Shown piece after piece: positions 1 through 64,000 of a stretch of DNA of 64,000 bases. Numbering within the stretch: the first letter of the stretch is position 1; the number at the start of each line of letters is the position of its first letter. The notes beneath the pieces were generated by a model that saw only the letters and a list, made by a program, of their open reading frames with translations, was not told where the DNA came from and ran no database searches. The position numbers and the translations under genes are program-made. This DNA comes from a virus, in IMG/VR virus record IMGVR_UViG_3300042348_000780; one strand, written 5' to 3'.

Positions 1-69
1 CACAAGTTATCCACAATGGTAATACTATCAACATGGCTAGGGCTTCGCCCTTATAGCCATGTTGATAGT
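1..69. repeat. Repeat unit 1 (truncated by window edge)
   Basis: TTATCCACA 7-15; ACTATCAACATGGCTA-GGGC-TTC-GCCC-TTA-TAGCCATGTTGATAGT 24-69. Confidence 0.95.
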
Positions 70-79
70 TGCAAAGACA

Positions 80-101
80 CCAGACCCCTTTCGGGGTCTG
101 G
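80..101 (-). terminator. Terminator-like hairpin after ORF 123-650
   Basis: Minus strand CCAGACCCC-GAAA-GGGGTCTGG then TGTCTTT (weak U-tract). Confidence 0.6.
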
Positions 102-122
102 CATCCTGCCCAATTTCATTCT

Positions 123-650
123 TTACTGTGATCGTCCACGGACGACGATCCAGATAAGAGCCTGCATTGCCGCAGGTTCCCAACCGTGCATCCGCGCAAC
201 TTCGCGCACGGATTCCGCGAGTTGCAGATATTGCGTCTTATTGACAATCTTCGATGGATGCTGAGCCGCTTTCAGCATCCACGTATCAATCACTACGGCT
301 TCCCCGTCGCCTGAAATTGCACGGGCGAAGTTATTCGTCTTCAAGCCGCGCAATGCACGGAAGCCTTCAGACCTTGCGGCTTCCGCGTTACGAATGGATG
401 TCCGAAGACACTTGACACTTTCGCCTGACACGAACGAACGTGCCAGTTGTACATTGCGGCTCCACGTCACACGTGGAGAGAATGCGGAAATCACACTTGC
501 GGCCTGCTCATATGAGAGCGAATTGTCGAGAAGTTTGAGTTTCGCGCATTCGGTATGAGCCAACTCATACCAACGACAGGCTTCCAGTTGCTGTCCGAGG
601 TTCGATGAAGATGCGAGATTGTGAAAGAGAGTTGTGGGGGAAGTAGCCAT
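123..650 (-). CDS. Phage protein, possibly HhH-GPD DNA glycosylase-like fold
   Basis: 175 aa with WY..AH, SAFSP..W..N, G.KT..F, VVIDTWM and MQALIW motifs; own promoter directly upstream. Confidence 0.6.
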   Translation of the reverse strand: MATSPTTLFHNLASSSNLGQQLEACRWYELAHTECAKLKLLDNSLSYEQAASVISAFSPRVTWSRNVQLARSFVSGESVKCLRTSIRNAEAARSEGFRALRGLKTNNFARAISGDGEAVVIDTWMLKAAQHPSKIVNKTQYLQLAESVREVARMHGWEPAAMQALIWIVVRGRSQ

Positions 651-656
651 ACGGGG

Positions 657-685
657 AATATATCAGAATCCGAAGCGGCTTGCAA
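657..685 (-). promoter_or_regulatory. sigma70-type promoter, leaderless
   Basis: TTGCAA-17-TATATT-6 nt-ATG(650). Confidence 0.75.
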
Positions 686-706
686 GTTGGTCGAAAGAAT
701 GGAGAG

Positions 707-780
707 TTATCCACAAGTTATCCACAATGGTAATACTATCAACATTTATAGGGCTTCGCCCTTATATAAATGTTGATAGT
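707..780. repeat. Repeat unit 2
   Basis: TTATCCACA at 707 and 718; ACTATCAACATTTATA-GGGC-TTC-GCCC-TTA-TATAAATGTTGATAGT 735-780. Confidence 0.95.
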
Positions 781-791
781 TACGCAAAGGT

Positions 792-817
792 CCACCCACG
801 GCTCCTACCGTGGGTGG
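792..817 (-). terminator. Terminator-like hairpin
   Basis: CCACCCACGG/CCGTGGGTGG 10-bp stem just past the stop at 843. Confidence 0.55.
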
Positions 818-842
818 TGTTTGGTTTTTGTTTGGAGTTTGT

Positions 843-1190
843 TTACCTACGTCGCGGTTCGATCATGGTGAGTCGGCACTCACCGTTCATATCTTTCCAG
901 CATCGGAAACGATGCGGGAAGCGATTGTTGAGCATTGGATCGGAGATCCACAATCGGCATCCGTCCCATTGAGGATTGGAACGGAACATACGCAGAGCCA
1001 ATACTGCGGGACTCTCATTCGAGAGAACTTTCAGCGTATTCACACATTCACCGAACGGTGAGCCGTCAAGAATGGCGATGGTATATTCGTCATTCTTGCC
1101 GTTCATATTGAGCGAGATACCGAACATACGAGAGAAGAGGTTGCGGACGGAGGATGCCTTGCGGCCCGATTGAATGGTGGAAGTGACCAT
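843..1190 (-). CDS. Hypothetical cassette protein (115 aa; start re-called to ATG 1190)
   Basis: The track start at 1229 lies upstream of the promoter; ATG 1190 is 6 nt after the -10 box. Confidence 0.7.
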   Translation of the reverse strand: MVTSTIQSGRKASSVRNLFSRMFGISLNMNGKNDEYTIAILDGSPFGECVNTLKVLSNESPAVLALRMFRSNPQWDGCRLWISDPMLNNRFPHRFRCWKDMNGECRLTMIEPRRR

Positions 1191-1196
1191 GCAGAC

Positions 1197-1224
1197 AGTA
1201 TAGCGTCCGTCCCGAAGAATGCAA
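1197..1224 (-). promoter_or_regulatory. sigma70-type promoter, leaderless
   Basis: TTGCAT-16-TATACT-6 nt-ATG(1190). Confidence 0.7.
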
Positions 1225-1239
1225 GCCACTTTCCAAGAT

Positions 1240-1309
1240 TCTGGATAGATTGTGGATAAGTCAAACTATCAACATTGGGGGCCAAAGGCCCAATACCAAT
1301 GTTGATAGT
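1240..1309. repeat. Repeat unit 3 (DnaA boxes in reverse orientation)
   Basis: TCTGGATAG 1240 and TGTGGATAA 1251; ACTATCAACATTGG-GGGCC-AAA-GGCCC-AATA-CCAATGTTGATAGT 1265-1309. Confidence 0.9.
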
Positions 1310-1321
1310 ATTTCAAAGAAT

Positions 1322-1350
1322 AACCAGAGAGTCACATAGACTCTCTGGTT
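1322..1350 (-). terminator. Terminator-like hairpin
   Basis: AACCAGAGAGTC/GACTCTCTGGTT 12-bp stem followed by ATTCTTT on the minus strand. Confidence 0.65.
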
Positions 1351-1372
1351 GATTGTCACGTTGTGAGAGACT

Positions 1373-1573
1373 TCAGAAGTCTCTCAACCGTCTTGCGAGT
1401 TCCTTCTCCTCCTCTGTCATTCGGGAGAAGTCCAATACCCAATGACCCCTCGAATTGAGGCAAGTTGGTAACAACAACTTGAACTCTGCCGCCAATTCGG
1501 GACGGCTCGTCTTGCGACAATTTCGGTCGGTAACTGCGGACGGGGGAAGTACGTTGTTGGAGTTGGTATCCAT
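1373..1573 (-). CDS. Hypothetical cassette protein (66 aa, MDTNSNNV...; start re-called)
   Basis: ATG 1573 lies 6 nt after TATAGT; the longer track ORF would run through the repeat element. Confidence 0.65.
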   Translation of the reverse strand: MDTNSNNVLPPSAVTDRNCRKTSRPELAAEFKLLLPTCLNSRGHWVLDFSRMTEEEKELARRLRDF

Positions 1574-1579
1574 GCCGTA

Positions 1580-1607
1580 ACTATAGCGACTGTCCTGAAG
1601 AGTGCAA
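1580..1607 (-). promoter_or_regulatory. sigma70-type promoter, leaderless
   Basis: TTGCAC-16-TATAGT-6 nt-ATG(1573). Confidence 0.7.
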
Positions 1608-1632
1608 GAGGGTAGGGAGAATCTAGCGAGAT

Positions 1633-1703
1633 TGTGGGTACATTGTGGATATCTCAAACTATCAACAACGGTTAACGGGCAAAGCCCTACCGTTGTTGAT
1701 AGT
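1633..1703. repeat. Repeat unit 4 (DnaA-like boxes reversed, bulge on left arm)
   Basis: TGTGGGTAC 1633, TGTGGATAT 1644; ACTATCAACAACGGT-TAAC-GGGC-AAA-GCCC-T-ACCGTTGTTGATAGT 1658-1703. Confidence 0.9.
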
Positions 1704-1716
1704 ATTTGAAAGCTTT

Positions 1717-1732
1717 GGGAGCCGAAGCTCCC
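1717..1732 (-). terminator. Terminator-like cUUCGg hairpin
   Basis: Minus strand GGGAGC-TTCG-GCTCCC just after the stop at 1743. Confidence 0.6.
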
Positions 1733-1742
1733 TATGTTTGTG

Positions 1743-2024
1743 TTATTTACATATTTGTTTCGCGTGAATAAACAACTCGTCCAATTGATTCTGCAACTGG
1801 TCGAGTTGTGGCCAACGAAGTGCAACTCTGTCGCGGGAAATTTCCCGACGAACCATAGGGTATACTTTCACCAATGCAATAAACAAACTTCGCTTACATT
1901 CAAGCGAAGTTTCGGCAAAGATGTCCTTCATGAGAATGATGCAAACTCTTGACATATCAAGAGTTTGTTCGGGATCCATTGACTCAATACGTGACGAGAG
2001 AGATGAGAGAGTGGAGTTGTGCAT
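1743..2024 (-). CDS. Hypothetical cassette protein (93 aa)
   Basis: ORF fills the interval between promoter and terminator. Confidence 0.75.
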   Translation of the reverse strand: MHNSTLSSLSSRIESMDPEQTLDMSRVCIILMKDIFAETSLECKRSLFIALVKVYPMVRREISRDRVALRWPQLDQLQNQLDELFIHAKQICK

Positions 2025-2030
2025 GATATG

Positions 2031-2059
2031 ACTCTACCCGATTGTCTTCAGACTGTCAA
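2031..2059 (-). promoter_or_regulatory. sigma70-type promoter, leaderless
   Basis: TTGACA-17-TAGAGT-6 nt-ATG(2024). Confidence 0.75.
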
Positions 2060-2070
2060 GCGACCTAGAG

Positions 2071-2143
2071 TTATCCACAGGGTATCCACAAGGCCAAACT
2101 ATCAACAGGGCTAGGGCTTCGCCCTTATAGCCCTGTTGATAGT
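2071..2143. repeat. Repeat unit 5
   Basis: TTATCCACA 2071, GTATCCACA 2082; ACTATCAACAGGGCTA-GGGC-TTC-GCCC-TTA-TAGCCCTGTTGATAGT 2098-2143. Confidence 0.95.
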
Positions 2144-2176
2144 ATTTGAAAGCCCCGTCGCATGGGGCAGAATTGT

Positions 2177-2500
2177 TTATTTTTCTCCAAGACACATCTT
2201 GTGATATTGTACAAGATATTGTTTGAATGATTCAGAGAATGATTCTGAATTGTTAATCGGGATACACAATCCCAATTGTTTGATAATTCTGTCCATTCGT
2301 GAGATATAGGGTTCAATTTCCTTGAATCCACCATTGTCGATACAATGTTTGGACGTATTGACACAATCAATCAATGCGGCTAACAGATCAATTGTGCGAT
2401 CGTGAGATGATTCTAACAACGAAACTGAATCCAAAGCAGATGACCACATTGTTTGGTTGGCCGTTCGAATTTCGGTGATGCGAGTCTGGAAGTCAATCAT
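2177..2500 (-). CDS. Hypothetical cassette protein (107 aa)
   Basis: ORF with GAAAGG SD-like motif; hairpin 2152-2168 after the stop. Confidence 0.75.
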   Translation of the reverse strand: MIDFQTRITEIRTANQTMWSSALDSVSLLESSHDRTIDLLAALIDCVNTSKHCIDNGGFKEIEPYISRMDRIIKQLGLCIPINNSESFSESFKQYLVQYHKMCLGEK

Positions 2501-2553
2501 TGTTAGCCTTTCGTTAGGGTATCTGTCTCGGTGCGAAGATGCCCGATTCTAGT

Positions 2554-2582
2554 ACCCTACCCGATTCTCTTGAGGGTGTCAA
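2554..2582 (-). promoter_or_regulatory. sigma70-type promoter
   Basis: TTGACA-17-TAGGGT, same layout at 3096-3124 and 3470-3498. Confidence 0.6.
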
Positions 2583-2593
2583 GCGACCTAGAG

Positions 2594-2666
2594 TTATCCA
2601 CAGGATATCCACAAGGCCAAACTATCAACATTGCTAGGCCAAAGGCCGTATAGCAATGTTGATAGT
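2594..2666. repeat. Repeat unit 6
   Basis: TTATCCACA 2594, ATATCCACA 2605; ACTATCAACATTGCTA-GGCC-AAA-GGCC-GTA-TAGCAATGTTGATAGT 2621-2666. Confidence 0.95.
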
Positions 2667-2702
2667 ATTTGAAAGCCCCGTCGCATGGGGCAAGGTTCTT
2701 GC

Positions 2703-3023
2703 TTATTCTTCGAGGTCGAAATAATCCATACCAGAGTCAGTATGTCGAACCTTATACCATTCAAGGCCCTTCGAATATTGACGAATTTGATCTACCGTCA
2801 ATTCGACACCGCGCAATTCGCGCGGAATATCCAACTCCAATGTAGCAACGGCATTCGCGTAGGCGGCAACGTGCAGAGGCACGTTGCCGATAATATTGCG
2901 ACTACGCGCATCCTCTTTCGAGATATGCTCGACTACCGTTCCCGTGATTCCGTATCTTTCCCGAAGATACGTAACAAGGGCGGCATGTCGAGTCACAATG
3001 AGAGTTTCGATGTAGTAGGACAT
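2703..3023 (-). CDS. Csx16 (Cas_VVA1548)-like protein, candidate cOA ring nuclease / anti-CRISPR
   Basis: VTRH near the N-terminus, IIGNVPLHVAA and LDIPRELRGVELT match the Csx16 pattern (vTRH...vIGtLPvhlAA...ldlp.elRG.EL). Confidence 0.75.
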   Translation of the reverse strand: MSYYIETLIVTRHAALVTYLRERYGITGTVVEHISKEDARSRNIIGNVPLHVAAYANAVATLELDIPRELRGVELTVDQIRQYSKGLEWYKVRHTDSGMDYFDLEE

Positions 3024-3095
3024 TTGTTAGCCTTCCGTTAGGATCTGTCGTGGGCCGAATTGCCCGTGCATCGGACGAAGTTGCCCGATTCTAGT

Positions 3096-3124
3096 ACCCT
3101 ACCCGATTGTCTTCAGACTGTCAA
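3096..3124 (-). promoter_or_regulatory. sigma70-type promoter
   Basis: TTGACA-17-TAGGGT. Confidence 0.6.
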
Positions 3125-3135
3125 GCGACCTAGAG

Positions 3136-3207
3136 TTATCCACAAGGTATCCACAAGGCCAAACTATCAACATTGGGGGCCAAAGGCCCAATACCAATGT
3201 TGATAGT
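3136..3207. repeat. Repeat unit 7
   Basis: TTATCCACA 3136, GTATCCACA 3147; palindrome 3163-3207 identical to that of unit 3. Confidence 0.95.
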
Positions 3208-3220
3208 ATTTGAAAGGCTT

Positions 3221-3238
3221 GGGAGGCCGAAGCCTCCC
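3221..3238 (-). terminator. Terminator-like cUUCGg hairpin
   Basis: Minus strand GGGAGGC-TTCG-GCCTCCC. Confidence 0.6.
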
Positions 3239-3245
3239 GTGAAGT

Positions 3246-3395
3246 TTAAGTGTATCCATCCATCGATCTAGTGATGCTCTCAATATTAGCAGCATCTTCA
3301 TCGATTTGTCTGGCAATTTCCTCTTCACAATCTTCATATGGGTCGAAGTCATCGCCCCACTCGTCGTCCGTCTCTGAACGTTTCTTCGGTTTCAT
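3246..3395 (-). CDS. Small acidic protein (49 aa), not in ORF track
   Basis: Manual translation MKPKKRSETDDEWGDDFDPYEDCEEEIARQIDEDAANIESITRSMDGYT*; GAAAGG upstream; stop falls just before the terminator hairpin. Confidence 0.7.
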   Translation of the reverse strand: MKPKKRSETDDEWGDDFDPYEDCEEEIARQIDEDAANIESITRSMDGYT

Positions 3396-3469
3396 GGTAG
3401 CCTAGCCTTTCGTTCGGTCTGAAGTGGGCCGAATTGCCCTTGCATCGGACGGAGTTACCCGATTCTAGT

Positions 3470-3498
3470 ACCCTACCCGATTCTATTGAGAGTGTCAA
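3470..3498 (-). promoter_or_regulatory. sigma70-type promoter
   Basis: TTGACA-17-TAGGGT. Confidence 0.6.
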
Positions 3499-3509
3499 GC
3501 GACCTAGAG

Positions 3510-3544
3510 TTATCCACAGGATATCCACATCGTACTATCAACAT
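3510..3544. repeat. Repeat unit 8 (terminal half-site)
   Basis: TTATCCACA 3510, ATATCCACA 3521, ACTATCAACAT 3534-3544 with no complementary arm. Confidence 0.9.
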
Positions 3545-3793
3545 CCAGCCTCGTTATATGGTCACGTTTCTAAACCACGTCACAGGACAGTGAAATTGAC
3601 AAAAGGGAACCCATCCCCTTTAGCCGCTTGCGAGTCCCAAAACCCTAACACACCCAAAATTCCTATTAAATTATAATGGGACTCCCAGACCTCAAAAATT
3701 TTTTCTGGGAAAAAAATGCTCTATTAGCGTTTTCTAAATATATTAAATGAAGCATTTAGCCTGATCTCCTACATTATAGAAAGGAAAATAAAT

Positions 3794-4159
3794 ATGACAC
3801 TCAAAGAATACTATAAGAATAGACTACAAGAAGCTGTTTTGTCGAATAAATTACGCCGAACTTTAGGCGCAGTCGGCCTAGCGTCTAGCCTTTTCGCTGG
3901 AGGAGGCGCAGCGGTCGGTGTGGCAGCTCCGTATATAAGAGATGCAAAAACTACTTTTCATAAAGCAATAGGAAATCCTGTTGGTGGAGAAGAAGTTAGT
4001 CGGGCAAGGGCAGAAGCCGCTAATAAGGTGGGTCTTGTTGGATCAACCGTTCCCGCTGGTAAAAGAGCCTTATATGGAGCAGGACTAGGTGTTGGACTTC
4101 TTGGTGCTGGTATGGCTGCTGAAGTCTTAAAAGGAAGAATAAAGGGAAGAAGAAAATAA
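3794..4159 (+). CDS. Putative internal virion protein with two Gly-rich hydrophobic segments
   Basis: MTLKEYYKNRLQE N-terminus; AGGA SD. Confidence 0.6.
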   Translation: MTLKEYYKNRLQEAVLSNKLRRTLGAVGLASSLFAGGGAAVGVAAPYIRDAKTTFHKAIGNPVGGEEVSRARAEAANKVGLVGSTVPAGKRALYGAGLGVGLLGAGMAAEVLKGRIKGRRK

Positions 4160-4168
4160 AAAGGCTCT

Positions 4169-4654
4169 ATGAAATCATTTAAGCATTATTTAATTGAAGT
4201 ATTAACTTTTAAAAATAATTCATCCTGGGCATATCATCCAGATACAGGTTTTGCTCATGAAAAAAGTGGAGCAAGAGAACATTTTGATGTTTTTCCTCAT
4301 CTAGAATTTATGGATCGAGGAAAGGAAGCAGACGAAAAACGTAGAATACCTCAACGTAAAAGAATTCCAGCACAATCTTGGGGAAGAGTAGATCACGATA
4401 ATCGTATTGTACATATAATTACTCAGAATGGTCAAATGGTTCCATCAAGTAGACTTACTGGAAAAAGACTTGAAGATGATGTATTTAATAGAATTACCGC
4501 AGTAAAACATATTCGACAACATTTTCCTGACTATAGAATTCATGTTAGTGGTCATCAACAACCTGGATATGGCGACAAAGTAACCACGGATATCACAACT
4601 CATAATTATGATGAACATCTAAAACATTTAACTGGTCTTTTGGCTGATAAATAA
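4169..4654 (+). CDS. Putative capsid-targeted internal protein
   Basis: N-terminus MKSFKHYLIE. Confidence 0.65.
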   Translation: MKSFKHYLIEVLTFKNNSSWAYHPDTGFAHEKSGAREHFDVFPHLEFMDRGKEADEKRRIPQRKRIPAQSWGRVDHDNRIVHIITQNGQMVPSSRLTGKRLEDDVFNRITAVKHIRQHFPDYRIHVSGHQQPGYGDKVTTDITTHNYDEHLKHLTGLLADK

Positions 4655-4659
4655 AATAC

Positions 4660-5214
4660 ATGAAATCCTTTAAGCAATATCTCTCAGAAGCAGGAAAGCT
4701 CTATAGGTTTGATGATAAAATACTCATCCCGAAAGCCCAGACTTATGCATTTTCTCCAGATGGTACAGGTTCTGGTAATGTAGAAAATAATGTTGGATGG
4801 GTTCCCCCAAAAGACTGGAAAGAAAAAAAAGGATTGTTTGCTGGTCAATATCACCATGTTCTTTCGTATGCTGTTCCTAGATCTACCAGGTGGCTCGTAA
4901 CGGGTAAGAGAACAAAAGAAGAGAAACCAACTATACATTTCACAGAAGATGACAGAGAGGCAATAAACGCCCATAGACCAACAATCTCTCAATATAATGT
5001 AAGACAAGGGTTTGAAAGATCTCAGGCTAATAGCGGTGAATATTTTGCTCAGGCTGATAAGGCTCCTTCTCCCATCTCACAAAAAACAATAGAAGATCCA
5101 ATAGAACATATTAAAAAACATTTTAATGTTAACTTTGTTCCAGATCTTGATCGTCATAAAAGAGATTTAGATGCACGGGGAATCAATTATAATGCAGAAG
5201 GAGATTTTAATTGA
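4660..5214 (+). CDS. Putative capsid-targeted internal protein
   Basis: N-terminus MKSFKQYLSE; GATAAATA late-promoter-like motif 6 nt before ATG. Confidence 0.65.
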   Translation: MKSFKQYLSEAGKLYRFDDKILIPKAQTYAFSPDGTGSGNVENNVGWVPPKDWKEKKGLFAGQYHHVLSYAVPRSTRWLVTGKRTKEEKPTIHFTEDDREAINAHRPTISQYNVRQGFERSQANSGEYFAQADKAPSPISQKTIEDPIEHIKKHFNVNFVPDLDRHKRDLDARGINYNAEGDFN

Positions 5215-5678
5215 AATCCTTTAAGCAATATCTCTCAGAAGCCAGACCAACAGGCCAAAAAAGATATCAAAGAGACATTTCTAAATTAGAAACTCGACTT
5301 GATAAAATGTATGCTGCTGGTGGTTCTCAGAAAAAAATAGACAGGGCCGAGATGAGACTTGCCAGGAAAACGAATGAAGGTGAATTTGACATTGATGATC
5401 AAAGACTTCCAAAACTAAAATCTACAGAATATCACCTTGAAGTCGAGGAACATCCAATGGCCATGTCTCTTGATGAATTAATGAGAGAAAAAGCCAAGAA
5501 AATTCATACTCATAATTATACACATGGCATGGTGGGTGCAGAGATTCGTTCAGGAATAACTGACTTAACATACAATCCTGGTCTGAAGGCAGATGTTACT
5601 GATGAGCAACTTGGACAAGAGGCTCATAGAATGTTCATGGCTCATGAGAATATGAAATCAAGAATTAAAAAGAAATAA
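5211..5678 (+). CDS. Putative capsid-targeted internal protein
   Basis: TTG start, MKSFKQYLSE; 31 nt identical to the start of the preceding gene. Confidence 0.65.
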   Translation: MKSFKQYLSEARPTGQKRYQRDISKLETRLDKMYAAGGSQKKIDRAEMRLARKTNEGEFDIDDQRLPKLKSTEYHLEVEEHPMAMSLDELMREKAKKIHTHNYTHGMVGAEIRSGITDLTYNPGLKADVTDEQLGQEAHRMFMAHENMKSRIKKK

Positions 5679-5698
5679 ATAATAATAAAGGATATTAT

Positions 5699-6235
5699 AT
5701 GGATTGCAATAAATCAAAAATGAAAAAGAAGAAGTACATGAAAGAAAATGAAGAGTTTATGGCTTTAAAAGATTATTATAAAAATATTTTATCAGAAGCC
5801 ACAAGAGCAATAGCTCAAAGAACCGACTTGATTGATTTTAATCCAAGAGATGTTCATGGTAATAAAAGAAATCCAATAGATTATCCATTTAAAAAAACAG
5901 GAGAAAGTAGAGGAATTTTAGGTTTTGTACAAGGTAAGCCAGCTCCACGATTCGTAAATCCAAAAGATACTGCAAGATCTAGACCTCCTAGAACTAAACC
6001 ATCAGTAGATAAAAAGGGAAGAGATAAAAGACTTAAATATAAAATTGCAACTCTTAGACCTAGAATGAATTATGATCCAGAAACAGGTCTTAATTTTGCT
6101 GCTGATGCACTAGAGCGTAGAGGTTTTGAAGTTCCACCAATAGATCCTAAAAATTTGCCGCCTTTTCATGAAATTGAACAAGCATACGATATACAACATT
6201 TCAATCGCGCAAGGGGAAATAAATACTTTAAATAA
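5699..6235 (+). CDS. Basic hypothetical protein, possible internal protein
   Basis: Internal MALKDYYKNILSE resembles the N-terminus of 3794-4159. Confidence 0.55.
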   Translation: MDCNKSKMKKKKYMKENEEFMALKDYYKNILSEATRAIAQRTDLIDFNPRDVHGNKRNPIDYPFKKTGESRGILGFVQGKPAPRFVNPKDTARSRPPRTKPSVDKKGRDKRLKYKIATLRPRMNYDPETGLNFAADALERRGFEVPPIDPKNLPPFHEIEQAYDIQHFNRARGNKYFK

Positions 6236-6257
6236 GTATTTTTAAACAAATAAAAAG

Positions 6258-6287
6258 AACAGTGTCTTCCATAGACACTGTTTTTTT
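6258..6287 (+). terminator. Rho-independent terminator
   Basis: AACAGTGTCT/AGACACTGTT stem followed by a T run. Confidence 0.8.
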
Positions 6288-6300
6288 CTAAATATACTAT

Positions 6301-6636
6301 ATGAAATCCTTTAAAATATATCTTCAAGAGGAATCAGAAAGGCAAATGCGTCTTGGTGATTTTGTCGAGGTTGGCACAAATGTGAAAGATCCTCATTTTT
6401 ATATTGTTCGTCGGGGTGCTGAACATGAAGTCGGTAAACCAACAAAAAAACCCAATCCACAGCATTTTGGTTTCAGAGTGATTAATACAGATAGTTTAGA
6501 TCCAAATTATGCTTTTTACATGATGCAACATATAGCAAATACTGGTCATTATAAACAATTTGCAACTGGTTCTACAAAACTTGTAAATATTCGAGCAAAT
6601 CATATTACAGATATTCCTCTGGGGATAAGACAATGA
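6301..6636 (+). CDS. Putative internal protein resembling a single type I R-M HsdS target-recognition domain
   Basis: MKSFKIYLQE tag, then MRLGDFVEV...LDPNYAFYMMQ...ATGSTKLVNIRANHITDIPL. Confidence 0.55.
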   Translation: MKSFKIYLQEESERQMRLGDFVEVGTNVKDPHFYIVRRGAEHEVGKPTKKPNPQHFGFRVINTDSLDPNYAFYMMQHIANTGHYKQFATGSTKLVNIRANHITDIPLGIRQ

Positions 6637-6836
6637 AATCATTTCAACAATATATCAAACCAGCATCAACTGGAATTGAAGAACCACTCCCTCGGGGTTT
6701 TAGTGTTATAACACCAACAGTTCCAAAACCAAAAGGTATTCCAATAAAGGCACAGCCAGCTCCTAAACAACAACCAAAACAACCATCTACATTTGCTGCC
6801 ATATTAGCCAGAGCCAGGGAACTCGCAAAGAAATGA
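6633..6836 (+). CDS. Small Pro-rich protein with internal-protein-like N-terminus
   Basis: MKSFQQYIK; ATGA overlaps at both ends. Confidence 0.55.
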   Translation: MKSFQQYIKPASTGIEEPLPRGFSVITPTVPKPKGIPIKAQPAPKQQPKQPSTFAAILARARELAKK

Positions 6837-7435
6837 AATCCTTTAAAGAATATCTTATAGAAAACCCTATATTAGAACCACCAAGGGATGAATTTGTTAG
6901 ACCAAATATACGAACAGAATTACCAAAGGCTCATTCAGATCTATATTCTTTGGGTTCTAGTGTAATCGATGGTAATGAATATCATTTTCATGGATATTCT
7001 TCAAACAAAGACTCACCCTTTACTCAAGAACGATTACACAGTGGCTATGTGACGATGAAAGATTCTCAAGGAACACATAAGGTTGTTGGTAATACTGATT
7101 TCTATCCTCATGATTCTGAGCATAATACTTATTATTCAAATTTTCCAAAATTAAATAAAGAACATACTGGTAAAGGATTGATGTCTGAACTCTATAAGAG
7201 ATGGGCAGATCATAACAAATATACATTGATTTCTGGGCGTGTTCATACTAGAGGTGGTAAGAATATATGGGCCGAGTTGTCTCAAAAAGGTACGGTCACG
7301 GCTCATGACACGAACAGAGAAGGTAGTCGCCCTATAGTGTATGATTCTAATAATCCAAAACATTATACTAAATTCTATACAGCTACAAGAACTTCAAATC
7401 CAATACGATGGTTATTCAAGTATAAAGGTAAATAA
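6833..7435 (+). CDS. Putative internal protein, GNAT-like
   Basis: MKSFKEYLIE; LNKEHTGKGLMSELY resembles GNAT motif A; T.GGKNIW. Confidence 0.55.
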   Translation: MKSFKEYLIENPILEPPRDEFVRPNIRTELPKAHSDLYSLGSSVIDGNEYHFHGYSSNKDSPFTQERLHSGYVTMKDSQGTHKVVGNTDFYPHDSEHNTYYSNFPKLNKEHTGKGLMSELYKRWADHNKYTLISGRVHTRGGKNIWAELSQKGTVTAHDTNREGSRPIVYDSNNPKHYTKFYTATRTSNPIRWLFKYKGK

Positions 7436-8232
7436 TGAAATCTTTTAAACAATATATTTCTGAAGATATATTAGGTGGATATGATCCAGAAGTAACACAT
7501 GATGAAAAACCACCAGAGAAAAACATTAAATCTTTAGATGAATTAGTCAAAAAGTTGGGTAATAATTATACACATGATCCAGAATCACAAAGAGTTGATT
7601 TGAATGATAAATTTCATATTCGTTATAAAAAATTCTCTGAGTCAGATTCGAGTGGATATACAAAGCATCATTTAAATGTTAATGTATTTTCAAATGCACC
7701 TGGTCATGAAAACACATCTTTAGCAACATATCGTCTTTCACATGATAACTACAGTGTTGTAAAAACACCAGATGGCAAAGAAATAAAAATGTTTTCTGGT
7801 AATCCACAGAAAAAAACAAGAGATGTAAAGAGTGGAGTATTTGAACTTCCACATAATTTCTTACATACTATAGCCAATGCTACAGGATATGGAATTATGA
7901 GTGGTGATATTCAGAGTCCTGGTTCAGTTCATATGTGGAGAAAAGCAGTACAACACGGACATGAAAATGATCATCATGTAGGAAAATTTATACACACTTC
8001 AGAAGAACCATCTAGACCTAGAAAATTTGGACAACCAAGAGTTATTAAATTACAATCACTTGGAAAGATAACACCGTCAACATTTCAGGATGCCTATACT
8101 GGAGATGTTTCAACTGATCGATCTGGAAATACATCAAAAGTTATTAAAAATAAATTTGATCTACCACATGGAGTAGATACTGAAGGAATGATAACAAGAG
8201 ATGAAACTCTCTTAGGAATATTACCAAAATGA
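7435..8232 (+). CDS. Putative internal protein, possibly degenerate GNAT-like
   Basis: MKSFKQYISE; IMSGDIQSPGSVHMW parallels LISGRVHTRGGKNIW in the preceding gene. Confidence 0.55.
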   Translation: MKSFKQYISEDILGGYDPEVTHDEKPPEKNIKSLDELVKKLGNNYTHDPESQRVDLNDKFHIRYKKFSESDSSGYTKHHLNVNVFSNAPGHENTSLATYRLSHDNYSVVKTPDGKEIKMFSGNPQKKTRDVKSGVFELPHNFLHTIANATGYGIMSGDIQSPGSVHMWRKAVQHGHENDHHVGKFIHTSEEPSRPRKFGQPRVIKLQSLGKITPSTFQDAYTGDVSTDRSGNTSKVIKNKFDLPHGVDTEGMITRDETLLGILPK

Positions 8233-8423
8233 AAACATTTAAACAATTGATGAGTGAGATGATCAATCCAATAAGACAATCTACACCATCTACACAAAAA
8301 GCAAAAGCAGAACCGAAGATACCACCAGTGAAGCCAGTGACAACAGACGGAGATACTTTTGAAAAGTCACCTCCACCAAAGCCTCGACCAACTTATACAA
8401 AACCATCAAGACCCAAACCGTAA
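8229..8423 (+). CDS. Small Pro/Lys-rich putative internal protein
   Basis: MKTFKQLMSE. Confidence 0.55.
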   Translation: MKTFKQLMSEMINPIRQSTPSTQKAKAEPKIPPVKPVTTDGDTFEKSPPPKPRPTYTKPSRPKP

Positions 8424-8879
8424 AGGTTTTGGATTTTTACTCAGAGGCATATTTGCTTCTTTTGGTGTACGATCACCCTTTTTACGATTACACTTCAAAC
8501 AACTTGTAACAACATTTTGCCATTCATGTCTTCCACCTTTTGATCTCGGAATGACATGATCTACTGTGGCATTTGTATATTCTAGTTTACAAGAACAGTA
8601 TTGGCAGATATAATCATCTCTCTTAAAAATATTCTTTCTGGAAGGACTTAAATCCCTAAAAGGAATATACACATACTTTTTAAGAGCAAGGTGAAGAGGT
8701 AATTTAAATATCCCACTTCCCGTTTTGATTTCTAAATATTCTTCTTCAGTACATGGAGCCACTTTATCATTGATAAGTAATACGACAGCATGTTTCCAAT
8801 CAATATCAATCAGCTTCTGATAAGACATATTATACAACGCAACAGTACTCATAGACATATTTATCCTTATACCAGACAA
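8406..8879 (-). CDS. HNH endonuclease (McrA-like)
   Basis: RDDYICQYC...TVDHVIPRSKGG..W.NVVTSC.KCN.KK; true start may be an internal Met near 8858. Confidence 0.9.
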   Translation of the reverse strand: MSGIRINMSMSTVALYNMSYQKLIDIDWKHAVVLLINDKVAPCTEEEYLEIKTGSGIFKLPLHLALKKYVYIPFRDLSPSRKNIFKRDDYICQYCSCKLEYTNATVDHVIPRSKGGRHEWQNVVTSCLKCNRKKGDRTPKEANMPLSKNPKPLRFGS

Positions 8880-8922
8880 AATTATTATAATTATTTTTCA
8901 TAATGTTGTCAAGTGGCAAAAA

Positions 8923-8930
8923 TATAAATA
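8923..8930 (+). promoter_or_regulatory. T4-type late promoter
   Basis: TATAAATA, 5 nt before ATG 8936. Confidence 0.65.
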
Positions 8931-8935
8931 TTTTT

Positions 8936-9154
8936 ATGAAAACATTTAAAGCACTAACCGAGGAAATATTTAAAAAGGGTGGACGTGAAGTTGAATATGC
9001 TCCTGGAGAAAAGAAAGCAGCTGATGCATTGCATAAAAGTGGTATTCGTCTTTCTAAACGTAGAAAAGGAATATCATCATTTAATTTAAAAAGAATAAGA
9101 AAACTTTCTAAGAAAGGTCATTCTGTTCATGGTGTTAAAAAGAAACGCAAGTAG
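8936..9154 (+). CDS. Basic putative internal protein (start re-called)
   Basis: MKTFKALTEE just after TATAAATA. Confidence 0.6.
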   Translation: MKTFKALTEEIFKKGGREVEYAPGEKKAADALHKSGIRLSKRRKGISSFNLKRIRKLSKKGHSVHGVKKKRK

Positions 9155-9419
9155 GACGATTCTTATAGAAGAATTATCTAAAGGTATATGTAAGGTAGTA
9201 TTTCGAAAAGCCACCAATGGAAGATTTCGAAGTATTTTTGGTACATTAAAACCAACATTGATACCTGGCAGATATCAAAATACAATTATGGAAATACACA
9301 AAGCCCAGGATGATCCAAATCTTTTACCATTTTATGACGTAAAAGAACAATCATGGAAAAGCTTTTACATTTATAATATTGAATCTTTCTATACTGAAGA
9401 AGAAATCAAAAAGAAATAA
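9129..9419 (+). CDS. SH3/Sm-like beta-barrel protein (WYL_2/DUF2693-like)
   Basis: VFRK..G.FR...GTL...IP ... FYDV....WKSF. Confidence 0.65.
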   Translation: MVLKRNASRTILIEELSKGICKVVFRKATNGRFRSIFGTLKPTLIPGRYQNTIMEIHKAQDDPNLLPFYDVKEQSWKSFYIYNIESFYTEEEIKKK

Positions 9420-9863
9420 TTAATTTAATCCTATTGACAATGTTTGTGTCACTGCGTCAGTTAATAGATTAGTTATTTCTAATCTTAGAGCTTTTAATGT
9501 TAATGTATAAGATATAGCATTACCAGGTTCTGTTGCTGTTATTGTTAAGACATCATTATTATTAAATTGTTCTGATAATAATCTATTTGTACCAATTCTT
9601 GAAGCAACAGTAAATGTATCAATTAATCTACTATTTTTAAAAAATTGTAGTGTATGATTTGCAGAAAAAGTTCCGTTTGATGTTGTAACTGCTAATGTTA
9701 CTGGAGAATTTACTCCACTTATTGTTGTTGATACAGATCCAGAAATAAGACCAGATATTGCTGTTGGAGAGAAAGTAATAGCACCAGGTGTTGCGTCTAT
9801 AGAAGTAAAAATATTTCTACTTGCATTTATAGATGGATTTACATATTTTCTTGAATTACGCAT
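9420..9863 (-). CDS. Hypothetical beta-rich, likely virion protein
   Basis: Ser/Thr-rich ORF coupled to the upstream gene by TAATG. Confidence 0.6.
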   Translation of the reverse strand: MRNSRKYVNPSINASRNIFTSIDATPGAITFSPTAISGLISGSVSTTISGVNSPVTLAVTTSNGTFSANHTLQFFKNSRLIDTFTVASRIGTNRLLSEQFNNNDVLTITATEPGNAISYTLTLKALRLEITNLLTDAVTQTLSIGLN

Positions 9864-10240
9864 TAGTATGCAATAAATCCTAATGTTATACCAACTACTG
9901 AAGAACCAGATGTTTTAAATACAACATCATTTAAATCATTCACTGGTAAGAACAATTCTGAGTTTGTTGCTAATAGGAATCCATCAGCGGTAGCACCAGA
10001 ACCAGGATAAGTACCAGCAGTTTTTCCTTCAATACTAATAACAGCATTGCTTACAGAACCAACATTTCTTATAAGAACGCCTTCTGATAATACTGTTGAT
10101 GATGGTTTTGTAAATGTACCACCTTGAAGATATACCCACGAAGTTGCAGTGTTGGCAACCAGACCAGTTGTAGTTTGAACTACTTTTGGATCATATACTT
10201 TAATGCTACGAATGTCTGTATTATTGAGTTTAAATGACAT
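9863..10240 (-). CDS. Hypothetical virion protein, similar to the C-terminus of 16606-17883
   Basis: GFLLATNSELFLPVNDLNDV vs GFPLDPGESIFFEIDNLNKV; TATAAATA upstream (10256-10263, minus). Confidence 0.6.
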   Translation of the reverse strand: MSFKLNNTDIRSIKVYDPKVVQTTTGLVANTATSWVYLQGGTFTKPSSTVLSEGVLIRNVGSVSNAVISIEGKTAGTYPGSGATADGFLLATNSELFLPVNDLNDVVFKTSGSSVVGITLGFIAY

Positions 10241-10311
10241 ATTATTTTCCTATATTATTTATAAACTTGACATTTTGAATATTTATGCTAATATAAAGCA
10301 AAGGAGCTTTT

Positions 10312-10476
10312 ATGCCAAATACAACAAATCGTGAGGCTAAGATTAAGCATCGAAAGAGGAAGAACCGTATTACTCGTCAGAATCAAGAAAACATTGCTAA
10401 GAATGCTAAGAAAAAGACATTGGAAAAATTACATAAGGAAGGTCGATTACCTAAAATCGCACTGGGAAGGCTCTGA
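10312..10476 (+). CDS. Small basic protein (54 aa), not in ORF track
   Basis: AAGGAG SD; TTGACA-16-TAATAT at 10267-10294; MPNTTNREAKIKHRKRKNR...; hairpin and T run at the end. Confidence 0.65.
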   Translation: MPNTTNREAKIKHRKRKNRITRQNQENIAKNAKKKTLEKLHKEGRLPKIALGRL

Positions 10477-10503
10477 GCCTTCTTTTTTTTTATAAATATT
10501 TTT

Positions 10504-10872
10504 ATGAAGAACTTTAAAGATTTTATTACGGAAAAAATGCGAAAAGATCCAAAACAAGAAGAGGCTCGTCTACTTTCTCGTTTAGAACGTATCAGATCAG
10601 AAATACCAACAATTACTCCTGATGAAAGTAAAATATTATATTCACAGGATCCATCTGTCAAGAAATCAACAGAAGCAAGAAAAATTAGTGGAAAATTATT
10701 TAAACAAGCTAGTAAGTCTGCTCAATTCAGAGATGTAGAAGCATCATTACAGGGTGTTGAGGATATCTCAAGAGGAGCCGTAGGAAAACAAACATCTGCT
10801 TTATCTAGAGGATTTGGTACACCAAGTCAAATTAGAGCCTATAAAACTTCCACTGGAAAATATACAAAATAA
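10504..10872 (+). CDS. Putative capsid-targeted internal protein
   Basis: MKNFKDFITE; TATAAATA at 10491, 5 nt before ATG. Confidence 0.65.
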   Translation: MKNFKDFITEKMRKDPKQEEARLLSRLERIRSEIPTITPDESKILYSQDPSVKKSTEARKISGKLFKQASKSAQFRDVEASLQGVEDISRGAVGKQTSALSRGFGTPSQIRAYKTSTGKYTK

Positions 10873-10877
10873 TTCCA

Positions 10878-11033
10878 ATGAAAAAATTTAAAACTCTTCT
10901 TGAAACTATAATTAAACGCGGAGACAAATATTTACTTATGAGTAAAAAAGGTAAAGTGCTTGGTACACATTCATCAGAGAAAAAAGCACGTAATCAAGAA
11001 GTGGCTATAAAGAAGAGCACTGGTGAATGGTGA
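10878..11033 (+). CDS. Small basic putative internal protein (51 aa), not in ORF track
   Basis: MKKFKTLLETIIKRGDKYLLMSKKGKVLGTHSSEKKARNQEVAIKKSTGEW*. Confidence 0.6.
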   Translation: MKKFKTLLETIIKRGDKYLLMSKKGKVLGTHSSEKKARNQEVAIKKSTGEW

Positions 11034-11035
11034 TC

Positions 11036-11063
11036 TTGACATCTGAATATATTCTGTTATAAT
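11036..11063 (+). promoter_or_regulatory. sigma70 promoter, leaderless
   Basis: TTGACA-16-TATAAT-6 nt-ATG(11070). Confidence 0.8.
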
Positions 11064-11069
11064 TGGGAC

Positions 11070-11585
11070 ATGAATATTTTTGCTGTGCATGAAAATCCTA
11101 TTATTGCAGCACGTTCTCTTTGCGACAAACACGTAGTTAAGATGATTGTAGAAGGCTGTCAGATGCTTTCTACAATTCATCGTTTAGGAGCATCACATAT
11201 TGTTCATGCTCCCGTTGAACTATACAAACAATCATTTGTCAATCACCCATGTACAATTTGGGCAAGAGAAACAATTGAAAATTATTTTTGGCTTGCCTAT
11301 CATACAAACGAACTTTCGGTAGAATATACTGAAAGATATAATAGAGAACATAAAGCACATCAGATGACTAAGTGGTTTTTGAAAGTTCCACCCATGAAAA
11401 TCCCATATGGCGATTTAACACCATTTGCTCAAGCAATGCCTGATAAATATAAAAACTCTGATTCGGTTCAAGCATATCGTGATTATTATATTCATGAAAA
11501 GTCAAGATTTGCTAAGTGGAAATTCACTGAACCGCCAGAATGGTATACACAAGGTGTAAACAATGTGCAAATGCAAGTATTGTGA
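11070..11585 (+). CDS. Pyrimidine-dimer DNA glycosylase / DenV-related family protein
   Basis: MNIF...AA..LCDKHVVKMIVE..QML...NHPCTIW...F.QAMP...AYR.YY..EK. Confidence 0.75.
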   Translation: MNIFAVHENPIIAARSLCDKHVVKMIVEGCQMLSTIHRLGASHIVHAPVELYKQSFVNHPCTIWARETIENYFWLAYHTNELSVEYTERYNREHKAHQMTKWFLKVPPMKIPYGDLTPFAQAMPDKYKNSDSVQAYRDYYIHEKSRFAKWKFTEPPEWYTQGVNNVQMQVL

Positions 11586-11907
11586 GCGAGAGTTCACTCA
11601 GAAAAATAAAAAGGGTTGTGTTGTTTGTCCTTCATGTAATACAACCAAAAGACGTTGGGAATCTAGAAAAGAATTAGTTGAAATGATGGGTGGTAAGTGT
11701 ACTAAGTGTGGATACTCTGGGAATCCAGCCACTCTTCAATTTCATCATTTAGATCCAAAAGAAAAGAAATATTCTTTGTACTCACGCAATCTTCTTCGTG
11801 CTGATCGTTATGAAGAAGTAAAGAAATGTGTAATTCTTTGTGCTAATTGTCATACTGTAGAACACACGAATCAAGAGTTACTTAAAAAGTTTGGTGTGAT
11901 CCCTTGA
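11563..11907 (+). CDS. HNH endonuclease with Zn-finger N-terminus
   Basis: GGKC.KCGY...LQFHH.DP.EK ... KC.ILCANCH..EH. Confidence 0.85.
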   Translation: MCKCKYCEREFTQKNKKGCVVCPSCNTTKRRWESRKELVEMMGGKCTKCGYSGNPATLQFHHLDPKEKKYSLYSRNLLRADRYEEVKKCVILCANCHTVEHTNQELLKKFGVIP

Positions 11908-11932
11908 CAAAGAAGAACCAATAGGGTACAAT
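11904..11932 (+). promoter_or_regulatory. sigma70 promoter for tRNA-Lys
   Basis: TTGACA-17-TACAAT. Confidence 0.75.
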
Positions 11933-11949
11933 CAAGCCTCACAAGTAAA

Positions 11950-12022
11950 GCCCCTATAACTCAGTTGGTAGAGTAGAAAACTTTTAATTTTAAGGTCGTA
12001 GGTTCGATCCCTACTGGGGGCA
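11950..12022 (+). tRNA. tRNA-Lys(UUU)
   Basis: GCCCCTA/TGGGGGC acceptor, ACTC/GAGT D stem, CT-TTT-AA loop, GTAGG-TTCGATC-CCTAC T arm; CCA not encoded. Confidence 0.9.
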
Positions 12023-12090
12023 TTCAATCGTTAGTCATCATGTAAGACTCGCCATGGTGATCAAAACAAGAGTCGTTTAGGAGATTTATT

Positions 12091-12372
12091 ATGGCAAATG
12101 TTATTTCGAAGAAGCGTCGTGTTATTAATTATTTGGCAGCTGGTCGTGGTATTACCGCAGCAGAGGCTCGTAGTCGATTTGGTGTAAAGAACCTTCGTGC
12201 TATGATGAGCGACATTCGTGTTCTCGTTGAGCGTTACGGTAATTGGGAAGTTGAAACTGAAGAGACTCGTTCTGGCAGCACACGCTACTTCATGCGCGAT
12301 ACTCACACAGGTCGTCGTAAGTTTAAGTTTGACGTTGATGGATCGCGTACTGCAATTGCAGCATCTCGCTAA
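12091..12372 (+). CDS. Winged helix-turn-helix protein
   Basis: VINYL..G.GITAAEA...FGV.NLRA..SDIR; AGGAG SD. Confidence 0.65.
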   Translation: MANVISKKRRVINYLAAGRGITAAEARSRFGVKNLRAMMSDIRVLVERYGNWEVETEETRSGSTRYFMRDTHTGRRKFKFDVDGSRTAIAASR

Positions 12373-12384
12373 TAATTAATTTTT

Positions 12385-12418
12385 GGGGAGAGACAATTAA
12401 TTTTGTCTCTTTCTTTTT
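12385..12418 (+). terminator. Rho-independent terminator
   Basis: GAGAGACAA/TTGTCTCTT stem plus T-rich tail. Confidence 0.6.
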
Positions 12419-12784
12419 ATGATTCCAGATGATGATCTTTTAAAGTTTGCGTTTCCTATGTGCCTTGGTATTCCACGGCAAAAGAAACACTTATCTTTAA
12501 TCTTTAATAAGAAGCGTTTGGTATCAGTGGGTGCGAATTATTTCAAGACACACCCAAAGGCTAAGAAGTTAGGTTATCTTTATAACGAAATGCATTCTGA
12601 ATTAGATGCATATCGAAAGGTTCCTAAGTATATGCGAGATAAGAAATTGACTCTTATTAATATTCGCATGAATGCTGATGGAGAACTAAGAATGTCTCGT
12701 CCGTGTGAAGTTTGTAGTGGTTGGTGTGTTGAAGTTTTTGATCGAATCTATTATACTGATAATGAGGGTTTTAAGCGTCTATGA
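12419..12784 (+). CDS. Zn-dependent cytidine/dCMP deaminase-fold protein
   Basis: HSE and RPCEVC motifs (HxE...PCxxC). Confidence 0.75.
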   Translation: MIPDDDLLKFAFPMCLGIPRQKKHLSLIFNKKRLVSVGANYFKTHPKAKKLGYLYNEMHSELDAYRKVPKYMRDKKLTLINIRMNADGELRMSRPCEVCSGWCVEVFDRIYYTDNEGFKRL

Positions 12785-13038
12785 GCCAGTATCGACTCCA
12801 TATTGATATTCCAATGCCATTCACTGAAGAAGAGGCTATGAAGGCTTCTGAACTGATTGTAGGGGCAATTAATAATGCCATTCTAATTGATCGTTGTAAT
12901 ATTACAGAGATTAATTATCGTCTTGGTCATGATGATGATCGTCAGAAAAGTAATTATTTTATCAAGAATGAAAATGGACATGTGAATAATAAAAAGTGTA
13001 AGATCCACTTGACAAAGAATGAAAGTATGGTAGAATAA
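12781..13038 (+). CDS. Hypothetical protein
   Basis: 85-aa ORF with ATGA overlap. Confidence 0.6.
   Translation: MSQYRLHIDIPMPFTEEEAMKASELIVGAINNAILIDRCNITEINYRLGHDDDRQKSNYFIKNENGHVNNKKCKIHLTKNESMVE
13009..13036 (+). promoter_or_regulatory. sigma70 promoter for tRNA-Ile
   Basis: TTGACA-16-TAGAAT with TG extension. Confidence 0.7.
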
Positions 13039-13045
13039 TACTAAC

Positions 13046-13120
13046 GCGCCGTGGGAGGTCTTGGTTATCTCAGTTCGACTTATAATCGAATAAGACTTGG
13101 TTCGATTCCAAGACGGCGTA
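13046..13120 (+). tRNA. tRNA-Ile(UAU)
   Basis: GCGCCGT/ACGGCGT acceptor, TTCGA/TCGAA stem with CT-TAT-AA loop, CTTGG-TTCGATT-CCAAG T arm; atypical D arm. Confidence 0.8.
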
Positions 13121-13122
13121 TT

Positions 13123-13308
13123 ATGGCAAAACGTAAATGGGATTCAATTGATGAAGAAGCGGAGAGGCAAGGCTCCGCTTTTAAAATTCAACTAACACAA
13201 ATTTCACGTGTTGGTTGGGGTAAGAAAATTATCAAACAACGTAAAATGCAAAAAGATGCTGATAAACGCATTGAATGTAAACTGATTAAAGAATCATACT
13301 CAAGATAA
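13123..13308 (+). CDS. Hypothetical basic protein (start re-called after the tRNA)
   Basis: MAKRKWDSIDEE...; the track ORF from 13051 overlaps the tRNA. Confidence 0.55.
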   Translation: MAKRKWDSIDEEAERQGSAFKIQLTQISRVGWGKKIIKQRKMQKDADKRIECKLIKESYSR

Positions 13309-13318
13309 ATATTTTACA

Positions 13319-13678
13319 ATGACAATTGAAGATATTATTAAAAATTATAAAGTTGTTGGTAGAAATAAAACCAAAACAGGTGAAGATAGATGTTTCTTTC
13401 TAAATGAGATAGATAATATCTTATATTGTTTTGGTCCTTCCAATTATGTTCGTCAAGCTTTTGATGAAAAAGATAAAGAAAAAATTTTAATAATTGAATA
13501 TGAAAATGGTCCATACCTACAAGTAGGTGATAATGTATATGGTGAAAAAATAATTCAAAAATTTGAATTATTTACTGATCATGGTATACCAATTACTGCA
13601 ATGCATCTTGCAGATAAACTACAACTTCAAACAAAGAAAAATAAACGAAAGAAAAAAGGGAATACAGGCGTAGTATAA
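13319..13678 (+). CDS. Hypothetical protein
   Basis: 119-aa ORF; GATAAATA upstream. Confidence 0.65.
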   Translation: MTIEDIIKNYKVVGRNKTKTGEDRCFFLNEIDNILYCFGPSNYVRQAFDEKDKEKILIIEYENGPYLQVGDNVYGEKIIQKFELFTDHGIPITAMHLADKLQLQTKKNKRKKKGNTGVV

Positions 13679-13808
13679 TATTACTATTCTGGTTTATATT
13701 TCATCGAGTCTCATTACGCTACATGTGTAAAACAGGACGAAATCTTAGGCCCGTCATAGGTTTGAATAGCAATATATATACTAGTAGGTTCAATTCCTAC
13801 TATTCCCA
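13658..13808 (+). ncRNA. tRNA-like structured ncRNA (acceptor stem + T arm + long stem)
   Basis: GGGAATA/TATTCCC-A acceptor; GTAGG-TTCAATT-CCTAC T arm; TAGTATA/TATACTA, ATATT/AATAT and CTATTC/GAATAG stacked helices. Confidence 0.7.
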
Positions 13809-13810
13809 TT

Positions 13811-14035
13811 ATGAAATCTAAAAATAAATTATTTTATACTAAAATCGAAGTCGATGGTAGATGTTTAGATTTACTTTTTACTGAAAAAGAAGTAATACGT
13901 GCATCAAATAGAACTATTGATCCAGTAAATTCAGATTTCATTCCTGATAATGTAAATACCTGTTGGCCAATTGAGCAACCGCCAAAATGCTCATTTTGGG
14001 ATAAAATTCTTGGCAATTGTAAATGTAAGGAATAA
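13811..14035 (+). CDS. Hypothetical protein
   Basis: 74-aa ORF. Confidence 0.55.
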   Translation: MKSKNKLFYTKIEVDGRCLDLLFTEKEVIRASNRTIDPVNSDFIPDNVNTCWPIEQPPKCSFWDKILGNCKCKE

Positions 14036-14037
14036 TT

Positions 14038-14367
14038 ATGAGTGATAATATTAAAATTTTGCGTTTGAATTCTGGTGAAGAAATTATTTGTTCATACACA
14101 GTCACAGAGACTAGTGAAAATATTTTTTATAATTTGATGAGTCCTGCGATTCTTATTCCAGGACCAGAAGGTAAACTTATGTTTGCTCGTTGGCTTCCAT
14201 ATGTAAAGCAAGAAAATGGAATCTCCATTCCAAAGAGTACAGTTGTATTCGAAGCAGAACCTATGGATGACCTTAAGGATCACTACACATCAGTAGTTGT
14301 GAATAATATCTTCATTCCCCAAAAGAAGATTGCTGGTCCTGGAGATCTCAAGTTAGCACTTGACTAA
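14038..14367 (+). CDS. Conserved T4-like phage protein (Sm-like fold)
   Basis: IKILRLNSGEEII...P...FARWLPY pattern common in T4-like phages. Confidence 0.65.
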   Translation: MSDNIKILRLNSGEEIICSYTVTETSENIFYNLMSPAILIPGPEGKLMFARWLPYVKQENGISIPKSTVVFEAEPMDDLKDHYTSVVVNNIFIPQKKIAGPGDLKLALD

Positions 14368-14829
14368 TTATATTTGAAATAAACCATGATCAAATTCCCA
14401 ATGACAATTTGGGCATAAAGCAATTAAATTTTGATCATGGTTTATTTCACTCAATAAAGTATCCTCTGGAAAAGAACTTATTGGTTTTATATGACAAGCT
14501 TCAATATGTTTATCATAACCACAATGTTCACATTTGAAAGATGATTTAATTTTATTTGTTGCTCTTGCTCTTGCTCTAACTAAAGCGAATGCAGATGATT
14601 TATGACCTTTATCATAAATTGCTTCTTTTAATGTTAAATCTTTAGCAGAATTAAATTCTATAAAACATTCTTTACAGTAAGTTCTACTAGATTGTATTTT
14701 ATTATTACATGTTTTGCATAATTTTTTAACTTTTCTTTTTGGATTTTTATTAGAAATTTTAGCAGAACAGGATCTTGAGCAAAATTTTGGGTTATTGGTA
14801 ATATTATTACAGTAAAGACATCTTGACAT
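14368..14829 (-). CDS. HNH endonuclease with Zn-finger N-terminus
   Basis: FCSRSC; CEHCGYDKHIEACHIKPI...NLIALCPNCHWEFD. Confidence 0.9.
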   Translation of the reverse strand: MSRCLYCNNITNNPKFCSRSCSAKISNKNPKRKVKKLCKTCNNKIQSSRTYCKECFIEFNSAKDLTLKEAIYDKGHKSSAFALVRARARATNKIKSSFKCEHCGYDKHIEACHIKPISSFPEDTLLSEINHDQNLIALCPNCHWEFDHGLFQI

Positions 14830-14850
14830 AATTGAACCTTTGTGTATAAT
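14823..14850 (+). promoter_or_regulatory. sigma70 promoter for tRNA-Arg
   Basis: TTGACA-16-TATAAT. Confidence 0.8.
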
Positions 14851-14874
14851 ATATAGATAAGTAGTTGTTTCGAT

Positions 14875-14949
14875 GCGGGTGTATCGGCTCTGCCTTCTAA
14901 GCAGAAGTACCGTAATTGGATGATGTAGGTTCGATCCCTATCACCCGTG
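14875..14949 (+). tRNA. Atypical tRNA-Arg(UCU) lacking a D arm
   Basis: GCGGGTG/CACCCGT-G acceptor; TCTGC-CT-TCT-AA-GCAGA; GTAGG-TTCGATC-CCTAT; only 7 nt between acceptor and anticodon stems. Confidence 0.7.
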
Positions 14950-14966
14950 CTTTAAAAGGAGAAAAT

Positions 14967-15314
14967 ATGCGTAATTCAAGTATTGTTCTATCTATCGTGG
15001 CATTGGCCGTTTTAGTTTTTAGTTTTATTGCTTCATATTACACAAAGAATACACAAGTAATACCTATAGGAAGTCTTGTTTGTGTAGGGCTTATTGCTGT
15101 CAGCACACTTCTTTGTTGTCTATCTACGCCGTCAGAGGCTAAGAAGCGTGATGAAGCTTATTCATTCAATGAAGAAATGCGATCTGTATGGGAACGATTC
15201 CGATTCATTGAAGATCAAATGAATGATTTGAATACTGATTCTAATCGTTTTTATGATCAGCAGATTCAAGAAGTACATAATCGTCTAGATAGTCTAGACT
15301 CAAAACGAAAGTAA
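14967..15314 (+). CDS. Membrane protein with two TM helices and coiled-coil tail (start re-called)
   Basis: AGGAGA SD before ATG 14967; two hydrophobic segments. Confidence 0.7.
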   Translation: MRNSSIVLSIVALAVLVFSFIASYYTKNTQVIPIGSLVCVGLIAVSTLLCCLSTPSEAKKRDEAYSFNEEMRSVWERFRFIEDQMNDLNTDSNRFYDQQIQEVHNRLDSLDSKRK

Positions 15315-15330
15315 ATTAATTTACTTTTCG

Positions 15331-15362
15331 AAACCCAGTTGAGAAATCAACTGGGTTTTTTT
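15331..15362 (+). terminator. Rho-independent terminator
   Basis: AAACCCAGTTGA-GAAA-TCAACTGGGTTT plus T run. Confidence 0.9.
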
Positions 15363-15380
15363 ATTTAAATAAATAATTTT

Positions 15381-15602
15381 ATGTATGAGTTATCATTTAG
15401 TTTCAACTTTACATTATTTGGCGGAAAGCCCAAAAGAGATGTAGAAAAAATTGAAGAATGTAAAGTTTCATCATATGATGTAAATAATGATGAAGTTTAC
15501 CTAAATGTTATTTGTGATTCACAGGCTACTGTTGATAAACTTAAGCAATACTTTGCCATAAGATATGAAATATTTCCAAAAAAAGAAATAAAGATATCTT
15601 AA
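15381..15602 (+). CDS. Hypothetical protein
   Basis: 73-aa ORF; AATAAATA 5 nt before ATG. Confidence 0.6.
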   Translation: MYELSFSFNFTLFGGKPKRDVEKIEECKVSSYDVNNDEVYLNVICDSQATVDKLKQYFAIRYEIFPKKEIKIS

Positions 15603-16609
15603 CGTATTCTTGATTGCGATAGCTGTGTTGTTACATTGTTTAAAATTGCTTTAGTGTCTCTAGCTATTATAGAGAGTTCTTCAATTGGTGTTGTTCGTTT
15701 CACCACCACATCAACGTCTGGACAATAAATTCCTTTTGTAAAAGTAGAAATTTCATTTAAATTTTTATTTTTTCTACATTCACATTGAAGTTCTGTTTGA
15801 TTATCGTAGCAGAAAGCAACACCTGATTTTGTAACATTACATTTTCCAGTAATTACATTATCGAAATCTGTTATATTTGTAAAGTTTTGATTTTTGATAT
15901 AAATCACAACATTGGTTAATGATGTTGTTAAATCTTGAATGCTTAAATCACCCAATATTTCAACAATCTCTTTTCCTTCTTCATCTATAAAAATATCAAT
16001 AATTTCAAATTTTTTAGACGATATTGATAAAGAAACATAGTCACCTATATTTGCCCCAAGATATGAGAAAGAATTTTTTGAATTTTTTCCAAGATGATTT
16101 ACTATATGGGAGATTGGAATATCATCTTGAGTTGTATTTACTAATATTGTAAAATTTGGAACATCTACAAAATACTTTTTATCATACCTCTTAATATTAG
16201 TTTCAAATTCTTCAACATCAACTACATTAGCAAATAAAATATTATTCTGAAAAACATTAATTGTATATGTTCCATTTAATGATATTTTATTTTTAAATAA
16301 TTCTGTATTAACCCATTCAGATTGCTCAACTGTAAAAGTTTGACCAGTTAAATTTAAAGTAAAAAATTCCTTTATCTGCTCATCCGTAGTAGAATTTTTA
16401 TAATCTGAAAAATCAATCATCACCTTAGTATCATTATCATAAAAATAAAAATTAGGAGAGGCAACAATTCCTCTTTTATATGATGATGCTTCTAGTATTT
16501 TTTTCTGAATTTTCAATCCATAAAAAGAACCACTTCGGACAGAAATAAAATCTTTTCCCTGTCCTTGTGGTCTATTATTTTGCTTGGATATATTAGACTT
16601 TGAAATCAT
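15599..16609 (-). CDS. Hypothetical protein, probably virion-associated
   Basis: 336-aa ORF coupled to the upstream gene. Confidence 0.7.
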   Translation of the reverse strand: MISKSNISKQNNRPQGQGKDFISVRSGSFYGLKIQKKILEASSYKRGIVASPNFYFYDNDTKVMIDFSDYKNSTTDEQIKEFFTLNLTGQTFTVEQSEWVNTELFKNKISLNGTYTINVFQNNILFANVVDVEEFETNIKRYDKKYFVDVPNFTILVNTTQDDIPISHIVNHLGKNSKNSFSYLGANIGDYVSLSISSKKFEIIDIFIDEEGKEIVEILGDLSIQDLTTSLTNVVIYIKNQNFTNITDFDNVITGKCNVTKSGVAFCYDNQTELQCECRKNKNLNEISTFTKGIYCPDVDVVVKRTTPIEELSIIARDTKAILNNVTTQLSQSRIR

Positions 16610-17883
16610 GAAGCAATGTAATTAATTTTTTGCCCTGAAGTTGCGGAAGAAGCATATACTTTATTTAAATTGTCTATTTCAAAGAAAATTGATTCACCTG
16701 GATCTAGAGGGAATCCAGACGTTGAAGATGTTGAAAGAGAACTACTTCCAACAAAAATTGTAGAAATATTTGTTAAAGGTGCTTTTATGTGTATACCACT
16801 CTTCAATGGAGTAGATGTAGAAACAATTATACTTGCAGTGGTTGTTAAATCTTTATAACCACTGTATAGTTTTGTTGGTTTAATTATTTCTGTAATTTTA
16901 GCTGTTATTGTACCAGCAGATAATTTATCATTGATAGTTGATATTACAGAGGTATTTGTTTTTATTGATGCTAAGTTTGATACTATCGGTTTTGATGTTG
17001 ATTCTAATGAATTTATAATGTCAGCATCATCGATTACAACTGTACCAGTTACACCTACAGGAAGAGCAGTCGTAGCAGTAACATCTATCGCACCACTTCC
17101 AATAGTACCTTTGACTAAAATTGGACTATCTGAAGTAACTCCACTTCCTATTACTTTTAGTGGTAAACCGTTTCCGTTGGTTACACCGACTACTGGATTT
17201 ATTGTGACTGTAGCACTAATACCAGCACCAATCACATTTACATTGAGAGCATCACCAGAATACCCTAAAGTGGCACCATCGCTCGCGTAGAGCTTCGTTA
17301 AGACTTTGCTTCCAGAATCAGAGCCATAGACTCTAACACTGTCTGTGGCCGCTGCAAGGCCAAATCCGCCGCATATACCGACGTATCCTGTTACGGTCAC
17401 GCTGTCTCTTGAACTTGATAATGGTCTTCCACCAGTAATACCTACAGCAACTCCACCACTTAAACCTTGTATAGTGACTGTATTTGCTATATTGACAGAA
17501 CCAGTAACTCCTAGTAAAATACCGTTTGTAGTACCCTGAATATGACCAGTTACTGGTACGCTTTGATAACCACTAATTGATCCACTCGGGCCACCTACAA
17601 CAAGATATGTTCCAGATCTATTACTTACAGAAACAGAACCAGTTATGGCTCCAAAGGTAACTCCAATAACATTAGATCCACCTGTTACTCCTAAAATACT
17701 AACAGGTAATGGCGTTGATTCGGTTACTCTGAAAGCCTGGGCATCTGAACCCCAGACAACTTTTTGTAATGGGATGTGTGCTAATGATAAGCCAGTACCA
17801 CTTGTACCATAATCGGTTCCAAGTATAGCTGTGGCATCATATGTTGTAATAATAATGTTACTACTTGTATCGGCTGTTGGCAT
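16606..17883 (-). CDS. Gly/Ser/Thr/Val-rich virion fibre-like protein
   Basis: Repeated VGVTG/GITG motifs. Confidence 0.65.
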   Translation of the reverse strand: MPTADTSSNIIITTYDATAILGTDYGTSGTGLSLAHIPLQKVVWGSDAQAFRVTESTPLPVSILGVTGGSNVIGVTFGAITGSVSVSNRSGTYLVVGGPSGSISGYQSVPVTGHIQGTTNGILLGVTGSVNIANTVTIQGLSGGVAVGITGGRPLSSSRDSVTVTGYVGICGGFGLAAATDSVRVYGSDSGSKVLTKLYASDGATLGYSGDALNVNVIGAGISATVTINPVVGVTNGNGLPLKVIGSGVTSDSPILVKGTIGSGAIDVTATTALPVGVTGTVVIDDADIINSLESTSKPIVSNLASIKTNTSVISTINDKLSAGTITAKITEIIKPTKLYSGYKDLTTTASIIVSTSTPLKSGIHIKAPLTNISTIFVGSSSLSTSSTSGFPLDPGESIFFEIDNLNKVYASSATSGQKINYIAS

Positions 17884-17917
17884 ATAAAACCCTTATAAAA
17901 TATATATAAAGATTACC

Positions 17918-18145
17918 ATGATATTTGATATTACAAAAGAAGAGTTCTCCCGTAAGGTTGAAGATACCGTTAAGCGTTACAAGTATTCATATATTGATGC
18001 TGTAATTCATAATCTAGAACAATCGTCAATTGACTTAACAGTGGCTCCAAAATTATTAACTAAACCTCTAATAGAAAAGATAGAAAAAGAGGGATTGGAA
18101 ATAAATTTAATTAGAAAGCCAAAAAATCGATTGCCGTTTGCTTGA
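17918..18145 (+). CDS. gp33: Late transcription coactivator gp33
   Basis: FS..VE..V.....SYIDAV...KLL.KPL.EKIE.E...IN...LP; adjacent to gp32. Confidence 0.85.
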   Translation: MIFDITKEEFSRKVEDTVKRYKYSYIDAVIHNLEQSSIDLTVAPKLLTKPLIEKIEKEGLEINLIRKPKNRLPFA

Positions 18146-18169
18146 CATATAACCTAAATATAGTATAAT
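18142..18169 (+). promoter_or_regulatory. sigma70 promoter for gp32
   Basis: TTGACA-16-TATAAT. Confidence 0.8.
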
Positions 18170-18236
18170 TCAGTGGTAGGGAGTTCCTACCTGTGTATAA
18201 AAGTCCGAAGGAGATCTTCGGGGAAAGTAAAAAAAT

Positions 18237-19130
18237 ATGAGTTCATTTAAAGATTTCAAGAACAAGTCAAAGAATAGTATTAGTGATCTTATGAAGAAGT
18301 TGGATGAATCATCCAAGAAGGATTACAAGGATGATCGTTTCTGGCGTTTGGAACAAGATAAGATGGGAAACGGATTCGCAGTGATTCGGTTTCTCCCAGA
18401 AATCAACGGTGAAGAATGCCCATGGGTGAAGCTTTTTTCACACGCATTCCAAGGACCAGGTGGTTGGTATATTGAAAATTCTCTTACAACCCTTAACCAA
18501 AAGGATCCAGTAAGTGAGTTGAATACTCAACTTTGGAACACTGGTTCTGAAGAAGATAAGAATATTGCACGAAATCGTAAGCGCAAGACAACATATATTT
18601 CCAATATCCTTGTAATTAAGGATGAAGCAAATCCTCAAAATGAAGGTAAGGTTTTCTTGTTTAAGTATGGCACAAAGATTTTTGATAAGATTCAAGAAAA
18701 GATGAAGCCAGAATTTAAGGATGAGGAACCAATTAATCCATTTGATTTTTGGGGTGGATGCAACTTCAAGTTGAAGATGCGTAAGATTGGTGGATATACA
18801 AATTATGATAAGTCTGAATTTGATTCACCAAGTCCTCTTTTTGGTGGGGATGATGCAAAGATTGAAACTATTTGGAATAAGCAAAATTCATTGAATGAAT
18901 TCATTGCTCCAAATAATTTCAAGTCTTATGATGATCTCAAGAAGCGTCTTTATGATGTTCTTGGTGGAGATATTCGAGGCAGTGCTGGTAATGAAAAGAC
19001 TGCTGAAGATCTTGATGAAAATGATTTCCAACAAAAACCATCAAGTCTTAAGCAAAAGCCAAAGGCAGAAGATTCTGCTGATGAAGAAATTGATGCATTA
19101 AGTTATTTTGAACAATTCAAAAACGCTTAA
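18237..19130 (+). CDS. gp32: Single-stranded DNA-binding protein gp32
   Basis: DDRFW...GNGFAVIRFLP...HAFQGPGGWYIENSLTTL...GCNFKLK...NYDKSEF; acidic tail. Confidence 0.97.
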   Translation: MSSFKDFKNKSKNSISDLMKKLDESSKKDYKDDRFWRLEQDKMGNGFAVIRFLPEINGEECPWVKLFSHAFQGPGGWYIENSLTTLNQKDPVSELNTQLWNTGSEEDKNIARNRKRKTTYISNILVIKDEANPQNEGKVFLFKYGTKIFDKIQEKMKPEFKDEEPINPFDFWGGCNFKLKMRKIGGYTNYDKSEFDSPSPLFGGDDAKIETIWNKQNSLNEFIAPNNFKSYDDLKKRLYDVLGGDIRGSAGNEKTAEDLDENDFQQKPSSLKQKPKAEDSADEEIDALSYFEQFKNA

Positions 19131-19147
19131 TCAATAAAATCCATTAA

Positions 19148-20482
19148 TTATCCGACAGTCGTTCTCCATTCTGGAGGCGACTGTTTTTTTATTGCTGAAC
19201 TAGTGAATAAAGGAGCATCTATTTTTTCTTTTATTAACAAATCTGGTTTATATAGTTCATCAATTTCTTTTACAGATATTTTATTAGATACTTCAGATTT
19301 TGTAATTTCATTCATAGGAATTAAAGGCTTGTCTGGATTATATCCTTCCTCTATTTCCATTTTATTTTTAGATTGTTCAGAATCTGATTCTAATGTGCTA
19401 GTTGGTTTATTTATTGAAAGATTCGTATTTGGTGTATTTTTCATCAATCGTTCAGAAAATGATTTAGATTCTTTTTGACTTAAAATAACTTCACCTTTAT
19501 GAATCTTACCTATACTTTCGGTTGTGGTAGGACCACCAGTACCTTCTTGGTAAGCTGGTAGTGCATATATTATTTTATTTTTTTCTATATTAGTTGGATT
19601 AAATTTAGAAAAATTTATTACATAATTTTTATTTTGAATTTGTTTATTTGAAATTAAGTTATTTTTATTCACATACGATGTATGATTTTCAATCTTTTGA
19701 ATATTTGATCTTTGAGATTCAATTTTATTTTTGTTTAATTTTACATTATTACTTTTTTCAATAACGGTTTTATTTAATTGTATATTATTACCTTTTTCAA
19801 TAACGGTTTTATTTAATTGTACATTATTTCCTTTTTTAAGATCGGCTTTATTTAATTTTACGTTTTTTTGTAATTTTTTAAGTTGTTCTTTAGAAGGAAT
19901 TGTTATTTTTTTCTCATCAATTTCAAACTCTTGATTGTAAATATTTTGTATATTTAAATTTTTAATTTGTTCAGGTTTTGTAATTAATTTTATATTATAA
20001 TTTTTGAATAACTCAAAAGTTTTATTTGTATTTTTTGAGTTATTGATATTTTTATTTAAAATAAATTTTGAACTTGAGCTTTCTGATTTATTTGGTTCTA
20101 GAGAAATTTTATCTAATTGATGTTTTTCTATATTTTTTTGATTATAACCAATATTTTTTGCGTTTTTCTTATCATATTCCAATTTAAGTGGTTGTTTTTT
20201 ATCAGATTTGCTAGAAATTGATGAATAAGTTATAATATTATTGATTTTTTCTATATTTTTTGGTTCAAAATTTTCATTTTTTATATTTTTTACAACAATA
20301 AAAGATTTATCTTTAGTATTAGCAACTACTTTATCAAATGTTTTTTCATTATTTTCTTCTGATGGAACATTTTTAATTAAATTAATAGAATTATTAAAAC
20401 TTTCGACTTGTATTAGTCTTTTAAAAAATAATTTTTTAAGTTTATTTTTTAGTTTTTCGAATTCTATTTTTTTATTTTTCAT
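19148..20482 (-). CDS. Lys/Asn-rich protein, possibly tape-measure/baseplate-hub related
   Basis: Follows gp51; LPAYQEG.GG...IHKGEVIL motif; 13-aa repeats. Confidence 0.45.
   Translation of the reverse strand: MKNKKIEFEKLKNKLKKLFFKRLIQVESFNNSINLIKNVPSEENNEKTFDKVVANTKDKSFIVVKNIKNENFEPKNIEKINNIITYSSISSKSDKKQPLKLEYDKKNAKNIGYNQKNIEKHQLDKISLEPNKSESSSSKFILNKNINNSKNTNKTFELFKNYNIKLITKPEQIKNLNIQNIYNQEFEIDEKKITIPSKEQLKKLQKNVKLNKADLKKGNNVQLNKTVIEKGNNIQLNKTVIEKSNNVKLNKNKIESQRSNIQKIENHTSYVNKNNLISNKQIQNKNYVINFSKFNPTNIEKNKIIYALPAYQEGTGGPTTTESIGKIHKGEVILSQKESKSFSERLMKNTPNTNLSINKPTSTLESDSEQSKNKMEIEEGYNPDKPLIPMNEITKSEVSNKISVKEIDELYKPDLLIKEKIDAPLFTSSAIKKQSPPEWRTTVG
19733..19870 (-). repeat. About 3.5 tandem 39-bp coding repeats
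   Basis: KNVKLNKADLKKG / NNVQLNKTVIEKG / NNIQLNKTVIEKS / NNVKLNK. Confidence 0.75.
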
Positions 20483-20661
20483 CTTACACCCTTAGATTTC
20501 TTATTTGCTGTCTCTTGTAATGTTTTTAAATTTTCATTTTCTATGTACTGCCTCAGTTGTTCAACATATATGTCTCTTTCCCATGGCATCATATATTCAA
20601 TTTCATTTAATGAATATTTGTGATGTTGCATCATTTGGAAATTTAAGTCAAAATATGACAT
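20479..20661 (-). CDS. gp51: Baseplate hub assembly catalyst gp51-like
   Basis: NFQMMQHHKYSL.EIE.MMPWERDIYV. Confidence 0.85.
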   Translation of the reverse strand: MSYFDLNFQMMQHHKYSLNEIEYMMPWERDIYVEQLRQYIENENLKTLQETANKKSKGVR

Positions 20662-20666
20662 TAGAC

Positions 20667-21386
20667 TTATATGACTGAGGCTAATGTGAAAAAATCGTCA
20701 ATACCCGATAAAACAATTTTTCTTTCTATATTATCTGAAGTCGTATAAGCAATTTCATACTCATATTTTGGTAGATTATCAAAATAATCTATAATTTTAC
20801 CAAATTGCTTCTGTGTCAATAACATAATACTGTTGATTTTATCTTCTTCAGTATAACTATTTGCATCAATTGATTCATCTTTTTTATGAATATTTGTTAA
20901 ACATCTAGCAGTTAATTTAATCATATCATCATAAGAAAAGTCTTTCTTTTCAAAATCTTCTATATCACTATATGAAGGTGGTTTAAATTCAAAAATTAAA
21001 TCGTCAGATATTTTTACTCTATTCGAATATTTTTCAAGACCTGTAATTTTAATATCATTTAAATTTAGATTTAAATTTATTTTTTCATTGGTTTCTGGAC
21101 ATATAAATTTAGCATCAATTATTTCACCTACAGATTTTGATCTTAGTTGTACATAAAAATAATCAAATTCATATGTAGGTAATGTTTCAATATTAATATC
21201 ATAATAACATGAACTTAATACTTCTGTTATTCCAGAAATAATATCATTTCTTGTGCCAAGTTCTTGGCACATAAGTAGTTTCTTTTCTTCCTTTACTAAT
21301 ATTGGTCTAAAATAAACTAATTTATTTGTAGTTGGTCTTTTAAAAGAAAAACGTGGTAAGCTGTCGATCAATGTTTTTTGAATCAT
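20667..21386 (-). CDS. gp26: Baseplate hub assembly protein gp26
   Basis: FRP.LVKEEK.LL...LRSKSVGE...CP...G..DFF. Confidence 0.9.
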   Translation of the reverse strand: MIQKTLIDSLPRFSFKRPTTNKLVYFRPILVKEEKKLLMCQELGTRNDIISGITEVLSSCYYDINIETLPTYEFDYFYVQLRSKSVGEIIDAKFICPETNEKINLNLNLNDIKITGLEKYSNRVKISDDLIFEFKPPSYSDIEDFEKKDFSYDDMIKLTARCLTNIHKKDESIDANSYTEEDKINSIMLLTQKQFGKIIDYFDNLPKYEYEIAYTTSDNIERKIVLSGIDDFFTLASVI

Positions 21387-21388
21387 AA

Positions 21389-21979
21389 TTACATGTCCCT
21401 ATTTTGATGTGTTGTCGCTGGTGTTATATTATTTATTTTATAATAACGATAACTAAAATTAACAGTAAAAATTGTATAACCAGAATTATCAGCACTAAAT
21501 GAAGTTGGAGTTATTAATAATGGATATGCATCAAAAAATGTAAATGCGCATAAAACATTTTCTTCTATTTTTTCTCTTGAATAAAATTCAAGTTGAATCG
21601 TTCTTAGTCGTTTGATTAAATCTTTTGGAAATATATCTGAAGATTGAACACCCGAATTTACTTTAGTATAAGGCATAACTGCATCCATCCAGGTTTCAAT
21701 ATATCCACGTTCAATCCAATCTTGGTATACAATAAAATTTACAGATAATTCATTATATTCTCTTCTCAGAGGTAGTGTAAATTCTGGACCATAATATGCA
21801 AATGGAGTGTTAATAAAATTTCTTCCAGGTAATAACACACTATCTGGATATAAAACCATAGTTGGAGAAGAACCAGAATTAGTTTCTCCTGGAGAAATTG
21901 TCATTCTGTAATTTGAAGGACTCTGAACAAATTTACGACTTTCAATATAATTTTTGTAGTCGCTTATTGTTAAAGGCAT
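21389..21979 (-). CDS. Tail tube initiator gp54-like
   Basis: Tail-tube-like motifs (V.LPGR...YGP...E.WMD...DAYP...V.FSYR); synteny. Confidence 0.7.
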   Translation of the reverse strand: MPLTISDYKNYIESRKFVQSPSNYRMTISPGETNSGSSPTMVLYPDSVLLPGRNFINTPFAYYGPEFTLPLRREYNELSVNFIVYQDWIERGYIETWMDAVMPYTKVNSGVQSSDIFPKDLIKRLRTIQLEFYSREKIEENVLCAFTFFDAYPLLITPTSFSADNSGYTIFTVNFSYRYYKINNITPATTHQNRDM

Positions 21980-22410
21980 TAGAATAAATCCTTTTCTGTT
22001 AAAATTTTAAACTTTATTCCATGATCTCTACAAAACTTATCAGCAGACTTCCATTTTTCTACATTTATGGCATATGTCATGGTTTCAGTAATCATGGTTT
22101 TTTTAGATTTTTTACCCTTTTCTGGAATTTTTGTTTGTTTTTCAGGTTTGATTTCAATCATTAGAGTGTCTATAGAACCATCTGCATTCTGCTTCTCTAC
22201 TAAAAAATCTGGTATATAGAAGTGAACTTGGTTATCTACTGGTGATAAATATGGTATTTTTAATGGTTCAGAAGCCCATCCAATGATATTTTTATTTTCA
22301 TCAAGATATTTACAAAACTTTCTTTCCCACAAAGAACGACACGTTATATTTTCGTGATTTCCTTTGTATTTGTTTTTATTTTTGGGTAAATATTTAGTTC
22401 TGTATGCCAT
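21979..22410 (-). CDS. gp4: Head completion nuclease gp4 (TnsA-like)
   Basis: KY.G....I..RSLWERKF..YLD.N..I..W.SE...IPY.SP.D...H.Y.PDF...EIKP. Confidence 0.92.
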   Translation of the reverse strand: MAYRTKYLPKNKNKYKGNHENITCRSLWERKFCKYLDENKNIIGWASEPLKIPYLSPVDNQVHFYIPDFLVEKQNADGSIDTLMIEIKPEKQTKIPEKGKKSKKTMITETMTYAINVEKWKSADKFCRDHGIKFKILTEKDLF

Positions 22411-22424
22411 AATATATATTTAGT

Positions 22425-23348
22425 ATGGCAACATCAGATCCATTAAAATTTAGTTCAGCAATGATTTATCCTACCAGTAGGTTGGTGAATTCTAACGAAG
22501 AGCAGAGAAATAAAACTATGTTTCTCAAGCTTTGTTGTAGACGTTGGCTAGATACTGTTACTTCTAGTGGTTATGGTTTAATAAACCCTAATGATGTATA
22601 TTCTGGTATGGATGAAAAAATAGCTACTATATTCGTTCCAGTACCAAAACAATTAGTAAGTTCAACGAATATAAAATACACAGACGACACAACAACTGTT
22701 ACATCACTTAAATCATTTGGTGTAGGTGCTCTTGAATTAATAACTGAAGGACTTGGTATAAAAAAGGCAGTTGCCACTCAAACAGAGGGTAGAAGAGATA
22801 TTGATAATACACAAACTCTTTTTTCAAATGCAGAAAAACGATCATTTAATTTAAGTTTTACACTTTTAGCGACAACTACAGAAGAAGCAAGAGAAGTAGC
22901 ACTTATCGCTAATACCTTTCATGCTCTAGCACTACCTACACTCAAAGTATCTTCAGCAGAATCTACTGGTTCTGTTTCTGCTTCTGCTGGTGGTGGTGCA
23001 GCGATTGGAGCTGTAGCTGGTCCAGTTGGTATTGTTATTGGTGCTGCTGTAGGAGCAGTTGGAAGTTTAATCAAAATTGATAAAGGTTATTCTCCACCAT
23101 TATGGAGATTTGGTGTTGGTATGGGATTAACTGGTAAGATAGATCCATCTTGGCTTGGTCAAATACAGCTATGTGTTTTAAAATCTGTAAGTATAAATAC
23201 AGCTGCTGGAGGAAGTCCATATTCAATAGAAGATAGCGGAAATATGCCAAAACCATTATTAACTAGCTTTTCATTATCATTTACAGAAGTAGATCCAGTT
23301 TATCGTCTTGAAGATGGCATTACAATAATTTCTAAGAACTCAGTCTAA
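22425..23348 (+). CDS. Baseplate tail tube cap gp48-like
   Basis: F....RSF.LSF.L......EA...CVL.SV.IN...LSF.E; lies between gp4 and gp53. Confidence 0.7.
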   Translation: MATSDPLKFSSAMIYPTSRLVNSNEEQRNKTMFLKLCCRRWLDTVTSSGYGLINPNDVYSGMDEKIATIFVPVPKQLVSSTNIKYTDDTTTVTSLKSFGVGALELITEGLGIKKAVATQTEGRRDIDNTQTLFSNAEKRSFNLSFTLLATTTEEAREVALIANTFHALALPTLKVSSAESTGSVSASAGGGAAIGAVAGPVGIVIGAAVGAVGSLIKIDKGYSPPLWRFGVGMGLTGKIDPSWLGQIQLCVLKSVSINTAAGGSPYSIEDSGNMPKPLLTSFSLSFTEVDPVYRLEDGITIISKNSV

Positions 23349-24289
23349 TGTACCTAGAAAAATTTCCATTATTAACATATACATTTAATAATACAGAATA
23401 TTCTCTTGTTGATATTTTTAGAAGAGTAAGCTTCAAACAAAGCACTCTGGAAAATACATCAGCATTTTTCACATATTATGTGCAAGATGATGATACACCT
23501 GAAAATATAGCAAGAAATTTTTATAAAGATTCTACATTATGGTGGTTAGTTTTATTACCAAATAATATTGTAAGTAATTTAGAGTTTCCAATATCTGAAA
23601 ATTATTTAACATCATTTATTGAAACAAAATATCCAGGAAAAGTTTTTTTCTTTAGTGAATATATGCCAGATTTAAAATCAGGAAATATAATAGCTGGAGT
23701 CACATTAAATGGTACTCAGACTGCTATACAAAATACTAGTAATGTAAATTATGCAGTTATAAATGAATACAACAAAACATTCAGATATGCAGTTGTAAAT
23801 GAAATATATGGAAATCTACAATCTAACAATATAGTTGGATTTTATGATTCGAATTCAAATGAATTACCACATTCTTATATTGCATCAGAAGATGAAGCAA
23901 TTAAAACAAAAACATGGGCAACAATAAAATCTATAAAAGATCAAAAAGATGCACCAGTTGAATTCTTAGATTTAAATTCTAATTTTGTGTCTCCATATAT
24001 CATAAACAATACAAATGATTCAAAATCAACAGCATTAGGAACATATACGACAAATGATTTGACAGATACAAATACAATAACGAATACTTCATTATTCAAG
24101 TATATGACATCTGTTTCTGACAATAATATTTCTACGATAAGAACAATTCAATCAAAGGCTATTTTGGATAATGAAAAATTTAGATCAATAAAATTGCTAA
24201 ATCCAAAATATGCTCCAACTGTAATAAATGAAATAATTTCACTTATTAATTCAAATAATAAATCTATATCAATAACGGTAAGTGTATAA
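23348..24289 (+). CDS. gp53: Baseplate wedge gp53
   Basis: Y.E.FP...Y...DIFRRV...Y.V.D.DTPE.IA..FY....LWWLVL..N. Confidence 0.85.
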   Translation: MYLEKFPLLTYTFNNTEYSLVDIFRRVSFKQSTLENTSAFFTYYVQDDDTPENIARNFYKDSTLWWLVLLPNNIVSNLEFPISENYLTSFIETKYPGKVFFFSEYMPDLKSGNIIAGVTLNGTQTAIQNTSNVNYAVINEYNKTFRYAVVNEIYGNLQSNNIVGFYDSNSNELPHSYIASEDEAIKTKTWATIKSIKDQKDAPVEFLDLNSNFVSPYIINNTNDSKSTALGTYTTNDLTDTNTITNTSLFKYMTSVSDNNISTIRTIQSKAILDNEKFRSIKLLNPKYAPTVINEIISLINSNNKSISITVSV

Positions 24290-27200
24290 TGGCTCTAACT
24301 AATTTAGCATCTATAGTACGAAAAATTCAAATAGTAAAAAATGATATCACATTTGATGTTCATCCATGGCAAGGTTTTGTAGCAAATCCACTGGAAGAAT
24401 TAAAAATTATTCAAGATATAAATTCAACTACAATTGGTGGTCATTTAATTATAAAAGATGCATTCAATTGGTCAGGGGATTTAAGTATTACTGGAACTGA
24501 AAAACTTATTGTAGAACTTTTTTCAGATATATCATATTCAACAACTAAAACAATTGAATTTAAAATCTTTTCTATTCAACAGATAACAAATACTGGCACA
24601 AATGTCAGTATGAATCAGTTTGAATATTTTAATGCAATTAAAATTGATTTTTCAACAGATAATATCTTATCAGAAAATTCTGAATATGATTTATTTAATC
24701 TAGGTGATGATTTTGTTGGTTATATTGCAACTGATGGGTCTGGAAATATTCCTGGTTTGATTAATGAAATTTTTAATAAATTTGGCTTTGAGGAGTATGA
24801 AATCGAACCATCATATAATGGTGTGTGGATTCGATCAAATGAACTAACATATCCATGGGCAAAAAGTAAAGGTCAAACAAGTTTAGAACGATTATTAAAA
24901 TATGTTACTTCCTATACTGTATCCAAAGATAATAAAAATGCAATAAATTATTTCTTATGGAGAGATATAGATGGTTATCATTTTAAATCAGTTGAAAAAA
25001 TGATAGCGGATTCTGCTGAAATTAAAAATTTTTATGTTTTCACAAATGAAACAACATATCCATTTGCTATAAAAACTGTATATGAAATGTCTGAAGCAAA
25101 TATATTAGAACTTTCAGATAATAATGTCTTTCAAAGTTTTTACGAAAAAATTACTCCTAATTATGATGAATATTATCTTGATTTTGTCGATAATAATTTA
25201 TCATTTAAACGAGAGACTATAGACTTCAATTATCATAGAGATTTTGAGACATGGACACCAATAGAAACCAATAAGATTTTACCAGATTCTACAACCACTT
25301 CAGTTTATTCTTCGAATGGAAAGAATATACTCCAAAGCCTAAGAACAGATGATACTGTTTATGGCTATTATAGTGATTCAAAATTAAATACACCATTTCC
25401 ACAAAAGTGGGATCATATAGGTAAAACAGGTGATTCAAGATGGAATGATATTGTTTTTATTCCTCAGTATGATATGACTGAATTGGATATACAAACATTT
25501 TATACAATTCACAAGAAAATACGTGAACCATTAAAAGCAAAAAGAGCTAAGTATTCATATCTCAAAAATTTAAAAAGGAAATGGGAAGTATATAGATGCT
25601 CTATATGCTGTTTATCAGATCGTCTTGGTGGTATACAGGATGAATTAGATATTGCAAGAATACGCGGTGTTACAAATCCTCAAGAAAATACAGAATTTAA
25701 ATTACTATTTGGTCCAACTGGTATATTTGGTGATCTTGGTGTAAATTATAAAGTTGCAGCAGCTGGATCATTTAGTGATGTTTATAACTATGATTCTGAT
25801 ACAACTAATAATAAAGGATTGAGTTTATCTTATGATTTAAATTCTGCACCATTTAATGAAACAATTGCTGATTTTTATCATTTAAATTCTGATTTTTCAA
25901 ATTATGAAAAACATATTTTTACAAATGGATTTAAAGAATATGATGATCTTATTGGAAAATATAATAAACAATTAATTATTGTAAATGAATTTTTAGAAAA
26001 AGCAGATGAGTATATTTCAGCTGCCGCTGAATTTCAAACTGAAAATTTTTTAGATTATGATTTTAATGATATCAAATTATATAGTAATGGAGCAAAATCT
26101 TTTCTTAATATTTTATTAAAACCACCAGAAGGAAAATATCAACGTTATCTTTATGCTGGATCAGCATTAATTGATGAACTTGGCAGATTTAAATTATCAG
26201 AAGTTATATTTGACTGCTCTAAACAAAAAATATTTGATACTGGTATTGTTGGTGTAGAAGAATATATTAGAGATTATGATGAAAATGGAGAACCCGTATT
26301 TGGATATAGTGCAGCTATTTTAGATTTTTTTCGAACATATGATTATTTAATGGAATATACAGACAATGAATTTAATTTCAAAGATTCTTTCAGAGAAAAT
26401 TCATATAATAATTTTTTATCTCTTGTAAATAACAAAAAAGCATTTTGTTTTTCATGTTTAAATAATCTTGGTTTGGAAATATTAAAAAGAACTTCACAAA
26501 AAAGGAAAGTATTTCTTGAACAGCAAATAAAGTTAATAACATTCTTTAAAAATACTATTTCTGAAAAGTTGTATGAAAAATGGAAAACCTCTAAAGAAGA
26601 ATATTTAAATAGAAAAGCATTTTTTATATCAAAAGAAGAAAGAAAAATTAAAAATGCTGATAATGAAATAGTCGCATCAAATCTTTCTTTATTTAATATT
26701 AAATCAATTAAAAGAAAACCAGTAAGGGGATCTCGCTATGAAATATTAGCTAGAACTAATGGAATAACTGGTAATCAAACTGGAGAATATCTATATAAAA
26801 TATTTTTTGATGATGAAGAAGTGGATATATCTGAGGATGGTAATCACCCATACTATGATCAAAAATATAAACAAGAAAATACTTTTTTAGGATCAGATAT
26901 TCCAACTAGATTGAAATTTAAAGATGAAATATTTAAATCAAATGATCCCCCTCTTGGTCAATATTCTCCAGATTCATTACCAAAATTAGGAGGATATTTT
27001 GAAGCTAGAAATTCTAATATTGTAAATAATCAAAATACAACCGATTTAGGTTATGGAAATAGAATGTTAGAATCTATAAGTACATTATATTCGGCAGATT
27101 TATCAAATTATGAAAATAAATTTAATATTTTTAAATCTGATATAATTGACAAAAAGCCACCAAATTTAAAAAGAGAAGAAATATCTTCATATATTAGAAT

Positions 27201-28944
27201 TGAATTTAAACAACCAATTGGAGTTGAATCATTGAGTGATTTTCCCAACGGTTTTGTGAGAAATGCTGGTTATGAATATTTTTTACCATATATTGTATCT
27301 TTAACAGCTGGACCAAATGGTAGACAAACAATTAATCAAAATGTTGTTGTTATTGGCATGGATCCATATGGATTTGATGTTGCAATGAAAAAAATACCAG
27401 ATCCACAATATAATGGTGAATATTATTGGTGGTCTTCTGGTATTCAATCTTCACAGATGGATTTATGGCCAGAAATTGCTTTTGAAACAAAATATCCTTA
27501 TTATGTGACATGTAATGACAGTTATATTTTATCTGAAAATACTGATAATGATTATTATAGCTTCTGGTTATATGGTGATTATTTCCAACAAATAGCTAAT
27601 CTTTATGAAAATGAATACGACAGACAGAATGGAAATGTTGCATTCAATACAAATACTAGAGTTTTAAACAGTTATAATGATAATAAAAATTCATATTATA
27701 CAAAAAATTTATCAAATTTAAATTTTGCATCTAATTTTTTAATTAATTCACATAAAGTTTTGAAAGCTTGTAGAAATTGGTGGTCTTTCCATATCCCAGA
27801 ATCAATTATAATTTTTCCTGGACTAAGTGAAATGTTCGGTGATCCATATCGAACATATGAAAATATTTTCTTTGATTCCAGGTCATACAGTGAACAATTT
27901 CGTTATCGAAATTTTGTCTATAATTTCTCCGTAGAAATTCCTTTAGCTAGTAATGAATATGACATTTTGAGATTGGATAAGACTAAAGATTTTAATGAAA
28001 TTTTAGATGCATATAATACAGCTGATATTGATTTTTATCATTATAAATATAATGATTATAACTATATAACAGTTTTTAAAGACAATGATACATTTTCAGA
28101 AATACATCCTGACATAAAAACTTACTTCAAAGAAATGACAAATTGGTGGTTATCTGGCGATCATGTCATTTACAGACCTGGATTGGTTACTGAGGATGTA
28201 TGGAAATATGATTTATCTGGAAATACAGATTATGGAATGGTATTTCCTCCTGTAAGACAAAATCATTGTGATATTTTTGATAATAATTTTGCTGCTCAAT
28301 TTGTTGTTTTTGCTAAGACAACAGATATTTGTACAAAATCTAATTTAAAATGTATTAATCCTAATGGCTTTGTTACTACGAGTGGTTGTACGGCTGGTAA
28401 TCCGTATTGCAATTGTCCAGCACAAAATAGAAAACCAACCGAAGCAGAGCCATCCTATCTTGAAATCTATAAATTAGAACAAGAAATAAAAGAATGTTCT
28501 TTAATTTCAGAACATCTTGGCAAGGATTGGTTAGGTTGTGTTTGGTCAAATCCAGACAGTACGTTTAGCTGTAATTGTCCAGAAATTGGTGATAAATTTA
28601 TGGATTATCTAGAATATAATCGCACATATGCTACATTCTGGAATACACCAGCTAAAACTCCATTGCTTAGAAATGCTCAAATCAATTTATTATTTAGTAC
28701 CAAACTTTCTATAAAAGTACAGGCAAATCCATCACTTAAGATTGGTGATATAATCTATATCTTACAGCCAAATACTGTTCCAAATGGAGAAAATCCATAT
28801 AAGAGATTCACTGGAAAATATCTGGTTACTTCTATAAACTACATCTTTAATGGAAATGCTGTAGATTATTATGAATTGACATTAAATAGAGATAGTTCTT
28901 TCTTAAATCCAAATGAAGGGTCTGAACCAATCGTAATTCAATAA
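24289..28944 (+). CDS. Large (1551 aa) baseplate hub-like protein, gp27-like ends with large insertion
   Basis: YFLWRD.DGYHFKS.E near the N-terminus; L.IGD.I...TGKYLVT.I...L.L.RD at the C-terminus; between gp53 and gp25. Confidence 0.6.
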   Translation: MALTNLASIVRKIQIVKNDITFDVHPWQGFVANPLEELKIIQDINSTTIGGHLIIKDAFNWSGDLSITGTEKLIVELFSDISYSTTKTIEFKIFSIQQITNTGTNVSMNQFEYFNAIKIDFSTDNILSENSEYDLFNLGDDFVGYIATDGSGNIPGLINEIFNKFGFEEYEIEPSYNGVWIRSNELTYPWAKSKGQTSLERLLKYVTSYTVSKDNKNAINYFLWRDIDGYHFKSVEKMIADSAEIKNFYVFTNETTYPFAIKTVYEMSEANILELSDNNVFQSFYEKITPNYDEYYLDFVDNNLSFKRETIDFNYHRDFETWTPIETNKILPDSTTTSVYSSNGKNILQSLRTDDTVYGYYSDSKLNTPFPQKWDHIGKTGDSRWNDIVFIPQYDMTELDIQTFYTIHKKIREPLKAKRAKYSYLKNLKRKWEVYRCSICCLSDRLGGIQDELDIARIRGVTNPQENTEFKLLFGPTGIFGDLGVNYKVAAAGSFSDVYNYDSDTTNNKGLSLSYDLNSAPFNETIADFYHLNSDFSNYEKHIFTNGFKEYDDLIGKYNKQLIIVNEFLEKADEYISAAAEFQTENFLDYDFNDIKLYSNGAKSFLNILLKPPEGKYQRYLYAGSALIDELGRFKLSEVIFDCSKQKIFDTGIVGVEEYIRDYDENGEPVFGYSAAILDFFRTYDYLMEYTDNEFNFKDSFRENSYNNFLSLVNNKKAFCFSCLNNLGLEILKRTSQKRKVFLEQQIKLITFFKNTISEKLYEKWKTSKEEYLNRKAFFISKEERKIKNADNEIVASNLSLFNIKSIKRKPVRGSRYEILARTNGITGNQTGEYLYKIFFDDEEVDISEDGNHPYYDQKYKQENTFLGSDIPTRLKFKDEIFKSNDPPLGQYSPDSLPKLGGYFEARNSNIVNNQNTTDLGYGNRMLESISTLYSADLSNYENKFNIFKSDIIDKKPPNLKREEISSYIRIEFKQPIGVESLSDFPNGFVRNAGYEYFLPYIVSLTAGPNGRQTINQNVVVIGMDPYGFDVAMKKIPDPQYNGEYYWWSSGIQSSQMDLWPEIAFETKYPYYVTCNDSYILSENTDNDYYSFWLYGDYFQQIANLYENEYDRQNGNVAFNTNTRVLNSYNDNKNSYYTKNLSNLNFASNFLINSHKVLKACRNWWSFHIPESIIIFPGLSEMFGDPYRTYENIFFDSRSYSEQFRYRNFVYNFSVEIPLASNEYDILRLDKTKDFNEILDAYNTADIDFYHYKYNDYNYITVFKDNDTFSEIHPDIKTYFKEMTNWWLSGDHVIYRPGLVTEDVWKYDLSGNTDYGMVFPPVRQNHCDIFDNNFAAQFVVFAKTTDICTKSNLKCINPNGFVTTSGCTAGNPYCNCPAQNRKPTEAEPSYLEIYKLEQEIKECSLISEHLGKDWLGCVWSNPDSTFSCNCPEIGDKFMDYLEYNRTYATFWNTPAKTPLLRNAQINLLFSTKLSIKVQANPSLKIGDIIYILQPNTVPNGENPYKRFTGKYLVTSINYIFNGNAVDYYELTLNRDSSFLNPNEGSEPIVIQ

Positions 28945-28956
28945 TAAATAAAATAT

Positions 28957-29340
28957 ATGGTATTACAAAAAAATCTATATTCCGATTTAAATTTTTTCAT
29001 TAGTAAAAATCCATTTACTAGTGATTTTGCCATACGAAAAGATAATAATGCTATTAAACAATCAATAAAAAATATTGTTTTAACAAATTTTGGAGAAAGA
29101 CCATTTTTAAGAAATTTTGGTACTGATATCTACAATTCTATTTTTGAACATCCAGAGCTAGTAGAATTTTATGTTGATCAAAATTTGCGCATAGCAATTA
29201 ATAAATATGAACCTAGAATAAAATTGATTGATATTGTATATACAACCTCTGATCAAAATGTAGATGTAGAGATATCTTATTCAATAACATCATTAAATAC
29301 AATAGATACATTTAAAATAGAAATAGCGAGAACAAGATAA
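28957..29340 (+). CDS. gp25: Baseplate wedge gp25
   Basis: AIKQSIKNIVLT..GERPF..NFG...FE...YEPRI. Confidence 0.92.
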   Translation: MVLQKNLYSDLNFFISKNPFTSDFAIRKDNNAIKQSIKNIVLTNFGERPFLRNFGTDIYNSIFEHPELVEFYVDQNLRIAINKYEPRIKLIDIVYTTSDQNVDVEISYSITSLNTIDTFKIEIARTR

Positions 29341-31076
29341 TGTCAAATAATATTAATTTGGGTTCTATTAGCTATGAACAAATAAAAAATAGTCTTACTG
29401 AATTTTTAAAAACCCAAGACACCCTTAAAGATTATAATTTTGAAGGATCTGTTTTACAATCTATTGTAAGTCTTCTTAGTTACAATACAATGTATTACGC
29501 ATTTTATTCCAATATGTTGGCAAATGAAATGTTTCTGGATTCAGCTCAAAGAGAAGAATCTATCATTTCTCTTTTAAAGCCATTAGGAGTGACAGTTCCA
29601 ACAAGAACATCTGCTAGAGCAAAAGTAAAAATGGGTGGATCACCAAATATTCCTCAATTTGCTCAATTTTCAGGAAAAAATGATTCTGGAATCATATACA
29701 ATTTTTATACTCTACAAGACTATGCGGCAGATGTAAATGCTGACGATTTCATCGATAATATATTAATTGTCGAAGGCCGTCAACTTGTAAAACATAAAAT
29801 TATAACGAATCTAATAGATTATACAAATCAAACATATTTTATTGCAGATAACACCGTTGATATTTCAACATTAATTGTTGAAATAGATGAAGGAGATGGT
29901 GTTTGGAGACAGTGGACTTTATTAGACAATATCGGAGATTCAACCGAAAATTTAAGTCAAACTAGTTATTTCGTTGAAAGATTTGAGACAGGATTTGAGA
30001 TACAGTTTGGTAAAGAAAATTCACTTGGAAATGAAGTTTTAGATTCATATAATACAAGAATTAGTTATTTGACATCTAATGGAACTGCTGCAAATAATAT
30101 AGTTAATTTTGAATATGTTGCAGAAACAAGCAATAATATTGAACTTATACAAACATCATCTGGTGGATTGAATGGTCCAGATATAGATTATTTAAAATTT
30201 ATTGGTCCTAAGTTTTTTGCTGCACAAAATAGAGCAATTACAAAAAATGACTTTTTAGCAATATCTACTGTATATTTAAGAAATAAAGGTTTTGATGTAT
30301 CTAAAGATAACTTCTCAATTTTTGGTGGCGATGAATTATTTCCACCAAAATATGGAAGAGTTTTTATTGCAACTGATTCTATTCCGACATCAGATGTATT
30401 AGATCTTATATCATATCTTAAGACAAAATGTGCTGTGACTATTCTTCCTGAATATGTTCAATCCACATCGGACAATCTTACTTATGATGTGCAATTGAAA
30501 TTCAATCCAGAGATTACATCATCATCTACAAAACAAAGAATAATTTCAAATATCAAAAATTATTTAATTTCAAATTATTCTATTATAAGTAAATATAATA
30601 TTACTTTTGATATAGCCCAAATAAAAACAAATATTTTAAATAATTTTTCAGATGTTCGATCTGTTGATATTATCATGAACTATAATAAGATATTTACAGA
30701 TGCACCAACAAATGGTGTAACTATAAATTTAGAAAATGAATTTAATATTTTAGTCGGCTCAACTAAATCAGTAACAGAATCTTTCTTAGATAAGAATAGT
30801 AGAACCGTACAATTAAGAGCAACAATTACAAATACTACTGAATTAGATACATTTGTACCACTTAAAACATTTGTAAGAACTTCTTCAGGTTCATATAATT
30901 ATAATTCATCATTAAATTATGGAAGAATTAATGTTAAAAAGGGTATTTTGGAAATATACAATATAGCATCTGGAAACATTCAAGTTGATTTAAATTTTGT
31001 AAATGATAAATTTATAACTTCTCAGAATACTAAATTTACAATTTTATCTAATAAGGTAATAGAGGCTGGTACATGA
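29340..31076 (+). CDS. gp6: Baseplate wedge gp6
   Basis: DYNFEGS...YNT.Y.AFY.NM.ANE.FLDSAQ; QNRAIT..D; PP.YGRVFI. Confidence 0.92.
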   Translation: MSNNINLGSISYEQIKNSLTEFLKTQDTLKDYNFEGSVLQSIVSLLSYNTMYYAFYSNMLANEMFLDSAQREESIISLLKPLGVTVPTRTSARAKVKMGGSPNIPQFAQFSGKNDSGIIYNFYTLQDYAADVNADDFIDNILIVEGRQLVKHKIITNLIDYTNQTYFIADNTVDISTLIVEIDEGDGVWRQWTLLDNIGDSTENLSQTSYFVERFETGFEIQFGKENSLGNEVLDSYNTRISYLTSNGTAANNIVNFEYVAETSNNIELIQTSSGGLNGPDIDYLKFIGPKFFAAQNRAITKNDFLAISTVYLRNKGFDVSKDNFSIFGGDELFPPKYGRVFIATDSIPTSDVLDLISYLKTKCAVTILPEYVQSTSDNLTYDVQLKFNPEITSSSTKQRIISNIKNYLISNYSIISKYNITFDIAQIKTNILNNFSDVRSVDIIMNYNKIFTDAPTNGVTINLENEFNILVGSTKSVTESFLDKNSRTVQLRATITNTTELDTFVPLKTFVRTSSGSYNYNSSLNYGRINVKKGILEIYNIASGNIQVDLNFVNDKFITSQNTKFTILSNKVIEAGT

Positions 31077-32266
31077 TACCATATCTTATACAAGACGCAG
31101 TATTAAATAATAATCATGCTGTAAATGCATTGATTGATTTGGTTATTCAAGAAATTGAATCAACTCAAAATAAATCATCATCTGCAACTCGTCTTGTTGA
31201 GAATGATCCTAGATTTAATACAAATAATACAGAAACTTGTGGTACTTTATTTGATATTACAAAATTTATTCCATTGTGGGTAATCAAAGAAAAAACAGAA
31301 CGTGAAGGTAATGGAGAAAGTGTTTTAACAATCTATGATTTTTTACAAAAATATTATGATTGGCTATATTGTGATAATTCATCTGGTGGACAATATGGGC
31401 TTTCTAAAAATATTTTAGATCTTATTGATGTAAGAAAAACAAAAGAAAATCTAATACAAAATTTGTATGCCGTATACGCAGAATCATTTACTGGAATATT
31501 TAATTCTACTTCATTAACAGTTGGAAGATCGGAATTAGAAAAATTCTTTATAGGAATAAGAAAAAACTTTTACCATCGAAAAGGAACAGAAGATGGTATT
31601 AGAAAGCTATTAACTACATTATTCGTAATTGATGAAGCTGATATTGAAATTGAAATACCCAAACAATTTATATTAAGACTAAATGGTGGTAAATTTGCTG
31701 ACTCAAATTTCACTTTTAGAACTGGAACAGGTGACACTGGTGGTTATCTTGAAAAGGGTGATCTATCTGGAAGTTATTTGAATTTTTCAAAACTTCATGA
31801 CACAACATGGTTTCATGATTACTCATATCTTGTATTTGTTGGATCATATTATAATGATAATGATGACCTGGAACAAGTTTATAGAGCTTCAAACCATCCA
31901 GCTGGAACACATTTAATATTTGGTAAACAATTATCAGATTTTCAGCCAGCAGAACCAGATGATGAGGTGGGAACTATTTGTGAATACCCAATGCTCTCAA
32001 ACTATGCCCCATATCGTCTTAACATAACATACGGTTCTTTGGGAACCATAAATGGATATACTTTCTATGGAATAACTTCATGTATAGGTTGTTGTGGAGC
32101 TAGTTACTCTGGATTTACTGGTCCTACACATCGATTCCCAAATTGGAATCAGCTAATCACCGAAGATACCTTTGGTAATATAAATATACAAGATTTTATT
32201 ATTTTATGTTATTCTGACGGTCTTACTAGCCCAAACGAAAATCTATCCTGTACTGGTTGCAACTAA
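31073..32266 (+). CDS. Baseplate wedge initiator gp7-like
   Basis: FL..YY.WL; FY..KGT...I..L...LF; HPAG; synteny. Confidence 0.7.
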   Translation: MIPYLIQDAVLNNNHAVNALIDLVIQEIESTQNKSSSATRLVENDPRFNTNNTETCGTLFDITKFIPLWVIKEKTEREGNGESVLTIYDFLQKYYDWLYCDNSSGGQYGLSKNILDLIDVRKTKENLIQNLYAVYAESFTGIFNSTSLTVGRSELEKFFIGIRKNFYHRKGTEDGIRKLLTTLFVIDEADIEIEIPKQFILRLNGGKFADSNFTFRTGTGDTGGYLEKGDLSGSYLNFSKLHDTTWFHDYSYLVFVGSYYNDNDDLEQVYRASNHPAGTHLIFGKQLSDFQPAEPDDEVGTICEYPMLSNYAPYRLNITYGSLGTINGYTFYGITSCIGCCGASYSGFTGPTHRFPNWNQLITEDTFGNINIQDFIILCYSDGLTSPNENLSCTGCN

Positions 32267-34056
32267 TGTTAAAAAAATCTAAAGATATTCAGTCATATAT
32301 TTCATCTATAGGAAAAACCGAACATTTACATGTTTTTGTCGGTCAATCAGATAGTGTTGCTGATGATACTTCTACAATATCTTCTATAGATTTGTGGAGA
32401 GATATGGCATTTAGTAAGAAAGTTAGTAAGGCTGACGTTATAGGTGTTATTAATAACAATCCCTGGTCATCTGGAAATATTTACTATCCTTGGAAATCAA
32501 ACAAACAAAATACAAATTCATATTATGCATGGAATAAAGAAAATGGAAATGTTTATCTTTGTATTCAAAATAATGCATATAATAGAATAGATCGTGAAGG
32601 ACAAAATGCTTCAACATATATTCCAAATCACAGTTATGGAATACAATCATATCCAGATGGTTATTCCTGGCTACCGATTTACAGAATAACAGGTGATTTG
32701 CTAAGATTTGTTAAGACTGAATGGATTCCTGTTATATCATTTGAAACTTTTGAAGAACAAACATTTTCTACAGAATATACTGCACAGACTGAATTTTGTT
32801 CAAACAATATAACAGCAACTGGATCGTGTGCTTTATATTTTAAAGATAATAATCAATTACCAATATCTGGTATAAGTTTTGAAAATTATTCTAAAGGAGA
32901 TTTATATACCTCCTTTATTAGTGATTGTTCTGAGTGTTATACACTTTTTACAGATAATCCTAAGTTTTACAATAAATTCTATCCAACTGGTACTAGTGTA
33001 AATTCAACTTATACAATTGAAGATAAGTTTGATTTGATTGGAAGATTGATTTCAGAAAATAAACTACCAGCTTCATCTCCATATTATGCATTATATGAAA
33101 TAGCAAACAATGGGCCAGATGATGGTTCTCTTATTTCTGCACAGTTAGATTTATCAGGAATAACTGGTGATGATTTAGTTGTTAGTATACAAAATCCTCA
33201 AATTACTATTACATCAGCAACTGGATCAGGAGCATCAATGAGATTCCTGACCTACACAAATATTGATGGAAAATATATTGTAGAAGGTGTAGAAGTTCAA
33301 TCAGGTGGAACCAATTACAGAGATATTAGTTTGAGTATATCTAATTCAATATTTACAAATACTAACATTGTTGATATTTTATTATCATCAATTAATGTTA
33401 ATTTTGATAATATTGATGGATTAAACATAGATCCATATGATGTATTGAATTGTAATAATGTTATGGTAGATACAAGAATAGATACAAATGAATTATATTC
33501 GAGTGCTGTAGCATTGCCAGAAACTATAAATTTATTTGGTTTAGTATCTAATCCTTTAGAAGAATTACCAAATGGTGATCTTGTTATTGCTGGAGCTGAA
33601 TTATCTCCATATAACAGTAAAGTAAAATCAGGTGGTTCTGTGGTTTCTGTTTATTATCCTGGTGACGAAACACTTGGAAATCCCACAACTATTCCAAGTA
33701 AAGGTAAAGGGTCTGCAAATTCTATTATATCTGGTGTAAATAAAAATACAAATACAGCCAGAATTTTACAGAATGTATCAAATGATCCACTTTATGTTTT
33801 TGATTATCCACAGTTACCTTACGAGTCTATAGTCACTGTTAGTGGAATAGATTATTCTAACTTGTCTTCTTTATCTGAAATTACAGATTCAAGTGACAAT
33901 GAATTCATTGTAAGTACCGTGATTTCATCACCATCATTCAAACAATATTCTGGTAAAGTATTACAAACAAAAAGAACTTCAAGAGATCTAAAGTTAACAA
34001 CAACATCTGGTACATTATCCAGAATAATAAGAATAAATATGATTAAGGGATTATAA
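32266..34056 (+). CDS. Baseplate wedge gp8-like
   Basis: W.SG.IY..W; NVY.C..N; DGY.W..IY...F...EWIPV; ATG 32266 via TAATG. Confidence 0.75.
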   Translation: MLKKSKDIQSYISSIGKTEHLHVFVGQSDSVADDTSTISSIDLWRDMAFSKKVSKADVIGVINNNPWSSGNIYYPWKSNKQNTNSYYAWNKENGNVYLCIQNNAYNRIDREGQNASTYIPNHSYGIQSYPDGYSWLPIYRITGDLLRFVKTEWIPVISFETFEEQTFSTEYTAQTEFCSNNITATGSCALYFKDNNQLPISGISFENYSKGDLYTSFISDCSECYTLFTDNPKFYNKFYPTGTSVNSTYTIEDKFDLIGRLISENKLPASSPYYALYEIANNGPDDGSLISAQLDLSGITGDDLVVSIQNPQITITSATGSGASMRFLTYTNIDGKYIVEGVEVQSGGTNYRDISLSISNSIFTNTNIVDILLSSINVNFDNIDGLNIDPYDVLNCNNVMVDTRIDTNELYSSAVALPETINLFGLVSNPLEELPNGDLVIAGAELSPYNSKVKSGGSVVSVYYPGDETLGNPTTIPSKGKGSANSIISGVNKNTNTARILQNVSNDPLYVFDYPQLPYESIVTVSGIDYSNLSSLSEITDSSDNEFIVSTVISSPSFKQYSGKVLQTKRTSRDLKLTTTSGTLSRIIRINMIKGL

Positions 34057-34706
34057 TGGCTAACGAAATATTTGGAGATATTACAAATCCATCATCCTTG
34101 AGTAGAAAACCATTCTACTCAAGATTTACTTCTTTTGAAACCACAGAAGATAATTATATATTGATCGGATTCACACCTGGGTTAGCATTACAAGCCGCTG
34201 AATTAAATGAAATTCAAGATATTTATCACAAAATAGATAAATTAAGTAATACTATGATGTCTAATTGGACATTATATGCATTACAAAATATTGCAGATAT
34301 ATCAGATTTCACTGGAATAATATGGGATGGAACAATTCCATTATCACCAGATATGATCACAGTATCTGGTGATTTTATAACATTTTCATCTGGATGGTAT
34401 TACTATAATCATTCAAGTGGTCTGAATCATTGGGTATATCTTACAGAAGATATTATCTATGATTCATCTTTAGATGCAGCAAGTGGTTTTATAGGTTTCA
34501 GTATATCAACATTAGATGTATTTTCCTCTTCAGATGATCGTTTATATGATAACTCTTCTGGAAGTGTTAACACTAATAGTCCTGGTGCATATAGAGTAAA
34601 TCATAATATAACAGGTGCTAATTTTAATACTAATGCCAATAATACAAAAGTAATAATAAGAAAAACAAATAATGTTTATACTTATTTTAATGGAATGCCA
34701 ATTTAA
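34056..34706 (+). CDS. Virion structural protein (VrlC/DUF4815 N-terminal-like)
   Basis: F.PG.ALQA.ELNEIQ; LYDNS.G..N...PGA.R. Confidence 0.65.
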   Translation: MANEIFGDITNPSSLSRKPFYSRFTSFETTEDNYILIGFTPGLALQAAELNEIQDIYHKIDKLSNTMMSNWTLYALQNIADISDFTGIIWDGTIPLSPDMITVSGDFITFSSGWYYYNHSSGLNHWVYLTEDIIYDSSLDAASGFIGFSISTLDVFSSSDDRLYDNSSGSVNTNSPGAYRVNHNITGANFNTNANNTKVIIRKTNNVYTYFNGMPI

Positions 34707-34718
34707 TAAAGGTTAAAG

Positions 34719-37037
34719 ATGCCAGTTACAAATAACACATATACTATTTCTACATTAGGAGCTACGGCTACTTTTTATGATTGGTTTAATAAAGAAAATA
34801 ATGATATTATTGCTAAATTAAACTTACTTAAGGTATATGGAGCCACAAGTGGTGATGGCATTTTAGCATCAACAAATACTAGTGGTCAATTATCACTATC
34901 AATAGGTGGTACATCTGGAATAATTCAAGCTCCTTTAACATTTAATAACACAATTACTTTTAATAGTAATGTAAATATTCCAAATATTAATATTCAGACA
35001 ACTGGTATTACATCTGGAACTTCTGGTTATACATTTGGTACACCAGTTAGAATTTACTTAGACTCAATAACACAGGCATTAGGTTTAACAGCATCAAGAG
35101 CAAATACTCCAGAAAATGCTGAAATATTAGGATTATTATCTTCAAGAGGAATCACATCATCAACTATAACCATTGCTGGTAAAATTACTGGAGATTTTTC
35201 TGGAATTTATGGTAAAGGTCTTAGTGCTGGTTGCATCTATTTTTTAGATAGCATAAATGCTGGAAAAATTGATGATGATGAACCACAAACTACTGGTACT
35301 GTTTCTAAACCAATAGTGATGGGTTTAACTCTAAATGAAGGTATAGTTTTAAGTTATCGTGGTAATTATTTAAATTACGATCTCACAAGTTATGGTTCTT
35401 CTGGCTCAAATCAAATAGTATTTTCTCTTAATACTGCACTTTATTCATCAGCAAACTCAGAAATATTGCTTGGTGATGTGTTGTCATTTTCTCCGTCTTA
35501 TGCAACTTCAATAAATGATGTCGATGCTTTAGGTAATAGAAAAAATTATGGAGGTTGGTTCCATAGTAGAGCTGGAAATGATGAAGAAGTTTATATTGTT
35601 GGTGTTGTGATTGAAAAATTTATAGTTGGTTCAAATCTTTATATTACTTTACAATTATCTGGATATACATCAGTATTACCTGGTGTTGGTGGTTCATATT
35701 TAAATGATGAGTTTGATCTTTCAGATAGGTCTGATAATCCTCAATTAATTTCAGCCACGACAAGACCAGGTACTCTTCCTCTTATTGCTATTAATTATGA
35801 TGTATCATCTGGTTATTCAGTAATTGATATACAAAAACCTTATACTACTTCATCAACAACTGATCTTCGTTCTACCTCTCTTCGTTCTACCTCATCGTCA
35901 TCAGCAGGAACTCCAAATGTTCTTATAAATGGTAATTTTGAAGTATGGCAGAGATCAAATATTGGTAGAGATGTGCCTTATACATCAACTGGGAATGTTA
36001 TATTTGCTGATCTATGGAGAAGACACGATGGTGTCACTGGTGGAGATAGTTTCAAGAACTTTTATATAACTAGACAATCATTTAGTGATTATCAGACAGA
36101 AATAGAAGGAAGTCCAAATTATTATGTCGATATAAAGGCTTTAGGTTCATCAGCAGCATCTTATGCTGGAATCACTACTGCTAGTTACCCTGGATATACT
36201 TTCTTCGATCATATGATGGTTGGTCATGTTATTCCAGATGCAAAAGCAGTCGATAAGAAAAATGTAACAGTTAGTTTCTATGCTAAGACATCACATTCAA
36301 ATTATAATACTGCTATAGTATATCTCTCAAGATATAATGGAACTTCTTTGTTAGATTATAAAGTATTGGGAACTGTAAATTTAACTACTAACTGGGCAAA
36401 ATATAATATAACAACTTATGTTGATGAAGTATCTTCGTCGGTTACACCATTGGCGAATGATTATTCTGAAATTGGACTTGATTTAATCCCTTTAATTACT
36501 CAAGCAAATGAAGCATCTGAATCAATTTCAACAAATGTTTATGTATCTTTAGCTTCATTCAATGCTTCATATGGAACATCATCTATATCTAATCATCATT
36601 TTATTCCATATGGCCAACAATTAGATTATTGCCAACAATATTATTATACAACATATGCAAGGGAAGAAAGAATAGGAACACCAACATTAGTTTCAAGATT
36701 CATAACATCAGAAACTACTCCATATCTTGTAACTCTTCCAAATTATTCATCAGTTGTTCATGAATTACCAATTCACATGAGAACAACACCTACTATAACA
36801 TTATACTCACCATACAGTGGATCTTCAAATGAAGCATATAATCAAACAGAGACAAGAGAATTAAGGTCCACAAATGGTACTGTTGGATATGCTGGAGGAA
36901 TACGAAGTGCATCTGGTGGTATAGCAATAAATGCCACACCAAGAATAAATACTATTAAAATAAATGTGAGTGAAGGATATACTTCATACGATCAAATTTA
37001 TTACCATTTCATTGCTGATGCTGACTATCCAATTTAA
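34719..37037 (+). CDS. Tail fibre/receptor-binding-like protein
   Basis: TFYDW..K.N N-terminus; LINGNFEVWQR...CQQYY...MRTTPTITLY pattern of phage tail proteins. Confidence 0.65.
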   Translation: MPVTNNTYTISTLGATATFYDWFNKENNDIIAKLNLLKVYGATSGDGILASTNTSGQLSLSIGGTSGIIQAPLTFNNTITFNSNVNIPNINIQTTGITSGTSGYTFGTPVRIYLDSITQALGLTASRANTPENAEILGLLSSRGITSSTITIAGKITGDFSGIYGKGLSAGCIYFLDSINAGKIDDDEPQTTGTVSKPIVMGLTLNEGIVLSYRGNYLNYDLTSYGSSGSNQIVFSLNTALYSSANSEILLGDVLSFSPSYATSINDVDALGNRKNYGGWFHSRAGNDEEVYIVGVVIEKFIVGSNLYITLQLSGYTSVLPGVGGSYLNDEFDLSDRSDNPQLISATTRPGTLPLIAINYDVSSGYSVIDIQKPYTTSSTTDLRSTSLRSTSSSSAGTPNVLINGNFEVWQRSNIGRDVPYTSTGNVIFADLWRRHDGVTGGDSFKNFYITRQSFSDYQTEIEGSPNYYVDIKALGSSAASYAGITTASYPGYTFFDHMMVGHVIPDAKAVDKKNVTVSFYAKTSHSNYNTAIVYLSRYNGTSLLDYKVLGTVNLTTNWAKYNITTYVDEVSSSVTPLANDYSEIGLDLIPLITQANEASESISTNVYVSLASFNASYGTSSISNHHFIPYGQQLDYCQQYYYTTYAREERIGTPTLVSRFITSETTPYLVTLPNYSSVVHELPIHMRTTPTITLYSPYSGSSNEAYNQTETRELRSTNGTVGYAGGIRSASGGIAINATPRINTIKINVSEGYTSYDQIYYHFIADADYPI

Positions 37038-37047
37038 GGAATAACAT

Positions 37048-37524
37048 ATGGCTACATCAATTAGTTCAAATATACGAGCAGCAAATACAGTAGTAAATTT
37101 ATCATCTGAGGGTGGTAATAGATTGATGGTACAGATAGGATCTGCACAAATTGCACCTCCAGGCTTATCTGCTGGTGATGCAATATTTTATAGTATATCA
37201 TCATCAAAGTATCAGAGATCAAAAGCAGATTCACCAAATACTGCTGAAGTTTTCGGAATAGTAGAAAGTGTTGATATTTCTGGAAATGCGAATGTTGTAT
37301 TGTATGGATCAATCGGTTTAACTGGATATATTAATATTGATGATGGTGGTGAAGGTGGTCATGATATTTACTTCCTTAGCGATTTAACTGCTGGAAAATT
37401 ACAGTCATTGGCTCCAACCAATCAAAATCATATTGTAAAACCAGTATATCAAGTAGCACCACACGGTAATTTTACAGGAACAGTAGTAAACTACATTGGT
37501 TATAAAGTACCAGTAAGTGAATAA
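37048..37524 (+). CDS. Virion structural protein similar to an internal domain of 34719-37037
   Basis: SKADSPNTAEVFGIV...YFLS....GKL vs SRANTPENAEILGLL...YFLD...AGKI. Confidence 0.65.
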   Translation: MATSISSNIRAANTVVNLSSEGGNRLMVQIGSAQIAPPGLSAGDAIFYSISSSKYQRSKADSPNTAEVFGIVESVDISGNANVVLYGSIGLTGYINIDDGGEGGHDIYFLSDLTAGKLQSLAPTNQNHIVKPVYQVAPHGNFTGTVVNYIGYKVPVSE

Positions 37525-37526
37525 TT

Positions 37527-40241
37527 ATGGGAAGTACTGGAAGCAGTTATGTTTATTCTTTAGAAATCGAATCCTATAGATCAGGATTAACTGGTATTAC
37601 AGGTAATACTGGTGCTACTGGTTCAATTGGAGCAACTGGTAATAGTATTATTGGACCTACAGGAAACACTGGAGGCAATTTAGTAAATATTACTATTGCA
37701 GAAGATAAAACATTTGTTTTTCATTATAGTGATGGAAAAACTATTTCTTCCATTGCACGTATTATTGGTGCTAATGGTTATTCAAAAATAAAATTACTTG
37801 GTGTAAGTCTTTTTAATTTTAGTCCATTAAATAATTCATTAACAAATCAAACGTATGATTCTCAATTTCCTGTTGATATATTAACATTTAAAGGTATATC
37901 ATCAGCGAGTTCTCCATACGTAAGAGTAAATTATATCAATAATAACACAATTCGTGTTGATTTTGATGCAATCAATATTGGATTTATTGGTATAAGTGGT
38001 GGAACTTTAGGAAATATTTTACAAAATCTTCCAGGACAAAAACAGGCTGGAATTACTTCTACCAAATATAATGAAGATGAAGCATCTATATTAATACAAC
38101 ATAAAAATATACATGAAAGTCTTGTAATTTGCAAACCCAATGTTGTAAGTTCATCATTAGTTTATTGGAAAATAGATCCATCACAAGGATCTATATTTCA
38201 CATCAATCCATATACAAATACTTTAAATACAAATAATGAAATAAATGGATATGTGTTCTTTATAAAAGAACCACAATATGGTACTTTATCTAAAGGTATC
38301 ACAATTCAATTTCCAAATACATTTACATTAAATTCAAATAAAATATATTATGTAATTTATGATAATGATGCTGATATTGATTCTGGAATTACATTAGGTG
38401 ATAATTTCTATAATAGATTTGATGTTGCTGGTATAGAATGGCAAAATAATTCATATTTTTGCCCAGATTCATCATTTAATGCTCTCAATCTAATTTCAAT
38501 TGGTGGAAGATATCTTGCATATCCTGTACAATATCAACAAAATAGTGCAAGTTCAAATACTTCTATTGATTCAGAAAGTTTAAGTGTAACATGCTACCCA
38601 TATTCAGAAAGATTGCCATCACAAGAATTTTTTACTGGTGGTTTATGCTGTCCAGGCAATTGTACTTCTTCCGCTTATGAAAGCATAAGTGGTGGGTGTA
38701 CTGGCTATTTCATTCCAACAAAAAGAATATCAAATTCATCATTGTGTACTAGAAAAGGTAGTTGTTGTATTAAAACAGCAGAAAATACCTTTACACCAAG
38801 TGAATTAACTTATTGTGAATGTGCTACTAGTGCTGGAGAGAATGAATTTATTTTTCACCCATTTGAGGGGCTAAAGAGTACATTAGAATGGTTTTTATGT
38901 GATGATACATGTTTTCGTAATGTTCCATCAGGTTCTTGTTGTGATGGACTTGGTAACTGTTTAGATTCTAGTATTATTACTTGCAATGAACTAGGTCACT
39001 TTTTTCAAGGCATTGGTGTTAAATGTAAACCTAATAATGCCTCGCAATTAAACATATGTTCTGGTGGTAGTGGTGGATGTTGTGATTCTGGTATGACTTG
39101 TGTTAATGGATATACAGGATCACAGTGTATTTCTGAAAGTAAATCATATCTAGGTGATCAAAAATATTGTCAATCATTTAATTGTTCACCAGATTCTATT
39201 GCATGTTCACAGACTATTCCAGGTATATCAGAATTAAAACAGGGTGATGAATATGCTGGAGGTATTGTTGTTGGAATATTTGATTTGAATACTTCTAAAA
39301 TTTTCGGTAATGATATTTTTAATGATATTAGTGCAGTTTCTAATTTCTTTGACATTGATACTATAAATTCTGATAGATCTTCAGTGCCTTTTACTATTAA
39401 ATACGATTTTAATGGATATGGTTTTGATAAATCTTTTGCATCTAGAACTTCTAGAGAAGATAAGTTTATATTAATTATTTCTAAACAAGATTTAGAATAT
39501 CGAAATACTTCACATTTCATTTGGTCTAAAAATCAAATTGCTTGGGGATATATATACAATCCAATAACAAATAATATAGAAGAGATCACATCAAAATCTG
39601 TATTTAATTTAGGTGAAGGTGTTGTATCTTTGACAAGTTTATCAAGCAATACCTTTGCATTACCAACTATAAGAACTAGTGGTAGTTCTTTACAATGGCT
39701 TTTCGATCAATCATCTTCTGGATATACTGGTAAATGGAGAAGAAATTATGGTTTATATAATACTCATAGACTATTGACATCTAAGCTGTTATATAATGAA
39801 GATATATCATTAACTACTCCAACAATCTACCAGGCAATTAAACAATACAATATTGACAATCCTCCTACAACAGAAAGAGAATCAAGTTGGTTTATTCCAT
39901 CACACGATGAACTTGGTTTTATTTCATATCTAACACAGCAGACAACAGATTTTAATATAAATGTTTCATTACTGTTGTCTGGTTATGATCAATTAAATGG
40001 AATTTACTGGACATCAACTGGAGCACACACCACAGCAGATGCACAAGCATCCTCTACTAAAGGATCAAATGCTTGGATTCATAATATTGATGCAGAAAAT
40101 CCAGAAAACAATTATTCTATAACTGCGAATAGAATAGAAAATACATATAAAGTTAGGCCAATTAAATTAATAAGATGTGATGGATCGTATCCTTCAGTAA
40201 GTGATGAAACATACAAACTATGGCGTTTGCCATTAATCTAA
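37527..40241 (+). CDS. Collagen-like, Cys-rich fibre protein with DUF1566-like C-terminus
   Basis: G-X-T triplets; GSCC/GGCC repeats; WFIPS.DEL...YWTST...VRPIK. Confidence 0.7.
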   Translation: MGSTGSSYVYSLEIESYRSGLTGITGNTGATGSIGATGNSIIGPTGNTGGNLVNITIAEDKTFVFHYSDGKTISSIARIIGANGYSKIKLLGVSLFNFSPLNNSLTNQTYDSQFPVDILTFKGISSASSPYVRVNYINNNTIRVDFDAINIGFIGISGGTLGNILQNLPGQKQAGITSTKYNEDEASILIQHKNIHESLVICKPNVVSSSLVYWKIDPSQGSIFHINPYTNTLNTNNEINGYVFFIKEPQYGTLSKGITIQFPNTFTLNSNKIYYVIYDNDADIDSGITLGDNFYNRFDVAGIEWQNNSYFCPDSSFNALNLISIGGRYLAYPVQYQQNSASSNTSIDSESLSVTCYPYSERLPSQEFFTGGLCCPGNCTSSAYESISGGCTGYFIPTKRISNSSLCTRKGSCCIKTAENTFTPSELTYCECATSAGENEFIFHPFEGLKSTLEWFLCDDTCFRNVPSGSCCDGLGNCLDSSIITCNELGHFFQGIGVKCKPNNASQLNICSGGSGGCCDSGMTCVNGYTGSQCISESKSYLGDQKYCQSFNCSPDSIACSQTIPGISELKQGDEYAGGIVVGIFDLNTSKIFGNDIFNDISAVSNFFDIDTINSDRSSVPFTIKYDFNGYGFDKSFASRTSREDKFILIISKQDLEYRNTSHFIWSKNQIAWGYIYNPITNNIEEITSKSVFNLGEGVVSLTSLSSNTFALPTIRTSGSSLQWLFDQSSSGYTGKWRRNYGLYNTHRLLTSKLLYNEDISLTTPTIYQAIKQYNIDNPPTTERESSWFIPSHDELGFISYLTQQTTDFNINVSLLLSGYDQLNGIYWTSTGAHTTADAQASSTKGSNAWIHNIDAENPENNYSITANRIENTYKVRPIKLIRCDGSYPSVSDETYKLWRLPLI

Positions 40242-40242
40242 C

Positions 40243-43230
40243 ATGACTATAGGAAGCTCATTTTTACCTTATATAAGCAATATTGTTGGTTCAACAGGTC
40301 CAACAGGTCCAACTGGTCCAACTGGTCCAACTGGAATTACTGGACCACTTATTGCTGGTCCAACTGGGGCATCTGGTTTAGGTATTACTGGCTTTACATA
40401 TATTTCTGGAAAAAATCTTACAATTTATATTGGAGGAACTGGTTCAGTTTCTTTAAATATACAAGGAAATACATCTGCTTATAGTAATGAATTTTCTATT
40501 TTAAAGGGAAATACTACAAATGGTATTTCTGTTATTGTTCATGAACCAGAAGATTTGAGAGATTTAAATATACAATTACTTACTGAAGGAGCCACATTAG
40601 CCCTTAAAGGTATAACATTTAAATCTTCTACAAATTCTTTTAGTTCAATTTCTGTAGATGTGAATAAAATATCAGTAGCTGGTAAAACATACACAGTTTA
40701 TCCTGTAGGCGACACTGGTAATATAGCATTTATATACAGTGCCACAAAAGCAAAAGGAGTTCCTAATAGTTATTGGGATAATGGTATTTCTATGTTGGAT
40801 TTACCATTAGCATCAGAGAGACACGCAATACACAATAATATAAATTATGGAAGTTCTATATCATTTACTCAAAATATAGTAGGATTTAGTGGTGCTACTG
40901 GTATTGCTGATACATTATTTAATTTTAATCCATCATATGCTATTAATCCAAACTTTTCTAGATATCAAGTAAATTTTGATGTATATAATAAGATTGAATT
41001 AAATCAAACATTGTATATTGGTTCAAGTGGTGCAAGTAATTTTAATATTTCATTTTTGAAAAACACATACAATCGTGGATATTCGTTTACTCCACAATTA
41101 ATAACCAGTGAAAATGTTGGATCTTGTTGTTTATGTGAATTAAATGAAACAGATTCTGACATAAAATGTCTTGATTATGTTAATAAAGAATATTGTTTGG
41201 CTATGGGTGGTAGTTTTAGAACTTCAGCTTGTTCTTCTAGACTAATAAATGGTGATTGTTTTTCCGAGGGAGCTTGTTGTGTTAATGGAAAGTGCGTAAA
41301 TACTTCCCAAGAATTATGTTTGAAATATGGTGGTATATTTAATCCACTTCAGGTATGTAATAATACAGAAGGTAGTGATGAATATTTTACATGCTTAACA
41401 TCATGTCCAAATGACGTAGTTACTGGAAAATGTTGTATTAATGGTAAATGCTTTGATAATTTTACAAATTTTGAATGTATTTCTATAGAAAATTCAACAT
41501 TCCATGCTGGTCAATCATGTCTGGGTGATTGTGATGCTACGTGCAAGGAAACATCAAAGGGTGGATGTTGTTTAGCAGATGGAAATATTATTGAAACCTT
41601 TGCAGACGAGTGTAATGGTGTATTTTTAGGACCAGGTGTATTTTCTGGTAGATGTTGTACATCTGAACTTAGTGTAGGTTATTTTTCATCAACAAATACA
41701 TCATGTAGAGCAACAATTAATATTCCATGTTTGGATATAGGAACAAAAGTAGCTGGTGGATATTTAGTTGGTATTGTTGGGCATCCATCTCCATGTAATA
41801 ATTTTTCCACACCATTATTGGCAAGAGGACAAGTTTTAGGTTGTAGATATTATCCAAGAGGCTTTGTAAATAATTCATCAAATTATAATTATAAAAATTG
41901 CTTTGGTGAATCAGGTATTACTTTTGGCACTGATGATTTGCCAGCTTCTAAATTAAATATTGATTATTTTATAAGAACATATCCTACAATTCTACCACAA
42001 GAAGCAAAAGAAAACCAGTGCTTATTTAAAGGTGGAATACCACATATAATTCAAACGTATGATGGATTTGTTAGATCAACTTCAACTTCAGAAGATGAAA
42101 TACAATGGCCATCATCAAGTATGTTTGAAGGTAATTCAAATGCATCTCAATTAGCATTCTCAAATCAAGATTTATCTGACGTTATGTTATTTGAGGGTCT
42201 TGGGTTAAATGGTTCATCTAAATATAAAAGATTAGCATATCAATTTTATGAATCTACTGGAATGCCTTTATTATGGGCATTAATAATCTCCCCAGATGAC
42301 ATTGAGATCAACGAAGGTGATAATTTATTAAAATGGGGTATGTCTGAGGGAAGAGTTAAGGGATTAAATAATTACAATCTTGAACCAATTAGCACATGCC
42401 CACTTGATGGTTTCATGACAACAAGAATGTTTGATGAAACATCAAAAGAAAACACATATTTTTGGTTTAGATCTATAAACTTAACGCCAGGACAAGTTGG
42501 AAATTCAAATAGTGATCAATATGCATTTGATCGTTTCTGTTTTTATGATGGTAGTATTTCTGGTAAAAAGAATTGGTCTGATACTGTAAATGAAACAACT
42601 ATTGAAAATGATATAACACAATTTGCAGTAAAATATGCAGAAATGTGGGATAGTAATAATCCAACAGATTCTTGTACAAAGCAGATATCTATTGTAAATC
42701 AAACAGGAATTAATGGATATACAGATTGGTATATTCCAAGCATTATTGAATTAAATTATATTTACGCAAATATGGTTGATTTAAATAATTCACTATTAAT
42801 TAATGGTGATAATCCATTAAATGATGAACTTAACTATTGGTCATCAACAAGTCTTTGTACCCTACATTCATGGAATAATAATAATCCTGATGATAAATCA
42901 TTTTATACAATATACGAAACACCAAATAATTCACATAATAGTAAATTTAGATTTACAAAATCGGATTTTAATTTAAATGAAAATGATTTATATAAATTAA
43001 GTATGAATACATGTGCTGGTGAAACAATGTTGGTGCAAAATTTCTCAGATGGATTTGTACAATCAAAACCAAGAAATACTAAATCTGCCGCGTTGCGTCC
43101 AGTAAGAAGAATACCAATCGTAAAAACAAATAATCCTTTATGTTATTGGATTTCTGAAGTTTATGAAAACCATGATTATGAATCTTGTCCTTCATGTCCC
43201 TCTGGTGCATCATATGGATGTGCTGAATAA
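40243..43230 (+). CDS. Collagen-like, Cys-rich fibre protein with DUF1566-like C-terminus
   Basis: (GPT)n; GSCC/GACC/GKCC repeats; DWYIPSI.EL...YWSST...LRPVRR. Confidence 0.7.
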   Translation: MTIGSSFLPYISNIVGSTGPTGPTGPTGPTGITGPLIAGPTGASGLGITGFTYISGKNLTIYIGGTGSVSLNIQGNTSAYSNEFSILKGNTTNGISVIVHEPEDLRDLNIQLLTEGATLALKGITFKSSTNSFSSISVDVNKISVAGKTYTVYPVGDTGNIAFIYSATKAKGVPNSYWDNGISMLDLPLASERHAIHNNINYGSSISFTQNIVGFSGATGIADTLFNFNPSYAINPNFSRYQVNFDVYNKIELNQTLYIGSSGASNFNISFLKNTYNRGYSFTPQLITSENVGSCCLCELNETDSDIKCLDYVNKEYCLAMGGSFRTSACSSRLINGDCFSEGACCVNGKCVNTSQELCLKYGGIFNPLQVCNNTEGSDEYFTCLTSCPNDVVTGKCCINGKCFDNFTNFECISIENSTFHAGQSCLGDCDATCKETSKGGCCLADGNIIETFADECNGVFLGPGVFSGRCCTSELSVGYFSSTNTSCRATINIPCLDIGTKVAGGYLVGIVGHPSPCNNFSTPLLARGQVLGCRYYPRGFVNNSSNYNYKNCFGESGITFGTDDLPASKLNIDYFIRTYPTILPQEAKENQCLFKGGIPHIIQTYDGFVRSTSTSEDEIQWPSSSMFEGNSNASQLAFSNQDLSDVMLFEGLGLNGSSKYKRLAYQFYESTGMPLLWALIISPDDIEINEGDNLLKWGMSEGRVKGLNNYNLEPISTCPLDGFMTTRMFDETSKENTYFWFRSINLTPGQVGNSNSDQYAFDRFCFYDGSISGKKNWSDTVNETTIENDITQFAVKYAEMWDSNNPTDSCTKQISIVNQTGINGYTDWYIPSIIELNYIYANMVDLNNSLLINGDNPLNDELNYWSSTSLCTLHSWNNNNPDDKSFYTIYETPNNSHNSKFRFTKSDFNLNENDLYKLSMNTCAGETMLVQNFSDGFVQSKPRNTKSAALRPVRRIPIVKTNNPLCYWISEVYENHDYESCPSCPSGASYGCAE

Positions 43231-43246
43231 ATAAAATTGGAATATT

Positions 43247-46200
43247 ATGTCAAAAAGTACTATAGGAACATACGTTATAAGAGGGCCACAGGGTCCAATT
43301 GGTCAATTAGGAGCCACAGGAAATACTGGACAAACGGGAAATACTGGCCCTACAGGACCAACTGGTGATTATGGTGTGTATATTCAATCTATACAAGCCT
43401 ACACTAATAGTATAATATTGACATTATCCAATGGTTCAACCCAAGAAGTAACTGGAAATTTCCGTGGTGCTACGAGTGAATTTTATATTGGTGGCACAAC
43501 AAGTCCAGAAGATTCTTATAGTTTTATATCATCATATGATTCAGGAACACAGACTGTTTCAATACGTGGAATGACATTCACTGGTTCTTTATATTTAACT
43601 GAAGATTCAGATTATATCTATATTCATACAAATATATCAGAAGCACCATCAGAACTTGATATAGCAAATTTAAATCAAAATACATTAGTATATTTGAAAA
43701 CAAATAGTCAAATATCTAGCACTTCTATTGGCGTATCTTATGATGCAAATTACTATAATGGAACACTCGTATATAATGATACTGGTTCTGGAAATGGTAG
43801 AGCAAAATTAAATGCTTCCTCTAAGATAAAATATGTTGGTCCAATTACTAGAGATGATGATTTAATCTATCTAAATGCTGATGATGCAGGAACATTTTAC
43901 TTAGCAACACCAATTGGTATCGCAGGAATTACTGGTACATTTAGAGCAAATGAATCAATATCTTTAACATTGATTCCAGAAAATGAAAATATATGGCATT
44001 TCCCAGAAAATATTTATTTTGAATCTGGTGAAAATTATTTAACATGTGGTAAATCAATTATTAATATAACTTCAACTGATCAAGGCGAAACATGGTTGGC
44101 CACAGTTGCTGCTAGAGGTTTTGATGTTGATGTTAATTCCTGTGTATTATCAAATACATTGGGATCATGTTGTTATAGTGCTGAAAATTTTGAAACAAAA
44201 TGCAAAGATTACATAACAAAAGAAGCATGTGAATCACTGTTTGGAACATTTTATCCATTGAGATCATGCAAAGATGCTTGTGGATCAACTGGAATTTGTT
44301 GTACAAATGGTAGATGTATAGAAGATACAACACCATCTGAATGTGAAGCCTTCGGTGGTAGTTATTATTCTGGAATTACCTGTGGTGCGTATAATAATAA
44401 TCCAGATGATACTAATTTCGGATCTAGATTATGTCCTAATAATTGTGAACAAGATGGTTTAGTTTCTTGTTGTAAAGATGGTGTATGTTTGGGCGATAAC
44501 TTTACAAAATTATTATGCGAACAAGTTCTTGGTGGAAAAGCCGTTGAAGGTTCATGTTCAGAAGCAAACTGTTGTGATCAGTTGGTTGGACCTGGACCTT
44601 GTTGTACTATAGGTGGTTGTTTAGAATTAAATAAAGTTGAATGTGATGCTGTTGGTGGAATTTTCATGGGAGAAGGTTTACCGTGTAATCAAATCAATTG
44701 TGAATGTTTAGATATAAATTCACAGAATGATCCATTCGGAGCTTGTTGTGAAAATGGAGTTTGTTCACAAAAATATCAATCTCAATGTAAGGGTAGTTTT
44801 ATTGGTGGTGAATGTGATATTAATACATGTCTAATACCATCTGGAGCTTGTTGTAAAGATTGTGATTGTACACAAGTTAGCCAAACTGTATGTCAGTCTC
44901 AAGGTGGTCAATATAATGGTGATGGTACTTCATGCCCAGGTAATTGTAGTTCATCTCCAGAATGCGCATGTTCTAGTGGAGGATTTACTGAATTATTTGA
45001 TTGTACTGAGCCGACATCAATGGATTGTCTTACATCCATAAAAATGTATCCAAAGGAAAATTTAGAATCATCTGAAATTACATCACATTTTACAAGTGGT
45101 ATAGCATTTTTTCAATATCACGAAAAATTTGGTAATGATCAAATTCGTTATATTTTTAGACAAGGAATGGCTGTAAAAGATTTATTTATTCCAGTTGAAA
45201 GTAATAACATAGCTGATTTTAATGCTGGAGTAAATATAATAAAAATAGATGAAGATGGCACTGGTCGAGTATGTTTAAAATTAAACATAGCAAATGTTCA
45301 ATCCATGTCTTCTGATCAATTTAAATCATTAAGATTTTATCTATTAAGAACTAATTATCCAAGACATTACTCACAAAATTTAGCTGCATTACGAGGAATA
45401 ACAAATTCATACGGAACAGATACCATTGATTCCATTAATCCATTATCACAAACAAGTGAAGATACAGATGGAAATGGAGATATACAGACGATAGACGCTA
45501 ATGTATTTATGCCAGGAACTGATAAATTACGTAGACAATTAAATGGACCTTTATATGGAGGTATAAGAAAAAATAGTGTATCAGAAATTTTCGAAGGCCA
45601 ACTTAGACCTTTAGCTTATAATACTAATGATTATAAAAATCATTTTTTAAATATGGGTCTTAATACATTTGGTATAACTGGAATATATGATATCGTAAGA
45701 ATGTCTCACAACATTGGAAATAATCAACCTGGACAGGGTTTTAGAGTTATACATAGAGCAAATGAAGGTTCAGTTATAAGTTCTGAGTGTAGAAATGCAA
45801 ATTTTACAACAACATATGCTGATCCACGAATAGGACCATTGGTTAATGGTTCTTCATTAAATACAAATTTATTTTCAATACCATCTAAACAAGATGAAAC
45901 TATATTTTATATTGCTTCAACAAATATGGAATATAATACTAATATTCCTCCACTAAATTATTTATATTATGCACTTATAGATGAACAATGTAAATTTTTA
46001 AAATTGGATCATATAGTTACTAGTAATGACTTTTTACAACCTTTCGTAGATTCTGGATATCTTATTCCCTGTGTAAAATCAACCACATTTATTCCAAACT
46101 ATCCTACATCATCTTTACCATATATTCCATATGGTATGCTTTTAGTTGGTTATCACGCACATGGATATAATAAAATAATAAATCCACAAACTGCTTCTGG

Positions 46201-47779
46201 TATTCCAAGCAATACAATACAATCGTATTATAAATTATTATCTAAATTATCAATGAATTTTTCAAATAGATTTTTTAATCTTAGTAATTTAGCTAATGAA
46301 TATTTAAATTATTCGGTAGGATTAAATGATCCAGGTCATCCATGGATTGTTGATTTAGTAGACCCACAATATAATTATAAATATGAACAATTTAATCAAA
46401 ATCTATCTTTAGATTGTAAAAAATATAAAACTAGAGATGATGCCATTATATTTGATTCTGGTGCTATAAAGATAAAATCAACAGCAACAATTGAAAATGG
46501 AAATAGATATTATCATGAATTTTTGATTGATAACATTCCACGTGATTTTGATAATAATAATTTAATTTTCATTCCAGATACTTCAAGCGATATAAATCTA
46601 CATCAATTTTCATATGCAATAAATCGATCGCAATATATTTATAAAAATTCAAATGCTATTGCTGATCCATTTTATGAGAATAAAAGAACGTATCCTAAAG
46701 GCAATTTAGTTATTCCTGAATTTTTAAATCAAGATGGAAGTATTGATGTAATTTGTTGCATCACAATTCCAAATATAAGATCATACATGCCATCATTTGA
46801 TGATATTCAAAATGATACTACACATAACGATCCTTATGATGATGGTTATTATCTTAAATCATTTGCAGATACACTTAGATTGGTAATTTTTACTGATATA
46901 ATTTCACCAGATAATACTGTAAATCAAAAATCAGATGGAAATATTACAGATATAACATTATCAACGAATTGTTTTGGACAAGGATGTAATTTTGAACCAT
47001 CTGGTGAATTATTATCTTGTCATGTTTGTGATGGTGACTTTTTTACTGGTGATCGTTGTCCTTCATATAATTTTATGGTATGCAATAAATTGAGAGCTGG
47101 ATTTGGTGAGCAATGTGGTAATGAAGATCCATCAATAGAATGTTACCCAGATTGCCCTGATACTGGAAGTAATTCTTGTTGTATTCAGGCAGGAAGTCTA
47201 AATTGTGATGATTCCTATTTTTATGCAAGTGGTACAGTTTCAATAAATGAAAATTTATCATGTAATAAAGTTAATGTTGAGGTAAGTCTTTCATGTGGCT
47301 TAATTGATGAACCACCAGTATCTGCTTGTGGTAGTTATTTATATGATGGCTGTGGTTTTCCAAATGCAATCAATGCATTTCAATGTGCCACTGATGTTGG
47401 AACTCCTTGTGTGGGAAACACTGTAGTGTGGCCCACTTGTGGTAATCCTGGAATACCATACTTTATAAATAGTCGTAAACAAAGAGTTTGTTTTGCTTTA
47501 CCAGTAGTCATTGATGATCCATATGATATAGGTGAAAATTGTAGTTTATGGTCTGAATTAATAAGAACATTATATGCTGCATGTTTTGCCAATGGTGGTA
47601 GTGGTTGTAATGATTGTCTTGGAAGTATACCTGAATTTTCATGTACATCTTCAGGATTTGCTGGAGATCTCAGATTAATTAATAAGAAAATATATGTAAA
47701 TCAAACAGATTCTATCTGTGTTCCAATGGATCCTTCTAATTTAAATATTCTAAATACTTTTGAGGATTGTGATACATGA
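43247..47779 (+). CDS. Large collagen-like, Cys-rich (GACC-repeat) fibre protein
   Basis: GPQGP/GPTG N-terminus; at least 6 GxCC...C...GG...G..C repeats. Confidence 0.7.
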   Translation: MSKSTIGTYVIRGPQGPIGQLGATGNTGQTGNTGPTGPTGDYGVYIQSIQAYTNSIILTLSNGSTQEVTGNFRGATSEFYIGGTTSPEDSYSFISSYDSGTQTVSIRGMTFTGSLYLTEDSDYIYIHTNISEAPSELDIANLNQNTLVYLKTNSQISSTSIGVSYDANYYNGTLVYNDTGSGNGRAKLNASSKIKYVGPITRDDDLIYLNADDAGTFYLATPIGIAGITGTFRANESISLTLIPENENIWHFPENIYFESGENYLTCGKSIINITSTDQGETWLATVAARGFDVDVNSCVLSNTLGSCCYSAENFETKCKDYITKEACESLFGTFYPLRSCKDACGSTGICCTNGRCIEDTTPSECEAFGGSYYSGITCGAYNNNPDDTNFGSRLCPNNCEQDGLVSCCKDGVCLGDNFTKLLCEQVLGGKAVEGSCSEANCCDQLVGPGPCCTIGGCLELNKVECDAVGGIFMGEGLPCNQINCECLDINSQNDPFGACCENGVCSQKYQSQCKGSFIGGECDINTCLIPSGACCKDCDCTQVSQTVCQSQGGQYNGDGTSCPGNCSSSPECACSSGGFTELFDCTEPTSMDCLTSIKMYPKENLESSEITSHFTSGIAFFQYHEKFGNDQIRYIFRQGMAVKDLFIPVESNNIADFNAGVNIIKIDEDGTGRVCLKLNIANVQSMSSDQFKSLRFYLLRTNYPRHYSQNLAALRGITNSYGTDTIDSINPLSQTSEDTDGNGDIQTIDANVFMPGTDKLRRQLNGPLYGGIRKNSVSEIFEGQLRPLAYNTNDYKNHFLNMGLNTFGITGIYDIVRMSHNIGNNQPGQGFRVIHRANEGSVISSECRNANFTTTYADPRIGPLVNGSSLNTNLFSIPSKQDETIFYIASTNMEYNTNIPPLNYLYYALIDEQCKFLKLDHIVTSNDFLQPFVDSGYLIPCVKSTTFIPNYPTSSLPYIPYGMLLVGYHAHGYNKIINPQTASGIPSNTIQSYYKLLSKLSMNFSNRFFNLSNLANEYLNYSVGLNDPGHPWIVDLVDPQYNYKYEQFNQNLSLDCKKYKTRDDAIIFDSGAIKIKSTATIENGNRYYHEFLIDNIPRDFDNNNLIFIPDTSSDINLHQFSYAINRSQYIYKNSNAIADPFYENKRTYPKGNLVIPEFLNQDGSIDVICCITIPNIRSYMPSFDDIQNDTTHNDPYDDGYYLKSFADTLRLVIFTDIISPDNTVNQKSDGNITDITLSTNCFGQGCNFEPSGELLSCHVCDGDFFTGDRCPSYNFMVCNKLRAGFGEQCGNEDPSIECYPDCPDTGSNSCCIQAGSLNCDDSYFYASGTVSINENLSCNKVNVEVSLSCGLIDEPPVSACGSYLYDGCGFPNAINAFQCATDVGTPCVGNTVVWPTCGNPGIPYFINSRKQRVCFALPVVIDDPYDIGENCSLWSELIRTLYAACFANGGSGCNDCLGSIPEFSCTSSGFAGDLRLINKKIYVNQTDSICVPMDPSNLNILNTFEDCDT

Positions 47780-49233
47780 GTACGCAATTTAGATCTAGAG
47801 TTAAATCTGTCGTAAATTTTGGATCAGATTTAAAGGCTATTGGTACTTGTTGTTTTACAAATGGTACTAGTGAAGAATTGTCATTTTACGAATGTTTTAT
47901 AAAAAATGGCACATTTATTGCTGGTACAAATGCAGAATGCCCAAATCAAGGTGAATTAGTAAGTTGTTATGCTTGCTCTTATCTTACACCTTCACAAAAA
48001 ATAGCAGTAATTAATGATTCTTCTATTTTAACAAACAATAATACTATAGGTGTAAAGCAAGTAACTTTATGTGAATGTACACGAATAGGTGGTAATATTT
48101 CAGCTCAGGATCCAAATAATCCTGGAAGAGATATAAGAATTCCAAAAGCATGTTGTTATATGGATTATGATGGTGCTGGTTTTCCTATAGGAATAACATG
48201 CGAAAATGTATGTTCAGAAAAAGAATGCTCTTTAAAGGGTATAACATTTGAAAATGGACAATTGAAAAATACTCCATTGTTTACATCAAATTCTTTATGT
48301 TCTGAGGTTGAATGTGAACCGAATGCAATAACTTCTAATAACTTTGCTAAAATAGCTACTGGAAAAGAATCAAATTCTATTTTTGATATTGGCACTTGTT
48401 ATACATTAACAAGAAATGATTCAGGTTTTAGTTATTCTTGTGAAATTAACATGCTTCATAATTGCAATGGATATTGGATTTCATCAAGTTATGGTGAAAA
48501 TAATACAATATTTTGTGGAAATTCTTATGCTCCACAATTACCTATAGTAGAAACTGCTAGAGTTATAGAACCCGAATCCATGTCAGAAGCAGCATTTGAT
48601 GCTCTAAATATACAAATAGGTGATTCATATAAAGGCGGCATCTACATTGGAAAATATATTCCAAGTTCATCTTTATGTAAAGTTTATGGTTCACTGAATT
48701 TACAATCTCCAGAAGAAAAATATTATGATGATTCTACTCCTAGAGATGGAAATCAAACTTGTGCTTTGATTGTAGATATTAATAATATAAATACAAATCT
48801 TTTAACAACTGAAGAGATATCTTCATCAGTCCCCCAAACATCTTTATCAGATGGCTTCTATAATACATATGGTAATAAGACAGACTTTTTTGGTTTAGAT
48901 TTTGTAACTGTGAATACAATCAAAGGCAGAATACGTACTGGATTTGCTGATTACTATATTCCAAGTATATTAGAATTGGCATTTTTGGCTAATTCTATTC
49001 GAAATAATTCATCATTGCTTGATAAATTAGACATTACAAATTCATTATCATCATCTTCTATATTTTTTGAAGATATTACTTCAAGTAAAACAAATAAATT
49101 TAATTTCAGTAATATAATTTTTAGTTATGGTCAGATAATAAATAGTAATGCATTTGAATTTGGACAAATGCTATTAGTTCCTGGAACTAATAAATCAGAT
49201 ATAAGATTGTTCAGAAAGGTGATATTAACATGA
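47776..49233 (+). CDS. Cys-rich virion protein with DUF1566-like C-terminus
   Basis: GTCC, ACC; GGIYIG...DG..NT...DYYIPS..EL. Confidence 0.65.
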   Translation: MSTQFRSRVKSVVNFGSDLKAIGTCCFTNGTSEELSFYECFIKNGTFIAGTNAECPNQGELVSCYACSYLTPSQKIAVINDSSILTNNNTIGVKQVTLCECTRIGGNISAQDPNNPGRDIRIPKACCYMDYDGAGFPIGITCENVCSEKECSLKGITFENGQLKNTPLFTSNSLCSEVECEPNAITSNNFAKIATGKESNSIFDIGTCYTLTRNDSGFSYSCEINMLHNCNGYWISSSYGENNTIFCGNSYAPQLPIVETARVIEPESMSEAAFDALNIQIGDSYKGGIYIGKYIPSSSLCKVYGSLNLQSPEEKYYDDSTPRDGNQTCALIVDINNINTNLLTTEEISSSVPQTSLSDGFYNTYGNKTDFFGLDFVTVNTIKGRIRTGFADYYIPSILELAFLANSIRNNSSLLDKLDITNSLSSSSIFFEDITSSKTNKFNFSNIIFSYGQIINSNAFEFGQMLLVPGTNKSDIRLFRKVILT

Positions 49234-49730
49234 GTTGCAATTGTGGAAAAAACAAAGATAATGAAAAATTCAGAACAGAAGAAATAAAAAAAGAAAATAC
49301 AGTATCAGAAAAAATATCAATGGTGCAAAATTTTGCATCTGCTATTGCTTCTAGAGGTATTTCAAATGAAAAAGTTTCTAAAGCAGTAAAACAATTAAGA
49401 GTTTTATCTTGTTTTGGTAATATGAGAGAGGGTGGAGAACTTCCTCCATGCGAACATTTAAAACCAAGCACAACAACAGGTAAATTCTTTTGTGGAGGTT
49501 GTGGTTGTGGTGACAGAAAAGGAACTTGGCTTGTTTCTAATGGTGAAGAATATTCTAAGTTAGATTATCCAAAATTATCATGTCCTTTACAAATGCCAGG
49601 TTTTTCTAATTATAAAAAATCAGATCCATCCGAAGCAGAAGAACCAGTTACAAGAAGATATTATATTGAAAAGAATATCACATATAAGGATCTGGAAAAA
49701 ATAGCTGTAAATGTTCCAGATAAAAAATAA
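49230..49730 (+). CDS. Cys-rich hypothetical protein
   Basis: CNCG, CGGCGCGD, CPL motifs. Confidence 0.65.
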   Translation: MSCNCGKNKDNEKFRTEEIKKENTVSEKISMVQNFASAIASRGISNEKVSKAVKQLRVLSCFGNMREGGELPPCEHLKPSTTTGKFFCGGCGCGDRKGTWLVSNGEEYSKLDYPKLSCPLQMPGFSNYKKSDPSEAEEPVTRRYYIEKNITYKDLEKIAVNVPDKK

Positions 49731-49742
49731 ATAATATCTCCA

Positions 49743-49750
49743 TATAAATA
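49743..49750 (+). promoter_or_regulatory. T4-type late promoter
   Basis: TATAAATA before gp13. Confidence 0.7.
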
Positions 49751-49764
49751 AAATAGGAGATTTT

Positions 49765-50568
49765 ATGGCAGCACCTAATTCAAGAGATTCAATTATTGAT
49801 TATGCATTAAGAACTCTTGGTAGTCCAGTAATAGAAATAAATGTGGATAGAGAACAATGTGAAGATCGTCTAGACGAAGCTTTACAATTCTTTACTGAAC
49901 GTCATTTTGATGGTGTTGACAAAGTATTTTTTAAATATCAAGTAACACAAACGGATAAAACCAACAAATATATTGATATTAATAATATCGGCGGTTGGAA
50001 TGGAAATGCAAATGCAAGACCAAACGGTTCTGATATTATCTCTGTTGTAAAATTATTTCAATTTGGTAATTTTGCTAATATTGATATGTTTGATTTAAAA
50101 TATCAATTAGCTCTTGTTGACTATTTCGGAATCAATAGAGGAATGAATGGTGGTGGATCTATGGGTCTTGCCTCATATCATTCAACAAAACAATATATTA
50201 AATTAATTGAGGATTTCTTTCAAGGTGAAAAGGCAATTAGATTCAGTAAAGTCACGAATAGAATTCATATTGATGGATCTTTGTCCGATATTATTGTCGG
50301 TGACTATATTGTTTTTGAAACATATGCAGCACTTGATCCAGAAGAATACACAAAAATATTTAATGATAGACTTTTGAAAAAATATTTAACAGCCTTAATT
50401 AAACGTCAATGGGGGGCGAATATGGCCAAATATGATGGTGTTCAGCTACCTGGTGGTATAGTAATGAAAGGCGGTCAGATCTACGCTGAGGCAGTAAGCG
50501 AGATCGCTGCGATTGAAATTGAGTTTATTACTTCACACGAATTGCCAGTAAATTTCTTTGTAGGTTAA
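49765..50568 (+). CDS. gp13: Neck protein gp13
   Basis: LGSPVIEINV..EQ..DR.DEALQ.F...HFDG; KRQWG.N..KY.GVQLPGG. Confidence 0.95.
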   Translation: MAAPNSRDSIIDYALRTLGSPVIEINVDREQCEDRLDEALQFFTERHFDGVDKVFFKYQVTQTDKTNKYIDINNIGGWNGNANARPNGSDIISVVKLFQFGNFANIDMFDLKYQLALVDYFGINRGMNGGGSMGLASYHSTKQYIKLIEDFFQGEKAIRFSKVTNRIHIDGSLSDIIVGDYIVFETYAALDPEEYTKIFNDRLLKKYLTALIKRQWGANMAKYDGVQLPGGIVMKGGQIYAEAVSEIAAIEIEFITSHELPVNFFVG

Positions 50569-50569
50569 T

Positions 50570-51451
50570 ATGGCAACAAATCCATTTTTCAAATATTCAA
50601 ATCTAGATCAAAAGTTAATAGATGATCTCACTATAGAAACTATTAAAGTTACTGGTATTGATATTCTTTATATACCAAGAGAATATTTTAAATTGGATAA
50701 TATTTTGGGTGAAGATATTCAATCCAAATTTACAAAAGCATATCAATTGGAATGTTATGTTCAAACTGTATTATCATTCGATGGTCAAGCAGATGTAATT
50801 AGTAAATTCGGCGTTATGATCACCGATAGAATGACTATTCAAGTATCCAAGACACGATTCAAACAAGAAATATATTCTAAAGATTCACTGATTGTAAGAC
50901 CGAGAGAAGGTGATTTAATATATTTTCCTTTATCTGGTACTATATTTGAAATTAATAAACTAGAGGACGAGATTCCATTCTATCAGTTAGGTGCATTGAC
51001 AACATATACTCTAACACTAGAAGCCTTTGTATATTCACACGAAGAGTTTAATACTGGCATTGATATTCTTGATAATGCCACGAAGGATAGAAAGTCGTAT
51101 GTTTCAAGAATTCTTCTCAAAGGTATACAAGGTGGAAATTATTTACCTGGGGAATATGTGAATCATTCTGGATATACCGCAACTGTACAGCAATTTACCA
51201 AAGGTTTCAGCTATTCATATATGTACGTATTTGATGAAGTTGGTACATATGTAAATGGTATCACACTTTCTGGTGCATTGTCTGGTGCTGGATATACAGG
51301 ATTCAATAGATCCGTAACTACAACTATTATACCTACTGATCCTGTTAAGGATCGTAGTGATGGTGATAATGTTGATTTTGACAATGAAAGAGCTAAAAAG
51401 GATTTATTTGATTTCACAGAAACTGATCCATTCAGTGAAGGGAAATATTAA
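50570..51451 (+). CDS. gp14: Neck protein gp14
   Basis: YIPR; SKFG; RPREGDLIYFPL; PFYQLG; DFTE..PF. Confidence 0.95.
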   Translation: MATNPFFKYSNLDQKLIDDLTIETIKVTGIDILYIPREYFKLDNILGEDIQSKFTKAYQLECYVQTVLSFDGQADVISKFGVMITDRMTIQVSKTRFKQEIYSKDSLIVRPREGDLIYFPLSGTIFEINKLEDEIPFYQLGALTTYTLTLEAFVYSHEEFNTGIDILDNATKDRKSYVSRILLKGIQGGNYLPGEYVNHSGYTATVQQFTKGFSYSYMYVFDEVGTYVNGITLSGALSGAGYTGFNRSVTTTIIPTDPVKDRSDGDNVDFDNERAKKDLFDFTETDPFSEGKY

Positions 51452-52200
51452 TGTTTGGAGAAAATGTATCATTTTATAATGAAACTATTCGTAAAAATAT
51501 AGTTGCATTTGGAACTTTATTTAATCAAATAACTATATTACGAAAAGATAGCAATGATAATATTACAAATAGGATAAAAGTTCCTATTTTATATGGTCCT
51601 AAAGAAAAGTTTATTTATAGATTAACAACAGAAACTGGTGTTACGGATAATACACATATTCAATCGACATTTCCAAAAATGGGATTTGAAATAATTAATA
51701 TTCTTTATGATCCAACAAGAAAATTGAATAGAATTTATAAGAAAAAGAGTTCTGTTTCTGGATATAACGAAAGTACATTTACTGAAATACCATATAATAT
51801 TAATTTAAATTTATACTCTTTCACTAGAAATTTAGAAGATAATTTACAAATTATAGAACAAATCGTTCCGTTCTTTGCGCCAGATTTTACCGTAACGATA
51901 AATTATAATTCATTAAATGAAAAAGTTGATGTTCCGATTGTATTAAATGATGTTAGTACATCTGAAGACTACGAAGGTGATTTTAGTACAAGAAGAAGTG
52001 TTACAAGTGTTTTTAATTTTACTATGAAATCTTATGTTTATGGAAACATTAAGAGAGATATTGGAGGAATCATAGAAAATGCACGTGTAAATATTTACAA
52101 TGGAATGACTATGCAATCAGCTCCTTCAAATCTTGTTTCAAGCCCAGGATATACTGGAAATGCAGAAACAGGAAGTATTACTTATTATGATGGTGTTTAA
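51451..52200 (+). CDS. gp15: Tail terminator / sheath stabilizer gp15
   Basis: AFGTLFN; VPI.YGPKEKF; YDP.RKL; QI.EQI.P.F.P; DYEGDF..RR. Confidence 0.95.
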   Translation: MFGENVSFYNETIRKNIVAFGTLFNQITILRKDSNDNITNRIKVPILYGPKEKFIYRLTTETGVTDNTHIQSTFPKMGFEIINILYDPTRKLNRIYKKKSSVSGYNESTFTEIPYNINLNLYSFTRNLEDNLQIIEQIVPFFAPDFTVTINYNSLNEKVDVPIVLNDVSTSEDYEGDFSTRRSVTSVFNFTMKSYVYGNIKRDIGGIIENARVNIYNGMTMQSAPSNLVSSPGYTGNAETGSITYYDGV

Positions 52201-52202
52201 TT

Positions 52203-52634
52203 ATGTCAAAAGATCCATTTGAAAATATATCAAAAGCTTTAGAAACTACATTTGAAAAAAATCCTGAAAAGAAAGATATTCAAATTGTAAAAGAAATCAA
52301 GAGATCTAAAGAAGAAGTTCTTGAGGCTGATTTTAATTCAGCAAGAACTAATATGAAAGAACTTATTAATAATGGCATGGATGCGTTAGATGGAATTATG
52401 AAAGTTGCCTCTGCAAGTGATTCTCCAAGAGCGTATGAAGTTGCAGCATTATTATTAAAAACATTATCTGATATGAATAAAGATCTAATGGTTGTTCATG
52501 AAAAATCAGAAAATATTCAAAAAGAAAAAGTTACAAATATTACTAATAATTCAATATATGTCGGATCTACAACAGATTTACAGAATCTGATTAATAAATC
52601 ACGATCTCAAGCTAAGGAATTACCTGATGTCTAG
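52203..52634 (+). CDS. gp16: Terminase small subunit gp16
   Basis: A..SDSPRAYEV; NNSIYVGST.DLQ. Confidence 0.92.
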   Translation: MSKDPFENISKALETTFEKNPEKKDIQIVKEIKRSKEEVLEADFNSARTNMKELINNGMDALDGIMKVASASDSPRAYEVAALLLKTLSDMNKDLMVVHEKSENIQKEKVTNITNNSIYVGSTTDLQNLINKSRSQAKELPDV

Positions 52635-54339
52635 TCAATATCAGAAAAAACCTGGTTATCTTGGAAATGCCAATCTAAAACCCATTGGTGTTAAGATTGA
52701 CTTTACAAAAGAGCAAGTAGAAGAATATGTGAAATGTGCTGGTGATCCTGTATATTTTGCTAGAAAATATGTCAAAGTAGTTACATTAGATAAAGGTATA
52801 ACAGACTTTGATCTATATGATTACCAAGAAAGACTTATTCGTACTTTAGAAAAAAATAGATTCGTTATTGGTAAACTTGCTCGGCAGGCTGGAAAAACAA
52901 CTACCGTTGGTTGTTGTTATCTTTTACATAAAGTTTTATTTAATCAAAATATGAATGTCTGTATTCTTGCAAATAAATTGAATACAGCTAGAGATATTCT
53001 TGCAAGAATTCGTGAAGCATATGAATATTTACCAAACTGGCTTCAACAAGGTATTGTTGAGTGGAATAAAGGATCTATTGTTTTAGAGAATGGTTCTAAA
53101 ATATTAGCAGCAGCAACGTCATCATCTGCTGTTCGTGGTGGAAGTTACAATATAATTTTTTTGGATGAATTTGCGTTCGTTCCAACTACAGTAGCCGAAG
53201 AATTCTTTTCATCTGTGTATCCAACAATTACTGCTGGTCAAAGTACTCAAATGATTATCATTTCAACGCCTAAAGGGTTGAATATGTATTATCAGCTATG
53301 GAAAGCTGCTATATCAAAACAAAATGAATATGTTCCATTTGAAGTTAATTGGAAAGAGATTCCACAATATCCAGGCGGTCCACTACGTGATGATGCATGG
53401 AAAGAACAGCAAATCAAAAATACTTCTGAAAGGCAATTTGATGCGGAATTTAATTGCTCATTCATAGGTTCTGCTAATACTCTTATAGATGCTAATAAAT
53501 TAAATCAATTAAGTTATGGTAAACCAAGACATAGAAATGGTGAAGGTTTATTGGTTTATGAAGATCCAATAAAAGGGACGGATGAAAAAGAAAATCCAGA
53601 TCATCAGTATTTCATAACCGTGGATGTGGCTAGAGGGCAAGGAAAAGATAACAGTGCATTCGTAGTAGTTGATATTACTACAATGCCTTATAGAGTCGTA
53701 GCTAGATTTAAAAGCAATGTAGTATCTCCATTACTTCTTCCATCTTATATACGTGCAGTTGGTAAAAAATATAATAATGCATATGTTTTAGTAGAAGTAA
53801 ATGATATTGGCTCACAGGTTGCCGACATCTTGCATAATGATTTAGAATATGAAAATTTGATTAAATCTAATTTCAAAGGAACTAAGGGTCAGACAATCAC
53901 TGAAATGGGTGGTGGTAATAGACTTCTGTTAGGAGTCAGAACAACAAATCCTGTCAAGAAGTTAGGTTGTGCGATACTCAAGAATCTTATAGAACAAGAT
54001 AAAATCGTTGTTGAGGATTCAGATACAATTGATGAATTAACAACTTTTATTGCAGATGGTGTTTCTTTCAGAGCAGATGATGGTCATACAGACGATCTTG
54101 TTATGTGTTTAGTTTTATTTTCTTGGGCAACACGTCAAGACTTTTTTGAAACATTAACAAATAAAGATATACGTGTTGAGATGTTCAATGAGGAAATAGA
54201 AAAAATAGAGGCTGAGATAGTTCCGTTTGGATTTATTGAGGACGGAAGAGGTGATATTGGTGAAGTCTTGAACAATGATGTCTGGTTTGATCGTAATGAT
54301 CGTAAAAATAATATTTCCACTCAATTCTGGGTTTTTTAG
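52627..54339 (+). CDS. gp17: Terminase large subunit gp17
   Basis: RQAGKTT Walker A, IFLDEFAF Walker B, IISTPKG, DVARG.G.D, DDLVM. Confidence 0.97.
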   Translation: MSSQYQKKPGYLGNANLKPIGVKIDFTKEQVEEYVKCAGDPVYFARKYVKVVTLDKGITDFDLYDYQERLIRTLEKNRFVIGKLARQAGKTTTVGCCYLLHKVLFNQNMNVCILANKLNTARDILARIREAYEYLPNWLQQGIVEWNKGSIVLENGSKILAAATSSSAVRGGSYNIIFLDEFAFVPTTVAEEFFSSVYPTITAGQSTQMIIISTPKGLNMYYQLWKAAISKQNEYVPFEVNWKEIPQYPGGPLRDDAWKEQQIKNTSERQFDAEFNCSFIGSANTLIDANKLNQLSYGKPRHRNGEGLLVYEDPIKGTDEKENPDHQYFITVDVARGQGKDNSAFVVVDITTMPYRVVARFKSNVVSPLLLPSYIRAVGKKYNNAYVLVEVNDIGSQVADILHNDLEYENLIKSNFKGTKGQTITEMGGGNRLLLGVRTTNPVKKLGCAILKNLIEQDKIVVEDSDTIDELTTFIADGVSFRADDGHTDDLVMCLVLFSWATRQDFFETLTNKDIRVEMFNEEIEKIEAEIVPFGFIEDGRGDIGEVLNNDVWFDRNDRKNNISTQFWVF

Positions 54340-54384
54340 TCAAAAAAGCTAAAAAAATATATATTATTAGAATAGGAGAAAATT

Positions 54385-55572
54385 ATGAGCAGCTACCCAG
54401 GAGTAACTGTAAGAATACTTGATGAATCGTTAACAAGAAGCACATCTGAACTAAATTCACCAGCAGTTGGTGCAATGTTGGGTCAGGGTGGAACTTACTC
54501 TATGAAATTATTTTCTAAGAGTGCTACCGAGACAGCTCAAGGATATTACTACGTAGAAAATTTAAATGATTGGTTCAATAGATTAACTTATTTTTACAAT
54601 ACATATTATCCAGGATTTTCAGCAACCAATGGTACAACACTTGCTGCTAGAGATTTAGCGACCAACGGTGTAACTGGTTGGACTGATGAATGGTATCACG
54701 TTCATAACTTCTTGCAATACGGAGCACCATGTTATGTCTCATGGCAAGATTCTGGAGGTTCTGGTGATTTCTATATGCAAGATTTTGATGTAGTTTTCCA
54801 AGGTGGTACTGCCAGTACAAATCAAAGTTTTGTAAACAATGTTGTAAGTGCCAGAGCGGATGGTCCACTTCCAGTATTTGGTGTTTTAGGTGTAAATTCG
54901 AGTACTGCTCCACCAGCAGTAACTGCACCAACAGCAACATACGGTGAAAATACTTGTGCAGTTTATGGAGAAAAGAAGCACTTTAATGTCGCTGGTGATC
55001 CAACAAATCTCATAATTTCATCACTAGCTCCTGACGTAGCAGGATGTATTATAAGAACTGATAGAGATTCATTCCCGTGGTTCTCTCCAGCAGGGGCAAG
55101 AAGAGGTAGAATTAACAATGTCGCTGGACTTACAAAAGTTCTTTCAGAAGCAGATAAGGGATCTCTTTACACAAATAAAGTAAATCCAGTATTTAATGTT
55201 CCAGGAGAAGGTACACTTCTATTTGGTGATAAGTCATTGTATTCAGGCACTTCAACATTGGGATCAATAAATGTTGCAAGATTGTTTATCTATCTTAAGA
55301 GAACACTTGGTCCACTTGCAAGAGGTGTGTTATTTGAACAAAATGATGCTACTACTAGAGAAACATTTGCATCAGCAGCAGATAGTGTGCTTAGAGAAGT
55401 ACAGGCTGGTAGAGGAATTTCCGAATATAGAGTTATTTGTGATGAAACAAATAACACTGCCGAAATTATAGAGGCTAAGAATTTCGTAGCAGATATTTTA
55501 GTTAAGCCAATTCCATCAATAAACTTTGTAAGACTTACTCTTACAAATAAGGATTTAAGTTCGACCCTTTAA
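54385..55572 (+). CDS. gp18: Tail sheath protein gp18 (compact, 395 aa)
   Basis: PWFSPAG..RG; LFGDK; INV.RLF; FE.ND..TR; CDETNNT. Confidence 0.93.
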   Translation: MSSYPGVTVRILDESLTRSTSELNSPAVGAMLGQGGTYSMKLFSKSATETAQGYYYVENLNDWFNRLTYFYNTYYPGFSATNGTTLAARDLATNGVTGWTDEWYHVHNFLQYGAPCYVSWQDSGGSGDFYMQDFDVVFQGGTASTNQSFVNNVVSARADGPLPVFGVLGVNSSTAPPAVTAPTATYGENTCAVYGEKKHFNVAGDPTNLIISSLAPDVAGCIIRTDRDSFPWFSPAGARRGRINNVAGLTKVLSEADKGSLYTNKVNPVFNVPGEGTLLFGDKSLYSGTSTLGSINVARLFIYLKRTLGPLARGVLFEQNDATTRETFASAADSVLREVQAGRGISEYRVICDETNNTAEIIEAKNFVADILVKPIPSINFVRLTLTNKDLSSTL

Positions 55573-55586
55573 TCTAGGAGATAATA

Positions 55587-56093
55587 ATGGGAAAGATAGA
55601 TATTTTCAGACAATCTTTTAAGGGTGTAAGAGCAAATAGATTTGAAATTTTTGGTAAAACACCAGTTAATGTTGATATTCCAGATTTTAAAATCTATGCT
55701 AAGGCAGGATCTGTGCCTGGTTCAAGTATAGGAATCATTCCAGTTGGTTTCAAAGGAAGACCTGTGAAATTCTCAGGTGAAAGAACATATACTGATTGGG
55801 CAGTACAGGTATATGATTCATCAAAAACTGACCTTCGTAAAGTTATTGAAGACTGGATCGATAAAATGGATAGTAGATCAGATCACGAAGTAAATTATGA
55901 TTACACTGCTGATTGGGAAGTTCATTATCAGGACATGACAAATACATCATCTACCCCATTATACAAACGTAAAATTAAACTGGTTCATTGTTTTCCAGTA
56001 GACATTTCACCTGTAGATTTGAGCTATGATGCACCAGATACATTCGCTGAATTCACTTTAACACTCACTTACGATTATTGGCAATATATCTAA
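55587..56093 (+). CDS. gp19: Tail tube protein gp19
   Basis: R.N.FE; V.F.GR.VK..G.RT..DW...FP..IS...L.YD...EF..TL.YDYW. Confidence 0.9.
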   Translation: MGKIDIFRQSFKGVRANRFEIFGKTPVNVDIPDFKIYAKAGSVPGSSIGIIPVGFKGRPVKFSGERTYTDWAVQVYDSSKTDLRKVIEDWIDKMDSRSDHEVNYDYTADWEVHYQDMTNTSSTPLYKRKIKLVHCFPVDISPVDLSYDAPDTFAEFTLTLTYDYWQYI

Positions 56094-56635
56094 TGGGTAA
56101 AATAGATGATTTTAGAAAATATTTCGTAGGAGTAAAGTCCAACAGATTTAAAGTAACTGGTGGCATTCCATCTTCATTAAGATCACAAATCAATTCAAGT
56201 GTCTTTAACCAGGCACTTGAAATTTATTGCAAAGCAACTCAATTTCCAGGTTCTAGTGTTGGTTCTATAAATCTAAATTATAGAGGTAGACCTGTGAAAT
56301 TCCCAGCAGAAAGATCAGCAGCTGATTGGGCAATACAGGTATATTCATCAGAACACCAATCAGAAGATTTAAGAACTTTTTTCCAAAGATGGATTGATTT
56401 CATCAACAGTGGTAATCATGACAAGATGAATTGGAAAGCCTATGCTGCAGAATGGGTAGTTTCCTATAACGATATGACTGCTGCTCAATCCAACTCTAAA
56501 TATAAAACTTTTTGTTCTTTAATTAACGTATTTCCTATTGATATTTCTCCAATAGAATTGACAAACGATGCCACTGATGTTTTTGCAGAATTTACTGTGA
56601 CATTGAGTTATGATTATTCTGTATTTTATCCCTAA
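56093..56635 (+). CDS. gp19: Second tail tube protein gp19 paralog
   Basis: Same motifs; MGKIDDFR vs MGKIDIFR; ATG 56093 via TAATG. Confidence 0.85.
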   Translation: MGKIDDFRKYFVGVKSNRFKVTGGIPSSLRSQINSSVFNQALEIYCKATQFPGSSVGSINLNYRGRPVKFPAERSAADWAIQVYSSEHQSEDLRTFFQRWIDFINSGNHDKMNWKAYAAEWVVSYNDMTAAQSNSKYKTFCSLINVFPIDISPIELTNDATDVFAEFTVTLSYDYSVFYP

Positions 56636-56643
56636 ATAGTATT

Positions 56644-58215
56644 ATGGCTAACAATTTTTTTGGTTTTTTATTCGGAAAAAATAATAATAATGAACTATCT
56701 CCAATAACTCAAGAGGTAGGCAATCAACCATCATTTGCTGCACCAGATGATTATGACGGAACAATAACCGCAGAATCTGGTGGTTTCTTCTCTACAGTTT
56801 ATGATTTCGGTGGTTCTATACGAGATGACAATACACAATTATCTCATTATAGATCTATGTCATTGTATCCAGAAGTGGATATGGCAATTGAAGATATTAT
56901 TAATGAAACTATTGTATATGATGAAGATCATAATGCAGTTTTCTTAGATCTTTCAAACGTAGATAATTTATCTCCACAGATCAAGGATAAAATTCATAAA
57001 GAATTTAAGGGTATTCTTAAATTATTAAAATTTAATCATCAAGGTTGCGATATTTTTAGAAAATGGTATATCGATGGAAGATTATATTATCATACGATTA
57101 TTGATGTAACCAGACCAGAAAAGGGTATACAGGAACTTCGTTTAATTGATCCATTAAAGATTAAGAAGGTTCGTAAAGTAGATAAAGAAATTAAAAATAT
57201 TAATGGTATTCAGACAAATCTAATTAAGAATATCGAAGAATATTTTGTTTATACAGATCTGGATCCTGATGCAATCATGCAAACCAGTTCTTCTGGCCTT
57301 AAAATCGCATTAGATTCGATAACGTATGTTCACTCTGGTTTGATTGATTTAAATTCAAAACGTGTTATAGGCTATCTACATAAGGCTATTCGCCCTCTTA
57401 ATATGTTACGTCAAATTGAAGATGCAGTTGTCATCTACAGAATGACAAGAGCACCCGAAAGACGTATTTTTTATATTGATGTTGGTAATTTACCAAAAAA
57501 TAAAGCCGAACAATATATGCGTGAGTTAATGAATCGATATAGAAATCGATTAGTTTACGATCAAAAAACTGGTGAAGTTAAAGATGATCGTGCTCATTTA
57601 ACAATGCTTGAGGATTATTGGATTCCACGAAGAGAAGGTGGTCGTGGTACTGAAATATCTACTTTAGATGGCGGTCAAAATTTAGGCCAAATGGAAGATG
57701 TCGAATATCTTCAAAGAAAATTATATAGAGCATTGAATGTTCCCATATCAAGACTTGAAACAACAACTGGTTTTAATATGGGTAGATCCAGCGAAATAAG
57801 CCGCGATGAAGTAAAATTCTTTAAATTTATTGAAAGATTACGAGCAAAATTTGCCATGTTGTTCTTAGATCTTTTAAAGAAACAATTAATTCTTAAAGGC
57901 ATCTGTACATTAAATGATTGGGAAAAGATATACCAAGATATAAACTTCACTTTCACTAAAGATTCATATTTCACAGAATTAAAGGAAAATGAAATTCTTA
58001 GAGAAAAAGTGGATATGTTAAATATATTGGCTTCTTATGAAGGTAAATATTTCTCTTCTAAGTATATTCGTAAGCATATTTTACGACAATCCGATGAAAT
58101 GATGCGTCAAATTGATGTAGAAATATCATCAGAACAAGCACTTGCTGCACAGGCACAAGCACAACAACAAATGATGCAAGGTCCACCGCAACAAGAGGAA
58201 GAACCTAAAAAATGA
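56644..58215 (+). CDS. gp20: Portal protein gp20
   Basis: WYIDGR; RAPERRIFYIDVGNLPK.KAEQY; EDYW.PRREGGRGTEI.TL.GGQNL. Confidence 0.98.
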   Translation: MANNFFGFLFGKNNNNELSPITQEVGNQPSFAAPDDYDGTITAESGGFFSTVYDFGGSIRDDNTQLSHYRSMSLYPEVDMAIEDIINETIVYDEDHNAVFLDLSNVDNLSPQIKDKIHKEFKGILKLLKFNHQGCDIFRKWYIDGRLYYHTIIDVTRPEKGIQELRLIDPLKIKKVRKVDKEIKNINGIQTNLIKNIEEYFVYTDLDPDAIMQTSSSGLKIALDSITYVHSGLIDLNSKRVIGYLHKAIRPLNMLRQIEDAVVIYRMTRAPERRIFYIDVGNLPKNKAEQYMRELMNRYRNRLVYDQKTGEVKDDRAHLTMLEDYWIPRREGGRGTEISTLDGGQNLGQMEDVEYLQRKLYRALNVPISRLETTTGFNMGRSSEISRDEVKFFKFIERLRAKFAMLFLDLLKKQLILKGICTLNDWEKIYQDINFTFTKDSYFTELKENEILREKVDMLNILASYEGKYFSSKYIRKHILRQSDEMMRQIDVEISSEQALAAQAQAQQQMMQGPPQQEEEPKK

Positions 58216-58481
58216 GATATTATTATCATGAAAAGGAAAGATTGGTTAAATTATTCAATTCATCAAAAAAGTTAAAATTGCCAGTTACAATTTATTTAAG
58301 AGATAGAAACACAATAATTTTAAATCCACCTCAAGTACAAATGATTCAATCTTTTGTGAATAGTGATAATAAAAAATTAAAAATGCTGTTATCGGATAAA
58401 AAAACCATAAATAATTTTCTTGGACATTTTACAGAAAATCTTAAAAAAATAAATAATAAAAGAACTAGGAGCAAACAATGA
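58212..58481 (+). CDS. Hypothetical protein
   Basis: 89-aa ORF with ATGA overlaps. Confidence 0.55.
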   Translation: MRYYYHEKERLVKLFNSSKKLKLPVTIYLRDRNTIILNPPQVQMIQSFVNSDNKKLKMLLSDKKTINNFLGHFTENLKKINNKRTRSKQ

Positions 58482-58996
58482 ATAATTTTTCTGATCTTAT
58501 ACCCCTTATAATGGAAAATAAGTTATCACAAGCTAAAGATATATTAAATGAACGCCTTTACACTAAACTTGGTGTAATGCTTGAGCAACGTCTAGAAGAC
58601 TACGCACCAACTGTGTTCATGACACAAGAAGAGTTGGAAATTCATGAAGCTAAGAAAAAAATGGAAGAAGATGATAAAGAAGACAGTGAAGATGAAATAG
58701 ATTATGAAGACGAAGATAATGATGGTGATATTGATGAAGATGGTGATAAAGACGATAGTGATGAGTATTTAAAAAATAGATCTGAGAAAATTAAAAAAAA
58801 TACAAATGAAGAAATAGATTCTGATGATGACGATATCATTGAAGAAGAATTTATGACAGAATTGACTGCCATTGTCGAAGAAATAGAAGCAGAACTTGGT
58901 GAAGAACTAACAGAAGAAGAAATAGCCGAAATAGCAGAAGAATTACTTTCAGAAGAAGAAATTTGCGAAGACTGTGAAGAAGAAACCCAAGAATAA
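58478..58996 (+). CDS. Highly acidic prohead core protein (gp67-like)
   Basis: Asp/Glu-rich; between portal and protease. Confidence 0.6.
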   Translation: MNNFSDLIPLIMENKLSQAKDILNERLYTKLGVMLEQRLEDYAPTVFMTQEELEIHEAKKKMEEDDKEDSEDEIDYEDEDNDGDIDEDGDKDDSDEYLKNRSEKIKKNTNEEIDSDDDDIIEEEFMTELTAIVEEIEAELGEELTEEEIAEIAEELLSEEEICEDCEEETQE

Positions 58997-59004
58997 GGAA
59001 TTCC

Positions 59005-59646
59005 ATGAAGTTAATCACAGAAACAATTGAAAACGTAAAAACTCTTGTAGAGTCTACCGACAATGGTAAAAATTATTATATTGAAGGTATTATGATGCAA
59101 GGTGAAACTGTGAATCGTAATGGAAGAAAATATAGCATTAATATTCTTGAAAACGAGTGTGGCCGTTATGTCAAGGAATACGTTGATAAAAAACGTGCTC
59201 TAGGTGAATTAAATCACCCATCTGGTCCATCTGTAAATCTAGATCGTGTCTCACACATGATTGTAGAATTAAATCAAGAAGGTAATAATTTCATCGGTAA
59301 AGCTAAAATATTAGATACACCGATGGGTAAAATTGTTAAATCATTGATTGATGAAGGTGCTTTATTGGGTGTTTCTTCAAGAGGTATGGGAACATTAAAA
59401 AGAGTAAACGAAATTAATGAAGTTCAATCAGACTTTACTTTAAGTGCTATTGATATTGTTGCTGATCCATCAGCTCCAGATGCCTTTGTAAATGGTATTC
59501 TGGAAGGAAAAGAGTGGGTATGGCACAATGGATTACTTAGAGAAAAAGAATTGTCTGAAATGAAAAAACAATTGCAAAAGACCAGTAAAAAAGATATGGA
59601 AAAAAAAGCCATAAAAATGTTTGAAAACTTTTTGAGGAAGTTATGA
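59005..59646 (+). CDS. gp21: Prohead protease gp21
   Basis: NRNGR.Y; ALGEL.HP; GVSSRG.G; DIVADPSAPDAFV. Confidence 0.97.
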   Translation: MKLITETIENVKTLVESTDNGKNYYIEGIMMQGETVNRNGRKYSINILENECGRYVKEYVDKKRALGELNHPSGPSVNLDRVSHMIVELNQEGNNFIGKAKILDTPMGKIVKSLIDEGALLGVSSRGMGTLKRVNEINEVQSDFTLSAIDIVADPSAPDAFVNGILEGKEWVWHNGLLREKELSEMKKQLQKTSKKDMEKKAIKMFENFLRKL

Positions 59647-60401
59647 AAAACGAAACAAATATTTCATCAAGCATATCTTGCAGAAATGCAAGATATGCTA
59701 TTTACTGTAAAGTTCATAATGATTTAAAAGAAAATAATAGTATAAAACAAATCAATGAAAAATTCTTTAGTGGTGGTACTCCACTATTTCAGAAATTAGG
59801 TAGTAGATTAGCACTTGCTGCCAGAAAAGGATTGAGAACTGTTAGGGGTCCAATAACAACTGGTCAATATAGTCAAAAAATGGGTGCATTGCCTGTACAA
59901 AAACCATCTATTATGGCGGCTGCTTTACCTAAACTCGCCACAATGGGATTAAGAGCTGCTATATCTAGTGGTTTAAATTTTCCAACCGCACGTGGTAATG
60001 TAACTAATCCTTTAAAGGGAGTAACAAACTTAGGTAGTGTTTTGAGAGCTGGCAGAGCTGTATCAAATGCTTTTAGAACAAATCAACCTCAAGAACCACA
60101 AACATCTACATCTCCAGTAACAGCTAGATCTGGTCCAAAACCATTAATGACTGCTGCTCAATTAGCATCACAGATAAGATCAACACAACAAGAATTAGCG
60201 AGAAGATCTACTCAAGAAATAGATTTATTACCAAGATCATCTAGAATAAGTCGTATTGCTGCATTGAGAGCAACAGAACAAAGATTAAAAGATCTTCAAG
60301 CACAAAATACAGGTATATTGGGATTTAAATATGATGAGGATGATGTATATCCCAAACCAAATTTATACAAACCACCAAATAATCCAGACCCTACGAATTA
60401 G
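59643..60401 (+). CDS. Basic hypothetical protein inserted between gp21 and gp22
   Basis: 252-aa ORF with ATGA overlap. Confidence 0.6.
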   Translation: MKNETNISSSISCRNARYAIYCKVHNDLKENNSIKQINEKFFSGGTPLFQKLGSRLALAARKGLRTVRGPITTGQYSQKMGALPVQKPSIMAAALPKLATMGLRAAISSGLNFPTARGNVTNPLKGVTNLGSVLRAGRAVSNAFRTNQPQEPQTSTSPVTARSGPKPLMTAAQLASQIRSTQQELARRSTQEIDLLPRSSRISRIAALRATEQRLKDLQAQNTGILGFKYDEDDVYPKPNLYKPPNNPDPTN

Positions 60402-60444
60402 TCCAACAATAGACGTTACATATCGTTATGTAAATAATAAAAAA

Positions 60445-60452
60445 TATAAATA
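60445..60452 (+). promoter_or_regulatory. T4-type late promoter
   Basis: TATAAATA before gp22. Confidence 0.7.
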
Positions 60453-60473
60453 ATATTACTTACGGAGAAAATT

Positions 60474-61409
60474 ATGAATCAAGGTCAAGATGTACAAGAT
60501 GCAACAGGAAAGGGAACTTTCGCCTCGAATGGCGTAACTCCTATGTTTGCTAAACCAATTGCAAAAGACGGTTTAGCAAAAGCAAACATGGCTTCACTTT
60601 CACCTCAAGGTGGTGCAGCACCAAAGCAAAACACCACAGAAGAACCAGAAGATGATATGGAAGAAACCAAAGAATCAGTACAATTAGATATTACTGATTA
60701 TGTTGATGCACTTTTTGAAGGACAAGATCTTTCAGATGAATTCAAAGCAAAGGCTGCAACCTTGTTTGAAGCTGCTTTGAATGAAAAAGTAGCAATCATC
60801 GAACAAGCAATTTTACAAGCATCACAAGAAGTAATTGAGGAAGAAGTATCCGCAGTAGCATCTACTCTCACTGAGCAAGTAGACGGTTATCTTGGATATG
60901 TTCTCAATGAATGGATGGAAGAAAATCGTCTTCAAGTCGAGCAAGGTTTCCGTACCGAGATTGCCGAAAACTTTATCCAAGGACTCAAAGAGTTGTTTGA
61001 AAATAACTATATTGAAGTTCCAGAAGAAAAGGTCGATCTCGTTGATGAATTATTTGCCGAGAATCGTCAACTTGAAGAAAATCTTAATCAACTCATGAAA
61101 CAGCACATGGAATTACAAGAGAAAAATATTGTAAATGAATGTGCTAATGTTTTCATGGAACTTTCATCAGATCTTGCAGATACAGAAGTTGAAAAACTTG
61201 CTTCACTCTGCGAGTCTATTGAATTCAATTCAGTTGATCAATACAAAGAAAAAGTAAAAATACTCAAAGAGTCATATTTTAATGGTAAGTCACCTGAAGC
61301 AGAAAGCCTCACCGAAGAAACTACTACTTCATCTAAACCATTTATCAATGAAGATATGAATGTTTATGTCAATTCAATCAGTAAGCATCTCAAAGCCATA
61401 AAAGGTTAA
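60474..61409 (+). CDS. gp22: Prohead core scaffold gp22
   Basis: LS.EFK.KA.T.FEAA; VD.YL.YV..EWM.EN; LKESYF. Confidence 0.93.
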   Translation: MNQGQDVQDATGKGTFASNGVTPMFAKPIAKDGLAKANMASLSPQGGAAPKQNTTEEPEDDMEETKESVQLDITDYVDALFEGQDLSDEFKAKAATLFEAALNEKVAIIEQAILQASQEVIEEEVSAVASTLTEQVDGYLGYVLNEWMEENRLQVEQGFRTEIAENFIQGLKELFENNYIEVPEEKVDLVDELFAENRQLEENLNQLMKQHMELQEKNIVNECANVFMELSSDLADTEVEKLASLCESIEFNSVDQYKEKVKILKESYFNGKSPEAESLTEETTTSSKPFINEDMNVYVNSISKHLKAIKG

Positions 61410-61438
61410 TTTAACAAAAAGAAAATAGGAGAAATAAA

Positions 61439-62866
61439 ATGGATTTTAATGGAATAACCCCTTATGACCAACTTCTTGAGAAGTGGTCCCCAATCATTGA
61501 TCACCCAGAATTAGACAAGATCAATGACATTCAACGTCGTCGTAATACCGCAGTTCTTCTTGAGAATCAAAAGAAGGCACTCAGAGAAGGTGCAAGTGAT
61601 TTCCTCACAGAAGCACCTGTAAATGCTATGGGTGGCAATTTTGCCAATAATCAAGTAGCTCAAGGTGGCGCATCAACATCAGCTCTCGCTGGTTATGATC
61701 CAATCCTAATCAGCCTTGTTCGTCGTGCAATGCCTAACGTCGTTGCTTATGATGTAGCAAGCGTTCAACCAATGTCAGCACCAACTGGTCTTATCTTTGC
61801 ATTCCGTTCAAGATACGACAATCAAGCTGGTCTTGAGGCAATGTATGATGAACCAATCGCATCCTTCGCTGGTGCTCTTGGATCAACTGGTGTTGGTGCT
61901 GGTGCTACTGGCTTTACTTATACCAACCCATTTGGTCTAGGTGCTTCATCTGGTAGCTGGAATGCTTCACCAGATCGTAAAGATTTGTTTAATTCATTCC
62001 GTGGTTTCCTTACACAAAATGCAGAATCACTCGGTGAAGCTGGCAACCCATTCAAGGAAATGTCATTCAGCATTGAACGTGTCGCAGTACAAGCTCGTAC
62101 ACGCGCACTCAAGGCAGAATACACAACTGAACTTGCACAAGATCTCAAGGCTGTTCACGGTCTTGATGCTGAGGCGGAACTCGCAAATATTCTTTCAACT
62201 GAAATCTTGAACGAAATCAACCGCGAAATTCTCCGTGCAGTTTACACCATTGCCAAGACAGGTTCACAACAAAGAGATCTTTCATACTCTGGTTCATACG
62301 ATCTCTCAACAGATTCTGACGGTCGTTGGTCAGCTGAAAGATATCGTGGCCTCATGTTCCAAATCGAACGTGAAGCAAACGTCATTGCGAAAGAAACTCG
62401 TAGAGGCAAGGGTAACTTCATTCTTTGCAGCGCAGATGTTGCTTCTGCTCTCGCAATGGGTGGATTCCTTAATCTCTCACCAGCACTCAACGTCAATATG
62501 AATGTTGATGATACTGGTAACGTCTTCGCAGGCGTTCTCAACGGCAAGTACAAGGTCTTCATCGATCCATTCGTTCCTGCTGGTGTTGACTTCTTCATGG
62601 TTGGTTATAAGGGTCAATCCCCATATGACGCTGGTATGTTCTACTGCCCATACGTTCCGCTACAAATGGTACGTGCAGTCGGTCAAGATACCTTCCAACC
62701 CAAGATTGGCTTCAAGACTCGTTACGGCATGGTCGCAAATCCATTCGCCAAGGGTCGTGATGTAATCAGCGCAAACGCTGAAGGTTTGGATGCTAATAGC
62801 AACGTCTATTACAGACTTACTCGCGTAGTCAATCTCCATGGTCTTGATTCAGGCTTCAATACCTGA
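61439..62866 (+). CDS. gp23: Major capsid protein gp23
   Basis: LISLVRR.MP; VQPM..PTGLIFA; ELAQDLKAVHGLDAE.EL; YCPYVPLQM; FQPKIGFKTRYG. Confidence 0.99.
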   Translation: MDFNGITPYDQLLEKWSPIIDHPELDKINDIQRRRNTAVLLENQKKALREGASDFLTEAPVNAMGGNFANNQVAQGGASTSALAGYDPILISLVRRAMPNVVAYDVASVQPMSAPTGLIFAFRSRYDNQAGLEAMYDEPIASFAGALGSTGVGAGATGFTYTNPFGLGASSGSWNASPDRKDLFNSFRGFLTQNAESLGEAGNPFKEMSFSIERVAVQARTRALKAEYTTELAQDLKAVHGLDAEAELANILSTEILNEINREILRAVYTIAKTGSQQRDLSYSGSYDLSTDSDGRWSAERYRGLMFQIEREANVIAKETRRGKGNFILCSADVASALAMGGFLNLSPALNVNMNVDDTGNVFAGVLNGKYKVFIDPFVPAGVDFFMVGYKGQSPYDAGMFYCPYVPLQMVRAVGQDTFQPKIGFKTRYGMVANPFAKGRDVISANAEGLDANSNVYYRLTRVVNLHGLDSGFNT

Positions 62867-62890
62867 TAATAACCCGTAAGGTTTATAAGG

Positions 62891-62917
62891 AAAAGGGTGG
62901 CGAAAGCCACCCTTTTT
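62891..62917 (+). terminator. Rho-independent terminator after gp23
   Basis: AAAAGGGTGGC-GAAA-GCCACCCTTTTT. Confidence 0.92.
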
Positions 62918-62935
62918 CATTGCATAAATAATAGT

Positions 62936-63502
62936 ATGTTTAATCCAGCAAATATACCAGCTTCTGTGAAGGCAAATTTGCCTGGTGATTTTTATTCATC
63001 AAATCCATCTATACCAGTAAATACAAACTTTCTTCTACAGAATAGATTTGTATTTACATTGAGTAGATGCCCAACAATGAGTTATTTTCTTCAACGAGTA
63101 AATTTACCTTCTTTGAGTATTGGTATATCACCGCAGTCTAACCCAACACCAATAGATATACGTCTAGCTGGAAATAGATTTCAATTCGAAGATTTACAGG
63201 TTAGTTTTCCAGTTGATGAATATATGATGAATTATAAAGAATTGTTCGATTGGATGAAGGGTTTGGCCCCATACACAGATAATGTAGAGGAATTAAAGGA
63301 TATACATAAAACATCTGATGCTACATTGGTTATTTTGAACAGTCAATATAATCCAATTATCACATATAAGTTTTATAATATATTTCCTAGTTTTTTATCT
63401 GGATTAGATTTTGATGTTACTTTAAATGATACTGATGTTGTGATTGCCTCGGCAGTATTTACATATACACACTTTGATATTTTTGAAGATAAGACTTTAT
63501 AA
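62936..63502 (+). CDS. gp3: Tail tube terminator / completion protein gp3 (start re-called)
   Basis: NFL...F.F...R.P...YF.Q.VNLP; F.VDE.M.NY.E...W; SDATL.ILNS; CATAAATA 5 nt before ATG 62936. Confidence 0.88.
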   Translation: MFNPANIPASVKANLPGDFYSSNPSIPVNTNFLLQNRFVFTLSRCPTMSYFLQRVNLPSLSIGISPQSNPTPIDIRLAGNRFQFEDLQVSFPVDEYMMNYKELFDWMKGLAPYTDNVEELKDIHKTSDATLVILNSQYNPIITYKFYNIFPSFLSGLDFDVTLNDTDVVIASAVFTYTHFDIFEDKTL

Positions 63503-63503
63503 T

Positions 63504-63938
63504 ATGACACTAAATGATATTAAAAAAATGGTAGAGGATGATGTCCTCATTGATAATACAAGTTTAGATCACGAAGCCTCGGTTGTTCCTCAACAACATA
63601 ACAAATATCTTTGTATATTGTCTGATGAAAAACTAGTATTGGCTAAGTTTGAAACAGATTTAAATGTTCTAAAAAGAAATAAATGGCTATATTACTCTGG
63701 AAAATTGAGTGAAGAACAACTGCACGATTTAGGTTGGGAACCATTTGAATTAGCACTAATACGTCAAGATTTAGATAAATTTATTGACAGCGATAAAGAT
63801 GTAATTCAACTTGAATTAAAGGTAACTATGCAAAAAGAAAAAGTCAATTATCTAGAAAGTGTAGTTAAAATTATTTCAAACAAAATTTGGTCTATTCGAG
63901 CATCAATCGAATGGATTAAATTTACTCAAGGTGTATAA
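63504..63938 (+). CDS. uvsY: Recombination mediator UvsY (start re-called)
   Basis: LD.E...P..H.KY; KW.YYSGK; V.YLE...K.I....W.I...IEW.KF..G. Confidence 0.9.
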   Translation: MTLNDIKKMVEDDVLIDNTSLDHEASVVPQQHNKYLCILSDEKLVLAKFETDLNVLKRNKWLYYSGKLSEEQLHDLGWEPFELALIRQDLDKFIDSDKDVIQLELKVTMQKEKVNYLESVVKIISNKIWSIRASIEWIKFTQGV

Positions 63939-64000
63939 TGTTAAAGATTCATAAGGTCGATGAAGTATATTTGAAAATCGACTGTGAGCCTTCGATTGCG
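63938..64000 (+). CDS. uvsW: UvsW helicase, 5' fragment (truncated by window)
   Basis: MLKIHKVDEVYLKIDCEPSIA; TAATG coupling; gp3-uvsY-uvsW synteny. Confidence 0.75.
   Translation, partial: MLKIHKVDEVYLKIDCEPSIA

Follow-up and report, generated by a model that had tools for sequence, protein, structure and literature searches.

An operon of small genes in a T4-type phage

The window, a stretch of 64,000 nt from IMG/VR virus record IMGVR_UViG_3300042348_000780, contains genes for gp32, a baseplate wedge subunit, and tail proteins at a G+C content of ~30%; judged by its sequence, it belongs to a T4-type phage. ARAGORN identifies tRNA-Lys(UUU) at 11950 and tRNA-Ile(UAU) at 13046, and Rfam adds a third tRNA at 14875. 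Near-consensus sigma-70 promoters (12/12, 11/12, and 11/12 matches) lie 9–24 nt before the three tRNA genes, and terminator-like hairpins are located at 12385 and 15330. A preliminary description of this DNA had placed the element studied here within a tRNA cluster. This holds loosely, as the three tRNA genes are dispersed among small ORFs and have promoters of their own.

The element is part of an early-type operon in which the promoter at 13009, with a transcript start at ~13043, is followed by tRNA-Ile, ORF61, ORF119, the element, ORF74, and ORF109. No comparable promoter is found between the one at 13009 and the element. Being located inside a longer transcript and lacking its own promoter, the element must be cut out if it is to exist as a separate molecule. 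The relevant features of the operon are:

13009–13036, plus strand: sigma-70-type promoter TTGACA-16-TAGAAT with 11 of 12 consensus matches, which drives the operon of the element
13046–13120, plus strand: tRNA-Ile(UAU), the first gene of the operon, called by ARAGORN; its position is shared with homologous loci
13123–13308, plus strand: ORF61, whose ATG lies 2 nt past tRNA-Ile, with no Shine-Dalgarno sequence
13319–13678, plus strand: ORF119, whose last seven codons overlap the 5′ end of the element; its tail reads GNTGVV-stop
13811–14035, plus strand: ORF74, a conserved Cys-rich small protein, whose ATG lies 2 nt past the discriminator of the element, with no Shine-Dalgarno sequence

The junction between tRNA-Ile and ORF61 (A|UU-AUG) is retained in the divergent loci L003, L008, L011, L014, and L026, and the distance from the discriminator of the element to the ORF74 ATG is 2–6 nt in all homologs that retain ORF74. 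Shine-Dalgarno sequences are present at neighboring genes (AAGGAA before 14038 and AAGGAG before 14967). With 24 invariant residues, four cysteines among them, ORF74 qualifies as a real gene; it has been deleted in L016, where the element is retained intact. CCA is not encoded by any of the phage tRNAs or by the element. ORF119 and ORF74 match no Pfam or PHROG family and have no atlas neighbor, a structure model of ORF74 (pLDDT 78) has no fold match, and the neighboring proteins give no functional hint.

The overlap between the element and the end of the upstream ORF, noted previously, is confirmed: the ORF119 stop codon at 13676–13678 corresponds to element positions 19–21. ORF119 enters the element by 6–8 codons in the clade of the window and in two others, with the tails GNTGVV-stop, GSIGLVDN-stop, and GDMGLIV-stop. 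L014 reads the same element bases in a different frame, and four clades end ORF119 ahead of the element. Since the ORF119 tails differ in frame and extent from clade to clade, the overlap is set by the RNA and not by the protein.

The element carries the upper half of a tRNA

Positions 13658–13808 of the plus strand correspond to a 151-nt RNA that comprises the upper half of a tRNA without a D arm or an anticodon arm. ViennaRNA predicts a single dominant fold, in which the minimum free energy (MFE) structure is identical to the centroid. The fold energy is –38.7 kcal/mol, as compared to –26.5 ± 3.2 kcal/mol for dinucleotide shuffles (z = –3.8, 0/200). The acceptor stem is formed by 7 bp between element positions 1–7 and 144–150 (GGGAAUA/UAUUCCC) and is followed by discriminator A151. 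P2, an interrupted helix of ~18 bp (positions 14–32/107–126), directly adjoins the T arm, without an intervening variable region. All parts of the shell claimed in the preliminary description, i.e. the acceptor stem, discriminator A, the canonical T arm, and the 6-nt linker, are present in both the sequence and the MFE fold, and the fold also contains the interrupted helix of ~18 bp said to replace the anticodon arm; this helix takes the place of the D arm as well. From the 5′ to the 3′ end, the element consists of:

13658–13664, plus strand: 5′ strand of the acceptor stem, GGGAAUA, pairing with 13801–13807; four of seven pairs are compensatory among homologs
13665–13670, plus strand: 6-nt linker CAGGCG, where the D arm would be; unpaired in the fold, with invariant GG at 13667–13668
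13671–13689, plus strand: 5′ strand of the long helix P2, pairing with 13764–13783; 14 of 18 model pairs are double-changed
13690–13763, plus strand: apical domain, ~74 nt in the window and 45–80 nt in homologs, with partly modeled internal pairing
13714–13730, plus strand: hairpin P3, UUACGC-UACAU-GUGUAA, with the invariant UACGC on its 5′ strand; found in the MFE fold and in the RNAalifold consensus
13744–13749, plus strand: CUUAGG (CUURGG in the family), with invariant columns C87, U88, U89, G91, and G92; position 90 is A or G
13753–13759, plus strand: GUCAUAG, an unpaired junction strand from the apical domain to P2, identical in every homolog
13764–13783, plus strand: 3′ strand of P2, based on fold and covariation
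13784–13800, plus strand: T arm GUAGG-UUCAAUU-CCUAC; 98.9% of cells are paired, four of five pairs are double-changed, and the loop (UUCRANU) is conserved
13801–13808, plus strand: 3′ strand of the acceptor stem, UAUUCCC, and discriminator A13808, with no encoded CCA; homologs have A or G as discriminator

Homologs maintain the pairing and a set of unpaired bases

The 119-aa upstream ORF has 15 relatives with 55–97% identity, and the element lies directly downstream in every contig that contains enough DNA. Searching metagenome and viral contigs for the motifs added further members, and so did a loose pattern whose matches were screened with a covariance model; one locus, L153, was recovered independently via the downstream 109-aa ORF. 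The homolog set contains 19 distinct sequences of 130–155 nt, ~15 of which are clearly different, from uncultured phage contigs. Every syntenic locus contains the element, even where the flanking proteins are down to 55% identical, and its distribution so far comprises only a narrow clade of uncultured phages. The family pattern has 0 matches among 185,579 bacterial and archaeal genomes, indicating no host-borne counterpart there, and a blastn search with the element and its surroundings returned no match among 50,697 phage records. Three matches to the exact motifs (L005, L006, and L163) were discarded as chance matches in coding DNA. The loose pattern GTCATAG...GGTTC retrieved mostly ordinary tRNAs in which the acceptor/U8-A9-G10 segment spells GUCAUAG; only L040 is a member of the family.

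A covariance model, R1, was built from the window fold, and all members were realigned to it. In this alignment, which is fitted to the model and hence biased towards it, 90.4% of cells in the 19 distinct rows hold standard pairs, as compared to 39–50% when the partners are slid by 1–3 columns. In the same rows, both sides have changed in 28 of 47 pairs (6–12 when slid), and the covariation score is 0.332 (0.055–0.081 when slid). None of 500 column shuffles reached any of the observed measures; thus, the pairing, whose loss in homologs had been considered beforehand as an argument against the element, is conserved. The acceptor and T-arm pairs also emerge from an unguided MAFFT/RNAalifold run.

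Comparison of the homologs indicates that the acceptor stem, the long helix, and the T stem are maintained by compensatory changes. Double changes are found in four of the seven acceptor pairs (G1-C/A-U, A4-U/G-C, A5-U/G-C, and U6-A/G-C; 93% of cells paired), in 14 of the 18 model pairs of P2 (88.8% of cells paired), and in four of the five pairs of the T stem, where paired cells reach 98.9%. P2 is rewritten between clades (e.g. AGUAUA/UAUACU vs. GUGUGU/ACAUAC), with its length staying near 18 bp. Several unpaired positions never change, namely G10 and G11 of the linker, UACGC (58–62), C87, U88, U89, G91, and G92, and GUCAUAG (96–102). The latter is invariant even in homologs that were retrieved through flanking proteins only. 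The linker is unpaired and 6–7 nt long in all homologs. Because its invariant GG accompanies an intact T loop in an RNA that has no D arm, these bases would act like G18-G19 of tRNA and contact the T loop, so that the tRNA elbow would be kept. The segment 13658–13808 is a real, conserved, structured RNA gene.

Likeness to tRNA and tmRNA is limited to the outline

Infernal/Rfam and ARAGORN scans, which had been proposed as a check, yield no tRNA, tmRNA, or Rfam call at the element. ARAGORN is silent in its tRNA, tmRNA (-m), intron (-i), mitochondrial (-mt), and lowered-threshold modes. Rfam reports no family at gathering thresholds and no tRNA match even at E ≤ 10; at this permissive setting only noise was returned, i.e. 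Plastid-ycf2, matching the T arm on its minus strand, and an 8.4-bit match to the tmRNA T loop. Of the features of the tRNA family (RF00005), the element has a 7-bp acceptor stem with discriminator and a 5-bp T stem with a 7-nt UUCRANU loop, but lacks a D arm and any anticodon arm with a 7-nt loop, whether continuous or interrupted by an intron. The tRNA-like ends and a site among tRNA genes might point to a decaying tRNA pseudogene or to a tRNA interrupted by an intron or another insertion. However, ARAGORN with introns allowed finds no tRNA, i.e. no sign of the ordinary intron-containing tRNA that the preliminary description had taken into account, and neither the D arm nor the anticodon arm is recoverable. 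Decay is ruled out by purifying selection and compensatory changes in ~15 variants, and we regard this origin as extremely improbable.

The resemblance to tmRNA (RF00023), also raised at the outset, stands for the outline of the tRNA-like domain (TLD) and helix 2: both RNAs combine an acceptor stem and a T arm with a GG loop in place of the D arm, lack an anticodon arm, and have a body closed by a long helix. It fails for membership in the family. Pair 3-70 is G-C and never G-U in 19 of 19 distinct sequences, in agreement with the reported absence of the G3-U70 alanine determinant. There is no tag frame in the element and no frame conserved among homologs, the RF00023 model, with a threshold of 47 bits, reaches 8.4 bits and covers no more than the T arm, and there is no call by ARAGORN -m. 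In addition, the linker is shorter than in tmRNA, and the ~75-nt body has no predicted pseudoknot series. The element is not a tmRNA. A phage-borne precedent for a tmRNA-like gene without a tag is the TLD-only tmRNA gene of DS6A; its product is reported to act as an inhibitor of tmRNA, for which sequestration of SmpB is a suggested cause (PMC4131195).

It is hardly credible that the element works as a miniature tmRNA and appends a short ...ILGxS tag ahead of the invariant UAG. In most homologs, the reading frame closed by the UAG within GUCAUAG does read ...ILG(P/S/L)S-stop, but this is a trivial outcome of fixed bases. A 1-nt deletion in L011 shifts the frame (NLRPS-stop), the single variable codon switches between P, S, and L and thus varies as RNA, and the distance from UACGC to UAG covers all three values modulo 3. 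Such a tag would also lack the usual hydrophobic end, and its carrier would have neither G3-U70 nor an ARAGORN or Rfam call. The earlier view of a tRNA-like non-coding RNA without a tag ORF is supported; the homologs conserve the RNA and no frame.

The apical domain contains invariant motifs

The apical domain holds the invariant unpaired motifs UACGC, CUURGG, and GUCAUAG. Hairpin P3, with UACGC in its 5′ strand, fits all sequences; its C-G and G-U/G-C pairs are kept, with no double changes. For CUURGG, two mutually exclusive pairings can be drawn, neither of which exceeds shuffled controls in these U-rich sequences. Pairing with GGUUUA 55 nt upstream gives the best fold in the clade of the window, and short variants are better described by a local hairpin of 4–5 bp whose 9-nt loop ends in UCUUR. 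L153 is compatible with the former only, L026 and L029 with the latter only. A search for antisense targets revealed no enrichment of complements of the conserved motifs within the window. Two further candidates were dismissed. GUCAUAG and AUCUUAG lack the conserved flanking stems expected of anticodon-loop mimics, and a hammerhead-type core, suggested by GUC and GAAA, is incompatible with a GAAA that is not conserved and with the lack of CUGANGA.

The element and T4 RNAC share a design but not a sequence

T4 tRNA clusters also give rise to stable non-tRNA species, and the parallel drawn with them in the preliminary description is apt. The shell of T4 rnaC folds into a T arm (CCGGG-UUCGAAU-CCCGG), an imperfect 7-bp acceptor stem that contains two U-U mismatches, and a linker, AGG, that supplies the GG. 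This shell covaries in phages Moon and Kosakonia 305 (A3-U70/G3-C70 in the acceptor stem, G-C/U-A in the T stem), and rnaC was found in 740 phage records. The functions of T4 RNAC and RNAD are unknown (PMC3014915, PMC9697503). Like RNAC (species 1), the element lies in the tRNA region of a T4-type phage, is co-transcribed with tRNAs, measures ~140–150 nt, and combines a 7-bp acceptor-type stem, a short GG linker, a non-tRNA body, and a canonical T arm in the absence of a D arm. However, the two RNAs have no sequence similarity: the blastn search of 50,697 phage records gave no match, and R1 scores rnaC at 21.8 bits, no better than ordinary tRNAs. The rnaC body consists of two side-by-side hairpins, whereas that of the element is a single ~18-bp helix with an apical domain; the conserved motifs are unlike, and the element gene is located between protein genes. 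Since design and setting are shared while sequence similarity is absent and body topology differs, we treat the element and RNAC as RNAs of the same kind but not of the same family.

Other tRNA-like RNAs resemble the element in part. In MALAT1 mascRNA and in mitochondrial tRNA punctuation, tRNA-like folds are found where processing enzymes set message ends. Plant mitochondrial t-elements place a tRNA-like fold exactly at a cistron boundary (PMC1920247). All of these are minimal shells, whereas the element carries a strongly conserved extra domain. YrlA and the bacterial and phage Y RNAs likewise lack an anticodon and join a long helix to a T arm and elbow of the tRNA type; YrlA, however, ends in a Ro-binding stem and has a closed acceptor-like stem, whereas the ends of the element form the acceptor. 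No Rfam match to these RNAs was obtained at the element, and no Ro60-like gene is present among the neighbors examined. Engineered tRNA scaffolds (PMC3401473, PMC3753655) carry a foreign RNA in place of the anticodon arm. They are artificial and keep the D arm; the element is natural and has none.

The tRNA shell may release an RNA with a functional apical domain

We lean towards a model in which the element is a tRNA-scaffolded stable RNA that is excised by tRNA-processing enzymes and whose apical domain is the working part; its probability is, in our estimate, somewhat better than even. RNase P, tRNA 3′-end nucleases, and the CCA-adding enzyme read the stacked acceptor/T-arm helix and the elbow, not the anticodon. 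In the model, the acceptor/T-arm minihelix would be a substrate of RNase P, with a cut before G13658, and the tRNA 3′ endonuclease/exonuclease route would lead to a cut after A13808. The product would next receive CCA, an addition that all tRNAs of the phage require because their genes do not encode it. The shell would act as an excision signal and a stabilizer, in the manner of engineered tRNA scaffolds, which are processed and stable in E. coli (PMC3401473) and use the same recognition to yield stable RNAs (PMC3753655). P2, with its conserved length, would display the apical domain as the functional part, which may bind most likely a host or phage protein and less likely an RNA; a protein is favored because the conserved apical bases are unpaired and no complementary target was found. 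Excision would split the ORF119 and ORF74 messages, shortening the leader of the ORF74 mRNA to 2–6 nt, and in the clade of the window and some others would take away the ORF119 stop codon. Structure and genomic context are observed; we infer processing, stability, and ligand, and expect the shell to be a substrate because of the known substrate rules of tRNA enzymes.

Alternatively, the element could be pure punctuation, a fold that only causes the polycistronic RNA to be cut at this site and frees a near-leaderless ORF74 mRNA, the released RNA having no function. The location of the Shine-Dalgarno-less ORF74 ATG 2–6 nt past the discriminator wherever ORF74 is kept, the identical type of junction after the genuine tRNA-Ile, and the lack of an own promoter are consistent with this, as is the shaping of mRNA ends by plant mitochondrial t-elements (PMC1920247). 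We nevertheless consider it unlikely: the shell would suffice for cutting, yet the apical domain comprises the most invariant bases of the RNA, the length of the ~18-bp helix is conserved, and L016 has an intact element without ORF74. Even less probable is a TLD-only decoy of trans-translation, which would mimic the tmRNA TLD and helix 2 and titrate SmpB or another elbow-binding factor, sparing the products of stop-less phage messages. It draws on the shared outline (acceptor stem, short GG loop, long helix, T arm), on mycobacteriophage DS6A, which encodes little beyond a tmRNA TLD, a molecule that inhibits tmRNA whether or not it is chargeable (PMC4131195), and on the prediction that an RNase P cut at 13658 would strip the ORF119 stop codon in the clade of the window. 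However, beyond the T loop there is no tmRNA sequence match (8.4 bits vs. 47), the linker has 6–7 nt vs. ~14 nt in the D-loop analog of tmRNA, G3-C70 is present in all sequences, and several clades end ORF119 before the element, so that a stop-less message is not a family-wide property.

The target of a decoy or sponge could also be another enzyme that recognizes the acceptor/T-arm elbow, such as a tRNA-targeting defense nuclease or toxin, a CCA-adding or modifying enzyme, or a synthetase. The intact, conserved shell with its GG/T-loop elbow and the location of the gene amid phage tRNAs that belong to a type considered to substitute for those of the host would fit, but a plain decoy of tRNA enzymes would need no invariant apical domain. 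Among the individual targets, an anticodon nuclease is unlikely, as there is no conserved 7-nt anticodon-type hairpin, and against a synthetase stand the lack of an identity set for one that ignores the anticodon, the lack of G3-U70, and the fact that the sole helix from linker to T arm is the ~18-bp P2, not a variable arm next to an anticodon arm. Altogether, we give this possibility little credence. There is a similarly slim chance of a broader scheme, in which tRNAs and tRNA-like modules of this phage clade would form an RNA-cutting code. Cuts by host tRNA-processing enzymes, one immediately past tRNA-Ile and one at each end of the element, would give near-leaderless ORF61 and ORF74 mRNAs, and the invariant apical domain of the excised RNA would let it act in trans on a host factor for which tRNA shape is the cue, e.g. 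by silencing SmpB/tmRNA to spare the stop-less upstream message. We retain the excised, tRNA-scaffolded RNA with a working apical domain as the preferred model.

Implications for tRNA-shelled phage RNAs

Should the element prove to serve processing alone, or to be a local curiosity confined to a handful of uncultured phages, it would be of modest interest. The stable RNAs C and D of T4 have been without a known function for fifty years. The element is a further instance of these unexplained tRNA-shelled stable RNAs of T4-type phages, and its family is new. This family is unrelated to RNAC, yet has the same tRNA-shell design, well supported by covariation; its apical domain is small and sharply conserved, making the element a compact object for testing what such RNAs do. 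The presence of a tRNA and of a tRNA look-alike, each 2–6 nt before a start codon that lacks a ribosome-binding site, suggests that some phages shape their messages by tRNA processing.

Transcription units headed by tRNA genes

All three tRNA genes of the window (Lys-UUU, Ile-UAU and Arg-UCU) are directly preceded by their own near-consensus sigma-70 promoter, and each is the first gene of a small operon of ORFs that have no assigned function. Strong terminator hairpins close two of the three units.

11904-12414, tRNA unit
12385-12414, strong terminator hairpin
13009-14367, tRNA unit
14823-15359, tRNA unit
15330-15359, strong terminator hairpin

Base composition differs along the window, with a G+C content of 46.7% at positions 1-4000 vs about 30% across the remainder.

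The tRNA-Arg(UCU) gene at 14875-14949 is detected by Rfam with 35.5 bits. ARAGORN misses it in the window and likewise in L003, L008 and L011, but reports a tRNA-Arg(UCU) at the corresponding position of the related contigs L010, L014 and L153; the version carried by the window's clade therefore seems to be aberrant. The preliminary description, made from the sequence alone, had flagged the window's copy as D-armless.

The interval that separates ORF109 from the tRNA-Arg promoter holds an endonuclease gene in the opposite orientation.

14368-14829, (-), HNH_2 endonuclease gene, 153 aa

Some relatives, L008 and L011 for example, lack a gene at this site, and L024 has an HNH_2 gene elsewhere within the same region. 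The HNH_2 genes of the window and L024 look like mobile insertions of the homing type.

Other RNAs with a tRNA-like shell

Two further RNAs carry such a shell.

L107:5490-5606, (-), 117-nt tRNA-like RNA, 30.6 bits with model R1 (the covariance model built from the fold of the window RNA)
L007:2909-3047, (-), T4 rnaC (RNAC), annotated in the T4 record only as 'small, stable RNA'

L107 is an unrelated viral contig of 185 kb. Its RNA combines an acceptor stem (GGGGAGG/CCUCCCC) and a T arm (GCAGG-UUCGAUU-CCUGU) with a non-tRNA body, folds with z = -3.6, and is a further anticodon-less tRNA shell. In T4 RNAC, the acceptor and T arm resemble those of a tRNA and covary in Moon and Kosakonia phages; the RNA also contains an invariant hairpin loop region, AGCGUCAACUA (L007, L147, L148).

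Junctions between RNA genes and reading frames

The 3' end of ORF119 falls 21 nt within the tRNA-like RNA gene, the overlap covering 13658-13678. An RNase P-type cut at 13658 would leave an ORF119 message without a stop codon. In relatives, the overlap is also present, in two different frames, or ORF119 stops just upstream of the RNA.

The head of this operon (13009-13308) consists of a consensus promoter, tRNA-Ile(UAU) and ORF61. Promoter and tRNA are 9 nt apart, and the ATG of the 61-aa ORF61, which lacks a Shine-Dalgarno sequence, is located 2 nt 3' of the tRNA discriminator. This junction is kept in L003, L008, L011, L014 and L026. ORF61 is absent from L010, L012 and L153, where the ORF119 homolog begins 5-17 nt 3' of the tRNA, likewise without a ribosome-binding site. 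These tRNA-adjacent start codons suggest that tRNA 3' processing may generate the 5' ends of the mRNAs next to tRNA-Ile.
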